Shown here: one piece after another, positions 1 through 24,000 of the stretch
How positions within the stretch are numbered: position 1 is the first letter of the stretch
Layout: each line of letters opens with the position of its first letter
NCBI RefSeq assembly: GCF_003233845.1
Contig: NZ_QKRB01000037.1
Coordinates: 83,464 to 107,463 of the forward strand
Reading direction: 5' to 3'
From: Paenibacillus sambharensis
GTDB taxonomy: Bacteria > Bacillota > Bacilli > Paenibacillales > Paenibacillaceae
Length of the DNA: 24,000 bases
Translations under genes and position numbers: made by a program
The notes under the pieces: model-generated
Database searches by the model: none
What the model was told of the DNA's origin: nothing
The model's input: the letters and a program-made list of their open reading frames with translations, nothing else

Positions 1-100
1 TAAAGCCCATAATATAGCCCTGCTCTAGCTGGAATGATACATTCCTAAGCTGAAAATTGGGGAAGCTCTTGCTTACGTTTCGAACGTCTAATGCAAGCAT
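1..100 (-). CDS. ABC transporter ATP-binding protein, N-terminal fragment (gene runs off the left edge)
   Basis: Partial, so not in the ORF track. Minus-strand ATG at 100..98 follows GAGGAGGG (SD, about 9 nt upstream). The translation MLALDVRNVSKSFPNFQLRNVSFQLEQGYIMGF is the typical lead-in to the Walker A motif of ABC NBDs. Confidence 0.55.
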   Translation of the reverse strand, partial: MLALDVRNVSKSFPNFQLRNVSFQLEQGYIMGF

Positions 101-117
101 CTCCTTTGTCCCTCCTC

Positions 118-171
118 ATATTGTGCATATCGTGTATGCACAATATATCACGCAGGGGTTAAGGGAGTCAA
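118..171 (-). promoter_or_regulatory. Sigma-A-like promoter with an overlapping perfect palindromic operator, for the edge ABC gene
   Basis: On the minus strand: TTGACT (171..166), 18 nt, TATATT (147..142). ATATTGTGCATA (118-129), 5 nt, TATGCACAATAT (135-146) is a perfect 12-bp inverted repeat covering the -10 box and the start region. Confidence 0.5.
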
Positions 172-300
172 TAACTTCCTCAGTGGTACAATCCCGCGGG
201 CGCTAATTGTTGAAGAGGTTATTAAAGCCAATCGGAAATATCAGTTTATAAACTCTGAAGAAATCGTGTCACACCTGTGCTGCTTTCAATCCCCATATAT

Positions 301-775
301 TCAGCCATGCATCTGACGCGCGATTCCAAAAAAAAGACCAACAGAGCCGATTCGACGCAGCACCCGCCACTTATGATGCTCTAGCTCAACCTCCAGCGGC
401 TCTGACGCATTCAGCAGACTTGGCTGTATGTACTTCTCGGAGATATCATAATATCTTCGGGTACCTTTCTTGTGATGGATAATCAGCTCACCCGTCGAAT
501 TCCCCGACAGAAATAATGGCCAGATTCTTTTAATCGACAAGGCTTCTATCCTCATACAGCAACTCGGCGAGCATTCCCTTGGTAAATCCCTTGATTCGCG
601 ACTGTAACACCACTTCCGCGTTTTTGCCGCATACATCGATTGGATCGAATTGAATGCAGCTGGCCTGCCGAACAAAGTCTAATACGCCCTGCTTCCCGCT
701 AAATTTATATTCGCCCAAAAGCCCATGCTTCAACAACAGAAATTGCCTTGCCTGGCGCTTTGTTAACTGAATCAT
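301..775 (-). pseudogene. Decayed YcaQ-like winged-helix (DUF1006 / crosslink-repair glycosylase family) gene
   Basis: The N-terminal piece MIQLTKRQARQFLLLKHGLLGEYKF...IQFDPIDVCGKNAEVVLQSRIKGFTKGMLAELLYEDRSL (ATG at 775, SD AGAGGCAGG) stops at 530. A second frame (tracked ORF 301..675) carries GELIIHHKKGTRRYYDISEKYIQP...LEHHKWRVLRRIGSVGL, which resembles the middle of the same family. The two frames overlap. The total is far shorter than the roughly 350-400 aa I recall for intact family members. Confidence 0.45.
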
Positions 776-872
776 GTTCGCACCTGCCTCTAGTTTAGTG
801 CTGATTCCAATGCAGTATAACCCGTTAACAAGCGAATTCCTCCTATATGAGGACTCCATCCGTCTTAGACCA

Positions 873-904
873 ATAAAAAAAGGACGCAGGGAAATTCCCT
901 GCGC
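873..904 (-). terminator. Rho-independent terminator (minus strand)
   Basis: Stem CGCAGGG (885-891), loop AAATT, stem CCCTGCG (897-903). The plus-strand A-run at 874-881 gives a U-tract on the minus transcript, downstream of the 1032..1673 gene. Confidence 0.65.
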
Positions 905-1031
905 CCATCCGGTTCAATCCGTTAGATCAAGGTAGGAGCCTCTTCGCCAGTTTGTGAAATCGTATGCTTAAAAATGGACGGACTTCTCCCGTAATGGGAT
1001 TATTAGCGCAAGGTCTCTTTATCTTTCATTG

Positions 1032-1673
1032 TCATTCCGATTCAGCAACAACGGTAAACCGAGCGTTTATATGAAGTGGATTTTCGATTTCATCCAAGAC
1101 AGCGATTGCGTAATCGGCATAGCTGATATAGCTTTCACCTTTTGAATTGAACAGTAACTTTTCTCCACCTTTTTGATAAGTTCCCGTACGTTTTCCTGCC
1201 TCATCAAAAAAAGCTGCTGGACTGATATATGTCCATTGGATTCCGTTTGAGTTGCTTAGTTCTTCAAGATTTTGTCCCATATTTTTGGCAGTTGCAAGAT
1301 ATTCTTCGGGGAAATCAGGAGTATCAAAATTTCTTACTGTCTTCGCTTCATCTACAAACAAACTGCCTGCTCCTCCAACAACAATTAATCTTGTCGATGG
1401 CGTACCTTTAAGTGCTTCAATTAACACCCTTCCTGCTTCAACATGTTGATGTTCTTCTCCAGATGGGGCATTAAAAGCATTTACGACAATATCGAAATCC
1501 TTTAGATCTTCGGTCTCTAAGGCAAAAATATTCTTTTCCAATACAGTTACACTTTGATTTTGAACCTTCCCCGTATCACGAACGATCGCTGTAACGATGT
1601 GACCTCGTTCAACCGCTTCATTAAGAATAAGACTCCCAGCTTTACCACTTGCTCCAATAACACCAATCTTCAT
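1032..1673 (-). CDS. NAD(P)H-binding atypical SDR oxidoreductase (YwnB-like), 213 aa
   Basis: Tracked ORF. N-terminal Rossmann motif MKIGVIGASGKAGSLILNEAVERGH. SD AGGAGGA lies 8 nt upstream of the ATG. Adjacent to an Rrf2 regulator, as with B. subtilis ywnA/ywnB. Confidence 0.85.
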   Translation of the reverse strand: MKIGVIGASGKAGSLILNEAVERGHIVTAIVRDTGKVQNQSVTVLEKNIFALETEDLKDFDIVVNAFNAPSGEEHQHVEAGRVLIEALKGTPSTRLIVVGGAGSLFVDEAKTVRNFDTPDFPEEYLATAKNMGQNLEELSNSNGIQWTYISPAAFFDEAGKRTGTYQKGGEKLLFNSKGESYISYADYAIAVLDEIENPLHINARFTVVAESE

Positions 1674-1708
1674 TTTTATTTCCTCCTAAGTATTTAATCA
1701 ATCCAACC

Positions 1709-1763
1709 TGTATTCATTATAATTACATGTAACCATTATAGTTACAGGTTAGCCATCTGTCAA
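1709..1763 (-). promoter_or_regulatory. Promoter (TTGACA-17-TATAAT, minus strand) overlapped by two abutting 19-bp palindromic boxes, a likely Rrf2 operator
   Basis: Box 1 is TGTATTCATTATAATTACA (1709-1727). Box 2 is TGTAACCATTATAGTTACA (1728-1746). Minus-strand -35 TTGACA is at 1763..1758 and -10 TATAAT at 1740..1735, inside box 2. Confidence 0.55.
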
Positions 1764-1931
1764 ACAGTATAATATGGCTTAGCATTTATTCCGGTTTAAT
1801 AAAGTTCTTATAATGAATCTAGGTTTGACAGAACCCAGACAAATATCTAACATTGGTGCATGTAGTGAGTTTAGTAGTAACTCCACCAACGTTATACACA
1901 AAATTTTATAATAAAAAGTGGTGATCAAAAA

Positions 1932-2369
1932 ATGAGCATTAGCAGTCGATTTTCCGTTGGAATCCATATCCTTGCCTTGTTGGAAATCGATAAAACTGAG
2001 GTCAATACATCTGAGAATATCGCGATGAGTGTAAACACCAACCCTGCCGTTATAAGAAAAATAACAGGAATGTTAAAAAAGGCTGGACTGGTTAATGTAC
2101 AGCCTGGAATTGCTGGTGCAAAACTAGCTAAGGACATTTCGGAAATAACCTTGCTGGATGTCTATCGGGCGGTAAACGCTGTACAGGAAGATGAATTGTT
2201 TACCGTCCACGCCAAACCTAATCCTGATTGTCCCGTAGGCAGAAACATTCAAAGTTCCGTTGAAATTCAATTTACTGCCGCTCAACGGGCTTTGGAAAAT
2301 GAGTTGGAAAACAGAACAATAAGAGATGTTGTTGATGATATTTTGAATAAAGAACCATTAGAATCATAG
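1932..2369 (+). CDS. Rrf2 (BadM/Rrf2) family transcriptional regulator (YwnA-like), 145 aa
   Basis: Tracked ORF. MSISSRFSVGIHILALLEI...NPAVIRKITGMLKKAGLV is the Rrf2 winged-helix signature. Divergent from the oxidoreductase gene. Confidence 0.85.
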   Translation: MSISSRFSVGIHILALLEIDKTEVNTSENIAMSVNTNPAVIRKITGMLKKAGLVNVQPGIAGAKLAKDISEITLLDVYRAVNAVQEDELFTVHAKPNPDCPVGRNIQSSVEIQFTAAQRALENELENRTIRDVVDDILNKEPLES

Positions 2370-2559
2370 AAGGTCCGTATCGGTCAAACGCTCTCCCTGA
2401 TCCAAAAAACAGACCGACTTGTGAGATATTTTTTTCCATCGCATATAAAGTTAAGAAACATTACGCCTCCTGCCGCAACTCCTATCAAAAAAATGAGCAA
2501 GGAAGGAAATAGCACCCGTTTTTCCACAATCTCCGAAATACCCGATCCCCTCTACTTGC

Positions 2560-3009
2560 CTATCCCTTACGAGCAGCGGCTGAGTAAAAGACATCACTAT
2601 GCATATGCTGAATTCTCTCCCAATTGGCGGGGTTGGTTGTGTCTGGGGCCCGGTTATCCAGAATGGCTTGATACAGGGTTGTCTTCTCCTCCAAATGAGC
2701 CACGTGCCGTTTGGCTTCTTCGAGTTTGGCGAGCGCGGCTTCTTTATGCTCCATCATCAGTTTGTAGCGCTGTGGAATGGTGGAATCCCCCTCGAGACAT
2801 AAATCGATATACATCTTAATGACTTCGATCGGCATCCCGGATTGCTTGAGGCATTTGATGCCATGGAGCCAATTGATCGATTCTTCGTCGAACATCCGGA
2901 TATTATTCGGGTTGCGCTGTACGCTTGGCACCAAGCCTTTATCGGTGTAATAGCGTACGGCATGCTCGGTAAATCCCGTGATCTGGGCGGCTTCCTTGAC
3001 CGTATACAT
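2560..3009 (-). CDS. MerR family transcriptional regulator, 149 aa
   Basis: Tracked ORF 2560..3162, trimmed to the ATG at 3009 (SD AAGGGGGA). MYTVKEAAQITGFTEHAVRYYTDKGLVP is a MerR helix-turn-helix (HTH) and a coiled-coil follows. The upstream extension of the tracked ORF has no SD. Confidence 0.85.
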   Translation of the reverse strand: MYTVKEAAQITGFTEHAVRYYTDKGLVPSVQRNPNNIRMFDEESINWLHGIKCLKQSGMPIEVIKMYIDLCLEGDSTIPQRYKLMMEHKEAALAKLEEAKRHVAHLEEKTTLYQAILDNRAPDTTNPANWERIQHMHSDVFYSAAARKG

Positions 3010-3047
3010 GTGAAATCCCCCTTGGAAAAAAAAAGAATAACAGCCTC

Positions 3048-3078
3048 TTGCCTTCGTGTAACACGAAGGTATTAAGCT
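3048..3078 (+). promoter_or_regulatory. MerR-type promoter/operator in front of the aldo-keto reductase gene
   Basis: TTGCCT (3048-3053), then the palindrome CCTTCGTGT-A-ACACGAAGG (3051-3069; 9-bp arms), then TATTAA (3070-3075, 16-nt spacer) or TAAGCT (3073-3078, 19-nt spacer). The dyad lies inside the spacer, as in MerR-controlled promoters. Confidence 0.5.
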
Positions 3079-3184
3079 TATTGTAATACAGCTGAGCCGC
3101 ATATGGGAATTTCCACTTGAAACCCCAATCATTCGGGATGCGCGGCGGCTGCTGTTATACACTTACACAGTGGGAGGAATTGCC

Positions 3185-4036
<852 letters not shown>

Positions 4037-4068
4037 ACTTGTGCAACGCTTATAGAACTATATTAATA

Positions 4069-4095
4069 GGCATCCGCCCGGATGCCTTTATTTAT
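4069..4095 (+). terminator. Rho-independent terminator
   Basis: GGCATCCG (4069-4076) pairs with CGGATGCC (4079-4086) and is followed by TTTATTTAT. Confidence 0.7.
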
Positions 4096-4142
4096 GTAAT
4101 CTATGTGATTCTATATGCACGCCTGCCCGCTTTGATGCCCGT

Positions 4143-4200
4143 TTGACAAATAGAAAAATCAGCATTACTATGACTATAGTCATAAAATGACCGTGGTCAT
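4143..4200 (+). promoter_or_regulatory. Promoter TTGACA-17-TACTAT with two 14-bp palindromes, a likely TetR operator pair
   Basis: TTGACA 4143-4148 and TACTAT 4166-4171. ATGACTATAGTCAT (4170-4183) and ATGACCGTGGTCAT (4187-4200) share ATGAC/GTCAT arms and sit on and after the -10 box. Confidence 0.6.
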
Positions 4201-4221
4201 ATTGAGGAGGGAGACAAAATA

Positions 4222-4830
4222 ATGCTGAGGGAATCGCGTAAAAAGGAATTAAAGGAACACATTTTTCTACAAGCTCTCCAGCTTTTTTATGATAAAGGGT
4301 ATGAACAGGTTACGGTTCAGGAGATTACAGCCAAGTGCGGCATTGGGAAAGGAACCTTTTTTAATTATTTCGCTAAGAAAGAAGACATACTGCTTTACCT
4401 TGGAGAATCCCAGATCGAGCTGCTGCAGCAGAGCATCGAGAAGCATCGGAATATCGGTCATCCCAAAGAACAAATTATGCACGCGCTGAACGATCTGCTT
4501 CTTCATTTCTCATCCCATAGCGAACTCATGAAGCTGGCTACAATAGAAATCATGAAGTCGGCTTCTCTTGCCGGGAAAGAATCAAAGAGCGTTCAACAAT
4601 TGCATCTGCAGCTGGCATCCATGCTCGACCGAGCCAAACAAGACGGTAAGCTGCACAGCCGCTGGGAAACGGATGTCATCGTCACAACAATTGTCGGTGT
4701 CTATTTCCATACCATTCTGTCATGGGCCCTGCTGGAAGCCCAACATACAACCATAAGCGAGTCATTTCGAAAACAATTGGATGTCGTATGGGAAGGTATT
4801 GATCCGTACATAGGAGGTGGAGATAAGTGA
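4222..4830 (+). CDS. TetR/AcrR family transcriptional regulator, 202 aa
   Basis: Tracked ORF. The N-terminal HTH is YEQVTVQEITAKCGIGKGTFFNYFAKKEDIL. SD GAGGAGGGAG. Confidence 0.85.
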   Translation: MLRESRKKELKEHIFLQALQLFYDKGYEQVTVQEITAKCGIGKGTFFNYFAKKEDILLYLGESQIELLQQSIEKHRNIGHPKEQIMHALNDLLLHFSSHSELMKLATIEIMKSASLAGKESKSVQQLHLQLASMLDRAKQDGKLHSRWETDVIVTTIVGVYFHTILSWALLEAQHTTISESFRKQLDVVWEGIDPYIGGGDK

Positions 4831-5966
4831 TGCCACAGACCATCCTGATTATAGGCGGCGGAATCGCAGGTCTATGCTCCGCGATCACCCTGCAGCAAAT
4901 GGGATTGAAGGTGAAACTATACGAAAAAAATACCGGGCCAGCGGTATCTGGTGCGGGTATCATTATCGCTCCGAATGCTTTGCAGGCGCTACAGCCATAC
5001 CGCATTGCCGACGAGATCATTCGTCAAGGTAATCCAGGCGACGGATTCCATCTGTTATCGGATCGGGGACGGCCTATTTCAAGACTTACAGTCCCTTCTG
5101 ATTATGGCAGCCTATATTCCATCCATCGCAAGGATCTGCATCGTATTCTCTTATCTGCGCTCGCTCCCGGTACGTTAGAATGGGGAAAATCTTGCTCGCG
5201 TCTTGAACACAAGGATAATCACGTTCGGGTTGCGTTCAGCGACGGCAGTCATGCGGTCGCTGACCTGGTTGTCGCCGCGGATGGCATCCACTCTAAAGTA
5301 CGCAAACAGCTGTTTCCAAAAGATACGTATCGCTATGCCGGCTATACCTGCTGGCGTGGTGTTGTTCCGGCTGACGTCCTTCCAGGCCTCTCTAACCGGT
5401 TTATCGAAACATGGGGAACGAAAGGCCGTTTCGGCATTGTCCCGCTGCCAAACAAGCAGGTGTATTGGTATGCGCTTATCAATGCCCGCCAAAACGATCC
5501 CCGTATCGACAATTATTCCACGAAGGATCTTCACCGCCTGTTCCAGAACTATCATGATCCCATACCCACCCTTTTGCTCAGAGCGGCATCCCATGACATG
5601 ATCCACCGTGATATCGTGGATATTACACCGATGGAACGCTTTTACTCCAATCGGGTTGTTTTTATCGGCGATGCTGCGCATGCCATTACCCCTAATATGG
5701 GGCAGGGAGCCTGCCAAGCGATTGAGGATGCGTCTGTTTTAGCCGACTGCCTTCGCATACAGCGTAATTACCAGGAAGCGTTCGCAGATTACGATGCCAG
5801 ACGAAGGAAGAGAATCAAACAAATTGCTGATCAATCTTGGAAGATTGGAAAAGTGGCACAATCGGAGAGCTTCCTATTCACCACTATCCGAAATCACCTC
5901 ATGAAGCATGCCCCTAAATGGATCTCTCGCAGCCAGGCACAGCGCTTGTACCAGTTTCAGCTCTAG
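4830..5966 (+). CDS. FAD-dependent monooxygenase (UbiH / salicylate hydroxylase-like), about 378 aa
   Basis: Tracked ORF 4827..5966. ILIIGGGIAGLCSAITLQQMGLKVKLYEK is the FAD GxGxxG fold. DGIHSKVR and GDAAHAITPNMGQGACQAIEDA are flavin monooxygenase motifs. The start (GTG 4827 or ATG 4830) overlaps the TetR stop, which suggests an operon. Confidence 0.85.
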   Translation: MPQTILIIGGGIAGLCSAITLQQMGLKVKLYEKNTGPAVSGAGIIIAPNALQALQPYRIADEIIRQGNPGDGFHLLSDRGRPISRLTVPSDYGSLYSIHRKDLHRILLSALAPGTLEWGKSCSRLEHKDNHVRVAFSDGSHAVADLVVAADGIHSKVRKQLFPKDTYRYAGYTCWRGVVPADVLPGLSNRFIETWGTKGRFGIVPLPNKQVYWYALINARQNDPRIDNYSTKDLHRLFQNYHDPIPTLLLRAASHDMIHRDIVDITPMERFYSNRVVFIGDAAHAITPNMGQGACQAIEDASVLADCLRIQRNYQEAFADYDARRRKRIKQIADQSWKIGKVAQSESFLFTTIRNHLMKHAPKWISRSQAQRLYQFQL

Positions 5967-5975
5967 GGCTGAAGC

Positions 5976-6012
5976 GCCATCCCGTCCGGAATGGCTGGGA
6001 TGGCTTTAATTG
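5976..6012 (+). terminator. Probable terminator between convergent genes
   Basis: GCCATCCC (5976-5983) pairs with GGGATGGC (5997-6004) across a 13-nt loop and is followed by TTTAATT. Confidence 0.5.
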
Positions 6013-6027
6013 AGCTCTCTGCCCCGA

Positions 6028-6924
6028 CTACACTTTACGTACCGCAAACCAGAGTTCGATGTAATTAAGCCCATCTTTATCACCGGTCAGTTCGAACTCT
6101 AACCCGTCCACCTGTTGATAACCTGATGCGGGGAGCCATTCGGTGTAAAACCGTTTGTACAGCGTTTCGATCGTTGTTCCGAATTGATCCCACGGATGCG
6201 GCTCCGACGGAAAAATCGCCCATGTATGCGCCGGGATACTTACCGTGGTGTACCCGTCCGCGCTGCTGCCTTCGCCTTTGAAGGCGCACAGCATGTACGG
6301 AAACGTGTCCGGTTCGGTTTTCCGGTAGCTGCATACTGCATGTACGAGATGCAAATCCCGGCTGACGAACGATGGCACCTCACCCGCACACGCTTCAAGC
6401 CGCTTCACGTCACCGTTCGCATGGCTCTGCTCCCACAGCTTCGCCGGTGTCTGCGGCGCCTCCCCGCCCCCATCGACGCGGAATATCCCTTCAATGCCGA
6501 ACACTTCGAAACTTTCCTTTGTTTCAATCCTATAATTCATGGCCTCTGCCCCTTTGATTGAGATAAGGAAGGACAGACGGGGGTAAGCTTTGAGGGCTTT
6601 CCCTTCCTGACGGGCCATGGCTGGCGTAATCCCATGCAGCGCATGAAATGCCCGCGCGAACGAGACTGGTGATTCGTAGCCGTATTTCAGGGCTACATCG
6701 ATCACCTTCTCCGCCCCGCTGTGCTGAAGCTCCAGCGCGGCAAGCGTCAGTCGTCTCCGCCTAATGTACTCTGCCAGTGTCACGTCCGTAATGAACGAGA
6801 ACATCCGCTGGAACTGATACGACGAACAGCAGGCCATGCGGGCCGCTTCCTTCAGCTCGATCTCCCCAGTCAGGTTTGCTTCAATATAGTCTATCGCCCG
6901 GTTCATCCGCTCCAGCCATTCCAT
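6028..6924 (-). CDS. AraC family transcriptional regulator with a C-terminal GyrI-like effector-binding domain, 298 aa
   Basis: Tracked ORF 6028..6981, trimmed to the ATG at 6924 (SD GAGAGGGGGGA). MEWLERMNRAIDYIEANL...YESPVSFARAFHALHGITP is the AraC HTH pair. The C-terminal half (YRIETKESFEVFG...WAIF...YIELWFAV) looks like a GyrI/Rob-type ligand domain. Confidence 0.85.
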   Translation of the reverse strand: MEWLERMNRAIDYIEANLTGEIELKEAARMACCSSYQFQRMFSFITDVTLAEYIRRRRLTLAALELQHSGAEKVIDVALKYGYESPVSFARAFHALHGITPAMARQEGKALKAYPRLSFLISIKGAEAMNYRIETKESFEVFGIEGIFRVDGGGEAPQTPAKLWEQSHANGDVKRLEACAGEVPSFVSRDLHLVHAVCSYRKTEPDTFPYMLCAFKGEGSSADGYTTVSIPAHTWAIFPSEPHPWDQFGTTIETLYKRFYTEWLPASGYQQVDGLEFELTGDKDGLNYIELWFAVRKV

Positions 6925-7010
6925 CTTAATCCCCCCTCTCAAGTTTAAGTATAGGCGAGGCAGCAAACAGCTTCGCAACAATTTGTGCCCTAAAAAGTTG
7001 CGATAGCAAG

Positions 7011-7068
7011 AACTTGCCTTTATTTATGATAAGTTTCTTCACGCTGTCTTTATCGGCAAGTTTTACGG
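7011..7068 (+). repeat. Dispersed intergenic repeat, copy C
   Basis: AACTTGCC-TT-TATTTATGATAAGTTTCTTCACGCTGTCTTTATCGGCAAGTTTTACGG. By hand alignment it matches copy A at 35 of 48 positions. The terminal AACTTGCC and GGCAAGTT are inverted. Confidence 0.6.
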
Positions 7069-7118
7069 AGTTTAAGAGTCATTACGTTTTAAACCGAACA
7101 AACTCTGGTTTTAGAAAA

Positions 7119-7170
7119 AGGGCTTAGGCAGACGTATATAGCCACTCTGCTTAAGCCCTTTTCCTTTTTA
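7119..7170 (-). terminator. Rho-independent terminator of the yjdF-like gene (hairpin usable on both strands)
   Basis: GGGCTTAGGCAGA (7120-7132) pairs with TCTGCTTAAGCCC (7146-7158), 12 of 13 positions. T-runs flank it on both strands. Confidence 0.6.
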
Positions 7171-7201
7171 TCAGCACCAAATTGAATCAAGAGAGATTGG
7201 C

Positions 7202-7618
7202 CTATCTTCCCCGGCGCTTTAGCTTCGCTTTCTGTATCCGGAGCTGATATTTCCGTTCCTTCTCTTCCTCCAACTGCTGCCGACTGAACTCTTTCCGCTG
7301 TTTTTTCCGGCATTCCATCTCGAGTTTTATGGCCTCCTGGGCCCGAGTTGAAACCCCTCGCTGAGCAAGTTCCTTCGCTGCCTGGCGCGCCAGTCTTTTT
7401 GGATTGCCCCGATTCAACCGACGATGTCCGCCTTCCGAAGTTTGAGTGGCTCGTTCAATTAAGGGCATCATGATCTTCTGAACGAAGTACATGACCTCGG
7501 CATCCTTCGGCTCACTGCCAAATATGTGCCGTGACACCTTAAGCCTACTATTCTCCTCCTGCTCTAGGACACCCACCCAATACTTCATGCCCTCATCAAA
7601 AAAAACGGTAAGCTTCAT
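7202..7618 (-). CDS. yjdF: YjdF family protein (DUF2992), 138 aa
   Basis: Tracked ORF 7202..7681, trimmed to the ATG at 7618 (SD GAGGGGGAG). MKLTVFFDEGMKYWVGVLEQEENSRLKVSRHIFGSEPKDAEVMYFV plus a basic K/R/E-rich tail matches the B. subtilis YjdF pattern as I recall it. Confidence 0.75.
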   Translation of the reverse strand: MKLTVFFDEGMKYWVGVLEQEENSRLKVSRHIFGSEPKDAEVMYFVQKIMMPLIERATQTSEGGHRRLNRGNPKRLARQAAKELAQRGVSTRAQEAIKLEMECRKKQRKEFSRQQLEEEKERKYQLRIQKAKLKRRGR

Positions 7619-7621
7619 ACT

Positions 7622-7740
7622 TGCTCCCCCTCTAGCGTTACTTGGAGTGAAGGACATCCCGAGGGGGAAGGTTACTGACACAAGAAACGACAGCTTCCCT
7701 GTGCGCCCGGACTACCGACCGAGCAGTGTTTTTACACTCC
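7622..7740 (-). ncRNA. Candidate yjdF-type (azaaromatic) riboswitch in the 5' leader
   Basis: A leader of about 120 nt lies between the promoter and the yjdF-like ATG. GGAGUG pairs with CACUCC as a closing helix, and GGGAAG pairs with CUUCCC as an internal helix. A CCUUCCCCCUC tract is complementary to the SD GAGGGGGAG. This genomic context is the defining one for the yjdF motif. No covariance-model search was run. Confidence 0.5.
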
Positions 7741-7746
7741 ATCTTC

Positions 7747-7776
7747 ATTATAAAAGAGACTAGTTGAAAGCTTCAA
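7747..7776 (-). promoter_or_regulatory. Promoter for the yjdF leader
   Basis: On the minus strand: TTGAAG (7776..7771), 18 nt, TATAAT (7752..7747). Confidence 0.45.
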
Positions 7777-7870
7777 TTCTTCGGCTTTGTCTTACATATA
7801 ATTTTCCTTCCAACACACCATACAGCGCCTTCATCATTCCTTTGATACCCTACTTATGATAAGGTTTAGT

Positions 7871-7900
7871 GTGACATTCATACTATTACCACAATATACT
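7871..7900 (+). promoter_or_regulatory. Possible promoter of the NBD-LytTR regulator gene
   Basis: GTGACA (7871-7876), 18 nt, TATACT (7895-7900). This is the best sigma-A-like match in an AT-rich 300-bp gap, so it is a weak call. Confidence 0.3.
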
Positions 7901-7983
7901 GGTTGTTTATTTTCGGAAATGAAGGATTTAAAAAGATATTTTTTATATAAGAGTTAATTATCTTAGAGTGTGAGGTAGAAACG

Positions 7984-9120
7984 ATGTCATTACTTACGAT
8001 CAGTCAATTGGTAAAGAGAAAAGGAAACACATTATTACTTCCTGAGATTAATCTTGAGATTGGAAGTGGTCAATGTGTTGTGATCCAATGTAACAACGAG
8101 TTAGGGAATTTACTTATCCAGCTGCTTCTCGGTGCCGTTCCTGCTTCAAGCGGACAAGTACTATTCGAGGCGGCTGAATTGCGGCATGAATTCAAACAAA
8201 AGGCACATAAAATAGGCATATCCCTCTTAAACGATGGAATCTATAATGGCTTAAAAGTGAAGGACTATCTTACTTTTTATAAAAATCTGTATGGGACAAC
8301 AGATACGATTGATATAGTCTTGCGAAGAATAGGGCTGCTCGATCATCGAAACAGCAGGCTCTCTGCGTTAAGCTTCTCTGAACAGAAACGTTTGCAGCTA
8401 GGAAGAGCCATTATACATAATCCTTCATTCCTTATATTAGAAGAACCTGAACAGAATGTAGATATTGAGAGCCATATCATTATTCGGGCATTAATCTCTG
8501 AGCTTCGTAATGAAGGAAAGGCCATTCTGATCACAACCTCCTATCTGGCTGATGCCATTTCTATTACCAATGAGGTATACAGATTAAATGAACACGAACT
8601 CAAAAAGATAGAAATTATCGACCAGCCTGAAACGGATAACCAGACTGACAACCAACTTGTTGCCGCTGCTATTGAACAGCCTGACGATGGTGATAATCAT
8701 CTGCTTGTAACCGATCAACAGATGCCACAATCTGAAGCTGCAATTCAGCCAGCTTCGCCGGTCCAAATTGAAACTCAACCCGTTCGTGTAGAAAAAATTC
8801 CTGCTAAGGTGGAGGATAAGATCATCTTATTCGACCCTACAGAAATCAATTTCATTGAAAGCAGCGATGGAGTCTCCATGCTGCATGTGAAGGGAGAAAC
8901 ATTCCCCTGCACGTTTACTTTAAACGAGCTCGAGCAAAAACTAAAAGCATTCGGCTTTTTCCGCTGCCATCGCTCCTACATCGTCAACTTACAGAAAGTA
9001 CGTGAAGTCATTACTTGGACACGAAACAGCTTCAGCCTTATTTTAGATGATAGCAAGAAAAGCTCGATACCACTTTCCAAAGGCAAGCTTGACGAGTTAA
9101 AGACCATATTAGGCATCTAA
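7984..9120 (+). CDS. Fusion protein: degenerate ABC-ATPase (NBD-like) domain, acidic/Q-rich linker, LytTR DNA-binding domain; 378 aa
   Basis: Tracked ORF, SD GAGGT. The N-terminal 205 aa or so align motif by motif with an ABC NBD, but the catalytic residues are replaced (see findings). The C-terminal 100 aa (8818-9117), KIILFDPTEINFIESSDGVSMLHVKGETF...FFRCHRSYIVNLQKVREV...IPLSKGKLDELK, is a clear LytTR domain. Confidence 0.85.
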   Translation: MSLLTISQLVKRKGNTLLLPEINLEIGSGQCVVIQCNNELGNLLIQLLLGAVPASSGQVLFEAAELRHEFKQKAHKIGISLLNDGIYNGLKVKDYLTFYKNLYGTTDTIDIVLRRIGLLDHRNSRLSALSFSEQKRLQLGRAIIHNPSFLILEEPEQNVDIESHIIIRALISELRNEGKAILITTSYLADAISITNEVYRLNEHELKKIEIIDQPETDNQTDNQLVAAAIEQPDDGDNHLLVTDQQMPQSEAAIQPASPVQIETQPVRVEKIPAKVEDKIILFDPTEINFIESSDGVSMLHVKGETFPCTFTLNELEQKLKAFGFFRCHRSYIVNLQKVREVITWTRNSFSLILDDSKKSSIPLSKGKLDELKTILGI

Positions 9121-9148
9121 AGCTCCAAATTGTCGTACAAAACGCTGT

Positions 9149-9211
9149 ATCATTCACCCTTAAAATTGCATCATTCAACCCTTTATTTACTCTGTTTATC
9201 CTTGAAATACT
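9149..9211 (+). promoter_or_regulatory. LytTR-box-like direct repeats plus an extended -10 box upstream of the ABC operon
   Basis: ATCATTCACCCTT (9149-9161) and ATCATTCAACCCTT (9170-9183) start 21 bp apart. TGaAATACT (9203-9211) is a possible extended -10 box 22 bp after repeat 2. No good -35 box is present, which fits an activator-dependent promoter. Confidence 0.5.
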
Positions 9212-9281
9212 GCGCGGTTACGGGATTTCCTTTAATGTTGGTGCTGCAAGACGAGAACAACATCTAAAGGAGCCAGACCAA

Positions 9282-10130
9282 ATGAAATATCAGATTGAAG
9301 TGAACCAATTAACGAAAGCATTTGCTAATAAGCCGGCTCTAAATGGAGTCAGCTTTCAGATTAAGCGTGGTGAAATTTTTGGGTTTCTTGGTCCAAGCGG
9401 TTCTGGTAAAACAACCATGGTAAAAATATTAACCGCTCAACTTTTACACACATCCGGTTCGGTTAAAGTGTTCGGAAACGACGTACGTAATCTGCAGAAT
9501 CCCGAACAAATGAAACGGATTGGTATTCTTACCGATAACAGCGGTTTGTACGATCGACTTACGATCTATGATAACTTAGAGCTGTTTTGCAAGTTATATA
9601 ATGTGGATGTGAAGCGCATTGAAGAAGTGCTCGAAGAGGTAAATCTCCTTCAAGATAAGAAAACAGCTGTAAAGCAGCTATCCAAAGGCATGAAGCAAAG
9701 AGTGACATTGGCACGGGCCATTTTACATAAGCCTGAGCTTCTGTTCCTGGACGAACCGACCTCAGCTCTTGACCCTACCAATAAACAGCAAATTCATACG
9801 GTCTTACGGAAACTGAATGAGGCGGGAACTACAATCTTTCTAAGCACTCATGACATGCAGGAAGCTGAGGATCTCTGCAATCAGGTTGCATTTCTTCATA
9901 ATGGAACAATTGTAGAGCTGGATACACCTCAAAGCCTGCGAGTGAAACACGGTGACTCAACCATTAATATTCGATTAAAGAACGGTACCTCTGTAACCGT
10001 AGGTCTGGATGAGGCCGGGTCTAACGCTATCAGAGATTATATGAATAATGGAGAGCTGCTTACGATTCATTCTAATGAACCAACTTTAGGGGATATATTC
10101 ATCAAACTAACTGGGAGGGCGCTCCAATGA
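9282..10130 (+). CDS. ABC transporter ATP-binding protein (canonical NBD, DrrA/CcmA-like), 282 aa
   Basis: Tracked ORF, SD AAAGGAG. Walker A GPSGSGKTT, signature LSKGMKQR, Walker B LLFLDEPTSALD, H-loop LSTHDM. Confidence 0.9.
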   Translation: MKYQIEVNQLTKAFANKPALNGVSFQIKRGEIFGFLGPSGSGKTTMVKILTAQLLHTSGSVKVFGNDVRNLQNPEQMKRIGILTDNSGLYDRLTIYDNLELFCKLYNVDVKRIEEVLEEVNLLQDKKTAVKQLSKGMKQRVTLARAILHKPELLFLDEPTSALDPTNKQQIHTVLRKLNEAGTTIFLSTHDMQEAEDLCNQVAFLHNGTIVELDTPQSLRVKHGDSTINIRLKNGTSVTVGLDEAGSNAIRDYMNNGELLTIHSNEPTLGDIFIKLTGRALQ

Positions 10131-10837
10131 CATTTTCGATGAGAAGAATACGAGCGATTATTACGAAGGATTGGAAAGACTTATTAAAAAACTCATACAT
10201 ATTAGTTTCCATACTCCTGCCATTAGGCTTTGCAGCCATGCTATCTCGTATGAGTACGGATGACAGCAGCATGCTGAGTATGCCGATTAACCTTGCATTA
10301 GTTATGACGGGCGCATTTGTTCAAGCATCGATGATGGCAGAAGAAAAAGAAAGAAGCACCTTGCGTGTCCTATTACTCTCTCCTGCTTCAACACTGGAAA
10401 TTATGATTGGCAAAAGCGTTTTATCTGCGATTATTACGTTAATTGTCGTCATTGGTTCTATCTTAATCAGCGGAATTAACATTCCCGAACTATTTTACTT
10501 TTCTATTATGATTTTATTATCACTGATCATATTCATATCGTTAGGAACCATTATTGGACTCATCTCACGTACGGTCATGGAAACCTCCATTGTAGGATTG
10601 CCTATTCTCATCATCTTTACCTATGGATCGATGTTAAGCTCTATGTTTAATAGCCCCATTATCGCAGAGAGTATTTCTTATTTACCTACAGAAAACTTCT
10701 CATCCGCACTTGTGAGTTTACAAGGCAGCGGCGGTTTTGCAGAAATTAAGTGGAATCTCCTAAATATGCTCCTATGGGCGATTGGCTCGGTAATCCTGGC
10801 CAAATTCATCTACGGAAAGCGTCGCTTAGACAAGTAA
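10127..10837 (+). CDS. ABC-2 type transporter permease, 236 aa
   Basis: Tracked ORF. The ATGA start/stop overlap with the ATPase gene and SD GGGAGGG indicate coupling. It has multiple hydrophobic helices and the ABC-2 motif EEKERSTLRVLLLSP. Confidence 0.8.
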   Translation: MTFSMRRIRAIITKDWKDLLKNSYILVSILLPLGFAAMLSRMSTDDSSMLSMPINLALVMTGAFVQASMMAEEKERSTLRVLLLSPASTLEIMIGKSVLSAIITLIVVIGSILISGINIPELFYFSIMILLSLIIFISLGTIIGLISRTVMETSIVGLPILIIFTYGSMLSSMFNSPIIAESISYLPTENFSSALVSLQGSGGFAEIKWNLLNMLLWAIGSVILAKFIYGKRRLDK

Positions 10838-10867
10838 CTATAAATAGTGGAATGCGAGGTAACACTT

Positions 10868-10960
10868 ATGAACTCTAAAACAACCAAATTTATTTTTCAA
10901 ATGTTAATGGCAGCTGTTATTACTATAGTTATTGTTACGGTTATCAAAAACTTCGCTTAA
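10868..10960 (+). CDS. Small hydrophobic single-TM peptide (30 aa), untracked sORF
   Basis: ATG at 10868 follows GCGAGGT (SD-like, about 7 nt upstream), 30 nt after the permease stop. The translation is MNSKTTKFIFQMLMAAVITIVIVTVIKNFA, with stop TAA at 10958-10960. The operon terminator follows, so the sORF lies inside the transcription unit. Confidence 0.4.
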   Translation: MNSKTTKFIFQMLMAAVITIVIVTVIKNFA

Positions 10961-10985
10961 TTACTTAAAGACAAGGAATGTAAAA

Positions 10986-11015
10986 AGCCCTTCGAGATTG
11001 AAGGGCTTTCTGATC
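10986..11015 (+). terminator. Rho-independent terminator of the ABC operon
   Basis: AGCCCTTC (10986-10993) pairs with GAAGGGCT (11000-11007) across a 6-nt loop and is followed by TTTCTGAT. Confidence 0.6.
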
Positions 11016-11029
11016 TAATAATTTCGCTC

Positions 11030-11104
11030 TATTTGTGTTGCGGCTCTCCGCGTTGTCTGTAACGGCAAGTTTTTAGGCCATCCTTTTGCTGGTTGGCCTT
11101 TCGT
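11030..11104 (+). repeat. Dispersed intergenic repeat, copy A (box plus hairpin)
   Basis: TATTTGTGTTGCGGCTCTCCGCGTTGTCTGTAACGGCAAGTTTTTAGG, followed by the hairpin AGGCCA...TGGCCT (11075-11099). Confidence 0.6.
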
Positions 11105-11322
11105 CATGACCAATTCGCGGGGGCTTTTCTTTCTGCAAGCACAAGGTCGTCTCCCTTATTCCATTTTCATTTCATTTGAAGATGTTAACGGATTTTTGAG
11201 GGCAGGGAGCAGGACGCCGGGGCGCCTCTACCGGACTGGAGCTTTATGGAAGGGTGCTGATGGGTTTGCCTCCGCAGCATCTCATGACATTAGCTGTCGC
11301 ATCAATGCTGCAGCAACCTACA

Positions 11323-11398
11323 AGCTTGTGATACGGTTATCCGCGCTGTCTGTAACGACAAGTTATAGGGCCATCCTTTGCGGGATGGCCCTTTCTTT
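11323..11398 (+). repeat. Dispersed intergenic repeat, copy B (box plus hairpin)
   Basis: AGCTTGTGATACGGTTATCCGCGCTGTCTGTAACGACAAGTTATAGGG is about 80% identical to copy A by hand alignment. It is followed by the hairpin GGGCCATCC/GGATGGCCC (11368-11391) and TTTCTTT. Confidence 0.6.
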
Positions 11399-11432
11399 GC
11401 ACGAATAACCGGAAAAAGCATTCACAGCGCGT

Positions 11433-12290
11433 CTATCTAGGTAAAGACTCTTTTAAAAAGTCTCTTAGCGTCAACGGTGGTCGCCCGATCAGGTCAGCTA
11501 GAGCGTTACTGGTTTGCACAAAGTCCCCGTTACGGCTGGCTTGGAATAAACCCAAGGTAATTGCAATGCGCACTTCCGGAAGACCTTGAGCAGTCAGATA
11601 CGCCCGATACGCTTCGTCCGTAACGACCTTTCGGTCGATAGGCCTGCCGACGATATCCGATACCATCGCCGCAACTCCCTCCATGTTAATCGCTTCAGAG
11701 GCCGTTAGATTCGGAGATGGACCATCCCAGTTCTTCTCAGTTAAGATCACTGCGGTTGCTTGGGCCAAATCCGAGTGCGTAGTCCAGGCAATCGGGCCGT
11801 CCTCAGGAGCAATCAACTCACCCGTTTTGACGGCATCACCTATTAACCCAACCAATGAGGAGGCGTAAAAACCGTTGCGAAGAGACGTGTGGCGCATACC
11901 CGACTCTTTAAGCAAATCCTCTGTCGCTGCATGGTGAACCATAGGCGGAAAATACGATGTCGAAGAAGAGCCCATATGACTCGTGTATAGAACCCGTCCG
12001 GCACCGGATTTCTTTACGGTGTCAATTGCGGTTTGGTGCTGACGGAACCCCGCATTTCCCAGAACGCCGGTTGAAACAAGGAGAACCTGCGACGCGCCTT
12101 CAAATGCATTCAGCAAGCCCTCCGCCTGGGCGAAATCGCCATGACGAACACGTACGCCGCGCTCCTTCAAATCCTGCGCCTGGCTCACATCCCGAACACT
12201 GATACCAATCTGCTCAGCCGGGATGAGCTTAAGCAGTTGCTCGACCACGCCCCTGCCTAACTTCCCATTCGCTCCAGTAACGATAATCAT
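11433..12290 (-). CDS. NmrA-family / atypical SDR NAD(P)-binding oxidoreductase (QOR2/YtfG-like), 285 aa
   Basis: Tracked ORF 11433..12395, trimmed to the ATG at 12290 (SD GGTGAGAGGAA). MIIVTGANGKLGRGVVEQLL is a Rossmann motif. The tracked extension is hydrophobic junk with no SD. Confidence 0.85.
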   Translation of the reverse strand: MIIVTGANGKLGRGVVEQLLKLIPAEQIGISVRDVSQAQDLKERGVRVRHGDFAQAEGLLNAFEGASQVLLVSTGVLGNAGFRQHQTAIDTVKKSGAGRVLYTSHMGSSSTSYFPPMVHHAATEDLLKESGMRHTSLRNGFYASSLVGLIGDAVKTGELIAPEDGPIAWTTHSDLAQATAVILTEKNWDGPSPNLTASEAINMEGVAAMVSDIVGRPIDRKVVTDEAYRAYLTAQGLPEVRIAITLGLFQASRNGDFVQTSNALADLIGRPPLTLRDFLKESLPR

Positions 12291-12415
12291 GTTCCTCTCA
12301 CCCTTTCTTCTTTGTAAGAAGTTTGCTAACAATACGGATTTGTGTAACCATATATCGCATAAGTAAAAGATAAGGGATAAGAGTCCGGTCAACAATCAGC
12401 AAAAGGCCGGTTTCG

Positions 12416-12432
12416 TTGTGTTCCCGACACAA
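12416..12432. promoter_or_regulatory. Small inverted repeat in the divergent TetR/NmrA gap, a possible operator
   Basis: TTGTGT (12416-12421), TCCCG, ACACAA (12427-12432). Confidence 0.3.
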
Positions 12433-12478
12433 TCGCCGTTTTGTTTGTTTTTGAGATCCGAAGAAAGTGTGGTGTGGC

Positions 12479-13078
12479 ATGCCGGTAAATCCAAGCGACC
12501 CCCGTGTAAAGAGAACCCGCCAGTTGTTTATTCAAGCCTTTAACGATCTGCTCGACGAAAAGAGAAACATCTATTCCATTTCTGTTCACGACATTGCGAA
12601 TCGAGCGACCGTCAACCGCGCAACCTTCTATGCCCATTTTGAAGACAAACTCGCTTTTCTCGCTTATTGGATGACGGAGAAATTTCAACTCATTCTCAAA
12701 AAAAGACTGCCGGATGATGCGGCCTTCAGTCAGGACAATCTGTATGTCCTAGTTCAGACCGTCTTTCAATTTCTAGTACGATTTCGACAGTATCTTACGC
12801 CGGGAGACAAGCAATTTGAGCCGTTGCTGGAGAACGCCATGCAAAAGGAATTGTATCGTCTCCTGCTCCAATGGCTAAAATCGGGGCCTGACCAGAGCGG
12901 CCAGCAAAAAAGGCTGGAAACTATGGCGCTTGTGGTCAGTTGGGGCATATTCGGGTCGGCCCTGCAGTGGAGCAGGGAGGTTCAAGCCAGCGCGCTGGAG
13001 TCGATGGTGGAAGAGGTTACCGAAGTTGTAACGGTTAATTTAGGCGCTTTTTGGGAGAAAGCAGCCGGAAAAGCTTGA
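12479..13078 (+). CDS. TetR/AcrR family transcriptional regulator, about 199 aa
   Basis: Tracked ORF 12467..13078. The likely ATG is at 12479. RTRQLFIQAFNDLL...ISVHDIANRATVNRATFYAHFEDK is a TetR HTH. Divergent from the NmrA-like gene. Confidence 0.8.
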   Translation: MPVNPSDPRVKRTRQLFIQAFNDLLDEKRNIYSISVHDIANRATVNRATFYAHFEDKLAFLAYWMTEKFQLILKKRLPDDAAFSQDNLYVLVQTVFQFLVRFRQYLTPGDKQFEPLLENAMQKELYRLLLQWLKSGPDQSGQQKRLETMALVVSWGIFGSALQWSREVQASALESMVEEVTEVVTVNLGAFWEKAAGKA

Positions 13079-13154
13079 ACGTGAAGGCCGTAATCTCCTG
13101 CTATTGCGGAGTCATACCTAGAAAGCCTAATTCGCTTCAGCACCTTCCGGTAAA

Positions 13155-13212
13155 AACTTGCCCATATTTGTGATACGGTTCTCCTTATCGCTTATAGAGC
13201 GAAATCAAAAGG
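13155..13212 (+). repeat. Dispersed intergenic repeat, copy D (left half conserved, right half diverged)
   Basis: AACTTGCC-CA-TATTTGTGATACGGTTCTCC... matches copies C, A and B over the first 20-30 nt. The remainder has diverged and runs into a terminator hairpin. Confidence 0.45.
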
Positions 13213-13238
13213 CACCCGCTAGGGTGCCTTGATTCATG
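13208..13238. terminator. Bidirectional terminator between convergent genes
   Basis: AAGGCACCC (13209-13217), GCTA, GGGTGCCTT (13222-13230). The minus transcript continues with TTTGATTT and the plus transcript with GATTCAT. Confidence 0.6.
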
Positions 13239-13264
13239 TCTAAAGAAGGCTGATCGCCTCCCTA

Positions 13265-14143
13265 TTAATCTCTTTGAGAAGATTCAAGCGGCTCTGAATG
13301 CCGGCTCCGATATTCGATCAACAGCCGCTGCATTTTCTCCTCTGTACCGTCTTGATGGGGAACATGGATGGAAACGGTCAAATTCGAATCGTTCGAATAC
13401 TGAAACGACACAAGGTCAAAATTCAATATCCCGAGATTCGGGCAATGCAGTGTCTTGGGAGCATCGATGGCACCGAGAACCTCATGGGAGTCCCAAAATT
13501 TCCGAAACTCCCCGCTGACCTGGGACAGCGCCTCGAACTGCTCGGACCACCAAGGGTCGTCGCCGTGACGCGCATACCCTGCATGGAAATGAGCGGCGAT
13601 CCGTCGCGCATGCAATTCCCATTGGTCTCCCTTGGCATAGCGAAAACGGGGAGAAGTAAACGTCATCCAGACAAAATTCCGTTCCCTATCCGACATCATC
13701 GCGAGGTCCCCATTCAATGCGCAGTAGGCTTCATTCCAAGCAATGATGTTCATTCGCGCATCCATGACATTTGAAGGGGACAAGGTTTGACTATCCAAAA
13801 AACGTTGAAGTTCCGGAGTTACCTGAGAGGGCTGCTTCGTATCGACCAAGGGAAATTGCTTACGGGCAAGATGGTATAGATGTCTTCGTTCCGATTCATC
13901 TAACCGAAGCCCTTCCGCTATTCGATCAAGTACATCGGCGGATACGTTGATATGACGCCCTTGTTCCAAGTAGGTGTACCAATCCAATCCTACATCTGCC
14001 AGCAGAGCCACCTCGCTGCGACGAAGTCCGGGTGTGCGTCTGCGTCCGGATTCCGGCAATCCTGCTTGCCTTGGGGTCATTCGTTCACGGCGTGAACGCA
14101 AGAATCGAGCTAATTCCTCATAACGGTCCAATCTGTTCGCCAT
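13265..14143 (-). CDS. XRE-type HTH regulator with an MmyB-like ligand-binding domain, about 292 aa
   Basis: Tracked ORF 13265..14152. The ATG at 14143 has better SD spacing (GGAGG plus 10 nt). LARFLRSRRERMTPRQAGLP...RRTPGLRRSEVALLADVGLDWYTYLEQGR...ERRHLYHLA is the MmyB-family pattern. Confidence 0.8.
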   Translation of the reverse strand: MANRLDRYEELARFLRSRRERMTPRQAGLPESGRRRTPGLRRSEVALLADVGLDWYTYLEQGRHINVSADVLDRIAEGLRLDESERRHLYHLARKQFPLVDTKQPSQVTPELQRFLDSQTLSPSNVMDARMNIIAWNEAYCALNGDLAMMSDRERNFVWMTFTSPRFRYAKGDQWELHARRIAAHFHAGYARHGDDPWWSEQFEALSQVSGEFRKFWDSHEVLGAIDAPKTLHCPNLGILNFDLVSFQYSNDSNLTVSIHVPHQDGTEEKMQRLLIEYRSRHSEPLESSQRD

Positions 14144-14334
14144 GATCGCCATGCCTCCTATCCATACATGAACGTGGGATTCCCAATCCTACGATATCCA
14201 GATCTCTCCCTAACCTTGGTAGGCCCATGTACACTAGTCTATGTCCTCCTTAGGGAGAATAGCAAGAATAAATGAGGCAGATCGGTTGAACATGTTTAAT
14301 TCCATTTCAAAAAAAATCTATTGAGGTGATCTAA

Positions 14335-14904
14335 GTGAAAGTAGCTGCAATTGTCGGGAGCATTCGTAAAGATTCGTACAACTTGAAGTTAGCCCATTTT
14401 ATTCAGAACCGTTATAAGCACCATTTTCAGTTGGATGTGCTGAACATTCGGGAGCTCCCTTTCTACGATCAGGATATCGAGACGACTCCGCCGCAGCCGG
14501 TTATCGATTTTAAAGCGAAGGTCTCTGCTGCCGACGCGGTGTTGTGGATCACTCCGGAATATAATTCGACGATTCCCGGCGTAATGGCCAATGCGATTGA
14601 CTGGTTATCCCGCGTGGATCGAGTCATGATCGGGAAGCCCTCATGGATCGCGGGCTCCTCCATGGGGTTGTTGGGATCGGTTAAAGCGCAGGGCCATCTG
14701 CGAGACATTCTGTTCTCGTCCGGCATCTCCTCGCCGCTGCTGCCTGGAAATGAAGTGTACATCGGCCTGGTTCATGAGAAGATTAATGAAAAGGGCGAAC
14801 TGACGGACGAACCTACCATTAAGTACCTTGATCTCGTAGTCGACAATTTCGTGAAATGGATGGAAGAAACTTTCCATATAAAACAGCTGAAAAATCAAAT
14901 ATAA
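14335..14904 (+). CDS. NADPH-dependent FMN reductase family oxidoreductase, 189 aa
   Basis: Tracked ORF with a GTG start after GAGGTGA. MKVAAIVGSIRKDSYNLKLA...AVLWITPEYNSTIPGVMANAIDWLSR is the flavodoxin-like FMN reductase signature. Confidence 0.85.
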   Translation: MKVAAIVGSIRKDSYNLKLAHFIQNRYKHHFQLDVLNIRELPFYDQDIETTPPQPVIDFKAKVSAADAVLWITPEYNSTIPGVMANAIDWLSRVDRVMIGKPSWIAGSSMGLLGSVKAQGHLRDILFSSGISSPLLPGNEVYIGLVHEKINEKGELTDEPTIKYLDLVVDNFVKWMEETFHIKQLKNQI

Positions 14905-14927
14905 GCGGGAACTTGGGAGGGAGAAAG

Positions 14928-15230
14928 ATGTTTGAACATATTGTGCTTTTGAAGTTCAAGTCCAATGTTTCCAATATAGAGAAAGAAGATGCGGTAAAAC
15001 GCGCGCATAACCTTAAAGGGAACATTCCGGGTATCGTAGATCTTAGCGCCGGTATTAACGTTACGGAGGAAATAGAGCACATGCAGGGCTTTACGCTGGG
15101 GATCCGTGTCACATTTGAGGATCAACAGGCTTGCCGGGAATATATTCAGCACCCCTTGCATCAAGGATTATTGCAATCTATTGGCCCATTAGTTGAAGGG
15201 ATCGTCGTTATGGATTACACGGTTGCTTAA
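14928..15230 (+). CDS. Dabb (stress-responsive alpha/beta-barrel) domain protein, 100 aa
   Basis: Tracked ORF 14856..15230, trimmed to the ATG at 14928 after GGGAGGGAG. MFEHIVLLKFK...IPGIVDLSAGINVT...YIQHPLHQ is Dabb-like. Confidence 0.8.
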   Translation: MFEHIVLLKFKSNVSNIEKEDAVKRAHNLKGNIPGIVDLSAGINVTEEIEHMQGFTLGIRVTFEDQQACREYIQHPLHQGLLQSIGPLVEGIVVMDYTVA

Positions 15231-15272
15231 CGCGCCCCCCAATAAATATTGTAGAGAAAGGAGATAGCAGAA

Positions 15273-16016
15273 ATGGATAAAAAGCTTACCGGTAAAGTGG
15301 CCTTGATCACCGGGGCGTCCAGAGGAATCGGCAGGACAATAGCCGAAAATCTAGCAAATCATGGCGCGAAGGTAGTCATCAATTATGCGAATCGTTCGGA
15401 TCAGGCGGCAGAGGTCGTTCAGAATGTTCAAAGGAACGGCGGAGAAGCAATAGCGATTCAGGCCGATATCAGCCGTCTAAGCGAGTTGGAGTTACTCTAT
15501 CAAGACACCCTCAAAACATTCGGAAAGCTTGATATTGTGGTGAATAACGCGGGGATCATCATTACAAAACCTATTGACGATATAACGGAAGCGGATTACG
15601 ACCAGCTGTTTGCGATTAATGTCAAAGGGACCTATTTTTCCTGCCAGCTTGCCGCCAAGCATCTAGATCCCAATGGCCGCATCATCAATTTCTCCACTTC
15701 GGTGACGGGTCAGATGTTCCCGGCATACAGTCTGTATGCCGGCTCTAAAGGAGCCGTCGAACAATTCACGCGTCAATTGGCCAAAGAGCTTGGAAAGAGA
15801 AATATTACGATTAATGCTGTGGCACCGGGCCCTGTCAATACCGAACTCTTTACGGTTGGCAAAACAACAGAAGAAATTCAAAGGCTTGCCAACATGAACG
15901 CATTGGGACGTCTTGGGGAGACCGAAGACATTGCAGGCGTGATCCTCTTTCTTGCGAGTGACGAATCGCAGTGGGTTACGGGTCAAACAATCCGTGCTAA
16001 TGGCGGTTTTATTTAG
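15273..16016 (+). CDS. Classical SDR oxidoreductase (FabG-like), 247 aa
   Basis: Tracked ORF, SD AAAGGAGA. TGASRGIGR cofactor motif, NNAG, and the catalytic YAGSK (YxxxK). Confidence 0.9.
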   Translation: MDKKLTGKVALITGASRGIGRTIAENLANHGAKVVINYANRSDQAAEVVQNVQRNGGEAIAIQADISRLSELELLYQDTLKTFGKLDIVVNNAGIIITKPIDDITEADYDQLFAINVKGTYFSCQLAAKHLDPNGRIINFSTSVTGQMFPAYSLYAGSKGAVEQFTRQLAKELGKRNITINAVAPGPVNTELFTVGKTTEEIQRLANMNALGRLGETEDIAGVILFLASDESQWVTGQTIRANGGFI

Positions 16017-16037
16017 CTTACCGGCAAAACTTCATTT

Positions 16038-16079
16038 GCCCCTTTCGCGGTTTAACTGCTGAAGGGGCTATTTATTTTC
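16038..16079 (+). terminator. Rho-independent terminator of the redox operon
   Basis: GCCCCTT (16038-16044) pairs with AAGGGGC (16062-16068) and is followed by TATTTATTTT. Confidence 0.6.
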
Positions 16080-16173
16080 AGCAATAATAGCTCTAGCATG
16101 TTTAACAGTCGCTATCTGTGCCTTAATCCTCGATAATTCGCCCTACGGGCACTCCTCTTGAAGAAGCACAACA

Positions 16174-16216
16174 GTGAAATGAAACAAGGTGCCGCCGATT
16201 CAATATCGTCGCCACC
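16174..16216 (-). terminator. Possible terminator of the GH43 gene
   Basis: Imperfect hairpin GGTGCCGCCGA (16188-16198) with TCGTCGCCACC (16206-16216), 9 of 11 pairs. The minus transcript continues with UUGUUUCAUUU. Confidence 0.3.
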
Positions 16217-16288
16217 TTACGCCTTAATCCTTTTTCAATATGTCGTACAAATTAACCGTCGAACCAGAGGCTTCTGAATAAACAACCG

Positions 16289-17707
16289 TTAATTTAACGT
16301 AAATGAAGCCAGGCTTGCATTACCCATGCCCGAATAAGTGAAATATAAGGCCTGCTTGCCATCTGGTATGACGATATCCGCCGAATATTCAGTCCATACA
16401 TTCGTAAAGTCAACTGAAATCTTGCCGAGCTCCGGTCCGTCCCACGCTGTCTTCACGGCAAAATAACCCCGGCAGTAACCGCGAACTTTGATTTTGACCT
16501 GACGGATACCCTGGCAATCAAAATATTTGAACCCAGCCGTCGCGGAGTCCCGCATGTTAGCAACGTACCCGATTTCTTCGTCGCCGTCCTTACCGTCCTG
16601 GGTAATCTTCGGGAACCGGCCGTCCATCCAGGCCCCATGTGTGCCTGTGTATAATTCTTCATCCTGGCAGAATAGATTACAGGCCAAGTAGGCCGGGTAT
16701 TCCCCGCGGCCGATCAGCGGTTCCCCATTAGGCCCACAAGAAGTCATCTCTACTTGAGGAATCGCTCCGTCCGCCCGGAGTTCAATCGGTTCGATGCAGC
16801 CTTGCCTGCAAAAACTCGTACCGTTGGTATGCCGGTGATAGAAAATGTACCATTTTCCCAGAATCTCCACGATGCCTCCATGGTTATTGCCGCCGTAATA
16901 CATCGGTTTGTTCGACGGTTTGTAGGTATCTATATGGAGATCATTATTGCTGATGATGACGCCTTGGTAGACGAAGCCCTGGGTCGGATGCTGACTCGTA
17001 GCATAACACAATTCATGCATGACTACCGAAGAGTAGATGAAATAGTAGGTATCACCTATTTTACGAATGGAAGGCGCCTCGAAAAACTCATGCCCTTCAT
17101 AACCGCTGCCCTGACTGTATGGTTCACTTGGGGCGATGAACACAGGCTCTTCAACAATGGTAAGCATATCGGCGCCGAGCACCGTTGCCATAGGACCCAT
17201 CCGGGTCTTGTCACCAATGGCGCAAAATCCGGTGTACAGGTACGTTCGGTCGCCCTCTGTCAGGACGCCCGGGTCGAACTGGGGTTGATCGCCTTCCCGT
17301 TCGCCAAGACGCGTGCCGTCGGAATACTGCACATAACCGTAAAACTCGAATTTGCCAGCTGGCGTATCGCAAACTGCGACAGATACAACGGGGACCTTGT
17401 CCAGTACGTAGTACAAATAATAACGACCATCGGAGCCCTGTGTAACGTCTGGTGCATAAAGGCACATCCGGCCATCTGGATTGAGTGGATCGTCCGTTTT
17501 CCGATAAATAACGCCCTCATGCCGCCAGTCTGCCAAGTCATCCACGGGTGCCGACCAGCAGACGTAGTCGTTCAGACAGAAGACATGCCCATTGAAGCGG
17601 TCATGTGAGCCATACACATACACACGGTCATGGTAGACATGCGGCTCCCCATCAGGAATGTATTCCCACGAAGGGAGATAGGGATTGAAGCCTTGTTTTT
17701 TCGTTAT
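16289..17707 (-). CDS. Glycoside hydrolase family 43 (beta-xylosidase / alpha-L-arabinofuranosidase type) with a C-terminal beta-sandwich (CBM-like) domain; about 472 aa if it starts at ATA 17707
   Basis: The tracked ORF 16289..17623 begins at an internal GTG. The in-frame upstream sequence reads TKKQGFNPYLPSWEYIPDGEPHVYHDRVYVYGSHD, a conserved GH43 N-terminus. It follows a perfect SD, AAGGAGGAG, with 6 nt before ATA. No ATG, GTG or TTG lies in that interval. Confidence 0.75.
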   Translation of the reverse strand: MTKKQGFNPYLPSWEYIPDGEPHVYHDRVYVYGSHDRFNGHVFCLNDYVCWSAPVDDLADWRHEGVIYRKTDDPLNPDGRMCLYAPDVTQGSDGRYYLYYVLDKVPVVSVAVCDTPAGKFEFYGYVQYSDGTRLGEREGDQPQFDPGVLTEGDRTYLYTGFCAIGDKTRMGPMATVLGADMLTIVEEPVFIAPSEPYSQGSGYEGHEFFEAPSIRKIGDTYYFIYSSVVMHELCYATSQHPTQGFVYQGVIISNNDLHIDTYKPSNKPMYYGGNNHGGIVEILGKWYIFYHRHTNGTSFCRQGCIEPIELRADGAIPQVEMTSCGPNGEPLIGRGEYPAYLACNLFCQDEELYTGTHGAWMDGRFPKITQDGKDGDEEIGYVANMRDSATAGFKYFDCQGIRQVKIKVRGYCRGYFAVKTAWDGPELGKISVDFTNVWTEYSADIVIPDGKQALYFTYSGMGNASLASFTLN

Positions 17708-17930
17708 AGGGATCTCCTCCTTGGTAAAGGTGACAGCCTTACAAAACGGTTTCCAGCGCTAAACTTCATTTCCATCGTACCACGCTTTGTTTATTTGGTA
17801 AACAAAGTATGCGTGCTAGAGGCGAGCTCATGATATCGACTCTCGGCACCCATCATATAGCGCTTGGAATACTTCTTTGTGACGTTCTCCAAACGTATTA
17901 CGCTCATGACTATCCACCCTTACTTCGTTT

Positions 17931-18797
17931 TTATTCTACTGGCGGCAGCGAAGTTCGCAGCAGGGTCTCCATGTCGGCAATCGGTACGGCCAAGCCAGCC
18001 CTTATCATTTGGTCTTGATGCTGGACATCGGCAATAGCGAATACAACGGCGATGGCTTTGCCACGCTTGTTAATGACGGGAGAACCGCTATTGCCGCTAT
18101 AGATCGGCGCATCAAGAGCCATGACCGGCGTCTGACGGCCTTGGATCGGGACCAAGCCGATAATAGCGCCTTCAATGACGATTTGCGTGAAATGAAGCGG
18201 ATTGCCAATCACGTAGATTTGTTCATCCGGCTCCCACTGCATGTTGTCTCGCTCGACTTCAATAAACGGCAGCCGCTCATCCCCGATGTCCGCCTTCAGT
18301 ATGGCGATATCCAGATCGGGATCACTGCCCGACAGCTCCGCTTTATAACTCTGACTTTGTTCCGGGAATTTTACTATAATATAGCCGCTATCCTCGATGA
18401 CGTGATAGTTGGTCACAATGTAGCCGCCGTTAATGTGGAACCCGGTGCCCTTGCCGTTGTCCGTGCTGACTGTAACAACCGCTTCTTTATAGCTTTGGAT
18501 TTCAGCTTGTCTGGATAATTTCTTCGACCCGAACAAGAGGGGGAGCGTCTTCATGTTGTAGATTTGCGGCCAGAAGGCCACTATATTTCCGACTAGAGCG
18601 GCTACGAGCAGGGATATGATCGTCCTTTTGATCCACTTCCGTCGGTTGGCCGATGAACCCCCGTCGTCGTCCTCCTCTTCCGACTCAAAGTCCCACTCCT
18701 CGTCCGCATACGGGTGGTCATTCTCATGTTCTTGATTATCTTCGGAATTAGATAGAGAATTCTCTTTGTTTCGACCCGGATCATTTTCCATGCGCAT
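17931..18797 (-). CDS. Membrane-anchored trypsin-like (S1 family) serine protease without PDZ, 288 aa
   Basis: Tracked ORF, SD GGAGGGA. It has an acidic N-terminal tail and one TM segment (IISLLVAALVGNIVAFW). Catalytic triad contexts are TNYHV, DLDIAILK and GNSGSPV. Confidence 0.8.
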   Translation of the reverse strand: MRMENDPGRNKENSLSNSEDNQEHENDHPYADEEWDFESEEEDDDGGSSANRRKWIKRTIISLLVAALVGNIVAFWPQIYNMKTLPLLFGSKKLSRQAEIQSYKEAVVTVSTDNGKGTGFHINGGYIVTNYHVIEDSGYIIVKFPEQSQSYKAELSGSDPDLDIAILKADIGDERLPFIEVERDNMQWEPDEQIYVIGNPLHFTQIVIEGAIIGLVPIQGRQTPVMALDAPIYSGNSGSPVINKRGKAIAVVFAIADVQHQDQMIRAGLAVPIADMETLLRTSLPPVE

Positions 18798-18832
18798 CCC
18801 TCCATACCCGCCGTAATTCTGCTTGTCCCGTT

Positions 18833-18841
18833 ATTGTATCA
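18833..18841 (-). promoter_or_regulatory. Extended -10 element (TGaTACAAT) upstream of the protease gene
   Basis: The minus strand reads AATGATACAAT about 36 nt upstream of the ATG. The -35 region is weak. Confidence 0.35.
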
Positions 18842-19151
18842 TTAGACTGCCTATAATTGGGGAAAATGGCGGCAACGTCCTGTTTCGCTTGGAATACATT
18901 ATTCGTTCAACGGGGGATTCGGACAAACCACGTTTCGACGTTACTATTTTTCCATCATCAGCATGTTTTAATGCTGGCTGACTCCACTTATAGGGTGTCG
19001 CCAGTTAGAGATTCTAGGTCGTTTTTAAGCCGATGTTTTAATGGGTTCTAGATCAATGGTCTTTTGGCTGTATGCCGACTTGACCATTTATCGTTATAAT
19101 GAAGGAACCGATTCACGAGCGGCCAAGCTCAAGAAAGGAATAGGTTCCATC

Positions 19152-20336
19152 ATGACAATAATGGATTCGAATTCACCAATCGGGCTGAGCGTTGCCGAGT
19201 GGCAGGATCTAATCGCCACCTGCGCCCGGAAAGCGGCGGACACCCCGTACGAAATAAATTATGGCACCGAGGTCCGCTCCATGGTGCGCCCCTTCATGTC
19301 GGAGTTCACACCCGAGGAAGCCTGGCTGTTCGAGCTGAACGTCGGCCTGTTCCTGCTCCGCAAGCAATCGACCGGCCGCCACTTGGGCTACTTCGCCCAG
19401 ATGGCGGCATCCGAGACGCTGCATGCCATCGAGAGTCACATCCATAACGACTTGCCGCCGGAGATCGCGGTCAAGCAGCAGGGGCGGCTGCTGGAGACGG
19501 CTGCATATATTCGTGATACGGCAACCGCGAATGCATGGTCCCCACCAGCCTATCTGGATATCTACGTGGAGCTGTGGCAGATCCTGGTTTCATCCGCTGC
19601 GGACAGCCCTCGTCTCCTCAAGGAGGAGCTGGCGCATCTATCCCAGGGACCCGGCATGGAAAACAAGCTCTTCCCGCTCGTCGCCCTAGCCTGGATGTAT
19701 TTCTGGCTGGGTGAGGATCAAGAGGCTTGGCGGCTGCTGGATTCTGCTGGGCGGCATGGGCTAAAGCCCGGGCAGGTATTTCGCTTCCTGCGCCAGCTGG
19801 AGGAGAATGACGAATGGACCCGGCTTGAAGCCTGGCTGAGCCATTGCTCGAACGAGCAAATTGGGCGCAGTCCCGGCAGCCTAGGTGAGTATGGCCGCTA
19901 TTGGGATGCCGTCGTCAAGCAACTGCCGGAGGCCGAGGAACGAATGTGGATCACGATTACGAGCCTGCCTCCCTACTGCAGCAGCTTGTACGAGGAGAAA
20001 CTAATGCGCTATGGCTGTTGGAGGCAGTGGATCGATTACCAGCTTAGCCTCGGCAGCGATCCGCTCGACTTTCGAGCAAAGGATCTGCAGCCCATCGAGA
20101 AGGAGGCGCCGGAAACGCTGCTGCCTTTTTATCACCAAGGCGTCGAGAAATACGTGTTGTTAAAAAACCGCGACGGCTACAAGCGGGCGATCAAGCTGCT
20201 CAAACGTCTGGCCAAGCTGTATAAGAAGCTGAAGCGCGAGCAGCGGTGGGAGGCATACATCGAGACATTCGCCAGCCGGCATAGCCGATTGCGAGCCCTC
20301 CAGGAGGAGCTGCGGAGAGGAGGACTAATTCCATGA
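19152..20336 (+). CDS. Alpha-helical hypothetical protein translationally coupled to the SNF2 helicase (occupies the YwqB-like position; no SWIM motif seen), about 394 aa
   Basis: Tracked ORF 19041..20336. The start is uncertain (ATG 19152 or 19161; AAAGGAA lies 12 nt upstream). Its stop overlaps the helicase ATG (ATGA at 20333-20336). The C-terminal KRAIKLLKRLAKLYKKLKREQRWEAYIETF is helical. High-GC codon usage matches the helicase gene. Confidence 0.6.
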   Translation: MTIMDSNSPIGLSVAEWQDLIATCARKAADTPYEINYGTEVRSMVRPFMSEFTPEEAWLFELNVGLFLLRKQSTGRHLGYFAQMAASETLHAIESHIHNDLPPEIAVKQQGRLLETAAYIRDTATANAWSPPAYLDIYVELWQILVSSAADSPRLLKEELAHLSQGPGMENKLFPLVALAWMYFWLGEDQEAWRLLDSAGRHGLKPGQVFRFLRQLEENDEWTRLEAWLSHCSNEQIGRSPGSLGEYGRYWDAVVKQLPEAEERMWITITSLPPYCSSLYEEKLMRYGCWRQWIDYQLSLGSDPLDFRAKDLQPIEKEAPETLLPFYHQGVEKYVLLKNRDGYKRAIKLLKRLAKLYKKLKREQRWEAYIETFASRHSRLRALQEELRRGGLIP

Positions 20337-23329
20337 CGAAGACGACTGCTTATAACCTGGATACCACCGCGGTTCGAATGGTGCTGACGTCGCATGGTGA
20401 CGCGTTGTTCTTCGCGGACCCGAATTCGCTGCGGGAATGGACCGGACTTCAATTGAAGCATCGCCTGTTCGCCTGGCACGAACCGTCCTTCTATGGCACC
20501 GAGCTGGAGCTCGTCAAAGTCGGGGAGCTCGAGGCCGTCGTGCTGCCCGCCGCAGAGGTCATCCCCTTCTTTGCATCGGGACCTCTACTGGCGCATATGG
20601 AGTGGAAGTGGGAAGACGATGCCGCGCGCTTGGCCGCATTAGCGCCGCTCTTGGGTGAGTGCCTGGAGAAAGGGCTGTACGCACCCGACCTTGCGGCTTA
20701 CCGCAGAGGCTCCCTGCGCTGGAATTGGGATGCGGCGGCGGTCTCCGCGACCTTCGGACAGGCGCGCCGCAACGAACTGGACCTGGAGCGCGGCGGCTGG
20801 AGCGATGAGGCGCGCGACGGGCTAATGGCGGCCTTCTCGGCGGCCGTAACGAGCCGCTTCTATGGTACGGAGTCGGACGAAGCGGATCTGCGCCGGGAAT
20901 TCCCGGCTCTGTTCGCGCGCGAGAACTCAGCGGCCGCGACGGCGGGACTCGACAACGAGACCTGGCTTGTGCAGATCGGCTGGAAAGCGGATGTCGCGCC
21001 GTTCCGCCCCCTGCTGCAGCTAATGGAGCCGTGGGAGGGCGACGAGCACTCCCGCTGGCGGCTGCGGCTCGTGCTGCAGGACAAGAGCGATCCGGCTAAG
21101 CTTCGAACAGTACGGCTCGGCGACGACGGCTCGGTGGCAGGCAAGTGGCCGGACGCATGGGCGGACGCTATTCGGAGCCGCTCGGACGGTTGGCTGCAGC
21201 GGCTGCGGGCCAGCCTTCCGCGCGATCGGCTGTCGCGCGGCGAGGACGTACTCGGCAAGCCGCTTGACGACGAGGCGGCCTGGCGCTTCCTGAACGAGGA
21301 CAGCCGCCGGCTGCTCGAAGCCGGATGGCAGGTCCTGCTGCCCGCATGGTGGGAAGCCGCTAGCCGCAAGAAGCCGCGGCTGCGCGCAGCGGTGCAGTCG
21401 GAGGACGAATCCAAGAAACGGGGCGGCGGCAAGTCTTTGTTCGGTCTGGATGCGATTCTGAGCTTCAACTGGCGCATCTCCATCGGCGACGCCGACCTGA
21501 ACGAGGAGGAGTTCGACGAGCTGCTGGCTCGAGGGGAGCGTCTCGTAAAGTTCCGGGACCGCTGGATCGTGCTCGATCCGGCGCTGATCGCCCAGATCCG
21601 CCGCATGATGGAAGGCATGGACAAGAGCCAGGGATTAAGCTTCCAGGATGTGCTGCAATTGCATCTGCTCTCTCAGGGCGAGGTGGATGGCGGTGCAACA
21701 GACGCCAGTGCAGAGACTCACGGGGCCGATTCCGCCCGCGTTGAGCTCGAAGTCGAACTCAATGCGCATTTGACCGGGCTGTTCGCCAAGATTAATCAAC
21801 AGAGCGAATGGCCTAGGCTCGATCCGCCCGCCGGTCTGCGTGCCGAGCTGCGCAGCTACCAGCAGGATGGATTCGCCTGGCTGGCCTTTCTCCGCCGCTT
21901 CGGGCTCGGGGCCTGTCTCGCGGACGACATGGGACTCGGCAAGACGGTCCAGTTGATTGCCTACCTGTTGCACGCCAAGGAGCAGGCGGACGATGGGCTC
22001 CGGCTCCCTTCGCTGATCGTCTGCCCTACGTCCGTACTCGGCAACTGGCAGAAGGAGATTTCCCGCTTCGCTCCATCGCTCAAGGTGGCCATGCATTACG
22101 GCTCCGGGCGTAAGAGCGGCGACGCGTTCCGGAACGAGGCACGCAGCGTTGACGTCGTGCTGACCTCCTATGCCACCGCCTCGCTCGATCAGGAAACGCT
22201 GGCCGCTTTCCAATGGGGAGCCGTCTGTTTGGACGAAGCCCAGAATATCAAGAACGCCGGGACCAGACAGGCCGCCGCGGTCAAGAGCTTTCCCGCGCTT
22301 CATCGCATTGCGCTTACCGGGACACCGATCGAGAATCGGCTGGCGGAGCTATGGTCGATCTACGATTTTACCGTGCCCACTTACCTCGGGTCCGCCAAGG
22401 CGTTCCAGGACCGCTTCGCAGCGCCGATCGAGCGCGAACAGGACGGGCGTCGCACGGCTGAGCTAAAGCGGCTGGTAAAACCGTTCATGCTGCGGCGCAA
22501 GAAGAAGGATCCCGCCATCCAGCTCGACCTGCCGGACAAGAACGAGATGAAGACGTATGTTCCGCTTACCTCCGAGCAAGCTGCCTTGTACGACAATTGC
22601 GTCAAGGAGCTGCTCGAGAAGCTGAAGAAGCTCGACGGTATCCAGCGCAAAGGCGCCATTCTCGGAGCGCTGACACGTCTCAAGCAGGCATGTAACCATC
22701 CGGCTTTGCTGGATGAGGATACGGGAACGGAGCTGGAGGATGGCCCTCTACACACGGAGGCGATCGTCGCCCGCTCCTCCAAGCTCGAGAGGCTGCTGGC
22801 AATGGTCAAGGAGCTGCGCGAGGCGGACGAGCGCTGCCTCATCTTCACGCAATACATTGGCATGGGCAAAATGATTCAGGATGTCCTGCAGCGCGAGCTG
22901 GGCGAGCCCGTACTGTACCTGAACGGCAGCACGCCGAAGACGCAGCGGGACCGGATGGTCGAACGGTTTCAGTCCCGCGACCTTCCGGCATCCGAGCAGC
23001 CGAACGTGTTTATCCTTTCCCTCAAGGCAGGAGGCGTCGGGCTTAACTTGACCGCGGCGAACCACGTATTCCACTTCGACCGCTGGTGGAACCCGGCCGT
23101 CGAGAACCAGGCGACCGACCGCGCCTACCGGATGGGCCAGACACGCGACGTGCAGGTGCATAAATTCATCTCGCTCGGCACTCTCGAGGAGCGCATCGAC
23201 GAGATGCTGGAGAACAAGCAGCAGCTAAGCGACAACGTGATCTCCAGCTCAGAGAGCTGGATTACCGAGCTATCGACGGATGCGCTGCGGGAGTTGTTCT
23301 CGCTTCGGCGGGACTGGTCGCGCGATTAA
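20333..23329 (+). CDS. SNF2/RAD54 family DEAD-like helicase (YwqA-like), 998 aa
   Basis: Tracked ORF, SD GAGAGGAGGA. LADDMGLGKT (motif I), LDEAQNIKN (motif II), LTGTPIENRL, LKAGGVGLNLT, WWNPAVENQATDRAYRMGQ (motif VI). The N-terminal 500 aa or so resemble the SNF2-associated domain of bacterial homologs. Confidence 0.9.
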   Translation: MTKTTAYNLDTTAVRMVLTSHGDALFFADPNSLREWTGLQLKHRLFAWHEPSFYGTELELVKVGELEAVVLPAAEVIPFFASGPLLAHMEWKWEDDAARLAALAPLLGECLEKGLYAPDLAAYRRGSLRWNWDAAAVSATFGQARRNELDLERGGWSDEARDGLMAAFSAAVTSRFYGTESDEADLRREFPALFARENSAAATAGLDNETWLVQIGWKADVAPFRPLLQLMEPWEGDEHSRWRLRLVLQDKSDPAKLRTVRLGDDGSVAGKWPDAWADAIRSRSDGWLQRLRASLPRDRLSRGEDVLGKPLDDEAAWRFLNEDSRRLLEAGWQVLLPAWWEAASRKKPRLRAAVQSEDESKKRGGGKSLFGLDAILSFNWRISIGDADLNEEEFDELLARGERLVKFRDRWIVLDPALIAQIRRMMEGMDKSQGLSFQDVLQLHLLSQGEVDGGATDASAETHGADSARVELEVELNAHLTGLFAKINQQSEWPRLDPPAGLRAELRSYQQDGFAWLAFLRRFGLGACLADDMGLGKTVQLIAYLLHAKEQADDGLRLPSLIVCPTSVLGNWQKEISRFAPSLKVAMHYGSGRKSGDAFRNEARSVDVVLTSYATASLDQETLAAFQWGAVCLDEAQNIKNAGTRQAAAVKSFPALHRIALTGTPIENRLAELWSIYDFTVPTYLGSAKAFQDRFAAPIEREQDGRRTAELKRLVKPFMLRRKKKDPAIQLDLPDKNEMKTYVPLTSEQAALYDNCVKELLEKLKKLDGIQRKGAILGALTRLKQACNHPALLDEDTGTELEDGPLHTEAIVARSSKLERLLAMVKELREADERCLIFTQYIGMGKMIQDVLQRELGEPVLYLNGSTPKTQRDRMVERFQSRDLPASEQPNVFILSLKAGGVGLNLTAANHVFHFDRWWNPAVENQATDRAYRMGQTRDVQVHKFISLGTLEERIDEMLENKQQLSDNVISSSESWITELSTDALRELFSLRRDWSRD

Positions 23330-23411
23330 GCGGGATTTGGGCGGACTATCGCCATACTTGAGCTCGTTTCTCCTCCTTTTTCCTCTATTACCGTATAAAC
23401 AAATGCTCTCC

Positions 23412-23457
23412 AGCGCAAAGCAAAAGGCAGCCCGCTCTCCGAAGGAGGCGGACTGCC
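23412..23457 (-). terminator. Probable terminator of the SLH-protein gene, in a convergent gap
   Basis: GGCAGCCCGCTCTCC (23426-23440) pairs imperfectly with GGAGGCGGACTGCC (23444-23457). The minus transcript continues with UUUUGCUUUG. Confidence 0.45.
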
Positions 23458-23518
23458 CGGACTGCTTAATCAAAGTTCGAATGTGAACTGCGCTTGTCAT
23501 TCAAACAAACGAACTCGG

Positions 23519-24000
23519 TTAGTCCAACAGATGATCGACCATCAGGTCAGTCAGTTCACCGCGTGTAATCGCATCGGACGCAGTGCCCGGCATTCCGATT
23601 ATCCACACCGTCTCATCTGTTGCCAGCGAAATCAGTTCAACCGCTTCCTGATTCGTCACGGCTTGACTCGGATAGAACATTTCGTTATTTGCGAAACTGC
23701 CCAGCAGATCCCGCTCTTCTAGTCCCGCTAAATAAGGTGCGGCCCATGTCGGCACCGTATCGTCATACGGAAGTATCGCAGGGTCGGCTTCAACATCCAG
23801 CGTACGTCCGAGAATAGTCACGAGCTCGGCACGACTCAAGGTTTCGGTTGGACGGAATGTACCATCGTTGTAACCTTTGATGAGGCCGGCCTCGAATGCG
23901 GCTTCGATTTCCTCTTGGTACTCGCTATCCGCAATATCCGTGAAGGCGGTAGCGCCGGGCGGAATCATCTCTGCATTTTCGGATTCGACCACTTCGGAAA
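23519..24000 (-). CDS. S-layer homology (SLH) domain protein, C-terminal part (gene continues beyond the right edge)
   Basis: Tracked ORF 23519..23992. The frame stays open to 24000. FTDIADSEYQEEIEAAFEAGLIKGYNDGTFRPTETLSRAELVTILGR and a second SLH-like repeat (WAAPYLAGLEERDLL...) are present. Confidence 0.75.
   Translation of the reverse strand, partial: SEVVESENAEMIPPGATAFTDIADSEYQEEIEAAFEAGLIKGYNDGTFRPTETLSRAELVTILGRTLDVEADPAILPYDDTVPTWAAPYLAGLEERDLLGSFANNEMFYPSQAVTNQEAVELISLATDETVWIIGMPGTASDAITRGELTDLMVDHLLD

Follow-up and report, generated by a model that had tools for sequence, protein, structure and literature searches.

How does a bacterium match the amount of an exporter to the need for it? 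Good answers exist for only a handful of systems, among them MalK-MalT, BceAB-BceRS, and the streptococcal LytTR systems, all of which divide sensing and regulation between separate proteins. In a cassette of Paenibacillus sambharensis, located in the window analyzed here (the whole stretch of 24,000 nucleotides), the regulator joins an ABC-type nucleotide-binding domain (NBD) to a LytTR DNA-binding domain. Sequence comparison gives about an even chance that the cassette is a self-contained, kinase-free exporter module in which the LytTR domain would activate transcription and the dead NBD would dock on the permease.

Organization of the cassette

The cassette consists of four plus-strand genes followed by one hairpin: the NBD-LytTR fusion, an ABC ATPase, an ABC-2 permease, and a small membrane peptide. 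The first-pass annotation, made from the sequence letters, had read this four-gene anatomy, and it was borne out, as the open reading frames at 7984-9120, 9282-10130, and 10127-10837 are present on the plus strand with the Pfam domains as read. The cassette had also been called AT-rich and compositionally odd. Its GC content is indeed 0.398 compared to 0.512 in the remaining window, and GC3 is lower as well: the three long genes have 0.40-0.44 and the small ORF has 0.29, versus 0.54-0.65 in the flanking genes. The SNF2 region, where one line had been counted at ~72% GC, reaches 0.71 in 400-nt windows. The GC content of the window is uneven, with further AT-rich patches at 1000-2400 and 4000-4400. 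The reported lack of kinase and bacteriocin genes nearby also stands: a Pfam search of 18 window ORFs (~1-18.8 kb) turned up no histidine kinase and no gene for bacteriocins or peptide processing, and no additional neighbor family, histidine kinases included, recurs near the module in 80 species.

The operon is closed by a terminator-like hairpin on the plus strand at 10984-11009 (11-bp stem, 4-nt loop, dG -15.8 kcal/mol, z -3.86), matching the single terminator previously placed at 10986-11015. A consensus terminator scan missed this hairpin because its T-tract (TTCTGAT) is weak. The hairpin is common to two relatives (L081 and L082), and a third (L083) has a different hairpin at the same place. 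Next to it lies a copy of a dispersed intergenic repeat (11017-11102, no strand assigned; families D1 and D2 of the repeat search), which has no Rfam match. The repeat noticed earlier at the right end is thus present, but besides the copy at 11326-11395 there is a third one at 7008-7064, to the left of the cassette, that had been overlooked. Homology to L081 stops at 11046. The repeat lies outside the module, yet it marks the right edge of the module.

A regulator with a predicted pseudo-ATPase domain

The regulator gene (7984-9120, plus strand) encodes 378 aa, and its product is 100% identical to an NCBI P. sambharensis protein. Pfam matches ABC_tran at aa 21-155 (E 2e-10) and LytTR (PF04397) at aa 278-376 (E 1.5e-26; 92.9 bits against a cut-off of 22.6). 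The protein divides into an NBD-like domain (aa 1-215, 7984-8628), an acidic, Gln- and Pro-rich disordered linker (aa 216-268, 8629-8787), and the LytTR DNA-binding domain (aa 269-378, 8788-9117). AlphaFold2 confidence (pLDDT) is >90 for the NBD, ~90 for the LytTR domain, and <50 for the linker. The modeled NBD superposes on LptB, TM_1403, and NosF with an rmsd of 2.2-2.6 A over ~212-218 columns, so that its predicted fold is complete, with both a RecA-like core and a helical subdomain.

The catalytic motifs have a different fate. In place of GxxGxGK[ST], the fusion has IQCNNELGN at Walker A; its signature is LSFSEQ, its Walker B is LILEEP, and it has no H-loop His. An identity as a catalytic ABC ATPase was rejected on the grounds of Walker A, the LSGGQ signature, and the H-loop His. 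Walker A and the H-loop His are lost in all 81 family members examined, and the former nucleotide pocket varies across the family (IQCN, IHSS, IITD, IKMT). Judged by these motifs, the N-terminal domain is a pseudo-ATPase, predicted to be catalytically dead, as the first-pass annotation had proposed. A two-component response regulator of the LytR/AgrA type was also rejected, as the protein has no receiver-domain Pfam match and no kinase was found in the scanned ORFs or recurrently in the 80 loci.

The regulator gene has a candidate sigma-A promoter of its own (GTGACA-18-TATACT, 7871-7900, plus strand), a pattern match with 10 of 12 consensus positions. When the upstream regions of fusion genes were scanned for a LytTR operator, the median score equaled the null and only one of ~75 loci exceeded the 99% null level. 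The module does not appear to regulate its own regulator.

The predicted exporter and small membrane peptide

The ATPase gene (9282-10130, plus strand; ribosome-binding site AAAGGAG at 9266-9272) encodes a DrrA-like protein of 282 aa, identified by Pfam (ABC_tran, E 4.6e-35) and NCBIfam. Its Walker A, signature, Walker B, and H-loop are canonical, and 72 orthologues conserve the motifs GPSGSGKT, LSKGMxQR, LLFLDEPTSALD, and TTH. At the Q-loop, 71 of the 72 have Asp in place of Gln. The permease gene (10127-10837, plus strand) encodes 236 aa matching Pfam ABC2_membrane, ABC2_membrane_3, and ABC2_membrane_2. Its start overlaps the ATPase stop codon (ATGA), a coupling that had been noted before and is present. 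By gene content, the two proteins form a predicted ABC-2 (type V-like) exporter.

A small ORF follows (10868-10960, plus strand; ribosome-binding site GAGG at 10856-10859). It encodes a predicted single-pass membrane peptide of 30 aa, MNSKTTKFIFQMLMAAVITIVIVTVIKNFA. The trailing transmembrane ORF of the first-pass annotation is thus present in the window, but its start is probably the ATG at 10868 rather than the listed GTG at 10847, and it lacks family-wide conservation. The frame, ribosome-binding site, and stop are kept in L081, L082, and L083; between the window and L082, the 19 nucleotide differences fall 5, 0, and 13 at codon positions 1, 2, and 3. Beyond the close Paenibacillus/Cohnella clade, which conserves it, the peptide turns up in ~4-5 of 77 distant loci. 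Most simply, it would be an accessory membrane subunit specific to this clade.

Linkage of the fusion to ABC-2 transporters

The gene neighborhood had been chosen beforehand as the test that could refute the reading of the cassette as a module, and the ABC-2 linkage holds. The order fusion, ATPase, permease on one strand, with a gap of 110-290 nt, was found in the loci of 71 of 80 species. Of the 80 loci, 72 have the ATPase gene and at least 78 a permease orthologue. The closest solved sequence relatives of the fusion NBD are ABCA3/ABCA4/ABCA1, LptB, and NosF, whose membrane partners we take to be ABC-2 or type V-like. The same gene order is found on deep branches (P0143, P0231, and P0238). 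Deep-branch relatives retain Walker A and Walker B. It appears that the family evolved from ATP-binding NBD-LytTR ancestors by stepwise loss of nucleotide binding.

The exceptions are of several kinds. In four loci (L062, L063, L065, and L077), the fusion shares an operon with the permease alone, and the operator lies ahead of another exporter gene, Sm_multidrug_ex. In another (P0221), the fusion is followed by the permease only. The ATPase was lost through an internal deletion in L071 and L073, and in L059 no match to the ATPase or permease adjoins the fusion. These last three loci indicate that the module can decay.

Predicted operator and promoter of the transporter operon

LytTR-type repeats had been reported at 9149-9211. 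The region ahead of the ATPase gene contains three 12-bp direct repeats with a 21-bp period on the plus strand (9147-9200): GTATCATTCACC (9147-9158), GCATCATTCAAC (9168-9179), and ACTCTGTTTATC (9189-9200). The highest-scoring pair of this kind in the 24-kb window, counting both strands, is among them. LytTR proteins bind direct repeats of 9-11 nt separated by spacers of 11-13 nt (PMC4847170), and the geometry of the repeats satisfies this rule, making them a putative binding site. The family operator has the consensus GCTCCATTCACC-N9-ACTCCTTTCACC with the same 21-bp period. A matrix trained on the same data places a homologous pair or triplet at the corresponding intergenic site in every one of the 75 regions scanned, which come from 72 of the 80 loci, the window, and three close relatives. 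When a matrix was trained on half of the loci, the operator scored highest across the entire locus in 30 of the 40 loci held out, and the window was one of them.

An inferred core promoter of the transporter operon (9210-9238, plus strand) emerges from position-specific conservation in 50 loci anchored on the proximal repeat. It consists of a weak -35 element CTGCGC (9210-9215), which starts 9 bp past the operator, a 17-nt spacer, and a -10 element TAATGT (9233-9238). The TG at +11/+12 in the -35 region is conserved at 0.90 and 0.92, and T, A, and T at +33, +34, and +38 in the -10 region at 0.88, 0.94, and 0.98. The start site is predicted near 9245, and the repeats would thus lie at about -98 to -45. 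This predicted operator-promoter layout is conserved across families of Bacillales.

A possible mechanism and its alternatives

How could a dead NBD control this promoter? By sequence and comparison, the separately promoted regulator is a one-component LytTR protein with the dead NBD at its N terminus, and the next transcription unit encodes the ATPase, the permease, and, in this clade, the 30-aa peptide. It is likely that the LytTR domain binds the repeats and activates the transporter operon, given the poor -35 element and the position of the sites. It is moderately likely that the dead NBD docks on the ABC-2 permease via the groove that receives coupling helices, where it would compete with the real ATPase or sit beside it. 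How much regulator is free to act on DNA would then depend on the transporter's state or occupancy, and the disordered linker of roughly 50 aa would serve as a tether. The outcome would be need-based feedback, with sensor, transmitter, and DNA-binding functions in one polypeptide.

What points to docking? In LptB, the groove residues F90, L93, and R150 touch the coupling helices (PMC5082905). Their aligned counterparts in the fusion are Y87, L90, and R141, kept by 77, 78, and 67 of 81 relatives, respectively. These are the best-conserved NBD positions, while the positions of the Walker A Lys and the H-loop His are not conserved at all. NBDs in general conserve the groove residues (an aromatic-x-R-L after the Q-loop and an Arg after the signature), which also contribute to the fold, and for this reason their retention is suggestive of docking rather than proof of it. 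The loci in which the fusion is paired with a permease but no adjacent ATPase (L062, L063, L065, L077, and P0221) also point indirectly to docking. More tentatively, and with somewhat less than an even chance, the dead NBD is a pseudo-subunit of the permease that turns occupancy or cycling into promoter activation by way of the tethered LytTR domain. A transporter subunit would thereby have become a transcription factor, a kinase-free flux sensor in one polypeptide derived from the ATP-binding ancestors. The conserved operator and promoter, the groove conservation, and the permease-only variants all went beyond the reach of the first-pass annotation and have strengthened its proposal.

The same observations can be read in other ways. 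The fusion might be an ordinary cytoplasmic one-component regulator whose dead NBD is a ligand-binding or dimerization domain that never touches the transporter and would either sense a small molecule or just keep two LytTR domains paired. Plain linkage of a regulator to its target explains the synteny and the operator equally well, and the Walker A and B retained on deep branches could mean that the ancestral domain was an ATP-dependent dimerizer. However, the variability of the former nucleotide pocket speaks against conserved ligand binding there, conservation is highest on the surface that binds membrane subunits, and the two-gene variants transcribe the permease with the regulator instead of from the regulated promoter, which is hard to explain if the permease is a mere output. 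This reading is rather unlikely. Alternatively, the dead NBD could pair head-to-tail with the neighboring real ATPase rather than with the permease, and either read the nucleotide or the free or engaged state of the ATPase or act as an inhibitory, moonlighting pseudo-subunit. Residues found at NBD dimer interfaces are largely retained: of 81 relatives, 74 keep Ser132 and 57 keep Glu133, both in the signature, and 70 each keep the Walker B-position Glu and the D-loop Asp160. Ser132, the Walker B-position Glu, and Asp160 are no less consistent with two NBDs in contact than with an NBD on the permease, and most loci do have the ATPase gene. On the other hand, the two-gene variants and P0221 keep the permease without an adjacent ATPase, and neither composite ATP site would be complete without a Walker A or a canonical signature in the fusion. 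Such an NBD sandwich is distinctly improbable.

The sign of regulation is a separate matter. A TATAAT-like hexamer is conserved at +6 to +11 past the proximal repeat and is a perfect TATAAT in many loci. If the corresponding AATACT (9206-9211, preceded by TG) were the true -10 element, the repeats would cover -50 to -18, and the regulator would be a repressor that occludes RNA polymerase until a signal arrives. There is a precedent in CoxC, an MHYT-LytTR protein that is a repressor (PMC11347149). However, the downstream TAnnnT is better conserved (A2 0.94 and T6 0.98 versus 0.58 and 0.90) and is paired with the TG-containing -35 element at exactly 17 bp, and the spacer between the repeats has no -35-like sequence. 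Repression has perhaps one chance in a few, and activation by the LytTR domain is the preferred reading.

Comparison with known systems

The proposed activation and docking mechanism has partial parallels. In E. coli, the transporter ATPase MalK sequesters the activator MalT, and ABC transport sets, with no phosphorylation involved, how much activator is available to the same regulon. In that system the ATPase works, and MalT is a distinct protein that binds to the MalK regulatory domain, whereas in the cassette the NBD-like module is predicted to be dead and shares one chain with the DNA-binding domain. In BceAB-BceRS and LnrLMN-LnrJK of B. subtilis, the resistance transporter also acts as the sensor, and expression tracks need. 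These systems require a histidine kinase and a response regulator, and the permease BceB, of FtsX type, has 10 TM segments and a large outer domain. The cassette permease is a 6-TM ABC-2 protein and not of the BceB/FtsX type. A 'BceAB without a kinase' is an analogy of logic only. A Bce-type flux-sensing module was rejected because the permease has 236 aa and is of ABC-2 type and no kinase or OmpR-type regulator was found in the scanned window ORFs or the 80-species neighborhoods. Degenerate NBDs are also known from heterodimeric ABC transporters, where they lose catalytic residues and keep the fold and contacts. They retain Walker A, bind ATP at one degenerate site, and carry no DNA-binding domain, in contrast to the fusion, in which Walker A, H-loop, and signature are all non-canonical.

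Among LytTR proteins, HdrRM and BrsRM of Streptococcus mutans have a regulator without a receiver domain or kinase that is under the control of a membrane protein, and SMU_433/434, SMU_1070c/1069c, and lmo0984-0987 are LytTR systems linked to ABC transporters, several of them co-transcribed (PMC6193735). The regulators of such systems are small and have no ABC domain, and the partner, a small membrane inhibitor (DUF3021 or DUF2154), is encoded just downstream in an autoregulated operon (PMC6193735). The cassette regulator likewise is a LytTR protein without receiver-domain features. It differs in having a dead NBD, an ABC-2 permease as its presumed partner, and no upstream operator. An HdrRM/BrsRM-type layout was rejected, as the next gene encodes an ATPase behind its own operator-promoter and not a small membrane inhibitor. 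The two-gene variants of fusion and permease do resemble that layout, with the ABC-2 permease as the membrane partner. The response regulators AgrA and YpdB also bind direct-repeat operators, GGCATTTCAT-N11-GGCATTTCAT in the case of YpdB (PMC4847170). They share with the cassette the DNA-binding fold and ~10-nt direct repeats with a 21-bp period, and the operator core CATTCA/TTTCA resembles the YpdB box. Unlike them, the cassette regulator has no receiver domain and no cognate kinase, and its input domain is an ABC NBD.

Distribution and significance of the family

The family comprises ~120 clusters at 50% identity across Bacillales and some Clostridia. No published study of an ABC-NBD–LytTR fusion was found, and the family is apparently unstudied. 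The comparison presented here provides a proposed function and target site for >100 protein clusters that currently carry only the annotation 'LytTR family transcriptional regulator' and that may signal transporter activity directly to DNA, with no kinase in between. As a genetically tractable three-gene system whose operator is defined, the cassette lends itself to testing whether ABC transporters signal via their NBD seats, and it could also show what keeps a pseudo-ATPase under selection. Some family members are located on mobilizable plasmids, and one lies beside a lantibiotic cluster.

Organization of the cassette

The cassette comprises four reading frames on the plus strand. The first encodes the fusion protein (7984-9120; 378 aa), in which Pfam recognizes ABC_tran at aa 21-155 and LytTR at aa 278-376 and which is 100% identical to an NCBI entry named 'transcriptional regulator [Paenibacillus sambharensis]'. 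It is followed by an ABC ATPase (9282-10130; 282 aa; ABC_tran) and a member of the Pfam ABC-2 permease families (10127-10837; 236 aa), whose gene overlaps that of the ATPase by ATGA and whose loop following TM2 reads AEEKERSTLRVLL. A small ORF ending at 10960 is the fourth frame, and a terminator-like hairpin at 10984-11009 (dG -15.8 kcal/mol, z -3.9) closes the unit. The reading frames, Pfam matches and hairpin thus bear out the first-pass annotation of four genes with ATGA coupling and a single terminator. That annotation had also reported no kinase, pheromone-processing or bacteriocin gene nearby, and a Pfam scan of 18 window ORFs found no kinase, peptide-processing or bacteriocin gene; no kinase recurs in the relatives either.

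Both ATPase-like domains, that of the fusion and that of the ATPase, are nearest to the DrrA/CcmA/GldA group in NCBIfam, where the ATPase also resembles lantibiotic-protection ATPases below threshold. The Q-loop Gln is replaced by Asp (LTDNSGLY) in 71 of 72 partner ATPases (the window protein and 71 orthologues). Asp at this position is unusual among NBDs; the partner ATPase is otherwise canonical.

To the left of the cassette lies a DUF2992 gene on the minus strand (Pfam; 7202-7681), preceded on the same strand by an azaaromatic (yjdF) riboswitch aptamer (7634-7745; 85.7 bits, E 1.7e-16). Because the listed GTG start at 7681 falls within the aptamer, the gene probably begins near 7618 instead, at the ATG of MKLTVFFDE. 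A divergent promoter-like site is present at 7776-7747. On the right, the cassette is followed by two dispersed-repeat copies and an NmrA-like gene in convergent orientation.

A degenerate NBD fused to LytTR

The ABC domain of the fusion was proposed to be a pseudo-NBD, and the family agrees. The window protein has IQCNNELGN at the Walker A position, the signature LSFSEQ, the Walker B sequence LILEEP and no H-loop His. Neither Walker A nor the H-loop His was found in any of 80 relatives from 80 species, and the former P-loop is variable across the family, which amounts to ~120 clusters at 50% identity (E<=1e-30). An AlphaFold2 model built from 67 sequences gave pLDDT >90 for aa 1-215, <50 for the linker (216-268) and ~90 for the LytTR domain. 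In structural superposition, the modelled NBD lies 2.2-2.6 A from TM_1403, LptB and NosF; in other words, the NBD fold is predicted to be intact. No solved structure of the fusion was found, the matches being ordinary NBDs. The nearest solved relatives by sequence are ABCA3/ABCA4/ABCA1, LptB and NosF, whose NBDs pair with ABC-2/type V-like membrane domains.

Distant NBD-LytTR relatives retain more of the nucleotide-binding site. Seven of them (P0143, P0182, P0195, P0221, P0231, P0238 and P0244) all carry a canonical Walker A, most carry LLLDEP and none has the H-loop His; P0143, P0221, P0231, P0238 and P0244 combine GxxGSGK[ST] with LLLDEP and already lack that His. These proteins are probably ATP-binding and non-hydrolysing. 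Since the deep branches have Walker A but no H-loop His, the sequences suggest a stepwise decay of the fusion NBD from an ATP-binding ancestor.

Linkage to ABC-2 transporters

Gene neighborhoods were scanned with one genome per species, giving 80 loci that are mostly from Bacillaceae, Paenibacillaceae and Planococcaceae with a few from Clostridia. Of these, 71 have the fusion gene first, then a 110-290-nt gap, an ATPase gene (48-68% identity) and a permease gene, the last starting 0-15 nt past the ATPase (196 nt in L080, where the ATPase match is split). tBLASTn detected the permease in 77 of the 80 loci, and L057 visibly has it too, so the linkage of fusion homologs to ABC-2 transporters on which the first-pass hypothesis depended holds across species. 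Three deep-branch loci share the order fusion, ATPase, permease. The loci of the distant relatives (L087-L093) place the fusion with an ATPase and an ABC-2 permease or with a permease alone, the latter following the P0221 fusion.

When all flanking ORFs of the 80 loci were clustered, no other recurrent gene family, kinase or lantibiotic/lanthipeptide link was found. The largest neighbor cluster consisted of unrelated ABC ATPases (17 loci, no fixed position). Extra conserved partners such as kinase, peptidase or bacteriocin genes were thus rejected, as none recur near the module. In a single case, L084 (Priestia megaterium plasmid pBMV_2, 1-6855), a distance of ~2.6 kb separates the three-gene module from a LanM synthetase gene and two mersacidin-family lantibiotic precursor genes, a neighborhood that may hint at a role in immunity. 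In L002 (Chengkuizengella marina, 7128-9726), ~2.6 kb separates the fusion from the ATPase gene, versus 110-290 nt elsewhere.

Some loci lack an intact ATPase. In L062, L063, L065 and L077 (Geomicrobium, Shouchella and a Cytobacillus), an ABC-2 permease gene follows the fusion within 11-30 nt with no ATPase, and the repeat triplet and promoter come after the permease and before a 'small multidrug export' gene (Sm_multidrug_ex, PF06695). Fusion and permease are co-operonic in these two-gene variants (L062 5959-8348; L077 5926-8355; also L063, L065 and L057). In L071 (6900-7180) and L073, an internal deletion has reduced the ATPase to N- and C-terminal remnants (…EPSLGDIFIKMTGSEL); both loci retain operator, promoter and permease despite this loss.

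Probable operator and promoter of the transporter genes

LytTR-type repeats had been noted in the cassette, and the fusion-ATPase intergenic region indeed contains three 12-bp direct repeats with a 21-bp period, at 9147 (GTATCATTCACC), 9168 (GCATCATTCAAC) and 9189 (ACTCTGTTTATC). The family consensus, GCTCCATTCACC-N9-ACTCCTTTCACC, often with a third copy upstream, occurs at the equivalent place throughout the family. A matrix trained on odd-numbered loci only was run on 40 held-out loci including the window, over both strands of each entire 7-24-kb locus. The best 20-22-bp-spaced pair fell in the ~150-nt fusion-ATPase gap in 30 of the 40, window included; the remaining loci are those of the most divergent subgroups and have a variant box, CTACAnTTCAsC. 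Autoregulation was rejected: upstream of the fusion genes the best operator score equaled the shuffled null. Because the regions 5' of the regulator genes lack the repeats, the regulator appears not to control its own gene.

When 50 loci were aligned on their proximal repeats, two conserved elements emerged 17 nt apart: TG at +11/+12 and T-A-n-n-n-T at +33 to +38. They correspond to a predicted sigma-A promoter, its -35 being weak: the window has CTGCGC (9210-9215) as -35 and TAATGT (9233-9238) as -10, with a predicted start near 9245. The repeats would therefore sit at about -98 to -45, a layout that fits the rule for LytTR sites (PMC4847170) and is typical of LytTR activators. A repressor geometry, which would put the start near 9218, is allowed by a TATAAT-like run directly past the proximal repeat, and it is the less likely arrangement.

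A model for transporter sensing

How might a dead NBD control a transporter operon? In the simplest working model, the free regulator would activate the operon, the dead NBD would be sequestered at, or compete for, the NBD-binding site of the permease, and the disordered linker (15-110 aa across the family) would serve as a tether. Contact between dead NBD and permease is an inference from conservation and gene order. LptB receives the coupling helices of its membrane subunits in a groove made of F90, L93 and R150 (PMC5082905). The aligned positions in the fusion are Y87, L90 and R141. Of 81 family members, 77, 78 and 67 keep them, respectively; at the catalytic positions there is no conservation at all. 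Counting against this reading, groove residues are conserved in NBDs for structural reasons too. Furthermore, conservation extends to the signature Ser132, the Glu of Walker B and the D-loop Asp, which would be compatible with the dead NBD pairing with the real ATPase through an NBD:NBD contact. The two-gene variants bear on this choice: because their permease follows the fusion and the operator comes after the permease, the permease would be part of the sensing unit and not of the output. Groove conservation, the two-gene variants and P0221 together favor permease contact.

The module can be likened to transporter-coupled regulation by MalK-MalT, BceAB-BceRS and the streptococcal LytTR systems (PMC6193735), but it matches none of them. 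Unlike BceAB-BceRS, the cassette has no kinase, receiver domain or BceB-type permease; unlike the streptococcal systems (PMC6193735), it has no small dedicated inhibitor and apparently no autoregulation. By profile membership, the fusion ranks as a LytTR protein and the transporter as an ABC-2 exporter, and the fusion does not qualify as a working ABC ATPase. The ABC-LytTR architecture has probably been catalogued before; no published study of such a fusion was found in the literature searched.

The micropeptide

For the fourth frame, ATG 10868, preceded by a GAGG site, is the probable start, which gives a 30-aa product. The micropeptide, its ribosome-binding site and the 3' hairpin are conserved in the closest clade (L081, L082 and the Cohnella locus L083). 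Between the window and L082, 19 nucleotide differences are distributed as 5, 0 and 13 at codon positions 1, 2 and 3, a pattern that marks a translated gene. A hydrophobic small ORF lies downstream in 13 of 77 distant loci, and ~4-5 of these are convincing (L032, L034, L042, L044). The TM micropeptide of the first-pass annotation therefore stands for the close clade but not as a family-wide fourth component. It is a clade-specific addition and would most simply be an accessory membrane subunit.

Composition and mobility

The cassette had been called compositionally foreign, and its GC of 0.398 versus 0.512 for the remainder of the window upholds this, as does GC3, which is 0.54-0.65 in flanking genes but 0.40-0.44 for the three long cassette genes and 0.29 for the sORF. 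It is not the sole low-GC segment of the window, because two other AT-rich patches exist (1000-2400 and 4000-4400; GC 0.34-0.41), one around an NmrA-like/Rrf2 pair and the other reaching from the gap 5' of a TetR gene across the start of that gene.

Block 7818-11046 is common to the window and L081, the closest relative, at 94.6% nucleotide identity (98% for the fusion protein), with different genes on either side. The synteny is a mosaic in which only 1-180, 5843-5976, 7818-11046 and 17869-20913 are shared (89-95% identity), and the regulator/oxidoreductase gene pairs in between (TetR/FAD monooxygenase, AraC-GyrI, NmrA/TetR, MmyB-like/FMN reductase/SDR and GH43) are swapped for other genes in L081. 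By this comparison, the surrounding region is a hot spot of gene turnover. Within this variable region the cassette is conserved while its flanks differ, making it the stable element; a recent insertion between flanking repeats was not supported on this ground. Cassette GC equals that of its surroundings in L082 (0.36) and L083 (0.46), and an older transfer from a lower-GC Paenibacillaceae lineage best accounts for the low GC in the window. Copies of the module also occur on mobilisable Priestia plasmids. A B. thuringiensis 'plasmid' match was set aside as evidence of mobility, since it looks chromosomal (nuo, murA, spoIID, spoIIID).

The dispersed intergenic repeat has three copies (7008-7064, 11017-11102 and 11326-11395; 57-86 nt; 72-77% identical) that bracket a 4-kb segment with the DUF2992 gene and the cassette. 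It matched no RNA family in Rfam. Both right-hand copies contain a GC-rich terminator-like hairpin, that at 11367-11392 having 11 pairs, and the repeat may be a REP-like element, a MITE or a terminator module.

What the first reader, a model, noticed from the sequence alone, without database searches (positions are those of the whole stretch)
7984..9120. Catalytically degenerate ABC-ATPase domain fused to a LytTR DNA-binding domain
The fusion protein can be compared directly with the genuine NBD encoded 160 bp downstream. In each motif below the fusion is listed first and the downstream NBD second.
- Walker A: VIQCNNELGNLL versus GPSGSGKTT. The glycines and the P-loop lysine are lost.
- Q-loop region: ISLLNDGIY has no glutamine.
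- Signature: LSFSEQKRL versus LSKGMKQRV. This is partly kept.
- Walker B and D-loop: FLILEEPEQNVD versus LLFLDEPTSALD. The aspartate becomes glutamate.
- H-loop: ILITTSYLAD versus IFLSTHDMQE. The histidine becomes tyrosine.

The fold therefore appears retained while the catalytic residues are replaced. An acidic/Q-rich linker (with TDNQ repeated twice) joins it to a textbook LytTR domain (FFRCHRSYIVNL).

Characterised LytTR regulators usually take their input from a receiver domain (AgrA, ComE, LytR) or a membrane inhibitor (HdrRM/BrsRM). I know of no characterised case where the input is a pseudo-NBD. One mechanistic idea is that the pseudo-NBD docks on the neighbouring permease or pairs with the true NBD, so that transporter state is reported directly to DNA.
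Basis: partly seen in the sequence, partly recalled or inferred. Interest (0 to 1): 0.8.

Follow-up and report, generated by a model that had tools for sequence, protein, structure and literature searches.

The report
Dead ABC ATPase fused to LytTR regulator
This gene encodes a widespread but unstudied bacterial transcription factor whose sensor half is an ABC-transporter ATPase domain that has lost its ATP-binding residues, and it most likely switches on the neighbouring exporter genes by binding three evenly spaced DNA repeats in front of them.

Summary
ORF 7984-9120 (+) is one 378-aa protein with three parts: an ABC nucleotide-binding-domain (NBD) fold (residues 1-213), a disordered Glu/Gln-rich linker (214-268) and a LytTR DNA-binding domain (269-378).

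It is not a frameshift or assembly join. The best 120 homologue clusters all carry both domains. They come from Paenibacillus, Cohnella, the Bacillus cereus group, Priestia, Terribacillus and others.

The ATP-contacting residues are replaced, and the replacements are conserved:
- The A-loop aromatic is lost.
- Walker A is [QKH]-C-N-x-E-x-G, with no P-loop lysine.
- The Walker B Asp is Glu in 120/120.

New here:
- In 75 of 77 genomes the gene is followed by a canonical DrrA-like NBD and an ABC-2 permease.
- The gap between them holds 2-6 direct repeats (GCTCCATTCAnCC) at 21-bp steps. They are in register with a weak -35 and a good -10.
- There are no such repeats upstream of the regulator gene itself.
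- Some relatives carry their own permease paralogue directly after the fusion gene.
- One relative keeps an intact Walker A and B.

The DNA side is well supported: a LytTR activator of the adjacent exporter. Docking of the dead NBD on the exporter is plausible but untested. No paper describing this architecture was found.

The parts
7871..7900 (+). Sigma-A-like promoter of the regulator gene (GTGACA-18-TATACT). No LytTR-type repeats lie near it.
   Evidence: Consensus scan, 10/12 match. The position weight matrix (PWM) scan finds no site of >=9 bits in the 250 bp upstream of the fusion gene, here or in 20 other loci.
7984..9120 (+). Gene for the pseudo-NBD-LytTR regulator (378 aa).
   Evidence: ORF. 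Pfam ABC_tran + LytTR. 100% identical to a Paenibacillus sambharensis protein, and the best 120 homologue clusters share the architecture.
7984..8622 (+). Residues 1-213: ABC NBD fold with the ATP-contacting residues replaced. The A-loop aromatic is lost. The Walker A equivalent IQCNNELGNLLI lies at 8083-8118. The signature is LSFSE, Walker B is ILEEP and the D-loop is QNVD. The H-loop position is Ser186.
   Evidence: AF2 pLDDT >90. Foldseek to LptB, TM_1403 and NosF at rmsd 2.2-2.6 A. Motif conservation.
8623..8787 (+). Residues 214-268: disordered acidic/Gln-rich linker, including TDNQTDNQ.
   Evidence: AF2 pLDDT <50. Linker length is variable in the family (median 47 aa, up to 118) and it is 18.6% Glu.
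8788..9117 (+). Residues 269-378: LytTR DNA-binding domain (FFRCHRSYIVNLQ...).
   Evidence: Pfam E 1.5e-26. It is the most conserved part of the protein, with 70% mean identity over 74 loci. Many columns are invariant.
9147..9160 (+). Direct repeat R1, GTATCATTCACCCT (predicted LytTR site).
   Evidence: PWM 15.7 bits, one of the two best hits in the 24-kb window. 21-bp periodicity is conserved across genera.
9168..9181 (+). Direct repeat R2, GCATCATTCAACCC, 21 bp after R1.
   Evidence: PWM 17.0 bits, the best hit in the window..
9189..9202 (+). Degenerate third repeat R3, ACTCTGTTTATCCT, 21 bp after R2.
   Evidence: Weak here (3.6 bits). An ACTCTTTTCATCC-like unit occupies this slot in other Paenibacillus, Bacillus and Priestia loci.
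9210..9238 (+). Predicted activator-dependent promoter of the exporter operon: weak -35 CTGCGC (21 bp after R3), 17-bp spacer, -10 TAATGT.
   Evidence: A TAnnnT hexamer lies exactly 65 bp after the start of the last strong repeat in 13 of 23 non-redundant promoters. No other offset between 55 and 75 has more than 3. The generic sigma-70 scan finds no promoter here. The transcription start is not mapped.
9282..10130 (+). Genuine NBD of the exporter (282 aa, DrrA-like with a C-terminal domain).
   Evidence: Pfam ABC_tran E 4.6e-35. TIGR01188 drrA 241 bits. Walker A, Walker B, D-loop and H-loop are invariant in 75/75 orthologues.
10127..10837 (+). ABC-2 permease (236 aa). Its start overlaps the NBD stop by 4 nt. 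It carries an AEEKER motif after the second hydrophobic segment.
   Evidence: Pfam ABC2_membrane_3, ABC2_membrane and ABC2_membrane_2. Syntenic in 75/77 genomes.

Best explanation
The three genes form a self-contained module. The first gene makes a one-component LytTR transcription factor from its own constitutive-looking promoter.

Output side
- The LytTR domain binds the 21-bp-phased repeats R1-R3 (9147-9202).
- These sit one repeat step upstream of a weak -35 and a good -10.
- Binding activates transcription of the adjacent NBD-permease exporter operon.

Input side
- The input domain is an NBD that keeps the ABC fold but can no longer bind or hydrolyse ATP.
- It retains the groove that real NBDs use to grip a permease coupling helix.
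- Its former ATP-sandwich face has been remodelled and is strongly conserved.
- Most likely it takes an NBD seat on the ABC-2 permease, pairs with the true NBD, or both. The exporter's occupancy or conformational state would then decide how much regulator is free to dimerise on the repeats.

What is shown and what is inferred
- Shown by sequence and comparative evidence: the architecture, the conserved loss of catalytic residues, the synteny, the operator and its promoter geometry, and the absence of autoregulatory sites.
- Inferred: that it is an activator rather than a repressor, that it physically docks on the exporter, and the direction of signalling.
For: Architecture and fold
-.

Conserved degeneracy
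- C36 in 118/120 homologues, N37 in 111/120, E153 in 120/120, and Q157 and N158 in 118/120 each.
- The A-loop aromatic is lost.
- 38 of the top 150 50%-identity clusters found with the pseudo-NBD alone carry LytTR. All but one of them have a degenerate P-loop.

Synteny
- Fusion, then a gap, then NBD and permease in 75/77 genomes.
- The same order holds in distant subfamilies.
- Flanking genes differ from one genome to another.

Operator
- Self-similarity in the gap peaks only at a 21-bp shift: 8.9 versus 6.54 +/- 0.18 in shuffles. There is no peak upstream of the fusion genes.
- Consensus GCTCCATTCAGCC, present in 2-6 copies.
- The two copies in the window are the best PWM hits in the 24 kb.
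- The -10 hexamer sits at a fixed offset of +65.
- Nine-bp repeats with 12-bp spacers just upstream of -35 are the documented LytTR activator layout (PMC6193735, read).

Docking
- In L054, L083 and L085 the fusion gene is followed directly by an ABC-2 permease paralogue. Each carries the same [AS]EEKE motif, and no NBD lies between.
- Family-specific conserved residues cluster on the P-loop, signature, Walker B and D-loop face.
- The groove residues Y87, L90, L96, L102 and Y103 stay NBD-like. R89 matches the partner NBD (100%) but only 15% of generic NBDs.
Against: - No physical or structural test of docking was possible.
- The pseudo-NBD is not a recent duplicate of the partner NBD. It is 26% identical, and partner-type NBDs are not among its top 150 hits.
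- The window protein itself has Gly, not Arg, at position 89.
- One relative (Oceanirhabdus, L071) has no transporter next to it and no repeats.
- AF2 gives no fixed orientation between the domains (pTM 0.57).
- The promoter and transcription start are predicted, not mapped.
- The PWM was built from the same regions it scores. The periodicity test is independent of it.
- A repressor role for R3 cannot be excluded.
Confidence: 0.5

Rival explanations
1. The dead NBD is only a dimerisation or small-ligand-binding module. It brings two LytTR domains together on the tandem repeats, perhaps in response to a cytoplasmic ligand bound in the remodelled former ATP pocket. It never touches the exporter, and the link to the transporter is purely transcriptional.
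For: - NBDs are natural head-to-tail dimerisers, and LytTR sites are tandem repeats that need at least two DNA-binding domains (PMC6193735).
- The family-specific conserved residues lie on the dimer or ATP-pocket face.
- An orphan member has no adjacent transporter.
- The pseudo-NBD is only 26% identical to the partner NBD.
Against: - It does not explain why the groove region behind the Q-loop stays NBD-like.
- It does not explain why some members are co-operonic with a dedicated permease paralogue and no NBD.
- It does not explain why the P-loop sequence differs between subfamilies while the signature and D-loop are shared.
Confidence: 0.25
2. The protein is a repressor or dual regulator. Binding at R3 and the in-phase -35 slot occludes RNA polymerase, and the exporter operon is derepressed when the regulator is titrated to the membrane.
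For: - The repeat array runs right up to the -35-like hexamer, in the same 21-bp register.
- No terminator was found between the regulator gene and the repeats, so read-through could supply expression.
- From memory, not checked here: a repressing LytTR regulator (PlnD) is known.
Against: - The -35 is poor (CTGCGC, ATGCGG) while the -10 is good, which is the signature of activator dependence.
- Characterised LytTR regulators with repeats just upstream of -35 are activators (PMC6193735).
- The strong sites are the distal ones and the proximal site is degenerate.
Confidence: 0.15
3. It is an ordinary transporter ATPase that decayed recently, or an artefactual join of an NBD gene and a LytTR gene.
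For: Pfam ABC_tran still scores above its threshold. One relative (P0195) has an intact Walker A and B.
Against: - The best 120 homologue clusters from several genera all have the continuous two-domain ORF.
- The replaced residues are themselves conserved.
- The pseudo-NBD is 48% identical on average across 74 loci, between the permease (41%) and the true NBD (63%). This indicates purifying selection.
- A separate, fully canonical NBD is always present.
Confidence: 0.02

Closest known systems
LytTR regulatory systems (HdrRM, BrsRM, SMU_433/434, SMU_1070c/1069c of Streptococcus mutans; PMC6193735)
   Same: - The LytTR regulator has no receiver domain.
- The direct repeats have a 21-bp period just upstream of a promoter.
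- Several of these systems are genetically linked to ABC transporter genes.
- The regulator is controlled by a membrane partner rather than by phosphorylation.
   Different: - There is no small dedicated membrane inhibitor gene here.
- The regulator carries a 213-residue pseudo-NBD instead of being a bare LytTR domain.
- The repeats lie in front of the transporter operon, not the regulator gene, so no positive autoregulation is evident.
AgrA/ComE/LytR/NatR-type response regulators (REC + LytTR). NatKR controlling natAB is recalled from memory.
   Same: The same DNA-binding domain and tandem-repeat operator. NatR likewise controls an adjacent ABC-2-type NBD-permease pair.
   Different: The input is a dead ABC NBD, not a phospho-accepting receiver domain. 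No histidine kinase is encoded in the module.
Transporter-coupled sensing ('trigger transporters': BceAB-BceS flux sensing, MalK-MalT sequestration; recalled from memory)
   Same: The concept that the state of an ABC transporter is relayed to a transcription regulator by direct protein contact.
   Different: Here the transporter-like contact module would be built into the transcription factor itself. The contact has not been demonstrated.
Degenerate nucleotide-binding sites of heterodimeric ABC exporters (TM287/288, BmrCD, CFTR NBD1; recalled from memory)
   Same: An NBD fold with non-canonical catalytic residues is retained for structural or regulatory pairing with a competent NBD.
   Different: Those NBDs still bind ATP and keep Walker A. 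This one has lost the A-loop, the Walker A Lys and glycines, the Walker B Asp and the H-loop His, and its signature is altered too. It is also not part of a transporter polypeptide.

Membership tests
LytTR DNA-binding domain family (PF04397) | Sequence match to the LytTR profile above the curated threshold | tested here: met
   E 1.5e-26, 92.9 bits against a cut-off of 22.6, covering profile positions 1-97 of 98. AF2 models the domain with pLDDT ~90.
LytTR DNA-binding domain family (PF04397) | Cognate operator made of direct repeats with a ~21-bp period near a promoter | tested here: met
   R1 and R2 lie 21 bp apart at 9147 and 9168. The periodicity is conserved across genera. Binding itself was not tested.
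Catalytically competent ABC ATPase (NBD) | ABC NBD fold | tested here: met
   Pfam ABC_tran 41.9 bits against a cut-off of 25. Foldseek matches to LptB, TM_1403 and NosF at rmsd 2.2-2.6 A over ~212-218 columns.
Catalytically competent ABC ATPase (NBD) | Walker A GxxGxGK[ST] with the P-loop lysine | tested here: not met
   QCNNELGN here. C36, N37 and E39 are conserved, and no lysine is fixed.
Catalytically competent ABC ATPase (NBD) | A-loop aromatic, Walker B Asp, H-loop His and LSGGQ-type signature | tested here: not met
   - The A-loop F/Y is replaced by variable K/I/S/E.
- Walker B D->E in 120/120.
- H-loop His -> S/N.
- Signature L[ST][FY]SE.
Catalytically competent ABC ATPase (NBD) | ATP binding and hydrolysis | not testable with these tools
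   This needs a biochemical assay. Sequence predicts neither activity.
Two-component response regulator of the AgrA/LytR class | N-terminal receiver domain with a phospho-acceptor Asp, and a cognate histidine kinase | tested here: not met
   There is no Response_reg hit, and the N-terminus is ABC_tran. No kinase gene lies within the module or among the flanking genes annotated.
LytTR regulatory system (LRS) sensu PMC6193735 | LytTR regulator without a receiver domain | tested here: met
LytTR regulatory system (LRS) sensu PMC6193735 | Cognate small transmembrane inhibitor encoded directly downstream in the same operon | tested here: not met
   The next gene is a soluble NBD, after a 161-bp gap that carries its own promoter elements. 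The permease might play this role, but that is inference.
LytTR regulatory system (LRS) sensu PMC6193735 | Direct repeats upstream of the regulator's own operon (positive autoregulation) | tested here: not met
   No PWM site pair was found in the 250 bp upstream of the fusion gene in 21 loci. Sites were found in the downstream gap in 19 of the 21. There is no 21-bp periodicity upstream.
Anti-phage defence ATPases (PADLOC) | Specific match to a defence-system protein model | tested here: not met
   Only generic ABC-ATPase similarity was found (mad3 E 2e-10 on a partial stretch).

The most novel reading that the evidence does not exclude
Pseudo-NBD-LytTR proteins are a widespread, unrecognised class of 'transporter-embedded' transcription factors. 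The dead NBD occupies an NBD seat on its cognate ABC-2 exporter, or on a dedicated permease paralogue that forms an ATP-independent pseudo-transporter. Substrate engagement or ATP-driven closure of the real NBDs releases or captures it. Transporter conformation would thus be converted directly into promoter occupancy, without a kinase, a second messenger or a separate membrane inhibitor.
Probability: 0.4. Interest if true: 0.8.

Novelty: new variant of a known kind. Interest (0 to 1): 0.64.

Why it matters
LytTR regulators control virulence, competence, bacteriocins and envelope stress in Firmicutes. How the receiver-less ones sense anything is an open question.

This family offers a defined and testable answer: an ABC ATPase fold repurposed as the input domain. 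It is genetically locked to one small exporter and has an easily assayed operator.

It occurs in experimentally tractable and medically or industrially relevant bacteria, including the Bacillus cereus group, Priestia megaterium and Paenibacillus.

If docking is confirmed, it would add a new way of coupling transporter activity to gene expression. It would also be a natural example of an NBD that evolved from enzyme to pure protein-interaction module. Intermediates still exist: one relative keeps Walker A and B.

Tried and rejected
- **Multimer modelling** of pseudo-NBD with the NBD or permease. The structure tool takes one chain only, and the two genes are in different frames, so no natural concatenation was possible.
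- **Metagenome scan** with the 'own-permease' variant P0134, to collect more such loci. It returned only ordinary NBDs at 20-28% identity and two short LytTR fragments.
- **Exact-sequence look-up** of B. cereus and B. thuringiensis orthologues, to obtain names or accessions. The sequences are not in the collection.
- **Literature.** Seven full-text searches found no description of the fusion. One further query was rejected on syntax. Four papers were checked by in-text term search. The original LytTR domain paper (Nikolskaya & Galperin 2002), which may list this architecture, is not held. Prior mention at the domain-census level therefore cannot be excluded.
- **Autoregulation** via repeats upstream of the regulator gene. 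None were found.
- **Defence-system membership.** Only generic ATPase similarity.
- **Solved structure of the fusion.** None exists; PDB hits are ordinary NBDs.
- **Other DNA-binding domains fused to this pseudo-NBD.** None appeared among the top hits. The short 175-239-aa hits may be fragments.
- **Recent duplication of the partner NBD** as the origin of the pseudo-NBD. Not supported: 26% identity, and partner-type NBDs are absent from the top 150 hits.
- **A structured RNA in the exporter leader.** No Rfam hit.
Full report
**What is at the coordinates**

ORF 7984..9120 (+) encodes 378 aa with a plausible ribosome-binding site. Pfam finds ABC_tran (residues 21-155, 41.9 bits, above the 25-bit cut-off) and LytTR (278-376, 92.9 bits) in the one polypeptide. 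No NCBIfam model reaches its cut-off, so there is no curated family for this protein.

AlphaFold2, run on a 78-sequence alignment, gives three parts:
- a confident NBD fold for residues 1-213 (pLDDT >90);
- a disordered 214-268 linker (pLDDT <50);
- a confident LytTR domain at 269-378.

pTM is 0.57, so there is no fixed arrangement between the domains. Foldseek places the N-terminal domain on TM_1403, LptB, NosF and MlaF at 2.2-2.6 A rmsd. No solved structure has this fusion.

**Is the degeneracy real and conserved?**

In the 120 best homologues (44-100% identical) the substitutions are themselves conserved:
- Walker A is [QKH]-C-N-x-E-[LVI]-G (C36 118/120, N37 111/120, E39 102/120). The P-loop lysine position is occupied by a mix of N, K, H, R and S.
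- The Walker B Asp is Glu in 120/120.
- The D-loop is Q-N-[VIL]-D.
- The signature is L-[ST]-[FY]-S-E-[KQ]-[KR]-R.
- The H-loop His position is S/N.

The A-loop aromatic is F/Y in 17/17 dereplicated partner NBDs and 22/26 generic NBDs, and is K/I/S/E here.

The missing Q-loop glutamine is not a sign of decay. The genuine partner NBD also lacks it (ILTDNSG, invariant in 75/75), while its Walker A, Walker B, D-loop and H-loop are all invariant and canonical.

The pseudo-NBD averages 48% identity to the window protein over 74 loci. This is slower-evolving than the permease (41%) and faster than the true NBD (63%) or LytTR (70%). It is therefore under purifying selection.

**How widespread is it?**

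The window protein is 100% identical to a Paenibacillus sambharensis entry. The top 120 clusters (90% identity level) all carry PF00005 + PF04397. They come from Paenibacillus, Cohnella, Priestia megaterium, Heyndrickxia, Cytobacillus, Metabacillus, Lederbergia and others. The '1606 hits' figure also includes ordinary NBDs and is not a family count.

A scan of species-representative genomes found 77 true relatives. These include many Bacillus cereus-group species, Terribacillus and one clostridial genome.

An exhaustive search with the pseudo-NBD alone found 38 LytTR-bearing clusters (50% identity level) among the top 150 hits. Across these subfamilies the P-loop remnant differs (IQCNxELG, IHxxxNVR, VQSNHITG, IKCSxxxG). 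The signature (SEKKR-like) and EEPxQN[VIL]D are shared.

One cluster, P0195, keeps an intact GQTGSGKT and LLLLDEPT but has lost the H-loop His and the signature. It is 41% identical to the window protein and sits in the same three-gene arrangement. It looks like an evolutionary intermediate.

**Context**

In 75 of 77 genomes the fusion gene is followed, after 140-400 bp, by a 281-284-aa DrrA-like NBD and a ~236-aa ABC-2 permease. The NBD stop overlaps the permease start. Distant subfamilies show the same order. Flanking genes differ from one genome to another, so the three genes are a self-contained module.

Exceptions are informative:
- In Priestia taiwanensis (L054) the fusion gene is followed 10 bp later by a second ABC-2 permease paralogue. 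A hairpin, the repeats, and then the NBD-permease pair follow.
- In two short metagenomic contigs (L083, L085) the next gene is also a permease homologue carrying the same [AS]EEKE motif.
- Oceanirhabdus (L071) has an orphan copy with no adjacent transporter and no repeats.

The 161-bp gap contains ATCATTCACCC at 9149 and ATCATTCAACCC at 9170, 21 bp apart.

A motif-free test was run on 20 diverse loci, scoring the best 12-bp self-match at each shift from 10 to 35. It peaks only at 21 bp: 8.9 versus 6.54 +/- 0.18 in shuffles. No peak appears in the regions upstream of the fusion genes.

A position weight matrix (PWM) refined from these regions gives the consensus GCTCCATTCAGCC. It is present in 2-6 copies at steps of 21 +/- 1 bp in each lineage. 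The two window copies (15.7 and 17.0 bits) are the best hits in the whole 24 kb, and the next best scores 13.9.

Downstream geometry is conserved:
- the last strong repeat is followed at +21 by a degenerate repeat (ACTCTTTTCATCC-like);
- at +42 there is a poor -35-like hexamer ([AC]TG[CT]G[CGT]);
- after a 17-bp spacer, at exactly +65, there is a TAnnnT hexamer in 13 of 23 non-redundant promoters. No other offset between 55 and 75 has more than 3.

In the window this gives R1 at 9147, R2 at 9168, R3 at 9189, -35 at 9210-9215 (CTGCGC), -10 at 9233-9238 (TAATGT) and the ATG at 9282.

Nine-bp repeats separated by 12 bp, just upstream of a -35, are the documented layout of LytTR activators (PMC6193735, read).

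No site pair occurs upstream of the fusion gene in any of 21 loci. The regulator has its own sigma-A-like promoter at 7871-7900. No terminator was detected between the regulator gene and the repeats, so read-through may give basal exporter expression.

**What the dead NBD probably does**

I compared 116 pseudo-NBDs, 17 dereplicated partner NBDs and 26 generic NBDs.

Residues conserved only in the pseudo-NBDs:
- C36 and N37 (P-loop);
- S132 and E133 (signature);
- E153 (Walker B);
- Q157 and N158 (D-loop);
- S163 and I166;
- a C-terminal hairpin (T195, Y199, G205, K207).

Apart from that hairpin, these map to the motifs that form the ATP-sandwich dimer face in canonical NBDs (motif-to-face assignment from general ABC knowledge; the model's coordinates were not inspected). 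That face has therefore been rebuilt and then fixed, not left to drift.

The stretch after the Q-loop forms the groove for the permease coupling helix in real NBDs (general ABC knowledge). It stays NBD-like (Y87, L90, L96, L102, Y103). R89 is shared with the partner NBD family (100%) but is rare in generic NBDs (15%). The window protein itself has Gly at that position.

The best-supported reading rests on three observations: this residue pattern, the fixed synteny, and the variants that pair the fusion with a permease and no NBD. On that basis the pseudo-NBD most likely still sits on an ABC-2 permease, pairs with the true NBD, or both, and so couples exporter state to the availability of the DNA-binding domain. 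This step is inference. I could not model complexes.

My confidence in each step:

| Step | Confidence |
|---|---|
| Protein regulates the adjacent operon through the repeats | ~0.85 |
| It is an activator | ~0.7 |
| The N-terminal domain binds no ATP | ~0.85 |
| It contacts the exporter physically | ~0.4-0.5 |

**Comparison with what is known**

- It works most like the receiver-less LytTR regulatory systems of S. mutans. It fails two of their defining features: there is no small membrane inhibitor gene and there are no autoregulatory repeats.
- It is not a response regulator, because it has no receiver domain and no kinase.
- It has the ABC fold but fails every catalytic-motif test for a competent NBD.
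- Conceptually it resembles transporter-coupled sensing (BceAB-BceS, MalK-MalT; from memory), with the transporter-like module built into the transcription factor.
- The exporter belongs to the DrrA/LanF-like ABC-2 class.
- Hints of a link to antimicrobial peptides are weak. One is a neighbouring C39-peptidase ABC exporter and S8 peptidase in P. megaterium. The other is a LanFEG-like set in Lederbergia.

**Verdict**

The domain architecture is visible in databases under generic names. No functional description was found in seven full-text searches, and the earliest LytTR domain paper could not be read. I rate it a new variant of a known kind (receiver-less LytTR one-component regulators), with interest 0.64.

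Noticed in passing
window 7634-7745 (-), with gene 7202-7681 (-): An azaaromatic (yjdF) riboswitch aptamer (Rfam RF01764, 85.7 bits, E 1.7e-16) sits upstream of a DUF2992 gene and is divergent from the regulator gene. The mechanical ORF start (GTG at 7681) overlaps the aptamer. The real start is probably the ATG at 7618 (MKLTVFF...), because the Pfam match begins at residue 24.
   Followed up: partly
window 9282-10130 (+), residues 80-93: The genuine partner NBD has ILTDNSG where the Q-loop glutamine should be, invariant in 75/75 orthologues. Every other catalytic motif is canonical. Related NBDs found with the pseudo-NBD query share a Gln-less [IV]xL[DE]xxGLY loop. From memory, this resembles the 'E-loop' variant of lantibiotic-immunity LanF ATPases.
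   Followed up: partly
window 8001-11000 versus flanks: G+C is 0.39-0.41 across the three-gene module, against 0.51-0.55 in the flanking kilobases on either side (the 7-8 kb bin is intermediate at 0.44). This is compatible with horizontal acquisition of the module. Flanking genes are unrelated regulators and oxidoreductases (AraC/GyrI-like, TetR, NmrA-like, MmyB-like).
   Followed up: no
L081 2903-3949 (protein P0195, metagenome SRR24079436): A family member, 41% identical, keeps an intact Walker A (GQTGSGKT), Walker B and D-loop but has lost the H-loop His and the signature. It sits in the same fusion-NBD-permease arrangement. It may be an evolutionary intermediate that still binds ATP.
   Followed up: partly
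L054 5001-8461 (Priestia taiwanensis); L083 2219-2473; L085 1456-1686: In these variants the gene directly after the fusion is an ABC-2 permease paralogue carrying the same [AS]EEKE motif, with no NBD between them. In L054 the usual repeats, NBD and permease follow after a hairpin. This suggests a dedicated 'pseudo-transporter' made of the dead NBD and its own permease.
   Followed up: partly
L071 5001-6218 (Oceanirhabdus seepicola, Clostridia): An orphan ABC-LytTR gene with no adjacent NBD or permease and no GCTCCATTCA-type repeats downstream. Its neighbours are a methyltransferase, a metallophosphoesterase and a histidine kinase.
   Followed up: partly
L086/L087 64-3655 (Priestia megaterium); L090 6880-9044 (Lederbergia): In P. 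megaterium the module lies next to a C39-peptidase ABC exporter, an S8 peptidase and a GerE-type regulator, which is a bacteriocin-like set. In Lederbergia it lies next to a LanFEG-like ABC with two ABC2_membrane_4 permeases. These are weak hints that the exporter handles antimicrobial peptides.
   Followed up: no
window 19041-23329 (+): A high-G+C stretch (0.57-0.65) encodes a 431-aa protein with no Pfam hit. Its stop overlaps the start of a 998-aa DUF3670 + SNF2 helicase gene. It is unrelated to the finding.
   Followed up: no
window 9239-9281: The predicted leader between the -10 hexamer and the ATG is short here (43 nt) but 80-120 nt in the Bacillus cereus group, where an A-rich block (AAACGAAACGAACAAACG) is conserved. 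No Rfam family matched the window leader; the longer B. cereus-group leaders were not scanned.
   Followed up: no

Follow-up and report, generated by a model that had tools for sequence, protein, structure and literature searches.

The question raised by this locus of Paenibacillus sambharensis is what a set of phased direct repeats, lying between a gene for a LytTR fusion protein and an ABC transporter operon, is for, and which protein reads it. We addressed it in a window of 24,000 nt (NZ_QKRB01000037.1, forward strand, positions 83,464-107,463), whose own numbering is used throughout, and in related loci from other genomes. The sequence points to a putative regulatory site that is well supported but fairly ordinary, and that most likely switches on the adjacent ABC genes. 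The site itself is unsurprising because it has a textbook LytTR layout. The more interesting question is what signal is sensed by the dead ABC domain that is fused to the LytTR domain in the regulator encoded next to it.

The initial annotation had described two near-identical direct repeats with starts 21 bp apart, and this description is accurate: ATCATTCACCCTT occupies positions 9149-9161 and ATCATTCAACCCTT positions 9170-9183. The likeness begins 3 nt earlier, with TGTATCATTCACCC at 9146 and TGCATCATTCAACC at 9167, which are identical at 12 of 14 positions when aligned without gaps; past TTCA there is a 1-nt indel, an extra A in the second copy. Judged from the window by itself, the pair is only suggestive, and the statistics are weak. 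In the 24 kb, four 14-mers recur 10-60 nt downstream with 12 or more identical positions, compared with 2.6 in dinucleotide shuffles, a single repeat pair at a spacing of 20-22 is observed in the whole 24 kb where 0.17 are expected, and a mismatch-tolerant search of the window for the motif returns 10 matches compared with 7.9 expected. The repeats are beyond chance because of comparative evidence across related loci.

This comparison drew on 80 genome loci with relatives at 30-54% protein identity and on five closer ones at 69-98%, with an alignment of six sequences (the window and five relatives) for the close range. The gene order regulator, ABC ATPase, ABC-2 permease is found in about 70 of the 80 loci, in Bacillales and a few Clostridia. 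Between the regulator and ATPase genes, same-strand boxes phased 21 bp apart are present in 49 of 62 non-redundant loci, so that the conservation upstream of orthologous cassettes proposed as a check in the initial annotation is there. The boxes were scored with a 16-nt weight matrix refined on these regulator-ATPase spacers, and their consensus is TGCTCCATTCACC. Of 49 box pairs scored with this matrix, 41 are spaced 21 bp; 31 loci carry two boxes, 17 carry three and one carries four, and every chained box is on the coding strand. With the matrix trained on the spacers themselves, phased pairs reach 5.1 per kb there and 0.01-0.06 per kb elsewhere in the loci. A model-free test, which takes the best 12-mer direct repeat at spacings of 12-32 in each spacer, puts that repeat at exactly 21 bp in 29 of the 62 non-redundant loci, compared with 4.4% for shuffled spacers and 7% for regions of equal length upstream of the regulator gene. 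The boxes also vary by clade, with GCTCC in the main group, GTATC in the clade of the window, GGTACC in a second Paenibacillus clade and CTACAG in Lysinibacillus, and those within one locus carry the same clade-specific variant, as expected if the regulator of each locus reads its own boxes. The genes flanking the cassette are unlike among the close relatives, in all of which the three boxes of the window described below are retained; the boxes move together with the cassette.

A matrix built without the window recovers these three boxes among its top matches in the window, and they form the sole phased box pairs in the 24 kb, where shuffles give a mean of 0.09 pairs. Box 1, the distal one (TGTATCATTCACCCTT, 9146-9161, + strand, 14.0 bits), lies at about -99 to -84 relative to the predicted transcription start and holds the first of the two repeats described initially. 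It starts 26 nt downstream of the end of a gene encoding a complete LytTR domain, which terminates at 9120, just upstream of the repeats as had been stated. Box 1 is kept in the close relatives, and a third of the family has a box at the equivalent position (the three-box loci, 17 of 49). Box 2 (TGCATCATTCAACCCT, 9167-9182, + strand, about -78 to -63, 13.8 bits) holds the second repeat and is the counterpart of the conserved distal core box of the family, GCTCCATTCAnCC, in which conservation per column is 71-100% over 45 loci. Both of these repeats are real, but the initial description overlooked a third, promoter-proximal box, which is the most widely conserved of all. Box 3 (TACTCTGTTTATCCTT, 9188-9203, + strand, about -57 to -42, 11.4 bits) lies 21 bp past box 2 and corresponds to the best-conserved box of the family, TACTCyTTTCA, in which, over 45 loci, the C at -55 is conserved in 91%, the C at -53 in 98% and TTTCA in 82-98%. 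The window copy is more degenerate, with TTTA where the family has TTCA, and the related locus L087 has the canonical TACTCTTTTCATCC at the same position. The array therefore has the spacing and strand of a LytTR operator, namely at least two direct repeats of about 9 bp, 21-22 bp from start to start, on one strand. A fourth full box at the -35 position was considered and rejected: only its first bases, T[AG]nTG[CT], are conserved, 20 bp after box 3, and a T-rich, box-like remainder follows them in roughly a third of the loci. We take this element as a weak -35 and not as a box because only its first few bases are conserved.

The promoter of the ABC operon was compared over 49 non-redundant loci anchored on the last strong box. 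A TAnnnT motif begins at +45 from the start of that box in 40 of the 49 and at +66, one box further on, in six more (46 of 49 in total). In the window, the hexamer at this fixed distance, and the probable -10 element, is TAATGT (9233-9238, + strand). Five of the six aligned close-range sequences have this hexamer unchanged, L089 being the one that deviates. TAATGT is preceded by a weak -35 element, CTGCGC (9210-9215, + strand), of which only the TG at 9211-9212 agrees with TTGACA and which overlaps AATACT at 9206-9211. In 45 other loci, the G of this dinucleotide is conserved in 100% and the T in 84%, 21 and 22 nt before the start of the -10 (-33/-34), so that, given a spacer of 17 nt, the TG falls on the second and third bases of a -35 hexamer. 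Transcription of the operon is predicted to start near 9245. That the -35 is conserved as weak, keeping TG only, is as expected of a promoter that needs an activator, and it bears out the earlier view of a promoter without a good -35. A scan of 9120-9282 for canonical promoters found none, a blank that fits an activator-dependent promoter and by itself is no evidence.

On this comparative promoter model, the putative operator lies where LytTR activators are known to bind. The core 9-mer of the proximal box (9191-9199) ends 10 bp before the -35 position, and LytTR activator sites are 9-bp repeats with 12-bp spacers located mostly 10 bp upstream of the -35 (PMC6193735). The pair formed by boxes 2 and 3 is centred near -60, as are AgrA sites, whose promoters have a poor -35/-10 architecture and require the activator (PMC4227749). 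The two repeats initially noticed had been placed at the -35 location; by the comparative model, they instead lie at about -99 to -63. The extended -10 TGaAATACT (TGAAATACT, 9203-9211) proposed with them is probably wrong, since TAnnnT occurs at that position in 19 of 49 loci, compared with 46 of 49 at the position 27 bp downstream, and the part of it that is conserved is the TG at 9211-9212. A second or different promoter is nevertheless possible, because close relatives also retain the -10 first proposed, which in L083 reads as a perfect TATAAT.

By spacing, strand and position, the putative operator is of the known LytTR direct-repeat kind; resemblance to the consensus is a loose criterion. 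The family core TCCATTCAC agrees with the Nikolskaya-Galperin LytTR consensus at about 7 of 9 positions. It shares 4 of 9 positions with the 9-bp repeat of AgrA, ACAGTTAAG (PMC11039898), and the published HdrR/BrsR-type repeats likewise depart from the broad LytTR consensus (PMC6193735). The agr P2/P3 promoters that AgrA activates in Staphylococcus aureus resemble the present site in having imperfect direct repeats on one DNA face with a centre near -60. However, AgrA is a phosphorylated response regulator that contacts two repeats in dimeric form and controls the operon in which it is itself encoded, whereas the present regulator lacks a receiver domain, three boxes are present, and the region upstream of the regulator gene is box-free. 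A second comparison is with the LytTR Regulatory Systems HdrRM and BrsRM of Streptococcus mutans, in which the LytTR regulator also lacks a receiver domain and the repeats are mostly 10 bp upstream of the -35 (PMC6193735), the gap in the window being exactly 10 bp. Some such systems are linked to ABC transporter genes (PMC6193735). Their regulators are small stand-alone LytTR proteins that a co-transcribed membrane inhibitor (DUF3021 or DUF2154) holds in check. The repeats of these systems precede the operon of the regulator itself, which creates positive feedback (PMC6193735). In the window, by contrast, the regulator has an ABC-like N-terminal domain of about 210 aa, the boxes are downstream of its gene, and its membrane partner, if any, is an ABC-2 permease. 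Neither repeats at the regulator's own operon nor a stand-alone regulator paired with a membrane inhibitor, the two hallmarks of LytTR Regulatory Systems, are found here. We therefore do not assign the locus to the HdrRM/BrsRM type: it lacks autoregulation, has another membrane partner and has an extra domain.

Further parallels come from quorum sensing and from exporter control. The ComE boxes of streptococcal competence promoters and the plantaricin PlnC/D sites consist of two 9-bp direct repeats with a 12-bp spacer, located ahead of promoters in which a good -35 is missing. The ComE consensus, aCAnTTcaG, resembles the core of the present family, in which the boxes of the Lysinibacillus clade are ACAGTTCAC. 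ComE and PlnC/D are quorum-sensing response regulators working with peptide-pheromone kinases and have no ABC-like input domain. In Bacillus subtilis, NatK/NatR provides a precedent for gene arrangement, with a LytTR-family regulator controlling the adjacent natAB ABC-2 exporter (ATPase and permease). There, a kinase works with NatR, a response regulator of the classical type; in the regulator of the window, the input domain is instead a degenerate ABC nucleotide-binding domain joined to LytTR.

This regulator, a protein of 378 aa (gene at 7984-9120, + strand), comprises a degenerate ABC domain (residues 1-212), a linker (213-269) and a LytTR DNA-binding domain (270-378). Pfam identifies ABC_tran (2e-10) and LytTR (1.5e-26, residues 278-376, spanning model positions 1-97 of 98) as its only domains. 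No Response_reg match was found by Pfam. Lacking the N-terminal receiver domain with a phospho-acceptor Asp that defines AgrA, ComE and NatR, the protein does not belong with the two-component LytTR regulators. Alignment to ABCA3 and to the neighbouring ATPase reveals how far its ABC motifs have decayed. The Walker A motif reads QCNNELG-N in place of GPSGSGKTT, with the Lys and Ser/Thr absent and one residue deleted, the signature reads LSFSEQKR (vs LSKGMKQR), Walker B LEEP (vs LDEP) and the H-loop TTS (vs STH). The catalytic set of an ABC ATPase (Walker A GxxGxGK[ST], signature LSGGQ, Walker B hhhhDE and the H-loop His) is not preserved in the regulator, the family consensus shows the same catalytic-motif losses, and the neighbouring ATPase keeps all ABC motifs. 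Judged from these motifs, the ABC domain of the regulator is catalytically dead. The N-terminal domain keeps signature-like and D-loop regions and aligns to ABC nucleotide-binding domains in the PDB. In the AlphaFold model, there are two confident domains, and linker 213-269 has a pLDDT below 50; this linker is of low complexity (Q, D, E and P) and predicted to be disordered, and its length seems to explain much of the size range of the family (333-442 aa). The ABC-LytTR family has more than 1,600 members, mostly in Bacillales, the closest being from Paenibacillus tarimensis (98% identity). Full-text literature searches, with partial coverage of the literature, found no characterised member of this fusion family.

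The regulator does not appear to control its own gene. A consensus scan gives a candidate sigma-A-type promoter for it, GTGACA-18-TATACT (7871-7900, + strand, 10 of 12 matches). In the matrix scan of the region ahead of the gene (7682-7983), no box of at least 9 bits and no phased pair of at least 7 bits was found, and a phased pair is present within 300 nt upstream of the regulator gene in one of 57 loci. Autoregulation was rejected on this basis, the upstream region being box-free in the window and in 56 of the 57 loci; there is no sign of it because no boxes precede the regulator gene, which sets the locus apart from the Agr, Com and HdrRM/BrsRM-type systems.

On balance, we consider it fairly likely that the boxes are the operator of the regulator encoded just upstream, which would activate the ATPase/permease operon from about 9245. 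The regulator would be made from its own box-free promoter, for which 7871-7900 is the candidate. When active, its LytTR domains would occupy the three boxes of about 16 bp starting at 9146, 9167 and 9188. Since the boxes are 21 bp apart, which is two helical turns, the LytTR domains of several protomers would come to lie on one DNA face, and the disordered linker of about 57 residues would let these domains align head to tail. Between the array and the weak -35 there are 10 bp, so the bound regulator could recruit or reposition RNA polymerase. The activated transcript, beginning at about 9245, would contain the ATPase and permease genes, and probably a small-peptide gene as well. Against this model, three boxes are a poor fit to simple binding by a dimer. 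For these one-component LytTR regulators, a large family in Bacillota that is apparently uncharacterised, the analysis offers a concrete, conserved operator/promoter model: boxes of consensus TGCTCCATTCACC phased at 21 bp, a weak -35 that follows after a gap of 10 bp, and a -10 at a fixed position. Such a model makes the family experimentally testable and would permit prediction of regulons in whole genomes.

Other readings of the same features have to be weighed against activation by the neighbouring regulator. That the repeats arose by chance and have no function deserves next to no credence. The window-only figure (one pair observed at spacing 20-22 vs 0.17 expected) leaves room for it, but the boxes keep their sequence, phase, strand and position in loci between which the spacers cannot otherwise be aligned. 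It is very improbable, too, that the boxes are bound by a different regulator, such as a LytTR response regulator encoded elsewhere, and that the neighbour is coincidental. This reading draws on the core CATTCA, which resembles a general LytTR consensus that many paralogues could read; it would not explain why about 50 non-redundant genomes, in which the flanking genes are unrelated, have the boxes and the regulator gene together, nor why box variants follow the clades of the regulator. More serious is the question of sign, as the regulator on three or four phased sites might instead block the promoter, or act as a roadblock to read-through, until a signal releases it. A roadblock would have transcription to act on, given that no terminator lies ahead of the boxes, the start of a degenerate fourth box (TACTGC, 9208) overlaps the -35 position, and one case of repression by AgrA has been reported (PMC4227749). 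Nevertheless, we judge repression unlikely: the strong boxes lie entirely upstream of the -35, 10 bp away from it, which is the geometry of an activator, the -35 is conserved in the weak form expected for a promoter that needs one, and locus L037 has a good terminator before the boxes yet an identical architecture.

The promoter anatomy itself has an alternative in the extended -10 first proposed, TGaAATACT at 9203-9211, with which transcription would start near 9218, the boxes would extend from about -72 to -15, and the proximal box would fall between the -35 and -10 positions. AATACT after TGn is a plausible extended -10 in the window, close relatives have TATAAT or AATAAT in its place, and TAnnnT occurs at +18 or +20 in 26 of the 49 loci. 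However, the TG is missing in L083, L085 and L087, which are relatives of 69-83% protein identity, and L026, L051 (ACAGCTGT) and L054 (ACAGGTGT) have no -10-like hexamer at this position. What is invariant there is the TG that fits -35 positions 2-3 of the downstream TAnnnT. Moreover, a box within the -35/-10 spacer would block transcription, in conflict with the activator reading that the initial annotation attached to this same layout. We therefore regard this anatomy as quite unlikely and retain the start near 9245 with the boxes upstream of the -35, a placement from which we infer activation rather than repression.

Transcription from further upstream may add to that from this promoter. 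No terminator was found between the regulator gene and the boxes in the window, and a terminator-like hairpin precedes the boxes in two of 14 loci with room for one. In the absence of an intervening terminator, read-through may give a basal level and could contribute much of the transcription of the operon. An RNA element in the spacer was considered and rejected, there being no Rfam match at E values up to 1 and folding no better than shuffles (z = +1.2). We also observed that positions 9228-9241 can pair with 9259-9274, the predicted -10 region forming a hairpin with the ribosome-binding site. The pairing persists in five close relatives, with no covariation, and is possible only in transcripts that come from upstream by read-through, in which it would hide the ribosome-binding site.

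The genes behind the promoter are those of an ABC transporter, and the initial view of LytTR-type phased direct repeats in front of an ABC operon was right in kind. The first gene (9282-10130, + strand) has a ribosome-binding site, AAAGGAG (9266-9272, + strand), 9 nt before its ATG at 9282 and kept in all six aligned sequences. It encodes a DrrA-like ABC transporter ATPase with intact motifs, including the Walker A sequence GPSGSGKTT (Pfam ABC_tran, 4.6e-35; NCBIfam drrA subfamily, 1.3e-71, under the family cut-off). The second gene (10127-10837, + strand), which overlaps the first by 4 nt and whose synteny is conserved, encodes an ABC-2 family permease (Pfam ABC2_membrane and ABC2_membrane_3). 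Directly past it lies an ORF for a hydrophobic peptide of 30 aa, MNSKTTKFIFQMLMAAVITIVIVTVIKNFA (10868-10960, + strand), which recurs at 63-80% identity in L082, L083 and L088, each time called as a gene, and which is possibly a fourth gene of the cassette. A variant arrangement is seen in L057, L059, L062, L063, L065 and L077, where the pseudo-ATPase-LytTR gene (at about 3000-4000 in these loci) is followed within 0-20 nt by a gene for an ABC-2-permease-like protein (from about 4000) and there is no canonical ATPase gene. These loci resemble LytTR systems made of a regulator plus a membrane protein; upstream of them, neither the family matrix nor the model-free repeat search found convincing boxes.

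As to the input of the regulator, a tentative possibility is that its dead ATPase-like domain, serving as a surrogate transporter subunit, docks on the permease or pairs with the ATPase, and that the state of the transporter then frees the LytTR domains to act. Several clues hint in this direction: the retention of signature-like and D-loop regions along with the loss of the Walker A Lys and the H-loop His, the strict linkage to an ATPase-permease pair, the variant loci with the regulator beside a permease-like gene and no ATPase, and the long flexible tether predicted between the two domains of the regulator. In MalK-MalT and BceAB-BceS, a component of an ABC transporter signals transport status to a transcription regulator. 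Both have a regulator that is a protein in its own right and an ATPase domain with catalytic activity. By functional analogy only, reporting transport status would seem the most natural role for a fusion of a pseudo-ATPase with a DNA-binding domain beside a transporter. If this were true, more than 1,600 proteins in Bacillota would represent a transcription switch coupled to a transporter within one protein, the fused equivalent of MalK-MalT or of the LytTR systems with a membrane inhibitor.

Several features lie around the cassette. Upstream, on the opposite strand, are genes for an AraC/GyrI-like regulator (6028-6981, - strand) and a DUF2992 protein (7202-7681, - strand), which we place outside the cassette because the flanking genes differ in close relatives. 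Downstream, at 11106-11408, is a 100-aa ORF that matches no family and probably does not represent a gene. A single strong match to the box matrix, TGTTCCTCTCACCCTT (12290-12305, + strand, 14.3 bits), stands without a phased partner within an NmrA-like gene on the minus strand (11433-12395), near the start of that gene, and is probably a chance occurrence. Just beyond the 3' end of this convergent gene, positions 11367-11392 form a strong palindromic, terminator-like hairpin of 11 pairs, seven of them G-C.
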